A DNA stretch of 63,953 nucleotides, filler included, from Sluysia triapertura (GCA_046118255.1; 4 parts of 4 records of this genome joined end to end with filler, not necessarily neighbours in it); one strand, 5' to 3'. Counted from the whole stretch's first letter, positions 1 through 63,953 are shown. Notes: generated by a model not told the origin, from the sequence alone. Made by a program: numbers and translations.

Positions 1-2653
1 ATATATTAGCCAGCAACCAATCATAAGCGAGCAGAATTCTAGAACATTTTTTTCTATTTTTAGTAATAAGTTTTATTTTTAAAAAGTAAGTTTTTTTCTA
101 GAAAATAATTTTCTTTTAAGGAATTTAATGATTTTCGGTTACGGTTTGCAATAAATTTAGTCACTTTAAAGTGTTGTGATAACAACATGACAATAAAAAG
201 TATAATAATTTTAAAACATTGGTTTTATTGTTTTAAATTTTACGTAAACGTAAATAATTTATTCAAATAAATTACAGAATAAAGTTTAACAAAAATTAAT
301 TATACAGTTTTTATAATTATTAGATTTTGTAAATCACTTGTAAAATGTTTTAAGTGCAAGTGAAAAATCAATGAAAATCGATGTCAAATTAATGAAATAC
401 AAAAGAAAATTTTGAAATGTGATAAACATGCATTTAAATAAGAAATATTTAAAATAATCAATAAATGTAATTTAATATTTACATTAATAGTTTTTAAAAT
501 ACAGTTTCAACTGTAAAGTAAAATTAAGGAACACCGTGTTAAAAAGTAAAGAAAATATTATATTATCGTTGCATTAAAGTTGTCTTAAATTTCATTTGCT
601 TTTATCAATTAAATAATTTTGTGCTAATAAACAACTAAAATTATTTGGAATTTTTCAAAATATATTTTTCTTTCAGCTTAAAGTTTAAATTAAAACAAAA
701 TATTGAATGATAAATTATTTCTGCAGTCTTTAAGAAAAGTTAATTTATATAATTCTATTTTAATTAATTAAAATATTAAAGAATTAATAAAATTTTAAAT
801 CAAAAGGCGAAAATCAAAAAAGTTCAAATGTATTTAGCAATAAATTCAAACTAATTAAACAAAATCAATTACGTTATTTTTATTATTAAGTACTTTTAGG
901 TATGTTGTTCTTACAATTAAAGACATTTTTATGACATAATTTGACCAAATGTGTTTTTATGCATTGTTTCTTTATCAAAGTAAATTTAATAAAATACAGT
1001 TCTACTGACATAATTTGCCGATCCTAAACATTTTAAATAATATTAAAATCTGTTCTGTAAAATGTGATCTGTAAAAAGACACTGCTCAATACAACTTTGT
1101 TATTGAATTGTTTCATGTCAAAATGATTTATTAAATAATGTTCAGAACTAATTGATTGTGAAATATGTATGATAAATTATATAATTTCAGAATATATGAT
1201 TTAGGTGGAGAATTTTGTTAAATTCGTTATAAGTTCTAGGTTTATTAAGTGATTTTCTGTAGTAAAGTTAGACGTTATGAGTTGAACCACCATAAGAGGA
1301 ATTCCACAAAATTATTTGTTAGTGTTAAAATAAAAATTTTAAGGGGATTTTCCAAATTATTAAAAATAATATTCTAAAGGGGTTTTCTTTGAAAAATAAT
1401 ATTAAAATAACATCAAACAACAAGAAAAATACTGACAGTACCTCTTTAAAATATTTAATGATTTAATTTTAATAACAAAAAATTAAATATGTAAATTAAA
1501 TATCACCAGACCAATAACATCATGTATCTATTTTATAGTTTTATAACCTAACGTATCTGTGTATAGCTCGATCTGGTACTAGTAATTATCATTCATCACA
1601 TATTTGTGACACTAGGCTCAGGCAAGAAAGTCGGGTCGTCATACATATGAGGAAAGGTTAAAATAACAAAAAATAATATAAAAATGTTAGCCAAATAGCT
1701 TGGATCTTCAAATTAGTATTTTAATATTACCATTCTTTCTTATCCACTCACTATTGAGTTTTACAATTAAACTTTCTCTTGCACAAATCATTAGAACCTA
1801 TTTTGAGGATTACACCAACAATAGCAGTTTTGACAATTACTTGGTATGGTCTGTCAAACTTTATTCGGTACAGAACATAAAAATTCGATTAATGATCAAC
1901 AATTATTTTCTTTTACTCTTCTCGAGCTACTTTTACTTAAATTAATTCACAGATTAAAATAGCAATCATCAGTATATCAAATTTGTTTAATATTAGTAAC
2001 AATAATTTTACATCTCATATATTTTAAATATTTCAGATAATTTATAAGATTACTCAAGGTCTTAAAGATTCTTAAATGTTGATTAAAGGTTCGTAAATTC
2101 AAGGATACTTTAACGATTTCAAGCTTCCTCAAGAACACCAAGGTATTCTTCAATACTCAGAATAATCATAGATACTTTCATTTTCATCATTATCACTCTA
2201 TATATATTTTATTATGCTCTGTCCATAATTTCTCAATTCAGAATCATCTTTATTCATCTCTAATTCCACTGCTGGATAATCCCAACAAATTTAATATTAG
2301 TTTATACATTATTACGATATTTTCTATATGAAAGTTTATTTTATTTAAAATAAGAAAGATTATTTACTATTGCAGGCTTATTCAAAGTTATATGACGAAT
2401 GTATTAAAAGAGTTTTATGTTTTGAAAATAATTACTTAATTGAATGTCATACTTTCTTATGAAAATATGAGAACTTGGATTGAATAAATAAGGCTGAAAG
2501 AGATTGTTATTTAATAAATTGATTTCCTAATTGTATTTATTAATTGTATTTATGTACTATGAATAAACCTGTACAATATAAAGAGGAAAAATATAAATAA
2601 ATTTATTAAAGTACATATACATGTACTTATATTATTAAATTATTGTACATAAC

Positions 2654-2740
2654 CTATAAGAGGGATGGCACCGGAAGTTTGAGGAAGTTTATCAGCAACG
2701 AGTAGCAGAAACATTGTCATCGACAATAAAATAGTGACAC
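2654..2740 (-). CDS. Nicotinic acetylcholine receptor subunit (alpha7-like, non-alpha), TM2 exon; last exon found, gene presumably continues off the left edge
   Basis: 87-bp AG/GT exon, phase 1-1, encodes (G)VTILLSMTMFLLLVADKLPQTSGAIPLI(G) = TM2 and TM2-TM3 loop; same size as the TM2 exon of alpha7-type genes. Missed by the ORF track. Confidence 0.92.
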
Positions 2741-2744
2741 CTGA

Positions 2745-2798
<54 letters not shown>
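2745..2798. repeat. (AAT)n microsatellite abutting the nAChR acceptor
   Basis: Perfect AAT run. Similar runs lie near 25570-25642, 37379-37437, 39627-39681, 54639-54684, 58960-59024, 60886-60942 and 63882-63946. Confidence 0.95.
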
Positions 2799-2802
<4 letters not shown>

Positions 2803-5800
2803 TAATAATAAGAATCTGTATTATTCAAATGTGACTTCTGAGTACGTGAAATGAAAATTGATATCTAAATAAATCTGTTTATTTTATTATCTTCCAAAAT
2901 TTGCGGTTTTGTTTTGTTTTCACTACAGACAGAAAATTAAAGTAATTAAATTTATCATTATTTTTTGTACTGACACCTTTTCTTTTTAGTAATAATAATT
3001 ATTATTATGATTTCATAATAATAATTATTATTATTTTAATGATAACACATATTTTCAGGTTTAATATTTAATCTTTTGTGTAATTATATATTTTAATTTA
3101 GATTAGTAATAATAATAATTAATAATAATAATAATTAATAATAATACAATCATTCTAAACAATCCGTTCGTCTTATTTATATAATTAAGTAATTTAAAAA
3201 CTTTATCGAAATTCCTAATACAAATTAGGAATATCAAAGGTAATATTGTTTGTTTTTATTTCCATTTTATAATAATTCTTTCACAATGAAAACAAATAAA
3301 TAAGAGTTTCAATAACATATTCATATATAATTTTAATAAAATGTTTTCCCATTGATATTTTGCGAAAATAAATTAATTATTCCGGAAACTATAAATTAAT
3401 AAAATAATTGATATTTTTGTTACAAAATATTTTTATTTATATGATTGACTAAACTATAATTGGACTAATGCATTATTTTTATTATTTTCGTATTTATAGT
3501 TTTCAATTAATATTAATAATTAAAACATTATACACTTATCCTTTTTGGTTTTAAACTTAATCAAAATATTTTCGTACCAACTTTTACAAATTATTAAAAC
3601 CAAATCTATCCAAATCCGAAATGTGAAAATCATTATATCATTAAATATGCGAACTGCACACACAAAATAAGATAATATATGTGTAAAATATCCTTTAAAT
3701 ATTCTTTTTCAAAGAAAACAATAAAGTGAAATAAAATAAAATTATTTAATAGAATCTGCTCGCTTCCCTGATTACTTTGGGGCTTCATTCACTTTATCAG
3801 GTATTCATCATTGACTTTAGACTTGTAAACTTTTATGTTTGTTTAATTGTCTTTTTGAATTATTGCTGGAATTATCTCAACAGTTCCTTAATCATTAATT
3901 TTATTTGATTTTCTTTTTATTTGTCTTTAGATAAGTATTTATTTCTTCTCATTGTAGAGGTAACTAAGTTCTGTTGTGTGTATCAAACGTAATAACAAAA
4001 TAAGTATTCGGTGAATTTAAAATTTTACAATCGAACATCTATCTTCGGTTTCGATAAAGTGTGATTATAAATCATAAAATACAATATCTATTAAGATATG
4101 TTTAAATTTATATTCGATTTTCTAAATTTGATATTAAATAAATTGTTTATCTGAAAACGGAAATTTTATGGAAAACAATAAATAAAATAAAAGATATTTT
4201 TATATTGCTTTATTTAATTGCCAAAATAAATAAAAAAGAAATTGTGGAGGTTCTCCAACAATGTTTTAATTAATTAACTAATTACCATCTAGTGAGAAAC
4301 TTTGGTTTTGTGATGAATTCCAGTTAAATTGTTATAAATTGTCTGCTAAATGTTAACACCATAATTATCGAATATTTTTATAGAACCACTTTTGATACCA
4401 CTTAGTGACAAGACTTGTCTTTTATCGTTTTAAATAGAAAATGAAATTATAAACATATTGTAACTTTTATTTACACAACGAATGAAAATGCGTCTTCAAT
4501 GATGACATTAACTGTCCACAAATGATAAGATTATAATTTTGTCTGTACATTGGAATGTGTTTAATTCAAAGTGAGCCAATCATTAATTACTGTATACAGT
4601 TTAAATCTTTATAATTAAATCTAATAGGCTTATGGCCAGTGAACAATATTAACTATTTATAATTATCTTTACGCTTAAAAATAGAGACAAAAATAAGGGT
4701 CAACTTTAATCGGTAATTCTAGTACATGACTTCACACATAAAACATTTCCTATAATCCTTCACATCAACTTTCATATGTAGCATATATTTCACATAATAC
4801 ACTTTCTAACATGCAAATATAATATCTATTACAAAACAAATACTTAATACCACATTTCTAAATTAAAAATAAATAATATTAATTTAACTGTAATGACAAT
4901 AATAGCAGTGATCATCAATAATATTGTCGTTTAAGTAAAATAGTATTTATTTCTCTATTTTCTTTATCTTTAGATTAATTTTATTCCAATCCATTTTTTA
5001 TTCCCCTGGAAGAAAAAATATTTAGAATAAAAATAAATTTGGATCTTAACTCACTTGTTAAAAATTGAATGGACAAGTTGCTTTATTAAAAAAGACAACA
5101 CAACAAAGATAAATTATAAAAACAATTATCAATCATACTTTAAATAATATACGAGTCATAAATCTAATTATTAAGATGTTTGTTCAGACCAGACATATAA
5201 ATATCATCAATGGCCTCACTTTCATAATTTTTTTTCGCTTTTATATCTCTGTATCGTCCAATCACTCCCAAATCAACGATCAGGAATTACTCTTACACAA
5301 ATCATCAAAACCTTTTAATGATTAAACCTACTAAAACGACTATGGCATTCACATGGTACGACCTGTCAAGCAAGTATAACAATCCGATTAACAATCAACT
5401 CTTATTTTTTCTTCTACCCTACTCTACTATTTTTTCATGAATTATTTCTTACATTAAAATAACAATTATTATTATCGACATACCTAAAAATAATGAATTT
5501 AACTTTAGTTTTTACAGTTTAATTACTTTTCAATTCAGCACACTCAATTTTTTAATGGAAAATGTTTAAGGTTCTCATTCCCAACTGAACAATTTCATAA
5601 ACACTTCAACCTCATTTTCGGATTCTCCTCTTTCATTGCAATTACTCCATACCTATTTCATAATCTCTTCATCATTCAAAATATGACAATTTCATCATTT
5701 TTAATTAAAAATTAAAATTCGACTTTGTTCAATATAGAAGCTTTTCTCCCATGAGTTTGGTCAAATCTTATCTTCATCGGAAGATCTTTTTAAATCACAA

Positions 5801-6448
5801 ACATACACAATTACAATTTTAATATAGCATTCTTCATTCAAAATTTATTCATACAAACGTAATTTTTCTTAATTAATTAATTATTTTAACTTATTTTATT
5901 CTTAGTTTAAAGGTTTTATTGTGATTATAAAGTTGTTAAATACTTTAGAAGGAACTCAGGAGACTCTAGATGTTTTCACCTTATTCCTATTTTACTTTTT
6001 TATTTTAATTATTATTAGACATTATTACACTTCATCAAGTACGAAAATAGTACTCTCAATACAAAAATCTTTTTCACAAAATTCCATACATATGACTTGA
6101 AAACTCTACGATAAGAAAGTGCATCCATCAATCTCTTCCACCCAAACACTCAAAACAACAGTAATAATTAACATATAAACAATATTTCAATAACTGCAAA
6201 CTATTCGACATATTTTCCACAATTAAAATATCCAATTAAAAAGGCTTTTCACAAAATAAAACTTTAAACCATCATTTTAATCACTCCACGAAAGCAATTG
6301 ATTTATTCTCAAAACAAAAAAATCATATATCTTCACATCAAAACTCCCTAAAAAATCATTCCATAATAACACAATCCATACCATATTCTATCATCCTAAA
6401 GTACTCAAGACAATACACAATCGAATCAATAATATAAAAACAATATTG

Positions 6449-6820
6449 ACTTGTCAAGCTGTGAAGATGCACAAACATATAAAACTAGAACCACTTAATT
6501 GCCCAAATAGTCAGCTATTAGATATAATTTATAAGAACCATTTTTCTAACAATAATCAACTGAGAGAACAATAACTATATTTCTTGATTCAGAGTTCCAA
6601 AACGAATTATCACAGTTCAAGGAGCTCAATTAGAGGCAGTACTAGATTCCGGACTTCAACATACTATCTTCGTCAAATGGTATGATTCCACCGTACTTTC
6701 AAGAACACTTTGATTTTGGAAACAAAAAACGCAACAGTTAATTCAGATATTTATGGTTTTAAAGCCGCGGACGCAGATTCAAATGTAAACTCGAAATTAA
6801 CATTCATCATTTCTACATTA
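6449..6820 (+). mobile_element. LTR-retrotransposon aspartic protease relic
   Basis: RIITVQGAQLEAVLDSG (6603-6653), a retropepsin-type LDSG motif, frameshifted afterwards; possible decayed zinc knuckle upstream. Boundaries approximate. Confidence 0.5.
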
Positions 6821-9077
6821 AGTTTTTTATTAAATAATATCAGAGAACAATTTTATTTAAATGAGTTAAATACGGTTTTTAAAACTATTACGACAATTAG
6901 ATTTAGAAAGCGGTAATGCCCGATTTTTTAATTTAATAATTATTGTAAAAGAGAATAGGAAGTTGAAATATACTAGTTCATTTACGATGGACTTTAAATC
7001 AATTTACTTAGACGACAGTACTCATAAAAATAATTTATGGTGTAGTAAAGTATTTAACTTATCAGTTAATTGTGTAATAGAGAATAATAATTGTAACTTA
7101 GAAACAGATAAGTGCATTCAATAATATTTGTATTTGATTCGTTTTCAAGATTCCATTTTAGTTCATTTAGCAACACATTTTTTATGTATACTTATTCCAA
7201 ATTCAAGTGTTATTCATCCATATTCACCATTATTTGTTTCTGTAGGACGAGTAAAATATCATCATGAATATTTAATCGCCTTATTTATGAATGAAGTGTC
7301 CACAAAAGAAGACTTAAAGCAATTGAAAAAATTTAACTATGAATACTTTATATTTAATTTATACTTTCTAATTGGAATCTTTGTAAAATTTCGATTCAAG
7401 AAATATGTAATATGAAGGAAAATATGTTAAAAATTATAAGATTTAATTTTAATAAAATTGTTTCCATTTTATTATGATTTAAGTACTCCAATAAATAGTC
7501 ATGGATTAATTGTATTCACATTTGTCAACGACATTAAGTACTTAAAGCGCCTTAAGTGCCATCCTAACATTTCGTATCCTTTTTTGACTAAAATGCACAA
7601 AATTGATAATTTTAATAAGCCTAGCATGATTTTTAATGTATTAAATGATATCTCTTCTGAATTATGCAATTTAAAATCATTGCTGGCAGAAACCCTTTCC
7701 TTTAGCATTTATTTGTGAATTAGTATGCTGATTTAGAAGAAAGTTAGTTAAGAATGGACAGCATCTTAATATTAATTTCTGTGTGAACCTTGAGATTTTA
7801 CAGATACCAACTACTTAAAACACTTGGGAAATTATTAAGGCTATTACTTTAGTAACTATGTAAATACCTATTAGTCCTGAAAAGGCTTGTCTTAATAGTA
7901 GTGTATTATGAGCAGCGTTTTAAAATGATCTGGTCCTAATGATAATTCACAATTCATTTTTCTTGAATATTAAATAACCGTTAAAACTTTTGATGTTTTG
8001 ATAGGAAATAGCATTTCATGCCATGCAGCTTTTATATCTACATTTCAATATATGCCTGAATTTAGAATGTTTTTGTAGCTGAAAATTTAAAATTTCCTTT
8101 TAACTCTATAGGTTCTATAATTTCACTTAACTTCTATGAGGTAATATTATATTTCGGTGCCACAGCATGTGAACAATGCATCGTTATCAGTTTTAGTTTA
8201 TTATTACGTTTAGAGTTTTAATGGTATCAGAAATGGCATCAATGTAATTCACTATATATATAATTATTGTAAATTTTATTTATTTTTCGAAAGAATATTA
8301 AATAGAAATTAAAAACTTTAATTCTGTAATTAAAACAATATATTGTTACTTTATTCATATAAAAAAGATTTTGACAATTTTAAGATTATGTTATTTGAAA
8401 TATAACTTGTTTATGGAACTAATGTATTTTCTTTAATGAAAATTCATGATAGCTCATGCAAAAACGAATATATATCATTTTAATATCGTTTTATTTCATT
8501 CAAAAGATAAACTTTTTGTAATTATTAAGTAATTAATATTTTCTGACCCAAATCAAAGAAATTCATAAATTATAAAAGAGCGAAAGTTGTTAATATATTA
8601 TTGCCTTAGTGTTTGTTAATACTTATGTATACATATGTATGCTGATTAAATATAACACTCAGACATGTTCATTATTTGTAGTTATAGATTTACTAACACG
8701 ATTCAATTTATTACTCTGCATTTGCTATCAAAACAGTTCACGATATTTAAAAATGAAAGAAGAATAGTTAAAGATCTTTGAGATATCATAGCTGTTACAA
8801 ATTTAAGGTGATATTCAAAATCAGAATAATCAAATCTAATTGGAAGACTGCTGAGTCAAGCAAGTAAAAGATGGTGTTATAAAGAAACTCTCATAATTTA
8901 TTATAAAACTTCATGCTTTAACTGATAAATTTTGTTCAATAAAACTTTCTTTACTTGTTTGTATATTTTGTATGCCTTATTTATGATTTATTCTATATTT
9001 TTAATTTTACTGCATAATTTCATCATTTTTAATTTCAACTTATTAATGTATTAAAAAACTTTATTGATAAAACTTAC

Positions 9078-9266
9078 CAAGAGAGATTTTCTCACCGGCA
9101 TCGGGAGGTAAAGTAAATTCTAATAGAGCCATTGTAGAAATTAACACACATGGTATAATTAAATTAAACACATAGTACAATGGTTTGCGTTGAATACCCA
9201 GAATCAAAAGAATGTTGATAAATGGAGCATTATTATATGTGTATTGATGTCTTTTAATTGTGTGAT
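9078..9266 (-). CDS. nAChR subunit, loop C + TM1 exon
   Basis: 189-bp AG/GT exon, phase 1-1, encodes HTIKRHQYTYNNAPFINILLILGIQRKPLYYVFNLIIPCVLISTMALLEFTLPPDAGEKISL; GEK motif of cation-selective Cys-loop channels. Confidence 0.93.
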
Positions 9267-11878
9267 CTAAATTTAAAAGAATTAATATTATTAGTTGTTA
9301 TTTTCAAGATAAAAATTATTCAAAACTGAATAGATAAAATTTGTATTATTCAAAAATAAAAAATAATAACTGTAACAATAATATATAAATAACTAGGAAT
9401 AATTTATTTTAAAAATAATAACTATCATTTTCTATTACTGCCTTTCATCAAACAGAAAGTTTTTGAATTTATTTAAAATACTATTATTTATTTGATTTAA
9501 AGAATCGTTGACATGCTTCTTTGATTTCTTCAACAATTTAAAGAAAGCATTGAACTCGATGGAAAATTTGAATCTGATGTATTTATTATTTATTTATTAT
9601 TTATATTTATTATGATTTTTTCAGTTTTTGTCGAGTAATCTTTGTTGTGTGTGAAGAAAATTTTTTAGTTTTGGTGCGTATCACACTATAAATAATAAAT
9701 TCAAATCATAAAACCCTCAGAATTACTGGCAATTAAAATAATTTGTTTCAATAAATTAAAATTAAAACAATATTAAAATGTTTACTTTTAATAATAATTA
9801 TACGTAATTATAAAAGAATCAGTGCCATTTTTGGACTGGAAAAATTAATATAGATCATCTTAAACAATGGACAAACAAGTTAATATAAAAGTATGAAAAC
9901 ACGTCGTATTCAGTTAATTAATTAACGTTTACCTAAAAATTATATTAATAATTTATAATATAAATTTATATTTGGATTATATTTTATTAAATTTTAATGT
10001 CTCTTTGTAATTTTTGATTATAAAGTAACATTGGTATTACATTGATATTAATACTTTTCGGAACTCTTATTAAATTATTAGGAAATGCCTCTTAATAAAA
10101 TTATTATTATTATTATTATTATTATTGTAAAATATTAATAAAATGCAAAAATTTTTATGTAAAATATTAAAGTAATAATTATTATTATAATTAATTATAG
10201 CAGGAATAAAACTAACGCGTGGACAATTCCACTATATAAGTTTAGTTGGTCACATTAAAAATTAATATAATGAAACTATAATAAATCATATCATACCCAA
10301 ATCCAATATAAAGCTAAGGTAGCTATAATAACTAAATTATATATAAAATGTGGTAAGAACAGATTCTATAGTAGGTACTACTTATAGTACAATTTAAACA
10401 AAAATACCCAGCTGTCAGTATGGAAAACACTGAAAATACATTGTATATAAAAGCAGCAATCGGAAACAAAGTCATATATTATTAAAGTATTCAAATATTC
10501 ACGTATTCGAGTCAATTCAACATATTTGGTTTCAAATTGTCGATGTTTTCAATTATTTAAGTGTTCAAATATTCACGTTCTAAGACTGTAAAAATTAAAG
10601 TCTGTATTAATGAAGTTATTAAAATAAATAGGTGTATATATAAATTATAAAATACTAAAGAAAATAAATTTTGTTTGAAAATTGTGAAAATAAACACTAT
10701 AAATCCTTATTTGTCTATTGTTATGGTAAATAAAACTAACTCAGTTCAATTTCCTTTCTATCTTTCCATTAGGACAATAAAATGAGAGAGACGTTTTTCT
10801 TAAAATACAAACTTATTTGAGATAAATTATATTTTGGAAAAGTGTTTAGTGTACAATAAAATGCTTAATAATAATAAGGCTAGTCCGTAGGATTTTAAAG
10901 AGTAAAGTAACATGAAACTTACCGTCGGTTAATTTAAATTTCTGAGTTTAGCAATATATGCCTTAATGCTAAATAAATGAGATGTGAAGATTCGTTTAAT
11001 TATATACTTAATAATAAATTTAAGGTTATTTTGCTAGTAAAATTTCTCTTTTAAAAGAAAATTCGATAATTTAACTTTTAATAACAAATTTTGTTACGAT
11101 TCTGTCAAATAGAACTGGACAATAATAAGATTTTTATAAGGTTCTTTGGTAAAGAGTATCTATAAGAGTTAATAAAGGATGTTATTAATGTTCTTTATTA
11201 ATGATTAATAGTTTATAATGATTACTTATTAAACAGAACCGTCTGAAAGGTTTTAATTTAGTTTGTTTTCAAAAATAATTTTAAAATACAGCCAAATTTA
11301 CTTAGGTCTTAAATTGAACTTGAATAGCTACTACCGAAATGACAAATAAATTTTAAATGCAGTTTATTTAGGTTCGGTAAATTGAATATTTATTGAAAGT
11401 TAATTTCACTTATACTTTTAATGCAAAATTGAATAATTAAAGAAATGTATTTATAATAAATAAAATTCAATAAAACTAATTAATACAAATAAATTATTTT
11501 GTCAAGATTATTTTTCTTAATAATCTTTTATAAATTAATTTAATTAATTCTTTGCTCGGTTATACAGTTAAACGATAACCAAATAATAATTAAATTTTAG
11601 ATTTTAAGTAATATCTTTCTTAAGTAATATTATATAAATTTAACGAGTGTTTTTTTATTGTGCAAAATCAAAAACAGGTTCCACTGATAAAGTTCACACA
11701 CATTAAATAATCTATTTATGTTGTCAACTAAGCCAATTTGTACACAGAATTTAACTATAACAAGTTAATCAATAATTATACTGTCACCAAATCGAGTGAT
11801 ATTGAAATAATTTGTTTTATGCAAAGTCTATATAGAGTTTTTTGTTTAAGCTTTGTTAGACTTCATAAAATGGACTGA

Positions 11879-11911
11879 CCGGGGATGCTTTACCAGCTGC
11901 GCTATCAGCCC
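11879..11911 (-). mobile_element. Truncated tRNA-derived SINE head
   Basis: Minus strand GGGCTGATAGCGCAGCTGGTAAAGCATCC = tRNA-like 5' end and A box; no B box or 3' half. Confidence 0.4.
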
Positions 11912-12603
11912 AGTCTAACAGTTTTATTTTGTTATAGTCAATTATACCAAATAGCACTTTAGACCTTGAATGTCATGTTAATTTAAACATTTAATTAAAT
12001 CTAAACAATTAATTATTTGTCTGTGTAAATAAAAATATTTCATAAAAATTAAAATATTCAATATTTATATGTTTAATTTAACCACTAAACAATCTGATCT
12101 TATTTGAAACATTTATTAAAAATAAACAGAAAATAAATTTGTTAATTGTTAAAAACGTGACAAAGTTGAAAAAGAAAATAAAAATTTTGGATATTAATGG
12201 TATATTTTGCAGAAATAACTGTATTTAACATGGTGATAGATTTGTATAGTTAATATCTTTGAATATTTCCGGCACATTTCTAATTTTCAACAAGCGGCAG
12301 AAACAAAATCAATGCAAATTTCAATATTTTATAATACTTAACATTAGAACAATGCTACCATTTATTTCTTGTATAAAGAGATATTTCTCGCATTAAAGAT
12401 ACAATAATTAACAAATAATTATATTCATAAATTCATAAACGATTGATAAAGCGATTATATTTAAAATTCAACGTTAATTTATTAAAAATTTTAAACTAAG
12501 TTAATCAATAAATGAATATTTATATTTTAACTTCCATGTAGTAATTCATTGACTATTACAATAAAAGAATAAACAACAAAAGTAGTCAAATAATTAATCT
12601 AAC

Positions 12604-12902
12604 TGAAAAGATCAAATTCTCCGTTCTTTGTATACTCATCTAAATTTATTAGACCAATTTCTGTACAATTTCCAGTCTGCAAATTATCATTATCATCGGG
12701 ACACTGTAATTTCAAATCAATATACTTTCCACTGTAACTCCAGCTACCAAATTTTAAAGTACATACTTGCTGATCAAACGGAAACCACGTAATATCGATA
12801 TCACATGTTGATTTAAACATTCCAGGAGGTACCCATTGCATTATACTGTTATTTCGAACAACTACATTTGCTGGATATGTTCCATCAAACTTGTCGTCGG
12901 CA
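12604..12902 (-). CDS. nAChR subunit, Cys-loop exon
   Basis: 299-bp exon, phase 2-1: ADDKFDGTYPANVVV...WVPPGMFKSTCDIDITWFPFDQQVCTLKFGSWSY...NGEFDLF; canonical C-x13-C Cys loop. Confidence 0.95.
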
Positions 12903-14357
12903 CTTAAAATGAATTAATATATTAAATTTATTTAAATATATAATAAAGTATAATTATTTTAACTCTAACAAAAATGTAATTTAATTATCCTAATGGAATT
13001 TTTAAATAGAAATTTATTTTTAAACTTTTATTCCAATTGAATATAAATGAATTTAAGAGGATAATTGAGTCATTATAAATAATAATAATTAATTATTAAT
13101 AATAATAATAATAATAATAATAATTTAAATATTGTGCAATATATATTAAATGTATTTATATAAATAACATATTTAGACTCCAAAAGGCTATGATTTGATA
13201 TTGTCATTTTGTAGCATTAGCATAACTTTCAAAAGTATCAACCTCGAAATATTAATATTGACAAATAACTAATTGAGAACGAATGAAAATGTATCTCAGA
13301 TTATTTCTAAATAAATAAATTAATTTTTCTAACAATATAATATTATATTTTAGAAGTCATTGATCACAAAGATATAATATAATATAATTATTCACGGAAT
13401 ATAATTTGTTTGCGATTGTTCAAGATTTAATTATTATAATACATAATGCATCACTTTGTACTGTTGATATGTAAAACTAATATTTTATATCAATATTTCA
13501 GTATTATTTCAATAAGACAAAATATTTTAACCTATGAATTCTTTTAATATATAAATATTTAACAAAATGAAATTCCTATGTCAAAAATAGAACTAAAAAT
13601 CGCCGATAAAGTTTTTCCTAAATCTATGCCTATAAAAATCTCTTTAAAAATTCTGGCATTTAATGTAAAAGAAATATTAAATTAAACAGATAATGAAATG
13701 TGTGATTTACTTCCTATATTTTAAATCAATGAATAAGCAAGAAAAACTTTACTAAAACTAAAAATTATCGCTTTTTTATTTGACATGGTACAAACAATTA
13801 CTTAAATAGGACTGAATGAGATTAAATGCCATAGATATTAGATAAATTTAGGACAAATTAGCTAAACATTAAACAAATTAATTAAATTAATATTGATTTT
13901 AGACTAGCTAAAATTGACTTATAATGATTCTGATTTAAGATCAATAATCTTCCTGTAATTTATAATAAATAAAATAAAATAAATTTAAATTAGTAATTGT
14001 TATTGTTTTTTCAATTAGAACTTTTGGCATTTTATTAAGAATATATTGATTTATTCTTTCCAATATTTAATTTTAATTTTATGATTTTCTCATCACGAAA
14101 TTATACAATTAGATATTGAAGAAAATATTCGTGTGAACTTTATTTTTTTATGATAAATAGCCTATCTTATGGAAAATATGCATACTAAGTCGATAATATT
14201 GATATGTGTAAAATCTGATTTATGTCTAGAATTGATTTTATAAATAAATAAACCTAACATTTGATCATTTTTTAATTTATAATTTTATTTCCATAATACA
14301 GAATGATAGCGGAGAAAATTTACTAAATTATTAAAATTTCATTTAATTAATTAATTA

Positions 14358-14533
14358 AATGAAAATTCCCAAAATCACATTGCAATTAATACAAAAAAAT
14401 TGATCGAATAATTAGAGTTAACTGAATTAAGTATCCACTATTAGGTCCTGATTTCGCTTCGAGTGATTTTTGGTTGTTCAAACACTTAAAGAATTTTATG
14501 ATAGAACAAAAATTTGAAACAGTTTCTGAATTA
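14358..14533 (+). mobile_element. mariner transposase relic in nAChR intron
   Basis: ENSQNHIAINTKKLIE*LELTEL / YPLLGPDFASSDFWLFKHLKNFMIEQKF is a decayed HDNARPH...YSPDLAPSDFxLF motif. Confidence 0.78.
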
Positions 14534-16536
14534 TTGCTTATTATAAACAAATGCTGGGGTTTTTCTTACTACAAAAACCTAACTTACAGCAAAATAGTTT
14601 ATTATTATTCAGAGCCCGTTTACAGTATACGACTTACTAATGGCGTACCTGTAAAATTACATGAAGACAATTATTAAGATTAATCGTATAAAAATACTCT
14701 TTGCCTTAACTTAAACAATAATTGACAAAATTGTCTGATACCAAATGACTTAAAAATAATTATGACTTAAATAATAATGACTTAAATTATAATATTTAAG
14801 TTTATGTGAAAAATAAAGTTAACAATATTCGTATAGAAATGTATTACTCTTTTATCCTTAACTCTTTATTAAGTCCTGTTTACTAACCGTTAGAATTTTT
14901 GGAATCGTTCTAAGAAATTAGCAAGTTTGCACTATAATTAGAGTGCCTCTTATAATAGTTTATTTAATTTAAAATTGTTTACAATATACAGAAGTCAACT
15001 AAACCTATTTTATAAATTCGATATTAAAATTATAATGAACTAATATTAAACACAATCTAAGTTTTATTATACAACAAACAAAAAGGAAAATTTAATAAAT
15101 AAAATTAAAATAGGATAATAATAACTAAAAGTTATAAATATTAAAATCATAATAATGATAAAAATTGAATTATAATAAAGGTCTAGCCGAGAGACTCTAC
15201 CATATGATATTGATTTTATAATTGACTTTAAAGGCCAACTAAAGAGCAATGAATTTAGATTTTGAATGGAATTTGTGATTGGCCTTAAGGACCAATCATA
15301 AATTTAATATTTTAAATAAAGATTTTAACCCAAAAAATGAGTGTTCACACTATATACACCAAACTTACTAATTTAATCAATAATATCAAGGATCGGTTTC
15401 AAAAAATGTTTATCGAAGCGGTTTGATAGGTTTTTATCCCTCTAATTGAAGACACGGGATTTACACTGATAACTTGACCGATAAATTTGATAATTGTTGG
15501 AGTACTGAACTTGCTGGCGGATTAATTTTTGTTGATGTAAAAAATGTTAGCTTCGAAATGATGACAATCCATCTAATTTGTAATACCAAAATGGCGTATT
15601 ATTAACGATGGCGTCTTTCTTTTTCTGTCTTTTCTCAAACAGTTTTTTGTTTTACAAGGCACATATTTAAAATTTTGATGTGATAAAACAATTTTTTTTG
15701 GAAATTTCTCTTTGTATTATTTTTTAAAGTAATTTAGTAATAATTTTAATTTTAATATAATTAGAATAATAATTTTTTAAATAATAATAATTTAATAATT
15801 TTTACAATAAAATAAAATATAAAAATTTTTTTTACACCTTTACAGAAATATTTCGAAAATTATCGAAAACTTCTATCTTAAAGGTCTTTGAAGAACTTAT
15901 TAGTGTTTTTTATAATTAAGGTAATGCCTATAATGTATTTCTAAATGAAAATGTGATATTTTGTGTTGATACTTATTTTCTTTCTATATTAGGCTCACTA
16001 CTTTATTGATGTACCTTTGAATTTATTTTTAAATTCTTAAATAAATATTTAAAATTGGACGCATCTAGGCCTGAAAAATTCCAGTTAAAAAATATATATA
16101 ATTGTTAGCTCATTAATCAGAACATACTACTGATCATCGAGGGATTCCAAATTCAAATTCCGGTCAAACTATTTAAAAATTGCAATAATTTATTGAGCGC
16201 TAGCAATTTATAATGCTATTTGCATACATTTTGAATACGATCAGTAATTTTAGGCTAAAAATGATCTCCGATCATACGAAATTAAATAATTTAAGTATTC
16301 TAGTAATAGAATCTGATATCTTGTAATTACCAAATTACAATAGAAAATCTTGTAAAGAATTTTGTAAAATTTTCTAATTTAATTCTGATTGTTTATGAAA
16401 AAACAATATATTATTATTACAATATATTATAATGATGTATTATCGATATTTAAAAAATATGTTATGCCAAACTCTTGAAATATTTAAATATTATTGTCTA
16501 AGACGTTAATATTTATGATACACAAAAAAGCGCTAC

Positions 16537-16646
16537 CTGTTAAATAAAAGCAAGTCTGGTTTCCATACCTTTTCTGCTGGAATATTGAATCCTGTAACAC
16601 CACCATATTCATTTGGGTTCCATTGGAAGTGATAATCCCGCCATTT
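16537..16646 (-). CDS. nAChR subunit, extracellular-domain exon (loops D/A)
   Basis: 110-bp exon, phase 0-2: KWRDYHFQWNPNEYGGVTGFNIPAEKVWKPDLLLFN(S); typical 110-bp nAChR exon that joins in frame to 12902. The 5' exons are not found before the join at 19093. Confidence 0.93.
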
Positions 16647-19092
16647 CTGCAAATAATTTGAAATAATAATAATATTGCATTTATTGTTTAAAATATTTAA
16701 TACATACTATAAAATAACCACCAAAGATCTTGTAAATAAAATGTAAAATAAATATTTTATCACTTATTTCTCCACTAAGGAAACATAAGAGAAATGATCC
16801 CTAAAAGGTTATCTCTTTAATCTTTTAAAAACGATATTACAATCAAAATGAAGACAAAAACATTTAATAATAACTAGATAATAACTTTATGATTGTGTAA
16901 ATCACGAGCCATACAAATGAGAGTAAAAATTCATTATTAAATAAATTAAATTAATTAATTAATATTTAATCTTAATTTAAAAACTTAATTTATTATTACA
17001 TTTAAATAATTTAGATAAAAATAAATTCAATAATTATATTATTATGATAATTAATTATAAAGCAAGTAATTCAACATATTATTTTATATTTTACACAATC
17101 ATTTCAGTAATCTTTTAATAACTAATAGTATGTGTTATAATTTCAAAATGTTCCAACTTAAATTTATTGATTTATTATGGCATATTTAAGTATTTATGTA
17201 TTTTTGAGTAATTGAAGTAACCTCTATTAAAATAGTGTGTTATTTAGTATTGTATTAACTACTACTAATTTATGAAATGCTAATTTATGAAATAAACTAA
17301 AATGAAAAAGAAAAAACAATGAAATAAGTTCAAAATATTTCTTTGTTAAACTCTAAAAAATATAAAATAATTACCAAATTAATCCAAAAATGTCTATAAA
17401 TTGATTACATAGTGTAAATATGACAGAAAATTGATTTTGATTTAAAGAAATTATTTTATTCCTTTAATTTTTTATTTTGTTTTCTTTTTGTTGTGGATAT
17501 TTAATATAAAAAGTGGTTTTAAATATTGAGCTATTGAATTATTACTAATCAAAGTTACACAAAATTTATTCCATAAATAATTATTATTACACATTTATTG
17601 TTATACAATTATTTATCAAAGATTACGAAAATATATAATTTATTCTTCAATAATTGTTTATAATTTAAAGCCAAATCTTCAACCAATTAAAATAAGTTAT
17701 GTCAAAACAATTGTAAAACAGAATTTTAAACAATAACAACAATAATAATAATAATAATAAAATTCTACAAAAATGTAATAAATATCATTCAATAATGTTG
17801 TACTTAATTATACTTTTAAATGCTTATTAAACATAAATCGATTTAATGTCTCGAAAAAACATTTCTATGACCATTAATACTTATAAAAAATCAATAAATC
17901 AATATAACTTTTAATAATACAAATTTTACTAATTAACAGTTATCGTTAGTTAAATTTCTTTTGCTTTTGATTTTGTTTTTCCAGTTTTATTTACGCTTTA
18001 TCTTGAATTTAGATAAATTTAGATAAACATTTTAAATTTCTGCATCATATTTTCATAGCAAACTAAATAACAGTTGATTTTTTCATAAATGTCATTAGTT
18101 TTGTTCATTTGAACTTATATGCAATAGAAATAGAAGTATTTTAAATTTTAAATAAAATTTTTAAAGAAACGACAACACAAATTAAATTAAATTCTAAAGC
18201 AAACTTATACTGTGGAGTTATTTTAAAGGATGGAATCCGATAATTTATCATATATTCTTCATTCTTTGTTTAATTTGCAAATAGAAAAATATAACCCAAT
18301 AAAAGAAAAAGAAAACGACTTAGTTTAAGAAATAAGAAAAATTACTTTGAAAGTATGTATTACATCTAAATAAGTTGAAAATTAAGCAATAGATTACATT
18401 GTGCAGTTATTTAAGATAATAACTTAAATAAATATTTTTTGATTTTTAAAATAATTAATCCTTAACTATTAATTTATAATAAATTATCATTAAATATTAT
18501 TTTTAAATATAATATATATTATAATTTAATTTAATAATTTTATTAATCCATAAATTAACGCTATTATAAAAAATCTGAAACTTTCAAGGAAAATAATCAC
18601 TTTTAAAACATTTATTTAACATAAAATATATCTTAGTTATTCATTTTATCTCTATTCTTTTTCAAGCATTCGAAACGCTTTCTCATAAATGAAAAGACAG
18701 CTACTGAATATAATTTTGTTATTGTAAACTTTATTCTGAATGTTATTGATTATTATTAGCTTATATTACCTTTTTTATAACACCTTCTTCAAGCATTTTT
18801 TGTTAATATTGAGATCCAACATAAAATATTAAATTGATGATGGTTTAAACAAAATTTTACTTTGATTGATCGAAAAGAAAATGTTAATATTTACTGCGAT
18901 TTAATTGGCCGTAAAGATTTTGGTAGTTTAAAAAGAAATAAAAATATTATTTTAAATAATAATTATATTAAAATTATCAATATACATATTTAAACAAAAA
19001 TATCAAAACTTTAATTTTTTAAACAATGCATGGATTTCATTGTTGCCATAATATTAAATTATACATAAAGAATATTAAAACATATATATATA

Positions 19093-19192
19093 NNNNNNNN
19101 NNNNNNNNNNNNNNNNNNNNNNNNNNNNNNNNNNNNTTAATTAATTAANNNNNNNNNNNNNNNNNNNNNNNNNNNNNNNNNNNNNNNNNNNN
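19093..19192. other. Artificial contig join (44N + TTAATTAATTAA + 44N)
   Basis: Identical 100-bp spacer occurs three times; the 12-mer has stop codons in all six frames. Confidence 0.95.
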
Positions 19193-20951
19193 GATACGTG
19201 ATGTATCCTATGAACTTTTATTAAACACAATTTATAATTAAGGTTATAATTACAAAAGATGATCAAAAAATATTCACAATAATAATAATAAACTTTAATT
19301 TATTAATCTTAGGATTTCTCCTAATTCAAATTAGAATACAAGTTAAAAATGATTTTAACCCATGTGAATACTTGGGTATGTGAAATATGAAAATGAATTT
19401 AAGTGTATTTTAAAACAGATATTACTGTAAATAGCTCACGGTTAATAAATAATTCGGTTAGTTCCAATTCCTCTATTGATGTTCCGATTCAAACTTCACA
19501 TGATTGTTTCCAATTTATAATGTAAACTCAATTTGAAATCCTTACGACAATCCCAGATAAAGTTTTCAATACCAAATGGATTAATAAAAAGATTCGAATC
19601 CAACAAAGTATGTATTGTGAATATTAAACTCTTCCACAAAAGATTTTTTAAGATTTAAAATTTTCTTGTGTTTTTAACTTGTGTGAATCTTATAAAATCG
19701 CAGGCTATTTATATTAAAATCTTTATTACGTATTACAAGATAATTTCTTTTTAATATTTCAGTAAAATGTAGATAATTATATTTTAATTTTGAACTTTAA
19801 AATAATTAATTTCAAACTGATTAACTGAATATTTAAAATTTTAGTTTTCTACAAAGATATAATTCATTTAAGATATAATTCATTTTATTATCTAATACAA
19901 AGGTTATTTTCTACATATTGTCTCGTTTTATTATCTACATAAGCTTTTGGGTGGATTATCAAATCAATATTTCAAAATTTAATTACATACACTAAGATAA
20001 TTTTAGAAAATATTTTTAGGAAAAAATTTTACTTAAATTTGCAAAAATTCAATGATGTAAAGTTTGAACGCAAATTATTCGCCTTTTCAAAATCGGCTTC
20101 AAAGATTTAAATTAAATATTTTATATATATAATAACTTATTTTTGTTTTTGTAAAGAAATCCTCAATGTAAGATGTACCTTCTCTAAATGGTTATGTAAA
20201 AGTAATTTTTAATTAATGGAGAAAACTTTTTAAAAATAACTTTAAACTGTTATTTTATAAATAATTTATGTGAATTTTTTGATTATTTTATGAGAATTAC
20301 TAATGCATTAGATTGCCTTTTTATAAATTTCTGAATAATGACCTTATAAGATTTTTTTAATTGAATTATTTTTATACATTTAGTGATCTTATAAGGTCTT
20401 GAAATAATAATAATTAATAATTAGCACAATTATCATTTTATTAATAGAATTTATCATTTATTTATTATTATACTTTCTTAGTTTTCTCATAACTGGATTT
20501 TATACACACTTTATTTTTACTTTTTATGGAATTATTTATTAATGGATTTTGTTACAAATGATCAAAATGAATTACAAATAGGACACTCAAGATAAAAATT
20601 AGCCATTAATCAAAAACACTAAAAAACGTAAAAAAACGTCACCATTTTCAGTTTCTTAAGCGTGCTCAAACTTTGTTTCTGATTATATTCGCAATTGCAA
20701 CATCTTCTGCGATAGCAGCTATTGGATTTCAAGAGATCGCTATGTTGTGCTTTTATCTTTTGTGCTTTTAATATTCTTTAAATTTAAATAGACAATTTAA
20801 TAAGTCTCAATCTCAATTACAACATATCACAATATGTCACAATAAAAATCAAATAATGATTAAGCCAATATAACAGTCTTTTACGACAACAATTAATAAA
20901 ATAAAATTCAATTATAATACTCAATCTCAGGGATTATACAACACAAATAAA

Positions 20952-21296
20952 TGTTGGTACCCAGGTTGCAATAAATAAATAATAAAGACTCAAGATTCAA
21001 CTAGCCACAAATAAGTGGGCTGTTTTAATAAAATTTAGTCCGATTTCTAAAGAATTTTATGATTAAATCAGTGTTTGCGACTAATGTATTGAATCAGCCT
21101 TCTTACAAAAAAAGTTATAATAATTTTCTTTTGTTCTCTTTTGTGTGAATGATAGAAAAATGTGGTTCTTTATATAGTGTTTGGATAATTGCTAGAAATT
21201 CGGGAATTCGACTTATTTATTGTGCATGTCGACAAGACATGCTTACTTCTTAGAGTCGGTGTTATGCAGACCAATTTTATTAATCAAATTTGAACA
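20952..21296 (-). mobile_element. Candidate solo LTR
   Basis: TGTT...AACA termini, TAAA on both flanks (4-bp TSD), CTATATAAA TATA box on the minus strand. Confidence 0.45.
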
Positions 21297-22145
21297 TAAA
21301 TTTCGGACGAATTTCTGTCTTAATAATTTATAGCAAATATTCAAAGATAATTTAAAATAAATTTTAAATTTTATTTTATTATTTTAAATTTTAAATAATA
21401 AAATTAAAATTTAAAATAATAGTTAAAATTTAAAATTTAAAATCAATATAACAATACTTTAACTTAAATTGAACATAAATCTAAAAAATATAAAATTTCT
21501 TTTCAACAATAACTTTTATTGTTGACGGTACATCAGACTAAAACATGTATATAAAGGTTTAAATTTTTAACGATAGACAAAAGATTTTTTTCTTACAAGA
21601 TTGTGAAACAGAATTTTGGATAAAATAAAGGCAGTTCTACGAAAATTTTTCTTGCCCATAAATGACGTTAGTTTAATAGTTTTTAAGACTGATATAAATT
21701 TTATATCTTAAGTAAAATACACTTAAAATCTGTTGTATTCATAATTTGGATCTTATAAAGATCCTTGGCAAAATCTTTTCTAAATTTAACTGACAATAGT
21801 TAATTAAAGTAAATTCTTATTATCATTATCGTTAATCTTATTTGTATAATTTTTACATTTTGTGCCAAATAATAAAAGAAATTTTTGTGTTATAATTTTT
21901 TAACTTACATAGTCACAAAATCAGTTAAAATACTACTATTTTTAGCTTTCAAGAATCTAGAGTTTAATTCTAGAAGGTAAATTTCTAATTTTTCGATTCC
22001 ATATAAGGGAATCATACGTAAAATACATAATTAAACTTAAATTATTTAATAATTCGAAATAAAAATATTTAGCAAAAAATATTCACCTTCAGATAAAGAG
22101 CCATTACAGAAAGCATATTTTTCTTTTACATTTATCTTATAAAAA

Positions 22146-22320
22146 TCCAACAGCTGGCCCTAGCAGGTAAGCCCAGTACGTTGGTGGACTCACATCTTTA
22201 ACTTCTTTTATTCTACTTTGCTGATAAGAAATATTATGGTGAATGATTGACCTTAAGCGCTTTTGAGTACTTTCGCAGTATATATGAGCGCAATATAAAT
22301 TAATATATTATTATTATCAT
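22146..22320 (+). mobile_element. SINE/LINE 3' end (L2/CR1-like stem and (TAT)n tail)
   Basis: AAGCGCTTTTGAGTAC...GAGCGCAATATAAATTAATATATTATTATT; near-identical inverted copy at about 51941-52015 and a decayed partial copy near 36060-36120. Confidence 0.6.
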
Positions 22321-23361
22321 TGTGATATATCAAAATATATTGAGATTCTGTATTTGTTTGATATTTTGTAAAATAAAAGTAAAACACGAAAATATTTGAT
22401 GTGCATATGAAGTATGTAGGGTTATTATACATAGACAGTAATTTGTAAAAATTAATTATCATTACATTCAATCGAGTCAAAACGTTTTGGTCAAGGAGTG
22501 CAGAAATCACCATAAGTGGACTGCATTCGGCCAGTAGGCTGGGTATGGCTGATTTAGACCCTTAACAAGAGCTCCAGCTGTTGATAATTACTAGGTGATG
22601 AAAAGTTTAGAATACATGGAAATCCTACGTTTATTAGTATTTAATTATTAAAATTATCATTAACTCAAAATAACAGACATACATAACCAGCACGCAAAGT
22701 ATTTAGGACGAACTTTCAATGAAACAGTAATTAGAATCATTTTGCTATTAATCAGAATAAAGTCCAAGCAATATCTAGTCAATAGTGTTTTATTACTTTT
22801 TTCTAGTCTTAACACTATGTCCTAGAACCAGGCATTAACTTTTTCCATTCAGAAATTTTTTTGTGAACAATGTGTCAAAATGTATTAGCAAACTTGCTTT
22901 TTTTACTAAATATATATTTAATTTTCGTTTATAGTGTCAACACAGATCTATCTTATTTGTATCAAATTACATATTTACATTTTAGTTTACTTTTATTTAA
23001 AGAACTTTAAAGCACATATAAATCACAAGATAATAAATTTATACTTATCATATTTAAGCCCTGCAATCAAATGATCAAATATTCATATTTTATATATATT
23101 AAAATCTACATATTAAAAGATACGTTTATTTATTCATTTAGGTATAATGCAGATATTATTTATAAAATATAATTTACTTTACACAAATATTTTTAATTTC
23201 TTTAAATATTCACTTTAGCGTAAAATTAAATTATTTTCATTTAATATAATACGTTTCAATTTTACATATTTTATTACTTCTTACTTTATCAATACTTATA
23301 TTCATCTATTAATTGAGTTAAAATTGAATCCGTTTATTAATGTTTTTTACAGTATTATTCA

Positions 23362-25187
23362 ATGAGTTGTTTTCCTTCTCTTGAAACGGTACCTTTACGA
23401 GTTTTGAAACAAACTGAAAATGTCAGAAAGGTAATTTTAGGTCCACCAGATGTATATCCACAAGAATATGGGCAAAGGGAAGATCAATTAACAGAATTTA
23501 ATGTCCGTGAAGGTTTTTCTTACAATAAACCAGTGAATGAAGAACATGAATCAGCTAAGTCTTTTGGTGTTGATTTTTCTCGCTTACCTCAAAATGTAAT
23601 AACAGATTTTGCAACAGCAATTGTGAGCCGAAATCATAATTATAATATTAAGCAGGACATTGCAAGAAAGAAAACATCAGTTAATATTCTAAATCGTGAA
23701 TTTATGGCTTTGCCAGCATTGGAAAAGAATAAAGATTTTACTACTGAATGGATGAAAGCTTTAGCTGATTGTGTACCATATTCTGATTTAATTGGTAAGA
23801 AAATTCCATATTTTCATAAGAAAGAAGATGTTTTTAAAGAATTAATACGTTTTCAAGTACCTATTTCTAGCGGAGTTTGGTTTATAAAAGTTACTGCAAT
23901 GCTGACTTCAATTCAAGCTGATAGCAATAAAAAGAAAACTCGAGGTTATATTGATAGTCCAACAGAATGGAAAGATTGTATTACAAAAATATTAACTGAA
24001 AAATTTGACTACATTTGTGATAAAATTAATGATCACAATGATCATGAAACAAATATTTATGAGGTTATTTCTGAATTTGAATATTTAATTAGATTAATGA
24101 CATCGATGTTTGATGATGATTTACTTGAGCATGCTGATATATTATTATGGTTTGCTGAAAAATTTGAACACTGTAAGTGCAATGAATATAAACTAAAATT
24201 TTTATTGCCATTTTTACTGCAATTTAATGATAGGTTTAAAGAAAGTGAATACATTTCTAGAAGATTATTGTTCCATGCTAGTAAGTCATTCAGTGAGTTG
24301 TGGGCAAATGTTGACGGTGATATGTTGGAATATTCTAATTGTGAATTGCATAAACCTGTCATTCTGATGTTATCAGGATTGTTAACATCACTAAGTCTTC
24401 AAATACCATCCGCAGTTATTTGGAATGATCTTGGTACTAGAAATGGAAATTATCTTGATGGTTCTCCATTAGATTCATTGCCTTGCAGATTATCTGAATT
24501 ACCTGTTGATTCAGGTGCTGATGCACAATTAATTAAAGAGACTTTGTTAGATCTGGAAGAATTCATTTTAGTGCGTAGTGAAGCTTGTGAAACATATTGG
24601 GCTCCGCCAACTAATTTATTTATGTTAGATCATCAAATGCGTGAAAAACAGGTGAGATATGCAGTAGAAATTGTAGATCAGTTAGATAAATTCGATTTTT
24701 CACTTTGCAAAGAACCTAGTCATTTGGATGCTTTATGTAATTCGATTCGTGATTTAATTTTAAATAGTTCAGTGAATTGGAATTCCTCTATTTTATTACT
24801 GGAAATGGTGTGTGAATGGTGTGTTCATACTTCGCGTACAGGCATCTACAGACCAGTTGTAGCTGCTTATATCCTTGAACAGTTTCAATTTGATGGAATG
24901 CAAACGGCATTAGTCGAATTTCTAGACCTGAAAGCTCCTATAATTGATGGAACTATAGTTACGATTGAATCAGAATCATTTCGAAACCTCGTATGTTTAT
25001 TCGGCGAATTAATTGATCGTGGGTTATTTTCACCTGGTGAATACATCAGTTATATGATATCACGAGGGTTATTTGAAAACGTAAATCAATTACCGTTGCC
25101 GAGTTTTATTTCACATACAGTTGGAAATTTACAACCAAAATCTCCAGATATAGAAAAGATGTCTTTAGATAATCCAGGTTCTAACAG
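23362..25187 (+). CDS. MED12: Mediator complex subunit 12, coding exon 1
   Basis: N-terminal signature LGPPDVYPQ...EDQLTEFNVREGF, plus GSPLDSLPC and LFGELIDRGLFS; donor AG|GTTTGT at 25187/25188, phase 2. Confidence 0.93.
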
Positions 25188-25566
25188 GTTTGTTATCTTA
25201 TTTTATATAATTTCATGTAAATAATCTGTATTAAAGGTAGATTTTTCTAAACTGTCTTATTTATAAAACTAAAAGTTTCTGACTTTAACGAAATAAAAAC
25301 TTCAAAAGAAGATATAGTTATTAATTGAATTGAGCTTTGATTTGAAATATTAATTTTAATTTTGATATTAATTTTAATATATTAATATTAACATATTAAT
25401 ATTGAGCTTCACTGAAATATTAATTTTTTTAGTTATTATAAAGCAATATTGTTTCAGTGATATTTTAATTCTTCTATTATTTATTTGTGTAGCTGTAAAA
25501 ATCCATATTACAATGCAAGATTAATAAAATGTAATCAAGATTATGATTAGTAAAAATTAATCATAA

Positions 25567-25642
<76 letters not shown>

Positions 25643-25986
25643 GTAATAAAAAATTATTTGTTATTTTAAATATTAAAATTGTGTGGAGTAAATTTTACAC
25701 CAACCTTGAGAATTTCATATCTTCAAAAAATATACTTTTATTTTGCATAAATCCTATTGTAATTAGTAATTATATCGCGAAGATTAGTTCTGAAATTTTT
25801 GTAATTAAGTTAAAGCTTCGATTCTCTCTACTCAATATAAATTAAACATTCAATCCATTAAGGTACATTCAAAAACAAAAGTTGGTGTATGCAATGGGGC
25901 CAAACGTAATTTGATGTATTTTACATTTTTTATTTAATGTAAGCACTGCTCTTTCAACAAATTAAAAAATCGTTCGTTAATGTTTC

Positions 25987-26527
25987 GGATCAAGCTTTTC
26001 TTACTGCCACAGGACAATAAAAAAGGCTTATTATTAAAAAAGTTACATTTAAATTTTAATACAAAAAATTAATTTTAATCTCTATAATTAAAACATAAAT
26101 AGAACATTTTAAACCTATCAATAATATTTAATTATTAATAAAATATAACCCAACGAATTATAATGATTTAGAAGAGCTAATTAAAATGAACAATGAAGAA
26201 TTAATTAAGTACTTAAGGGAAAAATGTAAATATTATTATACAAAAGAAGAAAAATGCACAATTCGTTGAAAGTTTTAACAATAAATTAAACTTGAAATTA
26301 AAGAAAAGGTATTAAAACCGTATACAGAAAGGATTTTTTATTAGAATTTTTATGGAAATTTAACAATAAGAATGATAGATTAGCTAATTATATGATCTCA
26401 TTAAAATTTAATTTGGTAATTTTATATTTTAATTAAATATATTGTATTATATTACGTATTATTATTATTTTTTAATTTTAATAATTTATTATTTAATTAA
26501 ATGAGGGCAGTAAAATAAGCTTGATCC
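25987..26527 (+). mobile_element. Internally deleted Merlin DNA transposon in MED12 intron 1
   Basis: TIRs GGATCAAGCTTTTCTTACTGCC / GGCAGTAAAATAAGCTTGATCC; 8-bp TSD AATGTTTC/AATTTTTC (1 mismatch); residual peptides NEELIKYLREK and FLLEFLWKFN resemble Merlin/IS1595 transposase ends. Confidence 0.8.
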
Positions 26528-27508
26528 AATTTTTCCAGTATGGAAATTAGTGAAAAAATCCACAGTATAGTATTTTCTACTGATATTATATTACAGTTAT
26601 CAGTTTCTTCGTTTCAATTCTATAATAATTTTTCTACAGTTACTTTCCCTTATGGGGCCAATTTCATCTATAATATTGATTTGATTATTTATTTACTTTT
26701 TCATGTTCATTAATTATTGGTTATGTGATAGTTCTCATCGCACTATGATTACTAGTATTTCCTTTTCGTTTCAATTTTACTATGTTTTTTATTATGATGC
26801 TTTAGTTTAATCCGTAATTAAATATAAGTCCCACTCCCTGCTTTTTATTTTTTCTTTTAATTACTTCTTAAGTTAAAGCTTTTAGAATTTTCTTTCTTAA
26901 TCTCAGAGTTTTTAAGATCTTTATTTGAATTTATCGAGATTGATGATATTTAAGTTAGCAAGGATGTTTTATTATTTCCAAGTTTTTATGTCTACATGTT
27001 TGAACATTTTGTAAAGTATTTACTTATTACAAGTAAAATTCACGTAAATAACAATATAATACGATTAACTGAAGAACATGCCGTTTCAGATTTTCTTTCA
27101 AATTAAAAATAATGTGTTTTATGTTATTCCAGAAGTAAAAATGGAAATAAATTAAGGAAGCATTCAATAATATTGTGAAGACTAAAAGGTTTATTCCAGA
27201 TTTATGATGCAGCAAAAACATCAATAGGTTTCTTTTTCTACTTGTTAAATATAATATTCACATTTCCTAAAAATATATTTTAAATTTAATTTTTATGAAC
27301 ATTTACAAAACATAAAATTAGCCAATAAATTAAAAAAATTAAGAAGTTCTACTGTGGAGGTTTGAATTAACATTATCTAAATAGGTAAAACTGTTTAGGT
27401 AGTAAAATATATTTAATGTGCTAATAAAAAATTTAAATTTATAATAAAAACAGTAAACTATGTAAATAAAATTTATTATCTTTGGCTTTAAAGTGATTAT
27501 AATTGCAG

Positions 27509-30500
27509 ATCTGATGGTAGTATGCCTTTTGTTGGTCATTCTACAGCAGCTCAGTTGTTCGATTACAAGTGTCTACCACGTCATATCCAGTTTCTGACCC
27601 ATTTTCCAATACCTCAAAATGAAGATTTCTCACAAGATCATAATTTACGAGCTCATAAACTTTATCATTCTAACCGTAATCGTACTAACCATGATTCTGT
27701 TATTAAGCGATTAACAAAAGATATCATTAAATTGTTTTCTAGACGATCTTACTGTGTTGAAATTATCACTGCAGATAAATCCACGAAAAAGAAACGTAAA
27801 GAGGATATTGCAAATTTAAATTTCGAAAAAGATTTAGATTCCTTATTACACAGATTTAAATGTTTAAGTTATTACGACATGGAATGTGTTTTAACTCAGG
27901 TTGGACCGTTTTGCTTACAGACTTTGTCTCAAAAGTTGCCTAAACAGCAACAACTGACTTCAAGTACCAGTTTGTTTCTGCCAAATCCAAAATCAATCAA
28001 CTTTTTGCTCAATTGTTATGATATATCAACTAATTATCAAAGTCTTATTAAATTTATAGATGAATCTCTTGAGCTTATTCACCAGCTCGATGCAGCAATT
28101 CGCCATTTACCATTATCAGCAGTTTCTTCAGCTCAGAATCCTTATTTATTGACTCGAATCACGAATTACACCCTTAATTTTCATCTATCTTTGATAGGTT
28201 CTTTGATAAAGCATCAAAATGTCCTCTTGATGTTCACTGAACCTAGAAAAAGAATATTTCAGAATTTTTTCGTCTTTCTCAACTCGGCAACTCGTCCACC
28301 ATACAATATTCACGATGGTTTCAGATGTAACATTGTCTACACCAATTATTTAATTAGAGCTTGTTGTGTACTTCAAACACAACCAAATAGTCAACCATTT
28401 CTACGCTTTTTTAACAACTCCCATTATCGAGCTCCTAACTGCGTCAATTTAGAGCGGTCTCGATCGCCAGCTAAAATTGAATACATCGAACAATTTGGTG
28501 CTGAAGAAATTAAATCTGTGTACAACTTACCATTGGATAAAATACAAAACTTTCTTAATGAATTTCAAACAGTTTATCACACGAATCCCAGCCACAAGTT
28601 CAGTTTTGTTGTGAATTCGATACTGGCACTAGTTAACAAAACGAACAATTCATCTGATTATTTGAGTAAATTGTTTCATTTGTTGGTAGAATCTGTTGGT
28701 TTCGTACCTGGACTTTGTTCGGAATGGTTATCTGGTTTAGCATCTCTTATGATGCCGTTTAATTGTTGTCCTGGTTATGAAAGATTTAGTGAATGCTTTA
28801 AATCATTAATATCCAGTGACAATAATCCTTCTGAATTTTATGAAAACGTTTCTTTACTTATAGCTACAATGCTAGCTCGTTCTTGTTTTTCTTTTTTCGA
28901 TTTTCTTACGAAAGTGGTTTGTGTTGCTATGACTCGGATAATAGATGACAACCAAAGCGATATTTCAAACAGCATCGAGTCTACAATTCGTTTTGCTGCC
29001 TATATCATTTATAGATTGTTTACACTCGACTCAGGTAATAGTTCTATTTTACCTGAATGGGATATATATCTTTTGAAATTGTCGTTACAAAAAGTAGTCA
29101 TTGAACGAATTGTGGATCTTCTCAAAATTTTGTCTTTTCCAATCGAACGTAATCTTCCTGGTTTAGCTTCATCTCAGTTGCATCAACAATTGGATTCGGA
29201 AAAAAACATTCTCCATCTTAATACAGCTTCTCTTGCTCTCAAAGTTATGCGTGAAATTTGCTGGACACCATGGATTCGACAAAGATTTGTAATGTGCTCA
29301 GCTAATAATTTAATTAGAGAAAATGTAATGCTTGATAAAAATATTTCATCAAATCAAGCTAAAAATATTCTTGGTATTATATACAATCCTTGTCATTATC
29401 AATGGAAATCTGTTGCAGACAATTCTAATGAACATATAACGTCGGAAGCTTTCAAGAATTTATCCATCTGGACATTAAATTTTGATCAAATGAAAATACA
29501 ATTGTGCTTGGTACAATTACCTACAAACAGTGATAAACGAAACGAACTATTTGCAAACATTTCCAGAAATATAATTTCTAATTTTCAAACTAATGCAGAA
29601 AACTATCAATTTAAAATTAATTCCAATCAAGATTATACAGAAGATCTTTATCCATTCGAAAACAATTTTATGAATAATGCTAACATTAATCAACATAAAT
29701 TATGTCTTGTTAGTGATATAAATTCATCTTACTTAATACCAATAATGATTCAACGACTTTCATTTGAATTCAAACAATATATTGCTGCTGCAACAGCCGA
29801 GAAACTGGAATCAGTAAAACATTTTGCTACTCACAAGAATGCACAAGATAAAGAAAAAGATCTCATAAAAAGTTCTGTAGTTCTCAATTATCCTCCATTT
29901 ATTTTGCTATTAGGGTACTGTTTGAAGACAAATTCTGACGATCAAAATTCTTCTAATTTCGGTAATACAAATTCCAATAATTTTACGTCGACGGGTTCTA
30001 ATTGTTATGCTGGAAGTACGTACAAGTTGGATTTTTTGAAGTCCCTTTTGGAACAAATTGAAAGTTTTGTTGAAAATGCTCGTGAAACTGATAGAATACC
30101 TGATGACTTACATATTCGTAATTTAATTCATTCAAGTCTTCGTAGTCGATTAGTTTTGTTGGGTATGTTATGGGATCGAGTGTTGGATTCGTTTGAATTA
30201 ATAGGAGATTGGTGCTTGGTTTTGAGCAAGTTGATTGCATGGGGAGTAGTAGAATTGGTATCTGACAACCATGGCGACCTTTATTATACAGTACTAGATA
30301 TGATTGGCTGGTTAGTACATGCAGTGCACGGGTTATATGGTGGAACACGTTTACCACAAGTCATGAAACGATTACGAAAAGAAATTGTTGGCGATCGCGT
30401 GAGTAGTTATGAAGGAGTGGAATTGCTGCGATGTTATTTATGGCCGTGTATTAAGTGCCAGTATGATGTAGTAGTTTGTGAGCCTCTTAGAGTTGGTGTT

Positions 30501-30539
30501 AATCGTGTTGGGATCATGGGTGGTGGTCCTACTGGAAAA
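27509..30539 (+). CDS. MED12: MED12 coding exon 2
   Basis: Acceptor TTGCAG|A; 3031-bp open exon with RHIQFLTHFPIPQ, LCSEWL and SLRSRLVLLGMLWD motifs; donor AAA|GTTAGC, phase 0. Confidence 0.9.
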
Positions 30540-31989
30540 GTTAGCATTTATTCATTGTTATATTATAATATGAACATAATGACATAGTAATATCTTGCAA
30601 TTACACAATTAATCTTTTTAACTAATATTTAAAGTTTGTTTAAATATTTATAAAACCATTGTACAGTATAATTCGAAAGTTTTTACTTTTATTTTATAAA
30701 TAATTTTAAGAATATAAATTTCTTGCTATGGCAGAAAAAATAAAAGTAAGGTCAGTGATCAAACTTTTGATCAAATTTAGAAATTCAACAGTCGATCAAG
30801 AAGTTCAAAATTAATCTTGTTTATAGATAAACTATTTGTAGATAGATAAACTCATTTAAGAGGATTAAGTAGATTTTCAATTATAGGTGAAAAATTATCG
30901 GCAAAGGCAAAAAAATAGTCGATACAAGCAGAAAGATAAAATCAAATATCACAATCTATATTTGTATGTAGATATATACATAAATTCTTTATAAAAATTA
31001 TACATAAAATAAAATAAAAGGCAGGCTAATCTTAAATAAAATAACCTGTAAAATATCTTTGCATTTTTTCACGCGTTGACGGACGGTTATAGCAGTAATC
31101 TTAAAATCTTTATGCATGCCTTGCCCGTCAACGTGTAATAAAATCTCGGTAGTTTTAAAGGAAACTATTATGTCCTGAAATCGAAATTAAAAGAAATAAA
31201 AGAAAAACAAATGTGAATTTAATACAATTAATTAGCAAATTAGGGAGGTTACGGACATGCTCTAGCACCAGAACAGCGGAAAATCCTACATTTTGTTAAA
31301 ATAGAAATGAAGCACAAACTAATACCAACAAACTTTTAACCTCAAAGGGAAGTTATATTAAAAAATTAATGAATTATAATATGGCCAAACATTTATTAAA
31401 GACAAAAATTAATGAAAGATGGAATTGGTCAAACTATCACAAAAGATTTATGTAACTGTGGAAAGGAATTAGAATTTAATAGAATATAATACAATTTAAC
31501 AGAATTTAAAGATAGAAAGGAATAGATTTGAGAAATTTATTGGGTCAAACAGTGTTTCCTACCTACAATGGCATACGGCGCAATCATTATTTAAATCTAT
31601 TTGACAGATATTTTGGTTTAGTTAATATTGATTTTGGATAATTTAAATTTACAGTTAAAATATATTCAATTACATCAGTCCTTTTATTATTTTCTTGGTA
31701 ACTTTATTAGTAAAAGTTACTTGATAAAAATGTTCTTGTATTTAAATTTATATTACATTTCAAAATTTTATTTCCATTAACAATTCATCTCCACGAAAAT
31801 AATTATAAACTATTTTGATCGATTTATTTTACAAAGCGAATATTCGTAATATCAACTCCGATTTAAAGAATAAAATTTTTAAAGTTAAAAGAAAGAAATA
31901 TTTATAAATAAATTTGTAACTTAAGTAAAGTTACACCACAAAGTAAAACAAAATGTTTTATAACATATTAACATTTATTAATATTTCAG

Positions 31990-33132
31990 ATTTTATCAGC
32001 TGAAAAATTGGGAAAGGAGGGTTGTAGTTTAATACGAAAAGAACGTTTAAGTCCTTGGGAAGTGATTGAGGGGGTTCGAGGATTGTTTCCATTATCGTGG
32101 TTTGCAGGAGTTACTTGTGGCGAAGGAGCTGGATCTGCATGGATTTTACCGTATGAAGAACAAGCCCAATTGCTGATCGGACATACTCATGGCTTAATGG
32201 ATGGCTATTCGTCATCTCGCAAAACTTCTGCATATTATATGAGTGCTTTAGAAGTAATTCAAACACCCGACGAAGTCGTTACAGTTCCAGGGCCTAATGG
32301 CTGTATAAATCAGCATTCTGATTTGGGAAGACATACTCCAGGTGGTACTAGCAATGGACCTACAAGTATTCCTCCTACTACATCTGTCGCAATAGAATCA
32401 GTTTCTCTACCAACCCCATCATCGTCAGGCCCTACACCGTCCAAAAAACCAAAGCGTTCTAAACGGTCACAACAATCAGCATCATCTACACCTCACCCTA
32501 CACAAACTCCACCAAACAATATGAATTTAACACCAACAGTAGTTGTTCCCATGTCAATGCAACAACTTGGTCCGGTTACTACGATGGGCATGTTGAATTC
32601 ATCGTCAGTCGTCAGTGCTCCTGCACCACATTATTCTCTTCATGGAATTTCACACCAATCTCACGTAGCATCCATGATGATGCGCGCGCCTCAACAAGGT
32701 CCCCATATGGAACCTCCACAACCACCATCAATGAGTAATCAATATTCTGCAGTCCAAGCACCACCTGTATACGGATCCCAGAATAGTCGTTTATCTAATC
32801 CATCTATTCGGTTATCTGCTAGTAACAATCAAGGTATGAATGCTGGCCGGAATACTAGTGGAACACCTAGTAACAATAGCAATGGTTCTATCAATCAAAA
32901 TCTCAAAAACAAGTTGCAACAACGACAACCATCGTCTGTTCAACAGCAGCCAGAATTAGTTACTTTTCCACAGCAGCACGTACAATACTTACAACATCAG
33001 CAAAAGGGTATGATGCAAGGAGGTATAGGACCACCACCACCTTATCCTCAATCATCTGACGAAATTCTTAGTTATATGAATATGGCACCACAGTCTCAAA
33101 ATCCTGGGATAAATCCTAATATGCCTATGCAG
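31990..33132 (+). CDS. MED12: MED12 coding exon 3
   Basis: Acceptor TTTCAG|ATT; SPWEVIEG...PLSWF motif followed by a P/Q/S-rich region; donor CAG|GTATTT, phase 0. Confidence 0.88.
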
Positions 33133-33676
33133 GTATTTTATTTCAAGATTTATTTTTAAGTGCAAAATCATAAAATCTATTTATTTTTAACCTATTAATT
33201 CTTTTAGTTCATTAATAACCAAATTACGATGAATACATATTATTTAAATATTAAACGTAATTATATTATTTCTAAAAATTGTTTAAAAGAAATCTTATCG
33301 ACACCATTGGGTCAAAACAGTGTTGTCAATGTTTATTTTGTTTATGTGGATAATCGGTAGTACACAGGCAATCGAAAATTCAGAATTGATTTTATTATTT
33401 ATTAGAATTTAATATTTATTTTCTACTTTATTATTTGTGAAAATATAATGGGAATGGAATCATATCTATTTCTCTTCAAATGTGTTAATAATTGATTTTA
33501 TACTCTATCCTTAATTATATAATTATACGAAACATTTAGTGAAAGTTTTCACCGAAATAAAAATTACTAATACATTCTCTAAAAATTGGTTATTATTTTT
33601 AAACGTTACAAATTCATCATTTTTATAATGCAAAGAAAATAGTTCTGTATAAATTGAAATATTTTTAAATTTCCAG

Positions 33677-33988
33677 AGTCGAATAATTCCTTCGGGTTAT
33701 TCAGGAGGTGCTACATTAACACAAATGGGTTCTAGTGGTAATTTAGTGGGTGTAACTGGAGGAGGAACAACATTGGCATTTAATCAGAATGTAATGCACC
33801 AAGGTGGAGTACGAGGTCCTACAGTCATGGCAACAGTATCACAACAAACCGGTCACAATATGCCTCAACCACCACCTCAATACGCTGTAGCTACTATGCA
33901 ACAACAGCAACAACAGTCAAGAATGCATGGTCCAGGTGGTCCGTCATATGGTCATGGACATATGTATGGTGGGCGTCCAAATTTTTAA
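33677..33988 (+). CDS. MED12: MED12 terminal exon (Q-rich tail)
   Basis: Acceptor TTCCAG|AGT in frame with the 33725 ORF; poly-Q; TAA stop. The four exons total 6312 nt = 2103 aa, a plausible MED12 length. Confidence 0.82.
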   Translation, partial: SRIIPSGYSGGATLTQMGSSGNLVGVTGGGTTLAFNQNVMHQGGVRGPTVMATVSQQTGHNMPQPPPQYAVATMQQQQQQSRMHGPGGPSYGHGHMYGGRPNF

Positions 33989-36900
33989 TTTGTAAATAAT
34001 TAAACTTGTTTTTAATTGTGATAAATGAAATATACGAAATTGTTTTTTTAATTAGAATATTCATTGTTTATGAAAACAAGCCAAAAAAGAACTCTTATTT
34101 ACCGAATTGATTTAATGTATTAAAATTCCATCGTGACTTATTTATTTCATTATGATTTATATGTTACGTTGACATTCAATTTGGCTATTCAATATTCGTT
34201 GATAATTAGCTTAAATAATTATGAATAAAAGATCTAGCGGTGTTTTATACTTATACAATTTAAAGCACTATTAGGTAAACAATAAATGTTAAATTCAAAA
34301 AAGGTATTTTATCTATCAAAGTTACGGAAACGTTTTAATGGAAACGCATAATGTGTTGTATTAAAATTGCGGCGGAATATTTTCATGGAAAATGAATTGA
34401 CAGCTTTATTTTCCAATCATTTTATGTAAGATAGAAAGTTGACTCAGATATAAAATCTAGATAATTAGGCTTTAATACGGTATAAAATCTTGAGTTGGTA
34501 ACAATTATTTTTTTGTTTCAAAAGCTTATGCTTCTATTTAATAGAAAGATGCATACTCTAGCCAATAAATCTTGGCGTGTTAGTAATATATAATATCGAA
34601 CTTGTATTTCGACTAACTAATCTAATATGTAATTATTAAATTAAGTGATGTTTGAAATCAAATAAAATAGTTTTTGATCCATTTAAGACTTATATAAATT
34701 ATTATGATACAATAGTAGAAAATATTTTTTAATCAATTTTTATCTTACTGAAATCTAGTACACGATCTCGTAATGGTCTAAGACTCGGATTAAAAAAGAA
34801 CTCTCTAATTTAAGTTATTTATCATAGTAGGTAAATAGTGAGAAAAACAAGCCATTAATTTTAGGACGTCTAATTAATAATTCAAATAATACAAATCTTT
34901 TTACGAGTGCATTTAAAAATAATTAGTCGTGAAGACTTTACTCACTTACCATCTTACTCTAAAAGTAACAAATCAAGTTATTCAGTAAAATATTTAAAAA
35001 TATAAAATGTTTTTGATGAAGTTTATCAATAACTTTCCAGAATCTTTAATTAATTGTATTCGAATGTTAACAAGTTAAAAACATTGTAGGAAAATTGGCT
35101 TAAATTGACACACTTTTATATCTCAATTAATTACTGACACACATCAATATCAATTGTGACTATATAATTTTATATTATTTTGTAAATAATGATATTGATT
35201 ACTTAATTTTATATTATTTTGTGGATATCAATTTATATTATTAATTGACTTTATTATTATTTCGGAATACTAAAAATGTAACTATTATTGAATATCTAAA
35301 TATTTTAATATTCTTGGTATTTAATATTTTAATTAAGTGTTTAAATATAATAAATCAAATTTGACCAAGGCCAATTTAAAACAAATATAAAGCTTTGAAA
35401 AAATACACTATCCACACAAGCAATCTTAACACAAATTAAGCAGATACTCATTTTTTCTAACGCAACATTGTTGACTACGATCCCGCTTGCGTTTCACATC
35501 TTGAATAATTCTGGTTCTGGAAAAAGAATTACAACTCACTTAAATTGATCTTGGCTCTTTCATAAAATAATTGTAACGTTAATTCATTTATTAAGATTTT
35601 GATACTAAATAAGTATCCACGTAAAATACAGGTAAACTATCAATTGTTAAAACTTTTAGAAACTTTTAATAGTTTCCCGAAAAATCTATTTTTAAAATTA
35701 CTTTATTCTAAGAATTAACTACTAGTTAATTTATGATTCTATTGCTTATATTTCATTTTGTAAATATAAATTGCCAAAAAAGAGTTTTCATAATTGAACA
35801 GATACTAATTTCTATAGTTTTAAAATTTATAAAATCATCCGTATAGTGAAGTTTTATTCAGAGTATAATTCTGAAAACGCAAAAGCATTTGTTTTGAAAT
35901 CCTTTTCATAGGATTTTCGTAAACTATATTACAACTATATCATTGCTATTAAATTATATTTAAAATACTTCCAGAGCTCAACTTAATTTGACTAATAAGC
36001 ATTTAGGAAAGCATTGAGATATATTTTTAATCTTTTCAATTGCAAAAATCCAATGCCTAGCGCTAACTGCTAAGCCTGGTACGTTAGTATACTCACGTAA
36101 AAGTTTTACTTTATTCTATAAATCTTATTCTATAAAATTCTCACAAAATGTTATATTCAAATGACATATATGTAGGGATAATTTTCATTTTGATGTATTG
36201 TATACATTTGATTATTAATAAATTATGTTTGATGTATCAAAACTGTCTTTTTGTTCAGATTTTTAACAAAGCAACGCGTGAATGAGTACGTACAGCTAGT
36301 AAATTATATATTTTACTTTCTTTCATATTTTTTATTATAAGATCCAAAATTCATATAAGGAATTACACCATTATTAGTCTTTTTTAATTGTACAATAAAT
36401 GTACAAATCAATAAAAATTATTTAATATTTCAAGTGCCTAACGATGAATTCCCTAAGCCAAAATCACATGAATTATATAATACTAAAAATAAAACTATCT
36501 TTTTAAAAACAAAAGTATACGAATATTTTTAAAACCAAAATGTTACTTCCTTAAGTATGAATCATAAATAAAATGTGCTTGTTTCAGAAACACCGACATT
36601 GACTACATGAAAATGAATGTAAATAAGAGAATCGGAAAATCAGTGAGCTAAACACAAATTATAAGAGTTAACCATGATTGTAAATGTCATTGGATGAAAA
36701 TAATCAATCATTTTCTCACAGTTATTATAAATTCGAACTAGTTTTATTTACAATTTTTTATGCTTTTGATTTAGTTTAAAAAAGTAATTTCAGCTAAACA
36801 AAAAATGTTTAATTTCCTCAAAAAGTAAAAAGAAACCAAAATATTCAAATTATTAAGCAAAAAATATCCAAATTAGTAGCGATAAGGCACGCTACTAAAT

Positions 36901-37378
36901 ATAGTAATTCATTTAAAACTTAATAACAATGTTTGAAAGTTTTCCAAGGTAGTCTAGAATCCACACATTCATCTATTAGAGATTATCATTCCAAAAACAA
37001 AAGTTAAAGTACAATTTGTTAGAAAACATAAAGAGGTAGCTGCAAGGTCAGGTGTACTAAGAATGTAAACGCTCAAAATGAGCACTATTAACATAAAACG
37101 TTAACTTCTAAAATTCAAGTTAGAAAGAGTGATGTGAAAATAAAACAAAGGATACATAGTCATCCAAATGAACTACCATTAGCATCAATTCTCGAGGAAG
37201 TTCGATGTTAAAAATGAGAGTACACCATCAATTATTTCAGAAAGACAAGCAGTACTCGTAAAGTGAATGAGCCATTTTAAAATATTTTTCGCATTTCAAG
37301 AATCATAAAACATTACTTAATTGTACTTGTCAAGTACTTTCAAGTACTCGGGATTTCAAGCAACTTTTGACAAACACC

Positions 37379-37438
<60 letters not shown>

Positions 37439-38847
37439 CGAAAATGCTAATATTTCGTGTTTTGTCTTTTCTTTTAAAATGTTCATCATCTTCAAAACTA
37501 AAATTTTCAATTCCATCATTAAAATCGTCAACATCCAATGTAAATTTGACTTTTCCATCAACATCTTTATAATTATTCAATTGAATTCCTCCTATATCAT
37601 ATTTCTTCTTAAAACTAACATCTAATTTATCTGCAGAATTAAATTTAACATTTTTAGAAGCCGCCGTTTTTTTGGGACGAAAAATTTTAATAAGCTTATT
37701 AGGATCTTCTCGTAGTTTAACACCAATTATTCGAGGAGGATGTTTAAAGGTCTGTGATCGATAATTTTCAACTTCTGTTGGTGATTTCGATCTAAAAAGA
37801 TCATTAGGTTCGTGCTTATTAAATGACATTTGTTTGACCATTCTACCCATCCACTCTTGGCGATTATGATGAGTCATCTGATCATCTACATCTCTTCTCG
37901 TAATTGACATTTCAAGCATCTGCATATCCGGTACACTTACGTGCCCTACAAATTCATCTTGAAATTTAACTCCACCAACTGAAGCCATACTGGAAACCCG
38001 ATGAAGGTCTTCACTTGCCAAATCCATAAAACTACTCCAAACCCTTTTATATGTTTTTAAACGTACATCTTCTGTGTCACCTTTTGCAAAATCTTTGAAA
38101 ATCATTGATCCGTGATCTGATGCTATACTTTGTGCTTCCAAAATACTTTGATTACGAGCTAATTTCACAACTGATGAATGAGATGTAAATCTTTCCAAAG
38201 ATTTGGATGCCATAAACCATTTCTTTAAATAACGATTATTTAAATATGTGTACTTTCGTTCCCATTTCAAACGAAGACTCGAAGAATCAATTATCGCTTT
38301 GACACCTTCTTTAGAACGTTCAGCAATTTTTTCCGACAATTTTTTGAACAATGTGGTTTGTTCATGACCTTCTAATGGTATTTTCAAGATTTTAACCATT
38401 GGTTTAATAGTAATACCTAATATATACACGGAAAAAAATACCATTATAGCAGTCGCATTTCGATAATAATAACGATTTTCAAATATTTCTTCCAAGGTGT
38501 ATGCCAATGAGAATCCGATGGCACCACGTAAACCACCATGTGCTTGAATTAATAATGCTTGGTTATAAGATAATTTGTTGCGTCGAAAAATATTGATAAT
38601 TGATCCTAATAGATAAATGACAATGTAACGTGACACGTAACAAATCAAAATTAGATAAAACGAAAAACCGACATCAGTAAATTTTGAAATACCGTTTTTC
38701 GAAAATGAAGTAATTCCCATCAAAATGAAAATGAAACCTTCTGCTAATAAACCAAGTTGTGTAAGAAGACTCTGTATTTGTATTTGACTGGTAAATGACA
38801 AATTTGCTATCACATATTGACGTTGAATTAAAACACAGAAAAACAAT
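37439..38847 (-). CDS. SLC9A/NHE-type Na+/H+ exchanger, large exon with C-terminal TM helices and cytosolic tail (5' exons missing at the 39422 join)
   Basis: Acceptor TTTAG|A at 38847; YVIANLS, AEGFIFILMG, GGLRGAIGFSLA and GITIKPMVKILKI motifs of the NHE family. The 3' end is uncertain: a weak donor G|GTTATT lies just before an (ATT)n run. Confidence 0.88.
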
Positions 38848-39421
38848 CTAAATAAAAAATTTGACATTTAGCAAATGGTAGATGAATTTTATTGGTTAAT
38901 GCTAATTTAAATTGTCTCAATATTTTTCCATTTATTAGACAAATTAAAATCATACTTTCTAGTAAAAGATAGGATATTACTACAATATTTTTCAATTATT
39001 TAAATATATTATTTTCATCATTTAACATTCATATTTACAAAACTTGATTATAGAAAACTTATAAAATATTCTACTGAGAATAAAAAGCATTTATTAACAT
39101 CTTGTAGTATTCTGCTTTGTTAAAAAATGCTTCTTTACATTCAAAATTATAAAATTATTCTTAAGTGATTTGTATAAATCCGAAAAAACATAATATAATT
39201 ATTTCTTTATTTATTTTAAAAATTTATTTAATTTTTCATTAGTTTTATGAAAAGAAAATTATTTTAGATATTGACTTTACGGTTTGTATCGTAATTAGTT
39301 TTGAACTCCTTTCTGATAGTAGATGAGGAAGTGTTACTAAAATCAACCCTTTCACTACCAAACCTTTTTGGTCCCATTTTATAATATTAACTTAATTGGC
39401 TAATAACTTATGGCCATGGCA

Positions 39422-39521
39422 NNNNNNNNNNNNNNNNNNNNNNNNNNNNNNNNNNNNNNNNNNNNTTAATTAATTAANNNNNNNNNNNNNNNNNNNNNNN
39501 NNNNNNNNNNNNNNNNNNNNN
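39422..39521. other. Artificial contig join
   Basis: Same 44N-TTAATTAATTAA-44N spacer. Confidence 0.95.
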
Positions 39522-39625
39522 CAATAAAAATTTATCTTTACAATCATTGGTCAATATTTCTTCATCGTTAGGGTTATATATAGCTACACCAATTTTAATA
39601 AATGATAATAGTGACGATGATGGTG

Positions 39626-39682
<57 letters not shown>

Positions 39683-41979
39683 TAACTTCCCTAACATTAC
39701 CTTCAAGATCTCTATTAAATATCCTTTTATCCAGTTCGCGTAATAATAATAATGATAATAAAAATAAAAGTAATGATGACAATAATAATAATCCAAATTT
39801 GCTCAATATTAATCTTTTGATAGCTGTGTCAAAATTACCGTCGTGAGCATCATTATTGTCATTATCAACATCATAATCTAATTTAAAATTACCCAAATCT
39901 TGCACTGATAATAATAATAATGAAAGTAATAAGCAAGTGAAACATTTACTTAAAAACGAAACTTTGTAGGCTTTTCAAGAACGAAATGAATAAATGGGTT
40001 GATCGCAAGTCACAAAAACTCATTCTTCAACAAATTTGTGTTTTTTGTTTTGAAGTTATTCATTGTATTGTTTTAATTTTTTAAATTTAATCGTTTTAAT
40101 AAAAAAAGTGAATTAATTCTATGAAAATATTATTCATTCAAACTTATTTTATAATTTAAATCACTAAATAAATAAATCAATACATGCAAAATAAGAAAAC
40201 GTCAAATAGAAATGATTTCAGCATATTGATAAAATAATCATTTAATGCTTTTAGTTTTACTTCGCTTGTCGCTAAAAATTTCTACAATGAAATTACATCT
40301 AAATACAATGTCAATAATTTAAAGTTAGCTCTTAAATTTATAATCCTGGCCAGCTTTGCAGTATTATTGACAAATGGGAAATGTATAGCAGACGATAACT
40401 CTGACTTAACTCTAAGATTTATATTTTATTTTTCAATTATAGTTTCGTGCTTTTTCACTCCCTTTATCAAGAATACAAACGAAATAATGAAATATGGACA
40501 TTTAATACTACTTCATTATGATGTTGTATTATCACTTATTTTATTATAAATGCTACCGAAAATGATTAGTTTCGATTTATGCTGACAAAATTTTGCCATT
40601 CCTTAAAGTAAATTTTCTTGTGTTTTGTATGGCCAGTCTTAGTTTTAATTTACTAATGAGTATTTTTCTCATATCATACGGATTCATATTATTCGCTGCA
40701 TTTTTATTATGACTAGAGACATTTTTATCTGATAAACAAAACATAGATTTTAATTTAAAATATTCAACCTATACAACGTATAATATAATTCATTTGCCAA
40801 CAAGAAATTTTGATGGTTTAGGAAACGCATCATCTGAATATTCACATGCTGTGACTCTTTTACAGTTCAATTATCATGAGTATTTTTGCAAATTTTTTTG
40901 TCTTATAATAAACGTTTAAATCTTCTTGATATGTCGTTAAAATTCTTGTTTTTTAAAAGGCATTAAGTCTACTTTGTTAATTGTTATTTAAATTATTGTT
41001 TAATTGTTCTATATTAGTTCAAATTTTTAATATATTTAATAAACTTTAAAAAAATAAAAAAGAAACTTAATAAATTTATAAAACAAAAAAATTTGCATTC
41101 AATATATATGTCATGGTAATAATAATTGTGAATGTAGTTAGAGTTGTCGCCAAATTTCTGTGTAAGTTATGCTTATCAAAGGTGTTATACATGAAAATTT
41201 AGACTTATTTTTCCCAGTCTAATAATTTCGATTTAGAAGAATATGTTTATATAATGATGCTTAAACTTGAAAAAGTTTTCATGCACAAATATCAAAATAA
41301 ATTTGTTAAATGTGTTTTTTAAAGTATTATTCAAAAACTTGTAAAGGATTATTACTATGAGAGATAGCAAATAAAATATTAATAATTGTTGTAGTTTTCT
41401 TAAAGCTAAACCTACAACAATATAAAATTAAGCTGGGTCGGTCACAGAAAACGTCTCTGGAACTTGATAAGCTAATAATTTTACTAAATTTATTTAAAAA
41501 TACGATTAGTACGTTCTTAACTTAATGATTTTTAGAGGGTCCTAAAATTTAAGTAAAAGAAGTTTATATGCTTAACGATTAAAAGTCACAAAATTTTATT
41601 AGAAATCAATAAAGAAAGAATAAATCAATACGAAACAATAAAAATTCATATAATTTAAAATTAAAATTCATTTGAATATTTAATCTTACTATTTGATTTA
41701 GTTACAGAAAATTCCCCTTAGTAGATCGTGGCAAAATATTTATATTACTTGGAAAGGTAAAAATTCCCTATAAAAATAATTTACCGCATTCATGGAAATA
41801 AGAATCTGTTTGAAGCGTAATCTACTGTTGATTGTTGAAAATACTTAAGCAGGATGACTAACAATGGATACCCAAAATGGAGTTGATATAATCGTAGCCA
41901 AAGCAGCTAAACAATAAAGCAAGTAGAAAAAGTAGTTAAAACAAAGTAAATGGTAAAATAATGAAATTGATGCTAGTTT

Positions 41980-42060
41980 ATATACTAGTCATCAACCAAT
42001 AGAAATTGATAGAATGTTCTTTTCTATTTTTAGTAAGGAATTTCTTTTTTAGAAAATAAG
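41980..42060 (+). repeat. Dispersed repeat also present at positions 1-110
   Basis: Shared ATATAyTAGyCAkCAACCAAT and TTTCTATTTTTAGTAA blocks; class unknown. Confidence 0.5.
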
Positions 42061-42802
42061 TTATTGAAAAATGAGGTTAGATTAGTGCGGTAAATTGTTT
42101 TTTGGAATCTAACATAACATAATCAATTTAATATGAATTTAGCCTATTTTATAAAATTTGTTCTACATTGTTTTTCTTTAATAACTCCAACATTTCAATT
42201 GAACTGTCTCTTATTCGAATATTATGGTCGTACAAGAAACACGTCTGTACTCTCTATCGATAATATTACTTTATTAATTACTGAGAAACAAGATTTGTAA
42301 ATAAATATTTTAATTGTTCGAGTAGGTATTCCAACTATTTATAAATATAGTATCTTAGCTCAAACTGAAACACTAAAAAATGCAGGATTTTCTCTTATTA
42401 GAAGGCCTAATTCAAAATCTTATGAAATACTATTAAAATTTAATTCTAATTTAGATAGTGGAAAAAGTGATAATCTAAAGAATTTTACAGATGATTTTTG
42501 TTTAATGTCCAAAATTGCCGTTAAATTTGATATATTACAAAAAAAGCAATGTTATCTATGAATGATTTAACATCACCAGGTAAATATAAAAGAAATCGTT
42601 GTAAAACTGATATTATTTTTGAATATCAAATATTGTTGTTTATGCAACCACCTATTATAAAGATTTATCTTATATTTCCTAAAGGAGCAATGAAATTAAA
42701 TAAGGTTCAAGGTACTAACTTCGTTAGCTACGAATTGAAGTTTACGATAAATAGAAATAGGAAATAAAAAATCAAATTTTGCAATAAAATGTATACGATT
42801 AA

Positions 42803-43009
42803 CCCATTAAGGACCAGATTGTTTTTCCAAATTTAAAAAACATGACATGCATTTAGTTATCTTGGAATATCACTTTAAGTACAAGCCCAAATCTTATAAA
42901 AACCTTTTTTGTGTCGCAACACATACCAATTCAATGATTGTGCTAGGAAATTTCATTATTAAAAATATCTTGCAATAAATAAAAAATATAAACCGTGGTT
43001 GATAATGGG
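42803..43009. mobile_element. piggyBac-type MITE
   Basis: TTAA|CCCATTAAGGACCA ... TGGTTGATAATGGG|TTAA: imperfect 14-bp TIRs with TTAA target sites on both sides. Confidence 0.75.
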
Positions 43010-43481
43010 TTAAATGTGTTATTCCTGAACAACAGTGTAAAGATGATTTAATTATTTAACCTTATCCGAAAAGTGATTCTGATCCTATCGAAAATTATGT
43101 TATATTAACTATTATGTTATTAATTTTACTTTATTTCACCTATGTTAGTACATCAGTCGTATGTGATAGAGTATTATTAATATTGTAAAATTACTGCATT
43201 TAAAAACTATTATTTTAAATAATAACAATAATCATAGTTAATTTGTACATATAGTTACATGAACCAATCAGCCATTCTAAATACAATTGCATATTTAGTG
43301 TAAAAATAGATAGTGTAAGCATAAATCCTGAATTGAATGAATAATATTTTATATTTAAATATCATTAAATTAATAAAATAGTTGTTATAGGAAGAAATTA
43401 ATTATGGCATGCAAGCAAAATAAAAATAAAATCAATGCTACTTCTCATTAAATACAAAAATTTAAAATCTAAAATCCAACG

Positions 43482-43715
43482 GAGATAATAGAACAAGTAG
43501 TGTCTGTCCAAAATAAACCAGGAAAACCAGTAACATTACATTTTAAAGATATTATAAACGTGTATCATACAGTCCGAAGCATAAAGCTTCTCGCAAAGTC
43601 TGTAGAGATATACATAGTCAGGATCACGATTTACTATGGATATTTCATATGTGTGGTTTACCAGAAGGTACTGAATACTTATTCCTAGTAGATTGTCAAT
43701 CGAGGGAACATATAG
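43482..43715 (+). pseudogene. PP1-type Ser/Thr phosphatase N-terminal fragment (frameshifted)
   Basis: EIIEQVVSVQNKPGKPVTL... then a frameshift to VCRDIHSQDHDLLWIFHMCGLPEGTEYLFLVD.NRG, matching PPP motifs GDIHGQ and YLFLGDYVDRG with substitutions. Confidence 0.8.
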
Positions 43716-43874
43716 ACAATTCATCTACACCTATATTGAAGTGTCGTGACTGGTTCTATTTGATTTTTTAATATCAATTTATTTATGAAAGTAATCACAC
43801 AATTATTTGCGATCAATAATATTATTTACATATATTACTAATGTATTATTATCAAGGAATCAAAAAATCAATAT

Positions 43875-44095
43875 AAATTGACGACTCCGTAGTCGACAAG
43901 CATCATCATGGAAGATAAAGAAAAGTTGATATTGGAAATTGAAAGAATAACTTACTGTGACCGATAACTAATTTAATTATAACCATGGATTTAACAAGAA
44001 AGTGGAACAGTACTTCAATATTATTTTTCGAAGCTAAAGTATTTTAAACTAGCATCTCATGATAAGCATGAAATAGTGCAACATTTTGGAGCTTG
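43875..44095 (+). mobile_element. Possible Merlin/IS1595-like transposase relic
   Basis: IDDSVVDKHHHGR / EIER / PWI*QESGTVL...KHEIVQHF follow the order of the IDES..RGR, GIER, PGT.I.SD and H..VNH motifs. Confidence 0.4.
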
Positions 44096-45089
44096 AGATA
44101 GTTGGTAAATTACCTATTGAAATTAATTTTAATATATTTTTCTATTTGGACATTCACGATTTGTGTTATTTGTGCGATCAATCTAAGTTGGAAATTGTGC
44201 ACTCTGAGTAATTTTTTCAACGAAACTCGTACAGAAGTTTCTGTCCAACAATGTAATAAAATTATAAACCATGTGAAAATTTCGCAATTTTGAATAGAAA
44301 TATTTTTCGTAATTTGTCATTTGTGGTTCACTTAGATTATCTGACAAATCATTTAAAACGGTATCTGTGCTTTAACTAGACTTCAAATTCTCTTAAATTT
44401 TGTGCTATGAAAAGTTAAGTTCGTTTTCTAAAATTATTCCTAGAAAAGCATAATGATAGTCAATTAAAGCGCTTTTTTCAAACTCTAATTCATTATTATT
44501 TTGGGAATAATTCCTGGAAAGAATTGACGAATTTGATGTTAATCATATGTGGAAGAAGATCGTGTGGGTTTTTGCAGTCTCAAAATAAACAGGGAATGTT
44601 TGAAACTAATTTGGAACAAAGATGAGGAAAGTCGAAATGAAAATGAGGATGACTGTAGAGAACTCAAAAAGAGAACCTTGTAATTGTAAACAAAATCGTA
44701 ATCAAACAAAACAATGCACTCATGAATAAGTTACTATACAAACTTCAAAATATCAAATCATCAAACAATACTCCTAAAACACGAATACAATTCTTAAATT
44801 ATACACTGTAAAATTTCACAAATTATAAGCAAAAATTAACGTTGTTACCTATTATTTTTTTAAGACTTGTATCTATTGTAGTTGTTCTCTAAAATCCTAT
44901 AATAACATCATTAATATTTAAATTTTAACAACTAATTGTATCAATATGAAAAAGATATATGACATTTATGATGGTTTTTCCAATATTTTTGTTCACATTG
45001 GTTGTGATAAAAAAGATTATTTCAATTATTTATCATCTAAAATACAAAAATATCATTAAATTAATGATTATTTTGTCATAATAAGTAAA

Positions 45090-45931
45090 GTGGAACATTC
45101 TAAATTAGAGCCTTTCATTCATAATAAACGATTAGCAAATAATTTTTGCAAATTTTTAAATAATTTTGCTGAAATAGAATTAAATAAAAATATAAATTCC
45201 AACACAAATTATGAAGATTTACAAACAATCAAAATGAAGATAGAATCATTGTTAACACATTATGAGCGGGTATTTAGAATAACAGTTAATAAAACGGGTA
45301 ATAATACCCGCCCCGCTCATAGTGTGTTAAATTGTTAAATTACAGACAACGATGTGATACAAAGAATAAATGAAAGCTATTTGAAGCAATCACCAGATTT
45401 GATTTATGTTAGAGAAAAGATTGATTTTTTGGAACACACTGAATTTAAATTTTGTATTTTTCCTGGTTCTCATTTAAGAAAACTTTATCCATTTGAATTG
45501 TCATTTCAAAAAAGACGTGTTTGTAGCTTATTACTAGTTCATTAGTTTTAGGAGTCGATAGTGACTGCTATCAAACCGCTGTTGAACTGGTGGATCAATA
45601 CTTATATAAAGTAGGTACACAGAACATGGAAACCTGTAACAAGACCACTGTCATGCGTTTGTTTACTGATACTAAATTAACTCAAAAAGAAAATATTACT
45701 ATCGATTCAATCCGACGAATAGTTGGAAATAGATATGAAAGTAAAGAACTGCGTGATGTAGAAAGAGATGTAGTGAAAGCACTCTACAGTATTATGTTAT
45801 TACCGACACCTGATCAATATTTGCGTTACTTTTTATTATTAGATAAACCGAATAATTTTAAACAAATTATTTTTAAGAATTTTGTTTATTACTCTAACAG
45901 TGATGTTAACTTTCGTTTCCGGACTCTTTGA
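45090..45931 (+). pseudogene. Cyclin (cyclin-box) pseudogene
   Basis: Three broken ORFs; LGVDSDCYQTAVELVDQYL and IDSIRRIVGNRYESKELRDVERDVVKALYSIMLLPTPDQYLRYFL fit the cyclin N-domain consensus. TAG at 45524-45526 sits where the conserved Trp is expected. Confidence 0.72.
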
Positions 45932-47122
45932 GAGTACAAAAGTCCTTCATTTGATATTTTGAATTTGATAAACTGAATTTGTTGTTCTATAGTGTAGCTT
46001 TTCGTACTTTCTTTCTGATTATTTCTGATTATTACTTTGATTTAAGTGTTGAAAAATATGAAGAAAATTTTAATAAAATTTAATATTAAAACAAAATGTT
46101 TTTTGAGTTTATTTATGTATATTCTTGAAGCGCTAATTCCATTTTTTCAAAGTATGTGGTGTTCGTTATGTATGGGTGTGACTGTAATAAAAATAGGAAA
46201 TTTAATTTTAAAATGGTTTATATACCAAAACCATTTTATAATCATTTCTTGTAATGTACAAAAGTAATTTATTTGCAGTGTAGAAGCGAATTAATCGTCT
46301 GAATGTTATTAAAAGTTATTTTATCAAGTCTGTTTCGCTATCAATATTTCGAGTTTCAGAAAAGCTAATTATAATAAATGAACGCTTGAATGGATTACTT
46401 AAAAGATTGTAGTTTATGGAGCAAGAACTAAGTTTTAATAATAGTTCCATGTTTCCAAATCTATACATTCGTGAACAACACTAGAATGACCAGAATTTTT
46501 AATACCTAGAAGGCCCACGTGCATCAATTGACGCAAATGCTTGCAATTGGCTGATACTTTCAGAAGTGTGTCGGAATTAAGGTTGTGACATCGTCGTTTT
46601 TCATAATTTTTCCATGTAAAATATGTCAGTTTGTCAATCGACTCACTTGGTCCTTCTAGTGTTAATAAATTTACATGAAGATCTTCTTAATCGCCTTTCA
46701 TCGTATTATTACACGTTTAATGAAGTTAAAAGGCCAATTTTTAAGGGGCACCCTCAAGCCTGGCTCAGTTGCGGTTGTGACTCAGGACACATCATTGCAA
46801 GCAACCGGATGGCAAAAACGATATACTAATCCAAGTTCTTTAAGTAAACGGAACGGAATATTAAAAACAATTAATCTTTAGTATTCGAATTTATAAAAAC
46901 GGCAAAGTGTGCTGGAAACTCAACGCTGCTTACTTCAACAATTTTTATGACGATTTTTTTATTCAAAAAATATTACTATAGGGATTCATAAAAAATTTTA
47001 TACTTTGTGAAATTTAGGTACAAATAAATTCTTGACAGACAAAATATATCAAATATCTAAAATACATGTTATTTGATAAACTTTTAAAATATGTAGACTA
47101 TTTAGTTCACCAATAAGTAATT

Positions 47123-47413
47123 ATGTCACGACGACGAAAATCTGTTACCCAAGTACATATACCTTATATTGCAATACATTGTTACACTAAAAGTCAATGT
47201 TGGGAGAAAGTTGGGGTGAATGTCAAACGTCAAGCCACAATGTTCCTTCCCATTGTGTCTAGATTTTATGAAAATTCAGTCAACAGCTTATTCGACAGTT
47301 TTATCACAAATGATTAATTTCAATTATTAAATTCAAGGTATTGTGGCGGAATTTGAAGAAATGACTATGTGTGATTGTGATGGCCCAGCCCACATCTACC
47401 TACATATCACATA
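47123..47413 (+). pseudogene. Possible decayed TGF-beta-family ligand fragment
   Basis: RRRKS (furin-like site), PYIAIHC, then shifted frame PQCSFPLCLDFMKIQSTAYSTVLSQM...AEFEEMTMCDCDG; only a partial cystine-knot pattern. Confidence 0.28.
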
Positions 47414-48870
47414 AATCATCTAGACAAACCTCATCATAAAAAATACATAACAAATACACCACTCGCAACATCACACCACTCATCCTTACAAAATAAAAAT
47501 TATTTTATTAAACTCAGTGTTCATTGTCATTTGTTATCATTATGACACACTGTCATTTTGCTTCTATCTCGAAATTTTTTCTTTTATATTTTTATGTTGC
47601 TCTACTTGATCAGCCAGACTCACATCTTCTCGCTTGTATAATATTGATATACGTCATAATCTAGAAATTCTAGTTGGAGATTTTCTGCCAGAGAGCTATA
47701 GAAGCAACAAATTTGTGTACAGTTACAATGAGTCCTTAATTAAACAATATTTTATTATGTCTTAAGTATTTTACTTAGTAAAATTTTTAATAATGTAGGA
47801 AGTTATTTTTACGTTTATTATAATTTAAGTGAACAATTAGCTTAGCTGTTTCTTTATTAATAGGTTTATGAATACTTTATCATTTCTTTAATTGATATTT
47901 TCACTTTTTGACAAGATAATTAATGATTTCTTACATATTCAGTTTTCACATTTTTAGTTTCGTTTCCAGTGTATTCTAGCATCTGGAATATTTTCTTAAT
48001 GAAATGGCAGAAAGAAAGTATTAGATTTATCAAGGGAATTAGTCGAAAAGCTTCAAATATTGCTTCACAGTTAATCTCAAATTATTTCTAGTAAATTTTA
48101 TATTTCATTAAAATAGATAATATTTATTATATTGAATTATATCGTGAGTAGATCGTTGTAATCATTGCAACCACTGTCATGGTACTGTGCTACTTTCATT
48201 TATCATAACATAGTTATTTCTTTACGCATAGGCTGCGTCAGTCTTATCATTTCAAAATAATATAACTATTTATTACAATTAAATAAAATTATGTAAGTGA
48301 AATAAAAATAAAATAATTACAACCAAATATTACTATAGAAATAATTTATTTTTAGTGCTACTAATAATATTTTATTTACGAGATTTCATTGGTTATTATT
48401 TTTGGTTTTTTTTATTAGTATAAGTAGGAGTTCTTGTTTGAATATTGATCCGCAGAACACAAATCAAAAAACTTTGAAATAATTTAAAAATATCAAGCTG
48501 CTAATGATGGTGAAGATATAATGCCAAATTTGAAGTAAAACAAAGAAAACATTGATCAATTCGTACGAAAAGTTTTGAAAGATTGAAGTGACTGAAACAG
48601 TAACATATAATCCTAGAATTCATGAATCATAGAGTTTTACATCGGATGATCCTGGTTCAAGTGAACATCATTTTTTACGGGTGCTACCTCGAGTAAAATT
48701 AGCGGATTTTCAAATGATATAAGTAGTACTTTCGATGAAATTAATCAACAGACATTTAAAAATTCTCAACGATTTTAATCGTAGTTCGAAGCTTCTGAAG
48801 ATTCGCACAGATACGCCTATATTTAAAATACCTTTTTACGGAAAATGATGTGCATGTTTAAGATGTAAGT

Positions 48871-49398
48871 GGTAATCAACTTTTACATGAAATCGAAATA
48901 TCAAAAGTTAGACATCCATGCATTGCTCGGTATTACCGAACTCGTATTGAATTTCAATCAGTTGTTAAGCAATTAGAATATCCTTTTGGGTATTCTACTT
49001 ATGATTACATTGAAAACTGTTTAAAATAAAACAGCACTTGTGAAATTAAAGAAGTATTTCTAAAAAAAATGATTTCTAATATTCTGTCAGCTATATATTA
49101 TTTAATTGATAATGCCATATGTACTCATAATGACATTAATGTTAAAAACATTTGTGTACAAACATATATAATTGGATTTAATTGTAAATCCATGTCTAAG
49201 ATTAGACATAAAAATTTTGTTGCTTTTGTTTTGTATAATTTTGAAAATGCATTGACCGATTTTGAAGACATAAACAATGTCGCATTCAATAAGGATATGT
49301 TTGAATTTATATTCTCACAAAATGTCATTTTTAATTTTAATCTAAGTCTTGAAGTTTTAATTCAAAATGTTACATCTCAAAATATGTGGACATTTTAA
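48871..49398 (+). pseudogene. Protein kinase pseudogene (Wee1/Myt1- or NEK-like)
   Basis: LLHEIEISKVRHPCIARYY...QLEYPFGYSTYDYI...(TAA 49027-49029)...NILSAIYYL..CTHNDINVKNICV...LYNFE = kinase subdomains III-VII with degenerate HxD and DFG motifs. Confidence 0.72.
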
Positions 49399-49850
49399 AA
49401 TCTCTAAAACTTATTAGTCTTATATTTGTTTTAAAGCTTAAAGTTTTTGATGTTTTTAGGGATATCGCATAAAATTCATCACACTTCATCACATAAAAAT
49501 ATTTCATACTTACACAGAACATTAAACAAACTACTAGATTCATTCAAAAAACAAGCATAATCATTGTACATAATTATCATGAATTATAGCTATTGTATTA
49601 CAAATCCAACCGTATTAAAATATATAATTATTATCGTCATTATTGCTATATATTATGATTATCATATAATCACTTTCATATTAGCATCAATACCATTATT
49701 TTAAAACGTATAATAATTACGTCGTTGTTATCATTATTTCTTTATCCTTTTTATCAAACTCTTAATTCATGTTTCTTTTTTAGTCCATTTCTCATATTTT
49801 TTACCAGAAATTAAAAATAACATTGTGCAATCACAATTTTGAGTTACAAG

Positions 49851-50297
49851 ATGACTCGTGATGACTATAATGCTATTAGAATTATTCTATTGTTTATGTT
49901 TTATGGACTTCGCTTTTTATTGCTACGAAATCATTTACAAGCATATTTAAATTTGGCCGAAAGTAAAATACGACGTTTGAGAAAAGAAACTGGAAAAAAA
50001 TCAATATTTGATTATCAGAAAGTAGTTTCGAGAATGTTTTTATTGTCTTTGTTTTTTTTTGTACATGACATGCTTATATAAATCAATGGGTAACTTTAGT
50101 TGGATTGGTTCTTATCGAATCAATATCAAAAATAGTAATTCAATGTCAGTCTTAAAAGACTCGATGGATACTAAAGGATTTCATAACATCACGTCATTTT
50201 TTGTTGCCTTTAATTGGTGACTTGACTGAATCTCTTCAAGAATGGTCTCATTCAATTATCAATTTAAGACCAACCTTTTTTGGAATATTAGGGTTCC
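49851..50297 (+). pseudogene. TMEM161: TMEM161 C-terminal fragment (frameshifted)
   Basis: LRFLLLRNHLQAYLNLAESKIRRLRKETGK...QKVVSRMF, then in shifted frames LYKSMGNFSW and FFGILGF; matches remembered TMEM161A/B motifs (HLQAYLNLA). Confidence 0.82.
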
Positions 50298-50802
50298 AAG
50301 ATACCATATGTTGAAGTGTTAACACGTAATAGATACGTTGGTACTACATTCAACTACTAAACATTTGCGACAATTATGTATAGTGAAGAAGCTTAGATTT
50401 TTAACGAAAAATTTCATTAATAAACGAATTATTTTAATTGATGATTCAATTGTTCGTGGAAATATAATTTTCCCTTTAGTGAATGTTTTAAAAAAATTAG
50501 GAGCTAAAGAAGTACATTTAAGAATAGCAAGTCCTCCTATTCAACGTATCCTGTTTCATGGGTATCAACATACCTACAGAAAGTCAATTGATTTTCAACT
50601 CGGTCAATTCGGCATATGAACTGACACACTCGGTGCTGATAGTCTGTGCTACTTGTCAGTACCAGGTTTACATGAAGCCGTTTCAGAAGGAGTAAATCCA
50701 GCCGGGTCGGGCAATGATCCAGATAATTATGGAATTGATGATGTTGATCGACATTGCGATGCTTGTTTAATAGGAAATTATCCTGCTTCGTTGGAATTTT
50801 GA
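50298..50802 (+). pseudogene. PPAT: Amidophosphoribosyltransferase (PPAT/purF) C-terminal fragment, several frameshifts
   Basis: IPYVEVLTRNRYVG.TF / RIILIDDSIVRGN...GAKEVHLRIASPPI / CFMGINIPT / LGADSLCYLSV...HCDACLIGNYPASLEF-stop; animal-type PPAT sequence. Confidence 0.9.
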
Positions 50803-51470
50803 AAAAAATATTCACATTCCTTTGAAGTAATTTTGAACAAGAATCAAATTTTTAGATATTTAGTAAATTATTTCATTTATACTGGAATTTGGGATTGTTA
50901 TTAATTATGAATTATTATTCATGTTTTATCACTTAATGGCAGTCTTTATACACTTCTCATAGTTGTTAATAATTATTTTGCTGATTTTCATTTTATATTT
51001 TATGAATTATGTAATACTTATTTTAGTACACAGTGCAAAATTAAATATTTCAAATTTAATTGGCATTATTAAGTAATTGAATTTAATTAACTTAATGTTT
51101 CAATTAAAATAAAAATAAATATTACTAAAATCAATGATTTAATTCTGTAATATGTTGAAGGCAGCATACACTATTCATCTAACATTTATTGTTGTTTTAT
51201 TTCGAAATTTGTATTATTCAATATAAATTCATGAAGTTTAGTATTTTAAAATTTATTCACTCGAGTATTTTATACTTAACCTTTTTTGGTATTTATACAT
51301 CAACAGTTTATGTAATAAAATGGAATCAAATGTCTAAATGTAAATAATATTCCAACGTATTTATAAATCATGTTTTGTTTATCCTCAACATAATGGGTTG
51401 TCTTTGAGTGAACCAATAAGACCTTCTAAAGACTGTTATGAATCAACATTTGCAAACTATTCAATAGTCG

Positions 51471-51540
51471 ACTATTATGCCAGTTTTAACAGAAGGATTG
51501 ATTGATTGATTGTGGAGACATAAACCAGAATGATCATGAC
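51471..51540 (+). pseudogene. Possible Dpy-30-motif gene fragment (NME5/AK7-like)
   Basis: TIMPVLTEGLID followed by an ATTG slippage and ...KP; resembles the IMPTLLEGL..LC..KP.DP consensus. Very short. Confidence 0.35.
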
Positions 51541-51940
51541 TAGATATTTAGAAATGCATTCAAACATGTATTATCTCATTTTACTAACCTATGTACATTG
51601 TGTTTTTTTGCATATCCACTAAATTTTCATTTGTCACGTGAATAAAAGTTTAATTTTATAATAACGATAGTTATATTATTATGGCAATATTGATAAAAAA
51701 ATTTTTAATTGATTTTTAAAATTATGTTCCTTTTAATATTAATGCTTGTACATTATGGTAATTCTGAACTAGTCGATTTAGCATTTCATAAGTCTGTTAC
51801 TTGCAGTACTATGAAATAAATTCGAATCCACACTTTCCAACTAATAATTCGTCAAATTGCTTTATTAGTGGACTTATTTATAAATATTGGGAAGTGTTTT
51901 TTGCTCCCTCAGTTTATATAAAGTATATAATATTAATTTA

Positions 51941-52015
51941 ATAATATATTAATTTATATTGCGCTCATATCTACCGCGAAAGTACTCAAAAGCGCTTAAG
52001 GTAAATCATTCACTA
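51941..52015 (-). mobile_element. Second copy of the SINE/LINE 3' end, cut by the contig join
   Basis: Reverse complement matches about 22239-22313 with only a few substitutions. Confidence 0.65.
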
Positions 52016-52115
52016 NNNNNNNNNNNNNNNNNNNNNNNNNNNNNNNNNNNNNNNNNNNNTTAATTAATTAANNNNNNNNNNNNNNNNNNNNNNNNNNNNN
52101 NNNNNNNNNNNNNNN
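52016..52115. other. Artificial contig join
   Basis: Same 44N-TTAATTAATTAA-44N spacer. Confidence 0.95.
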
Positions 52116-53196
52116 TTGTAGTGTTTTTAATTTATTATAAACATTATTCTCATTTTGTCATTTGAGTGATTATCAGCGTTTAGTAAAGACTTACATTATT
52201 AACAAGTTGTATTACGAATTTTTGTTTAAATAATACAATATCGATTTAGTTTTTATTTTGATTTCAAGGATTTGAATTTGGGATAATAGTTTTCGTTATA
52301 ATTACAAAGGTAGAACATAATAAAATTATACTTGATATACTAACTATTGAAATTATCAAGATTTAAACTGAACAAGATAACAATAGTGAGTTTAATATTT
52401 AACAAGTTTTAAAGACGCAACAGAAGGTTATGTTAGATTTTGTAAATGTTAGGGTAATTATGGTATAAATATGTCGAGATGCCCAGATGAAATGGTAAAT
52501 GAAGGAATGTTGTTTGAAGTGTCTCCATTATTTGTAAATGCGTCTTGGACTCACTGCAATATGATTTCTGAAGGACGGCTTCAGCGACAAACAAATCGCT
52601 TTTATGTCAAAGGTCACTCTTCCCTCTGAAACACATATCGAATTTATCGTTCCATTCTTGAATCCAGACATCTTCACATCATCAAATGGATCCACGATAA
52701 TGCGAGTCCAAGTGAGGCAATCTCATTAGAATATGCGACATTATTAAAGGAGATTCTATACAGCTGGATTCCAATATCGAGATTTCTGGAATATATTCTT
52801 AAATAAACTGATATTGAATAGCATCCGCAATTTATATTTGATCTGTGATTGAGAGAAGTAGTAAAAGAATACTTTGCAGAGTTACTACAGTTACTGTAGT
52901 GTCTACTTTAACTAATTTTTCAATGTTTCTACATCTTTAGATAAATATCATTCGTGTTAATAATTGTTCAGTATTTCGTGCAGCAGAGGTACACGAATAA
53001 TAATAATAATAATAATTAATAATTATATTAATAATAATATTATTAAATAAAATATTATTTTAAAATAATTGGATTCAAAAACAAAATATGGAAAACAAGG
53101 TAGTTTAATAAGTTGTGAAATAACTGAGAAGGAAATAAGTGACTGACTAGTCATGGAGATTAGAAAATACTTATTAATAAAACATAGTCCACGTAC

Positions 53197-53495
53197 CCTA
53201 ATCCTCCACCAGCTCCATTGACCTTGGCGGTAGGTGCACCAGCAACCATATCTTTTTTCAGCTCCTTCAGATACTTGTCCTCTTTCAACTGGTTCTTCAT
53301 GTACATGTAGTACGTGTTGAAGTTGTTACCGATGATGGGGATGGCTAGACCTGTCAAAATACATCCACAAATAGCCGTCATGCTACCCACCAAGTAGCCG
53401 GGTCCTCCTTGGGGATAACTGTCACCGTAACCAACTGTTGTCAGTGTGACTATACTCCACCAGAAGGCTCGGGGGATGTCTGGGAAAGTAGAACC
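53197..53495 (-). CDS. Voltage-gated K+ channel, pore + S6 exon
   Basis: After a 54-bp intron: FPDIPRAFWWSIVTLTTVGYGDSYP (TVGYG filter), then S6 GCILTGLAIPIIGNNF; donor GG|GTACGT. The terminal exon is not resolved. Confidence 0.93.
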
Positions 53496-53549
53496 CTGAA
53501 TAAATTAATTATGATACTTTGTTGGAGTCCAGTACAAATACTAACTAAC

Positions 53550-54242
53550 CTGGGAATATTCAGCAACATAAATCAAAGATGAGAAGAAGAACATGCCGTT
53601 CATCAAAAGAAAGGCTAGCAGCACTAATTCCGGTATTGATTTCTTGATTGTCAGCATCAGAACTCGTAATCCTCTTGAAATCTTAGATATTTTGAATATT
53701 CGTAGAATTCTTAGTGCCTGGGACATGGATAGGACATTAAGAGTCCACAGAGTGGTGGCTCCAGTGGCCTTGTACGAGTTGGTACTTGAATTATCAGTCT
53801 GGTGAGAGAACAAGTATTGAGATGTATTTTTGATGTGCCCCAAAGCGGGTTGATGATAATAGAGGCAATAAAAAAATCCCGTGTAGAGCCAGTAGGCCGA
53901 CATGATAGTAACATCGAGGATTGCTATGGAACTGCGGAGAAATTTAGTTTTATATGGTGTTATGAGAAGTTTGAGAAGAAATTCCAGAAGGAATACCACG
54001 TTCAGTACCACATCCAAAAGGACGAGAGATGGTAGAGGTTCGGTGGTACAGTCTCTTGATAACTTGGGATTGAAGTGGCCCATTGAGCGGTTGTAAATGA
54101 GGGGATCCACACAAATTGTACTGTTGTGGTAGGAGATGAGGCGGGCTGCTGGTCGACGGAATGCTTCGTGAGTAGAGAGACAGAAACACATGAAGGAAGC
54201 TATCATCATTCCGAGAAGAGCAGCGGCCCAGATCTTGAGAGA
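53550..54242 (-). CDS. Voltage-gated K+ channel (Shaw/Kv3-like), S1-S5 exon, 5'-truncated by an N gap
   Basis: SFMCFCLSTHEAF (S1), VFLLEFLLKL (S2), ALRILRIFKISKISRGLRVL (S4), FFSSLIYVAE (S5); donor CAG|GTTAGT. Confidence 0.92.
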
Positions 54243-54428
54243 NNNNNNNNNNNNNNNNNNNNNNNNNNNNNNNNNNNNNNNNNNNNNNNNNNNNNNNNNN
54301 NNNNNNNNNNNNNNNNNNNNNNNNNNNNNNNNNNNNNNNNNNNNNNNNNNNNNNNNNNNNNNNNNNNNNNNNNNNNNNNNNNNNNNNNNNNNNNNNNNNN
54401 NNNNNNNNNNNNNNNNNNNNNNNNNNNN

Positions 54429-54621
54429 GTTGCTTTGAATCATTTGTTTGTTTATCAATCATCAAATTGTATAATTCTGCCTCTTTTTCTGTACAAAAAT
54501 CTGCAATTTCTTCTAGTTTGGACAAAATTCCGTTTTCCTGTACAAATATTCGATCTAATTCTTTTTTATGATTATTGAATTTGGATTCCAAATCTTGAAT
54601 ATTTCGTTTTAAACTAATAAC
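54429..54621 (-). CDS. Spectraplakin (MACF1/dystonin/Shot-like) spectrin-repeat exon, runs into an N gap
   Basis: Acceptor AAATAG|GTT, phase 0, continues the frame of the 54807 exon; helical spectrin-repeat-like sequence. Confidence 0.75.
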
Positions 54622-54635
54622 CTATTTAAAATACA

Positions 54636-54684
<49 letters not shown>

Positions 54685-54806
54685 CTTTCTTAAAAACATA
54701 AGACTACGAATCCTTTTAGTTAAAAGTGATGGGCCAACAACTACCAATTATATAATTTCCAGAACGTTATTAGCAAATAACAATTTTAAATAACAAATAA
54801 ACGAAC

Positions 54807-54972
54807 ATGAGTGGTTACATCAAACTTGACATTCTCATCCTGAACGGACTTTAAAAGTGAATCTGTTAACTCGGTAACATTAATAAATTGGTTTTGTAAT
54901 TGTTCAATGTCTTTCTTGAATGGTTCTAAAACCATTGTATCGATACAATCTGACATAGTACCGTTATTCAAT
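54807..54972 (-). CDS. Spectraplakin exon
   Basis: 166-bp AG/GT exon, phase 2-0, consistent with both neighbours. Confidence 0.78.
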
Positions 54973-55268
54973 CTAAAATAAAGATAACAATAACAGTTAC
55001 TGTTTAAGTATAGATTAATTATAATATTGATTATAATTATTGATGTTATTAATAGAAAATTATAATTTTGTTATAATTATAATATAAAATTATGTATATT
55101 ATATCTTCAAGGTCAAGAACGTCCTTCTTTCTGAATTATATATAGATTTCAAGTCCGAAGCTCTAATCAATAAAATATAATCGATCAATCTAAATGTACT
55201 TGATACTAAATAAGTGTGCTACTTCAGGATTCACTATTTAAGAAGGTTACGGAAACAGATGAAATAAT

Positions 55269-55770
55269 AATGTGGTGGCCAAATTATTACACTAAAGCAG
55301 GAAAAATAGGTTTTCTTTGGTTTACTTAATATTTGCTCATTATTGAATGTGTAATATACGAAATATTTTACATAATATACGAAATACCATGTATAATACA
55401 CAAAATGTGATATAAAATATAGCTATGTTATAAATAGCAAGAAATGAGAGATATTTGGTGAAACTTCATAAAGTTACCAGTATGACTTTGCAGAATTCAC
55501 GTTAGTGCCAGAACAGTCAAAAGGAGACTTCTAGACGACCCAGAGGATGACTGAAATCAAGTATGTTTTAGTGACGAGTCGTCCTTTCAAGTATTGGATG
55601 ACAAGACCTAATGAGGATTTTCGTCCTGATTAATATTGATTTTTTTCACAAAAATGGTCTTTAGTCTAATAATTTGGTAATCACTGTAATATCTGTCAAA
55701 TTTGGCTAAATTTATTGGATAATTGATATAAAACATTATTAGTTATTTCGCACTTAGTGTAAATAATAGA
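55269..55770 (+). mobile_element. Internally deleted Tc1-like transposon
   Basis: IHVSARTVKRRL and DD*NQVCFSDESSF motifs; left end GTGGTGGCCAAATTATTACACTA with a partial inverted match TAGTGTAAATAAT near 55755-55767. Boundaries approximate. Confidence 0.68.
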
Positions 55771-56321
55771 CAAAGTGAATGTTGTTTAGTAATTATAAGC
55801 TATTAAACTTTGAAGAACCTAATAATATCAATGTTATCACAGTTCTACACAATTAATTCGAATAAAAACCATTAATCTAATAATCGAATCCAATACATAT
55901 TGATTATTCCCTCAAGATAGCATTCGAACATGCAGACCTAACTCTGAGATCTTCACGCATAATGAATTAGTGAATAATCTTGAAGCATCTGATACTGTCA
56001 AGGAATATTCATTAAAATGTCATCATTGTGTGTATCATTAGATTGTTCAAATTTAATTTTACAAATTACTATTATTATTATCATTATTATTATTATTGGA
56101 AACCGAATGTGCTTTCTTGGTGTCCAAGAAATATGGCATGGCTACAAAATGAATACTGATACTCATTCACAAATTCTGGCAAAAAAACCAAATAATTTGA
56201 TCGTAGTACAATTCGAACTTAGTACAAAAACTTGCTGAAAAAAACAAAATCTTAGTATATATATGGGATCGTGGTGGCATCCAGACAATACAAAGTTGCC
56301 AAAATCATTCAAATTCTCGAT

Positions 56322-56645
56322 AGAGTACTGTAGCTAGCTTCTGACGGGCCTTGTGCAAGATATTAAATTCGGGCTCTCCTATAGCAATAAAAAAACAATT
56401 ACATTTGTAATGAACAGTATGCATGTTCAAAAAGTATATATAAAATAAAAACCAAACAGCAAATTCGTGGATTAGAAAACGATTATAAGAATATCGTCAG
56501 CATACACAAATCGGCCAGTCGGCTTTTGTGCTTTAATAAGAAGGTAAATTTATTTAATCGTTTAGATAAATGCACTGTTCTTTATGGGGGAACATTCGCC
56601 GATCTGGACCCTGTGCGGGTGTACTTACTGCACCTGGATTTGATC
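56322..56645 (+). repeat. Dispersed repeat, probably a non-autonomous DNA element (hAT-like), copy 1
   Basis: Shares TGTGCAAGATATTAAATTC and ATGTTCAAAAAGTATATATAAAATAAAAACCAAACAGCAAATTC with 62380-62600. Class is inferred. Confidence 0.65.
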
Positions 56646-57010
56646 GATGAAACAAATCGAATTGCATGTATGACTCAAGTTAGTCCATTTTATGATGTGT
56701 AATATTACTTCATCCTAAGTACCAAAATCAAGATAACATTGTTAACTATTAAAAATGAAAGTTGCAAAAATAAGTCTAGATAAAACTATACTGAAATAAC
56801 GAAAACGTGTCAGATATTCTGAAACAGTAGTACAAATACAGTACTTTTCTGAATGAAAGGATTAAATAATCAAACAAGCTTAATTTTTAATAAAGTAATA
56901 AATATTAAAAAATAATAAAATTAATAATAATATAAAAAAGTAATAAGTAATAATAAGTATAAAGTAATAAAGTTATAAACCTATATAAAAACAAAGACAT
57001 TATGACTAAC

Positions 57011-57312
57011 TTCGCATTAAGTGCATCTTGAATTTCAACAATTTTTTCTGAAATACCCGAAATTTGTTTGTACAAATCTTTACTGGGACCCATTACTTCA
57101 ATAATAGTACTTTCACGTTCTCGTAAAATATCCATAATATGACATATTCGCGAAACGAATACACTCAAACTATCCCTTACATCAATTTCAATCGAATCTT
57201 GATTATTGTTTTCATCTTCATTCGATTGTTGTTGTATAATAGCATTACCTAATGCTTTCAATTCTTTCAATTCATGATTTATTTCGTCGATGTCTTCTCG
57301 AATAGTTTGAAT
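57011..57312 (-). CDS. Spectraplakin exon
   Basis: 302-bp AG/GT exon, phase 0-2: IQTIREDIDEINHELKELKALGNAII... Confidence 0.8.
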
Positions 57313-58957
57313 CTGAAAATTTACCATTATTAATTAATTATAATAGAATGGATATTTAAGCATTTTTGAGTAAATAAAGCTTCGGATTTTCAAGTAAAAA
57401 TCAATATTAATTGAGAAAAATTAAAGAATTCTCTAGTTACATTGTTTCAGAAATTAATAGGCACACATGAATCAAATTTTGAATAACATAATGCTAAGTA
57501 TCTAAATCGATTTCAACAAAACTAACTAAACGATCAATCACATTTGCAGAACATCTAAGGGACGAGCTAATCAATAAACAGTAACTTAAAATGTCACATG
57601 ATTAAAAAAGTCCGTGCAAAAAAGGTTAACTCATTAAGGTCCACTCTCTAGTACAACTGGACTTATTTCACTGTATAACGTTAAATTTAACTGTATTATC
57701 AATAATAATTTTTATGATATTAAGGACAACTGAATTACAAACATTAAACTTAATTTCAACAAGATTAAAAATATTTTTACCGAACAGTAAAAACAAATTA
57801 AACAATGTGTATAGAAAACGTTGCATTATATACAACCGCATTAGTCATCTTTTGCACTGACGAACATGTAATAGATAAGCCATTGCGACATTCTTGAATA
57901 CTAGTTTGCCCAAAATATGAATAATTTCTTCTATACCCAGATGAACAGAGATTTAAATATTCAAAGTATTGATATGATAAATATTAATATAGCCATTAGG
58001 GATATAAAACTGCAGCAAGTAATTTTTAGATTCAACATTATATGCATTAACAGTATCGATTAAATTTTTGTTTTATTTAAAAATTTAAATTTATTAACTT
58101 TATAATTTAATCAACTTTAATTTATAATTTATTTATTTATTATTAATATTATTAATTTTTTAAATTGTATATTTTGTTTTTATAATTGCAGGTAATTCAG
58201 TAAATGAACTGATAACATTATATCAGTATTAACATTTGATATATTCCTGTCTTGTGCAGGTACAGTAATTGAGTCTGGTCCATTTTCTTCTGCATTTATT
58301 GTAACCTTGTCTATTTCAGCATCTTTAGAATGGGTGATAAACCATCTTCTCCTTTTGGACTAGGATCTATTATTGAACCAGGTAGTGAATCTGATGAAAT
58401 ACAAGCTTTTAAATCTTGCTCTTGTTTATTTACTCGACATGATTGGAGTTTTTGTGTGATTTCAAATTATCATTATGTTTCCTGTCCACTCGAATTTCAC
58501 GGAAATTTAACGTGAATTCTTGATCTACCTCTTATTTCCATCATCATTTCTATTATATTTGCTTCTGGTAGCTATTCGTTCTGAATTAGTGTGCTACGTT
58601 TTACGAGACTGTTGAATGGCTTTAGCACTATTTATATCCACTGCAATATCACTAAATTGTGACATCGATGCTTAAGAAAGTCTTTTACAAAACGAGAATT
58701 TGTGTACATATAATCTATATGTTGCCTACACTACAATTTTCACACTGTACCATTCGTTTATCATCGTAATTAAATCTGCAGCAAGTTCATCAAGAAATTC
58801 GGAAGTTAGAAAGCTACTAGCTTAATTTGCCTTGAAATTGGACTGATATTAAAAATGATCAAAATATAACGAAAATGGAAAGTAATTGTGACAAAAAATG
58901 TTAATACGACAATTATAAAATTAGAATTATAACAGAATTATTGGTTTAATATGATTA

Positions 58958-59024
<67 letters not shown>

Positions 59025-59423
59025 GCGATGTGAAAATTATTATGAGAGAAATTATTAGTGTGACAGTAATTATAACAATAATTGTAAATTTATGGGATTT
59101 ATAATTTATGATTGTGTTTTGAATGAATCGAGTAATTTGTTTAGCATTTCATTTATGTATGAAGTGTCGATTTGTGATGAAATGTTTGTGATTGTGATGT
59201 GTAGATGTGGAGTTCACTACACACTGGCATACACATTCATTATAATTGTTTTTCTTTCCATTTTTTCGTTCTAAAAATTAACATTGATTTACCATGAAAT
59301 CAATAAACTGTAAAGGATTTGTTTATTTGTCAAAAAATAGTGTAAAAAGCATTATTTATATTAAGTATTAAATAATTAATATAATTAACAATTAATTATT
59401 GGGTTAATTATAAAAAAACTGAC

Positions 59424-59745
59424 CTGCAACAACTGACTACTAGCATATGATTCAGAAGCAGCAACTGGACCGAGAACGTTAATCATGCGTTGTTTGCTAA
59501 TTAATTTTGAATCGATTTGTTTCTTAAGATCTGCAAATTTCTCACGCATCTTTTCCACACTCTTATGTTTATTCATTTGTTCTTTAATCATATTTTTTAG
59601 ACTGCTATATTTCGTGTCTAATCGACGAAGATCTTCTTTTATTTTCAATGTACCTTCATCGAGTTCTCGATTTTTCAATAATTTATTCGTTTCGTTGTGT
59701 AGTGAATGTAGTTCTGGCTTCATAGAACGTAATTCATTTTCAGCT
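59424..59745 (-). CDS. Spectraplakin exon
   Basis: 322-bp exon, phase 2-0; KQRMINVLGPVAAS resembles the 'M.SVLGPL' repeat of MACF1/dystonin. Confidence 0.82.
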
Positions 59746-59757
59746 CTAAATATAATG

Positions 59758-59797
<40 letters not shown>

Positions 59798-60013
59798 ATT
59801 ATTACAGAAATGAAAAGGAAAACCAAATAATACTTTACTAATTCAGTTTTTATAAAACAGTCTGAAAATATTGAGTACATTGCATGAGTGAAACTCATCA
59901 TCGATATTAATAACAGATGACGAGTCTGTATGCATGGTGTTTTTCTTGGTGCCCGTGTAACAATTGACGAACGAAAATAAATTTGTTTCAATATGTTTAC
60001 ATTTTTATTTTTG

Positions 60014-60322
60014 GGATATTTGCCGGAAAATATTCCTCCTACGAAAAGAAGCCGCATTTGTTACCACCATAACATAAGAAAAGAGACTACCTGGCAATAC
60101 AAACAATGCAAAGTACCTTTTGCATCTACTGTTCAAAATTATTAAAATTTAACTTATGTTTGTTTATCTTAATCAATCTTGTATTATTCATTTACTTGTT
60201 TACTGAATAAAATTATATTTTCGTTATGTTTATAAAATAAATGTATTCATCATGATATTACAGTAAAATTAAATGCGTTCAATATGTTAAAAACGTTCAA
60301 ATAAATCAGGACACTCAAAGGG
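60014..60322 (+). mobile_element. piggyBac relic (C-terminal cysteine-rich domain and right end)
   Basis: GYLPENIPPTKRSRICYHHNIRKETTWQYKQCKVP resembles the piggyBac CRD; ends ...CACTCAAAGGG|TTAA. Confidence 0.7.
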
Positions 60323-60471
60323 TTAACTATTTCATGTACTGTCAAGTCTTATATATCCCTATTAGATAGAATTATTCTTATTGGTCAGTTACATAGGATT
60401 CTTGTGATCCAGAAAAATAATGGTGAAAAATCGTGAAAAAACAATAAATCATATAATTAAAATTGATCTAC

Positions 60472-60721
60472 CTTATTAATTTCGGAGAATCACATAATTT
60501 CTGATTATTCAAATCTTGCGACGAATCTGTTGCGTCTGATAAAACAACTACTTGAGTCATTAAGTTATCGAGTTTATTGTTTAAACTCGACACATTTTCA
60601 TCGTAAATCTGTTTATCTAACAGTAATTTGTTAGCATCATTACAACGATTCTTAAAACGATCACCAATAATCGAATAACGATACTTTAAATCATTGATGG
60701 ATTGAAAAATGTGAGAATTTT
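60472..60721 (-). CDS. Spectraplakin exon
   Basis: 250-bp exon, phase 1-2: NSHIFQSINDLKYRYSIIGDRFKNRC... Confidence 0.8.
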
Positions 60722-60776
60722 CTGTTAAATATAAATTAATATTAAATAATGCTAAATAATTTAGAAGAAAAATTAC

Positions 60777-60878
60777 CTTGTACATATACATAGTCTGCTG
60801 ATGATATACCGCTAGATTCACTATCAGAAAATTGCCTGGAAGCACTGCGTGGCACATTCGATTGACGAGAAGATAAAA
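60777..60878 (-). CDS. Spectraplakin Ser-rich linker exon
   Basis: 102-bp TTTAG|...|GTAATT exon, phase 1-1, open: LSSRQSNVPRSASRQFSDSESSGISSADYVYVQ. Not shown in this frame in the ORF track. Confidence 0.75.
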
Positions 60879-60885
60879 CTAAATC

Positions 60886-60942
<57 letters not shown>

Positions 60943-60946
60943 TTAC

Positions 60947-61439
60947 TTTTGTACTTCTTCTCTGTACTTAGAGCTTGCCATGATTCATCTTGCGTTATTA
61001 TTTCAACATTATTATTTAGATGTAGAGATGGAAGCATAAACTCTTCATACTCTACCGCCAGCTGTGTATAGCGACCAATCCAATTTTGTAATTCACCATT
61101 CTTCCATTCTTCTATTATATCATTAACATCATTTAAGTGTGTCCTCAGAAGTTGTGTTTCTAATGGCAACGGTGTTGTTTCTACTAAAAATCGTTCCCAA
61201 TTAGAAATGCGAGATGTAATTTGTGATTCTAATTGATTACATGAATCAGCCAATTGATTTCTCTGAGTGATTTCATTGGATCGTTTATTAAGTAATTGCT
61301 GTAAATGATTTTGTTGGATGTGCACATGTTCAAGGTTATTCACAAGATCTGTTGAATCTTCATAATTTCCATTAGCAACCAAAGTTTCATAAATTGATTT
61401 CATTTTTGTAATAAATTCCATTTGTCGGGCTACATCATC
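60947..61439 (-). CDS. Spectraplakin exon
   Basis: 493-bp exon, phase 0-1; WERFLVETTPLPLETQLLRTHLND is a spectrin-repeat pattern. Confidence 0.82.
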
Positions 61440-61594
61440 CTAAATGATGAACATAATATAAAATAATCAGATAGAATAATTCATCTGATTGGTCGAGACA
61501 ACTAAACCTTGAATTTATTGAAAAACGATTTCTAGAGGATTAAGCACTACATTGCAGGACATTTTCTAAGAAAAATTAACAAAGAATAGGAACA

Positions 61595-61714
61595 ATGACT
61601 ACTAGAACTACTAGAACTACTACTGCTGCTACTAGTACTAGTCATGCTACTAGTAATACTACTACTACTACTGCCACTACTCCTACTACTATTACTACTA
61701 CTGCTACTAGTATT
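61595..61714. repeat. Degenerate (ACT)n trinucleotide array ending at an N gap
   Basis: ACT/GCT/AGT run; source of the spurious poly-T and poly-L ORFs. Confidence 0.85.
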
Positions 61715-62013
61715 NNNNNNNNNNNNNNNNNNNNNNNNNNNNNNNNNNNNNNNNNNNNNNNNNNNNNNNNNNNNNNNNNNNNNNNNNNNNNNNNNNNNNN
61801 NNNNNNNNNNNNNNNNNNNNNNNNNNNNNNNNNNNNNNNNNNNNNNNNNNNNNNNNNNNNNNNNNNNNNNNNNNNNNNNNNNNNNNNNCTAATTAAATTA
61901 AATTTAAAATTATGTCGAGTTTTTCAATAATTTGCTTTTCTGTTCTTTCAATCACCAGAGTTAACTTCGATCGTGTAAACTCTGAATTACTAAAGTAATA
62001 TAAAGAAACTAAC

Positions 62014-62209
62014 ATTTATAGATACGATTTTCGCCTTCAGTGTATCATTATCATCAATTTTTAGAAATGAATTATCCGATAAATTTAATGTATGATGTCG
62101 AAAACAATCTGAAATTGATTTAAAAAGTGAATTGAATTCATCGAATTGTTCCTGTGACCTTAAAATATCCTCCAGATAAGTCAAAGTACTTGAGGATATA
62201 TTTTCCAAT
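62014..62209 (-). CDS. Spectraplakin exon (most 5' exon found)
   Basis: 196-bp TTCAG|...|GTTAGT exon, phase 2-0, joins 61439 in frame. Confidence 0.75.
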
Positions 62210-62379
62210 CTGAATTAAAAATAGTTTCATCATCTACTTTTTATGACATATTTTGCTATTTCATTTTAATTGAATCAATTTGTTGGTGGTTTTGTCGTAA
62301 TGGAATGAAGCTCCATTATCGGTTCCACAATTGATTGTAAGTGCATATAAAGAAGTGATGTGCTTGATGCTGGAGAATC

Positions 62380-62600
62380 CAGAGGTGTAACTAGCCTTTG
62401 ATGGACCCTGTGCAAGATATTAAATTCTGGCCTCCTACAGCACCAAAAAAATTATATATATATATATATATTATATTTGTAACGAACAGTAATTATGTTC
62501 AAAAAGTATATATAAAATAAAAACCAAACAGCAAATTCATGACGAATATTGTCAGCGCACATAAATTTTCGGCAGGTGCACGTATTCATTCGTCGGTCCT
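62380..62600 (+). repeat. Dispersed repeat, copy 2
   Basis: Direct-orientation homologue of 56322-56645, with an internal (TA)n expansion. Confidence 0.65.
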
Positions 62601-63881
62601 TCTAACGTTGTCAAGATTCTACTATAATCTTGCAAAATAAGGTTGTTTTTATGATTGTCGATAAATTCTGTTAAACATATATATATTTCCCCGAAAATGA
62701 GACCTAGCGTGATGTTTTAGACCTACCCCTAAAATAAGCCGATTAGGATACCTATTAAAAGTCAATGAATGGCTTGAGACGGAGTTCAATGCATCATTTA
62801 ACATATACTTTTATATTTAAAGTATATACTTTTATTTCAATTACAATACATTCTGAGATACTTTCATTGTCAAAGCATTCTGGTTCACTTTCTAAGTATA
62901 ACAAGATTCTGATTGTGAATCACTTTCAGACAATCCTCCAAGTAAGATTTTATTAGCAATTATCTAAGCACTTCTCCTTTGCCGCACAATATCTATGAGA
63001 ATGACTTAAAATAATGAAAATCAGTTAAATTAAGAATGGTCATTGCGGTAGAACCACGTTCGAAGGATTTATAGTTAGTGTTTTTAAACATAAAACGTGT
63101 TATTTATTAGTAAATGTAGATCGGTATTCATATTTTTTGGTAAATTTAGAAATTTTATAATTCTCTCTACTTTGTAACTTTGTATTTCGACAGAAGAAAA
63201 TAAGACAACCCCAAAAAAATTAATATAAGCCTTATCTTATTTTTGATGAAACCTGATATATAAAGAAAATAATGCACACTGTATTGCACTTACTTTAAAA
63301 GTTATAATGAATCAGAAAACTCAAAAATAGTCACATAAAAATCAGAAATTAAAAAGCAATTGTTCGCTAAAAATGAATATTAACTTGTAAGGGGAATATA
63401 ATGGAATAAAGTACGTGGTTGGAATTAGAATCAACTGAAATGTAGAAAATAAGTACATGATCGAATACATGAAAAAATGTTGAATTAAATAGATGTTGAT
63501 TATAATGAGGATGCTAATATAATGGATATTGAATAATTATTGGCTATAAACTGTTTAAACAAAACAATATACAAGTAAAAACATATTGTGCCGCACCACA
63601 CCTTTACTTTAAGAAAAACCAATGTTCAACGATCCTTCTGTCCATCCATGCTCCTTTTTGATTATAGTAGTCATCAGGAAAATTCTTTATTTCTATTACT
63701 TTTTGCATTTTCTAAATATTATCCACAGATAATTGGGAGTTTACTGTATATAAATTGAATAATTAATAAATTGTTGTAAACAAAACAATATACAAGTAAA
63801 AGAATTTGGTGAAAATACAATAAGGATTAGAAATTATTTTAACTATTCGGGAGTATTCCAAACTGGCATGACTAGAAATAC

Positions 63882-63946
<65 letters not shown>

Positions 63947-63953
63947 GTTGTTG

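What the first reader, a model, noticed from the sequence alone, without database searches (positions are those of the whole stretch)
40480..51560. Co-oriented array of decayed fragments from unrelated host genes: candidate uni-strand piRNA-cluster-like trap or gene-capturing element
Seen: about 11 kb of one contig has no intact gene but carries intronless, frameshifted pieces of PP1 (43482), cyclin (45090), a Wee1-like kinase (48871), TMEM161 (49851) and PPAT (50298). It also has weaker Dpy-30 and TGF-beta-like pieces, several unidentified broken ORFs and Merlin/Penelope-like relics. Every recognisable coding fragment is on the + strand. Known: uni-strand piRNA clusters (flamenco-type) accumulate inserts in one orientation, and Helitrons and Pack-type elements capture co-oriented gene fragments. 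Inference: minus-strand transcription would yield antisense small RNAs against the parent mRNAs, i.e. a locus regulating host cell-cycle and metabolic genes. The alternative is cargo of a large capture element.
Basis: partly seen in the sequence, partly recalled or inferred. Interest (0 to 1): 0.85.

Follow-up and report, generated by a model that had tools for sequence, protein, structure and literature searches.

The report
Repeat-borne mosaic of broken gene copies
This stretch is a patchwork of repeated DNA carrying dead, intron-less pieces of several ordinary host genes, all pointing one way. It fits passenger cargo of mobile or amplified repeats better than a special regulatory locus, which could not be tested.

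Summary
The core observation holds. Between 43473 and 50802 the + strand carries decayed pieces of PP1, a cyclin box, a protein-kinase domain, TMEM161 and the 3' third of PPAT. No intact gene is present, and nothing recognisable lies on the minus strand. "Wee1-like" is not supported beyond "kinase-like". Dpy-30, TGF-beta, Merlin and Penelope pieces were not found.

New evidence comes from laying the contigs of the only public run that holds this DNA on 45000-50999. More than 6,000 contigs at 85% identity or better lie there. The cyclin and kinase pieces occur at roughly 100-200 copies per genome. Short repeats between them occur at about 10^3-10^4 copies. The TMEM161-PPAT part occurs in a few copies.

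Other PPAT copies carry indels that put right two of the window's three frameshifts. The TMEM161 piece is continuous across three intron positions found in another animal, so it is most likely cDNA-derived. It abuts PPAT within about 15 nt.

Best reading: a repeat-rich patchwork with chimeric, cDNA-derived gene fragments amplified as cargo of an unidentified element. The piRNA-cluster idea is untested, because no RNA run was available, and co-orientation alone is not significant. Known kind; moderate interest.

The parts
43473..43768 (+). Decayed N-terminal third of a PP1-type Ser/Thr phosphatase. It has one frameshift and a roughly 12-codon deletion, has lost its catalytic motifs, and homology stops at about residue 110.
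   Evidence: Pfam STPPase_N E 1e-3; PDB PP1/PPZ E 2.6e-6 with alignment; sequence read.
44104..44175 (+). Weak F-box-like motif (LPIEINFNIFFYLDIHDL).
   Evidence: Pfam F-box-like E 3e-3, PRANC 3e-3 and F-box 0.018, all below their gathering scores.
45258..45320 (.). GC-rich nested palindrome (TATGAGCGGG...CCCGCTCATA, with an inner CGGGTA-ATAA-TACCCG) inside a short repeat of about 10^3 copies.
   Evidence: Hairpin scan; the 45200-45399 bin has depth 22,900 against a single-copy depth of about 12-27.
45390..45533 (+). Possible TIR-domain (MyD88-like) fragment directly upstream of the cyclin box. Its 3' end may instead be the start of the cyclin box.
   Evidence: PDB: only MyD88 TIR chains match, E 0.03, with two collinear stretches. 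No Pfam hit.
45527..45928 (+). Cyclin N-terminal box fragment covering profile positions 46-122 of 127. It is the longest open piece (134 aa) and is part of a repeat of about 100-300 copies.
   Evidence: Pfam Cyclin_N E 4.5e-4; Atlas 0.91 with 19 of 30 hits; depth 2,700-6,500 and 11-21 variant contigs per site.
47800..47999 (.). Fragment of a very high-copy short repeat.
   Evidence: Bin depth 66,800. Position 47901 has depth about 40,000 in 33 contigs. Loose ends with shared consensus sit at 47828/47830 and 47862.
48723..49395 (+). Degenerate protein-kinase domain in three collinear pieces in different frames, at about 100-150 copies per genome. The subfamily is not established.
   Evidence: Pfam Pkinase E 0.11 at profile positions 94-132; best PDB hit is a kinase at residues 54-100, E 1.2; Atlas kinase-type clusters 0.90-0.96; depth 1,100-2,650 in 29-35 contigs per site.
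49400..49800 (.). Very high-copy short repeat (about 10^3-10^4 copies) between the kinase and TMEM161 pieces.
   Evidence: Bin depths 110,261 and 10,477. Position 49539 T>C has depth 295,530 of 302,133 in 117 contigs.
49753..50296 (+). TMEM161 fragment spanning about residue 260 to about 25-50 residues before the C-terminus. It runs in frames 1>0>1>2 with an in-frame stop, and has no introns at three positions that are introns in another animal.
   Evidence: Pfam Tmemb_161AB E 9e-16 and 0.014; representatives search; tblastn mapping; exon map of L002.
50295..50802 (+). PPAT (amidophosphoribosyltransferase) 3' fragment, from about human residue 325 to the natural stop codon. It has three frameshifts and one stop. 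It begins within a codon of an exon start seen in another animal.
   Evidence: PDB E 2.6e-19 and 2.9e-4; homologue fragments; tblastn frame path; L001 exon borders. Frame-restoring indels occur in other copies (checked).

Best explanation
The block is non-functional, repeat-rich DNA. It is a patchwork in which short, intron-less, decayed pieces of unrelated host genes sit head to tail on one strand. They do so because they were joined as chimeric cDNA-derived cargo and then copied as passengers of repeated units, not because each was trapped separately.

Shown:
- The pieces are partial and broken.
- The cyclin- and kinase-bearing stretch exists in roughly 10^2 diverged copies.
- Short repeats of about 10^3-10^4 copies are interspersed between the pieces.
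- TMEM161-PPAT is a low-copy chimera, and other copies in the same genome read through two of its PPAT frameshifts.

Inferred:
- The pieces began as spliced RNA copied into DNA. Switching of template between RNAs, or end joining, would give the tight junctions and the shared orientation.
- They were then amplified by an element whose ends lie outside the piece or are too decayed to recognise. A Helitron-like, Pack-type or LTR-type carrier are all possible.

The locus probably does nothing for the host. Whether it is transcribed or yields small RNAs is unknown.
For: Copy number. In run X1, 6,374 contigs at 85% identity or better lie on 45000-50999.
- Exact-match contigs have depth 11-27.
- The cyclin bins, the kinase bins and several bins between them have depth about 2,500-2,800.
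- 20-35 distinct variant contigs cover single sites.
- Bins at 45200-45399, 47800-47999 and 49400-49599 reach 22,900, 66,800 and 110,000.
- TMEM161/PPAT has depth 55-168.

Decay and truncation.
- PP1 has lost GDxHG and GDxVDRG and stops at about residue 110.
- TMEM161 lacks about 260 N-terminal residues and its last 25-50 residues.
- PPAT lacks its first roughly 325 residues.

Tight junction. TMEM161 homology ends at 50296 and PPAT homology starts at 50280-50298.

Spliced origin. Three TMEM161 intron positions in locus L002 (introns of 1.1 kb, 256 nt and 460 nt) are continuous in the window. Many exon-sized fragments from diverse organisms share the borders of the middle exon. One PPAT intron position in L001 is also continuous in the window.

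A better copy exists. Indels seen in other contigs at 50546/50551 and 50627 give an open frame reading PPIQHPCFMGINIPT...ELTHLLGADS through to the stop.

Precedent. Helitrons amplify intron-less retrogene fragments and capture fragments stepwise (PMC4224331; PMC3288121).
Against: - No element ends were found. The 12.5 kb piece has no LTR-like direct repeats and no TIRs.
- The one GC-rich palindrome is not followed by CTRR.
- No reverse transcriptase, transposase or Rep/helicase domain appears on either strand.
- Copy numbers differ between parts, so the array is not one uniform unit.
- That cyclin and kinase belong to one unit rests only on similar depth.
- Depth sums over contigs and is only a rough copy number.
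- Intron positions were taken from other animals, not from this organism's own parent genes.
- The PPAT piece is preceded by a splice-acceptor-like TATTAG|G. That would fit DNA-level capture with a piece of intron.
- The PP1/F-box part was not covered by the reads call.
Confidence: 0.55

Rival explanations
1. Uni-strand piRNA cluster. The locus is transcribed from the minus strand and yields antisense small RNAs against the parent mRNAs. The one-way orientation is kept by selection.
For: A patchwork of repeat fragments with embedded gene debris is what piRNA clusters look like. All recognisable pieces are on the + strand (against 13, 34, 35). This reading is compatible with, and not exclusive of, the cargo reading.
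Against: There are no RNA data at all. Co-orientation is not significant once linked pieces are counted as units: p is 0.06-0.25. Tight coding-to-coding junctions and copy numbers of about 10^2 show that orientation was fixed when the pieces were joined and copied, not by separate trapping. The orientation of the flanking repeats is unknown.
Confidence: 0.12
2. Independent processed pseudogenes that landed by chance in one orientation in a gene-poor, repeat-rich region. Deletions later trimmed them and segmental duplication copied them.
For: The TMEM161 piece is intron-less relative to L002. PPAT runs to its natural stop. The chance of five pieces all one way is 0.06, which is not negligible.
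Against: PP1 and TMEM161 lack their 3' ends, and no poly(A) tract or target-site duplication is visible. The TMEM161-PPAT junction is within about 15 nt. About 10^2 copies of the cyclin and kinase pieces are far more than ordinary segmental duplication gives.
Confidence: 0.15
3. DNA-level capture by a Helitron or Pack-type DNA transposon from parent genes that happen to lack the introns examined.
For: The PPAT piece starts within a codon of an exon start seen in L001 and is preceded by TATTAG|G. A GC-rich palindrome lies in a repeat of about 10^3 copies. Helitrons carry several co-oriented fragments.
Against: Three widely shared TMEM161 intron positions and one PPAT intron position are absent. 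No TC...CTRR ends or TIRs were found.
Confidence: 0.12
4. Real, working genes that only look broken, because of assembly indel errors or unrecognised introns.
For: PPAT is broken mainly by indels. Run X1 holds versions without two of them.
Against: The X1 versions also differ by clustered substitutions, for example four differences within 17 nt at 50456-50472, so they are other copies. PP1 has lost catalytic residues by substitution and deletion. Every gene is truncated, and neighbouring pieces leave no room for the missing parts. In-frame stops are present. Exact-match contigs confirm long stretches of the window (table 8).
Confidence: 0.03

Closest known systems
Helitrons carrying captured host-gene and retrogene fragments (maize; vespertilionid bats)
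   Same: Several fragments of unrelated genes lie in one non-autonomous unit and are amplified to tens or thousands of copies. Sub-families differ in cargo and copy number. Some cargo is intron-less retrogene sequence (PMC4224331, PMC3288121).
   Different: No 5'-TC or 3'-CTRR ends and no typical short subterminal hairpin were found. No Rep/helicase is nearby. Here most pieces look cDNA-derived, whereas Helitron cargo usually keeps its introns.
LTR-retrotransposon or retrovirus-style transduction of host cDNA (for example maize Bs1; recalled from general knowledge, not checked here)
   Same: Intron-less, co-oriented, partial host gene pieces are joined tightly, as expected from template switching between co-packaged RNAs.
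   Different: No LTRs and no gag/pol remnants occur within the 12.5 kb piece (Pfam calls). The element would have to be larger than the piece.
Chimeric processed pseudogenes made by LINE reverse-transcriptase template switching
   Same: Spliced fragments of different RNAs are fused head to tail in one orientation. The last piece (PPAT) runs to its natural stop.
   Different: No poly(A) tail, no target-site duplication and no LINE part are recognisable. The copy number of the cyclin/kinase part is far higher than for ordinary retrocopies.
Uni-strand piRNA clusters (flamenco type) and pseudogene-derived piRNAs
   Same: A repeat patchwork with inserts in one orientation.
   Different: The defining small RNAs were not examined. 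Here orientation is explained by physical linkage of the pieces.

Membership tests
Uni-strand piRNA cluster | Dense 24-32 nt, 1U-biased small RNAs from one strand only | not testable with these tools
   The only run holding the DNA is not on record as RNA and is kept as contigs.
Uni-strand piRNA cluster | Transposon fragments mostly antisense to the direction of cluster transcription | not testable with these tools
   No transposon library was available, and no transposon protein domain was found on either strand. The orientation of the repeats is therefore unknown.
Helitron with captured cargo | 5'-TC and 3'-CTRR ends with a short GC-rich hairpin 10-15 nt before the 3' end | tested here: inconclusive
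   There is one GC-rich nested palindrome at 45258-45320 in a repeat of about 10^3 copies, but it is followed by CATAG, not CTRR. The ends cannot be defined from one copy.
Helitron with captured cargo | Many genomic copies sharing the same internal gene fragments | tested here: met
   The cyclin and kinase stretches are covered by 11-35 distinct variant contigs per site, with summed depth 1,100-3,500 against a single-copy depth of about 12-27. Shared junctions were not shown.
Pack-type DNA transposon (Pack-MULE/CACTA/hAT) | Terminal inverted repeats flanked by a target-site duplication | tested here: not met
   There are no significant inverted repeats in the piece. The best candidate core is about 16-18 nt of AT-only sequence. 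An element longer than the piece is not excluded.
LTR retrotransposon with transduced cDNA | Long terminal direct repeats; gag/pol remnants | tested here: not met
   No direct repeats beyond microsatellite and short AT-rich matches were found. No RT, integrase or protease Pfam hit was found. An element longer than 12.5 kb is not excluded.
Processed (cDNA-derived) pseudogene | Introns of the parent gene are absent | tested here: met
   Three TMEM161 intron positions of L002 and one PPAT intron position of L001 are continuous in the window. The comparison is with other animals, because this organism's parent genes were not available.
Processed (cDNA-derived) pseudogene | 3' end of the mRNA with a poly(A) tract and flanking target-site duplication | tested here: inconclusive
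   PPAT reaches its natural stop at 50800-50802. No clear poly(A) tract can be told from background in 24% GC DNA. PP1 and TMEM161 lack their 3' ends.
Wee1/Myt1 kinase | Significant, specific similarity to Wee1-family kinase domains | tested here: not met
   Pfam Pkinase E is only 0.11. PDB searches of three pieces never returned Wee1 or Myt1. The nearest Atlas clusters are viral, Haspin-type and generic kinases.

The most novel reading that the evidence does not exclude
The roughly 4 kb unit present at about 10^2 copies might be a mobile element or an endogenised large DNA virus. It would bring its own cyclin-like and kinase-like genes, whose copies here are decayed. Alternatively, the whole array is a one-strand small-RNA source that has trapped cDNA copies of cell-cycle and metabolic genes and silences their parents. 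The evidence excludes neither. The kinase piece's nearest Atlas clusters are giant-virus proteins, though AT-rich composition could explain that. No RNA data exist.
Probability: 0.1. Interest if true: 0.7.

Novelty: new member of a known kind. Interest (0 to 1): 0.38.

Why it matters
If the cargo reading is right, this is an animal example of a repeat family that has picked up and multiplied spliced pieces of cell-cycle and other host genes. Such mosaics supply raw material for exon shuffling. They are also a source of false gene predictions and of pseudogene-derived small RNAs.

For annotation the practical point is plain: none of these pieces should be called a gene.

It would matter more if stranded small-RNA data showed antisense piRNAs against the parent genes. 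That remains open.

Tried and rejected

Word-indexed protein searches:
- TMEM161 piece: nothing found.
- Cyclin piece: nothing found.
- PPAT piece: only about 55% identical animal fragments, no near-identical parent.
- Conclusion: this genome and its close relatives are not in that protein collection.

Looking for other copies or relatives:
- An exact-pattern scan of metagenome contigs for the highest-copy repeat found nothing.
- A viral-contig search with the kinase piece found nothing, so the virus lead has no sequence support.

RNA genes: Rfam and tRNA scans were blank.

Element ends:
- Self-comparison for LTRs and TIRs gave nothing above AT-rich chance level.
- An 18-nt exact repeat lies upstream of PP1 and of the 45090 ORF, with a weak inverted copy at 51931-51950. 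Aligned, it is only a short AT core.

Ideas considered and dropped:
- Ciliate-type genetic code or programmed frameshifting. The frameshifts are ordinary indels of mixed sign and do not sit at stop codons, apart from one.
- Tiny introns at the frameshift sites. The breaks lie a few codons away from the intron positions, one of them in a run of T.
- Cyclin F (F-box plus cyclin as one gene). The two pieces are separated by a high-copy repeat and a TIR-like piece.

Steps not taken:
- Pieces were always searched apart.
- Organism identity could not be established, because run names are coded.


Full report
What is there

The piece (39522-52015) is very AT-rich, at 22-34% GC, and has no long open frame. 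The longest stop-to-stop piece is 151 aa and is low-complexity.

I scanned 60 + strand pieces (all of 39 aa or more) and 30 minus-strand pieces (all of 45 aa or more) against Pfam.

The + strand gave:
- STPPase_N, E 1e-3
- Cyclin_N, E 4.5e-4
- Tmemb_161AB, E 9e-16, plus a collinear 0.014 in the next piece
- F-box-like/PRANC, E 3e-3
- one hit in an Asn-run ORF, which I take as spurious

The minus strand gave nothing better than E 0.016, to an unrelated family. No reverse transcriptase, transposase, helicase, Dpy-30 or TGF-beta domain appeared on either strand.

PDB sequence searches added three things:
- PP1/PPZ for 43547-43768, E 2.6e-6
- human PPAT for 50323-50616, E 2.6e-19, and for 50620-50799, E 2.9e-4
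- a borderline MyD88 TIR match for 45339-45542, E 0.03

The cyclin call is backed by the Atlas, which gives Cyclin_N clusters at 0.91.

The kinase call is weak:
- Pfam E 0.11
- The best PDB hit for the preceding piece is a Ser/Thr kinase at the right domain positions, but with E 1.2
- The Atlas gives kinase-type clusters, the nearest from giant viruses
- Wee1 never appeared

How broken the pieces are

- PP1: RDIHSQ and VDCQSRE stand where GDxHGQ and GDxVDRG should be. There is a frameshift with a loss of about 12 codons, and homology ends near residue 110.
- TMEM161: it runs from about residue 260 to 25-50 residues short of the C-terminus. It uses frames 1>0>1>2 and has an in-frame TGA.
- PPAT: it covers only the last third of the protein, with the path 50295-50351 (frame 0), 50365-50545 (frame 1), 50549-50629 (frame 2) and 50630-50799 (frame 1). 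It ends at the natural stop at 50800-50802.
- Junction: TMEM161 homology ends at 50296 and PPAT homology begins at 50280-50298. The two are joined within about 15 nt, with no untranslated region between them.

None of the pieces can be completed from neighbouring sequence. In-situ decay of whole neighbouring genes, and mis-assembly of working genes, are therefore both rejected.

Spliced origin

A genomic TMEM161 locus from another animal (L002) has exons at residues 278-308, 319-378, 377-411 and 430-483. They are separated by introns of about 1.1 kb, 256 nt and 460 nt. All three positions are continuous in the window.

Dozens of exon-sized fragments from diverse organisms share the borders of the middle exon, so these introns are probably old and widespread.

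A PPAT exon in another animal (L001) runs exactly from SGIPFAEVL to LAKHVG. The window's PPAT piece starts within a codon of that exon start and is preceded by TATTAG|G. It is continuous across the exon's 3' border.

I read the TMEM161 piece as cDNA-derived. For PPAT, a partly spliced RNA source or a DNA-level source cannot be told apart. The parent genes of this organism were not available.

The new evidence: it is repeated DNA

Only one public run (X1, contigs, 2024, not on record as RNA) holds the stretch, with 63% of its sampled words. I laid its contigs on 45000-50999 at 85% identity or better, and 6,374 contigs lay there. Contigs that match the window exactly have depth 11-27.

Against that single-copy depth:
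- The cyclin bins (45600-45999) have depth about 2,700-2,800.
- The bins 46400-46599, 46800-46999 and 47200-47399 have about 2,500-2,800.
- The kinase bins (48800-49399) have about 1,600-2,650.
- Single sites in these stretches are covered by 11-35 distinct variant contigs.
- Short stretches reach 22,900 (45200-45399, which holds a GC-rich nested palindrome), 66,800 (47800-47999) and 110,000 (49400-49599).
- One site in the last stretch reaches 300,000, in 117 contigs.
- The TMEM161/PPAT part has only 55-168.

Many contigs skip or replace segments (tables 5 and 5c), as diverged repeat copies do.

The cyclin and kinase pieces therefore belong to a family of roughly 10^2 copies, and very high-copy short repeats are interspersed between them. 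The TMEM161-PPAT chimera exists in a few copies. Depth is a sum over contigs and only a rough copy number. That cyclin and kinase are one unit rests only on their equal depth.

A better PPAT copy exists

In the PPAT part, other contigs (depth about 33) lack two letters at 50546, have an extra A after 50551, and have an extra ACTT after 50627. Applied to the window, these changes give one open frame from 50365 to the stop, reading ...ASPPIQHPCFMGINIPT...ELTHLLGADSLCYLS.... This matches the conserved PPAT motifs.

The same contigs differ from the window by clustered substitutions, so they are another copy and not a correction of the window. The window's PPAT is thus a fairly young, decayed, truncated duplicate of a sequence that is intact elsewhere at these sites.

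Interpretation

Four observations fit cargo that was joined once and then copied:
- tight coding-to-coding junctions
- absence of introns
- truncation at both ends
- amplification to different copy numbers

This is as known for Helitrons that capture fragments stepwise and even amplify retrogene pieces (PMC3288121; PMC4224331). From general knowledge, it is also known for cDNA transduction by LTR elements and for template-switch chimeras.

I could not name the carrier. The 12.5 kb holds no LTRs, no TIRs, no Helitron ends and no element-encoded protein (Pfam calls).

The one-way orientation then follows from physical linkage. Counted as three to five units, it has a chance probability of 0.25-0.06.

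The piRNA-cluster idea is neither supported nor refuted, because no RNA data could be reached. It is not exclusive of the cargo reading.

Limits

- The reads call covered only 45000-50999, so the copy number of the PP1/F-box part is unknown.
- Junction sharing among copies was not shown.
- Intron positions come from other animals.
- The organism is unknown, because run names are coded.

Noticed in passing
window 39626-39792: An (ATA)n/(TAA)n microsatellite gives long Asn, Ile/Leu or Tyr runs in every frame. It accounts for the largest 'ORFs' of the piece and for a spurious Pfam hit (DUF1003).
   Followed up: partly
window 45258-45320: A GC-rich nested palindrome stands out in 24% GC DNA. The outer arms are TATGAGCGGG/CCCGCTCATA and the inner hairpin is CGGGTA-ATAA-TACCCG. 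It lies in a 200-nt bin with depth about 22,900, so it is part of a repeat of about 10^3 copies. It may be the end structure of a mobile element.
   Followed up: partly
window 45339-45542 (+): The piece just upstream of the cyclin box matches only MyD88 TIR domains in the PDB (E 0.03, two collinear stretches). By eye it has TIR box-1-like and box-2-like motifs. It would be a further unrelated gene fragment fused to the cyclin piece. There is no Pfam support.
   Followed up: partly
window 44077-44208 (+): An F-box-like/PRANC-like motif (E about 3e-3) lies between the PP1 and cyclin pieces.
   Followed up: partly
window 49030-49395 (+): The nearest Atlas clusters for the kinase-like piece are hypothetical proteins of Nucleocytoviricota (0.96-0.93) and pox or Haspin-type kinases. 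This may be an effect of AT-rich composition. A viral-contig search found no relative.
   Followed up: partly
window 43357-43374 and 45048-45065; weak inverted copy at 51931-51950: An exact 18-nt AT-rich repeat (AAATATCATTAAATTAAT) lies about 100 nt upstream of the PP1 piece and again just upstream of the 45090 ORF. About 0.2 such matches are expected by chance. The alignment shows only a short core.
   Followed up: yes
window 46573-47405: This is the GC-richest stretch (31-34%). It is covered by one exact 833-nt contig at single-copy depth, yet holds sub-stretches with depth about 2,500-2,800. Open pieces occur on both strands, with no Pfam match. Its identity is unknown.
   Followed up: no
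window 50546-50551 and 50343-50472: At several PPAT sites every contig of run X1 listed in the shown rows differs from the window, so the window's own letters were not seen there. Elsewhere long contigs match the window exactly. The run may come from another individual or haplotype, or a filter may have dropped the matching contigs.
   Followed up: no
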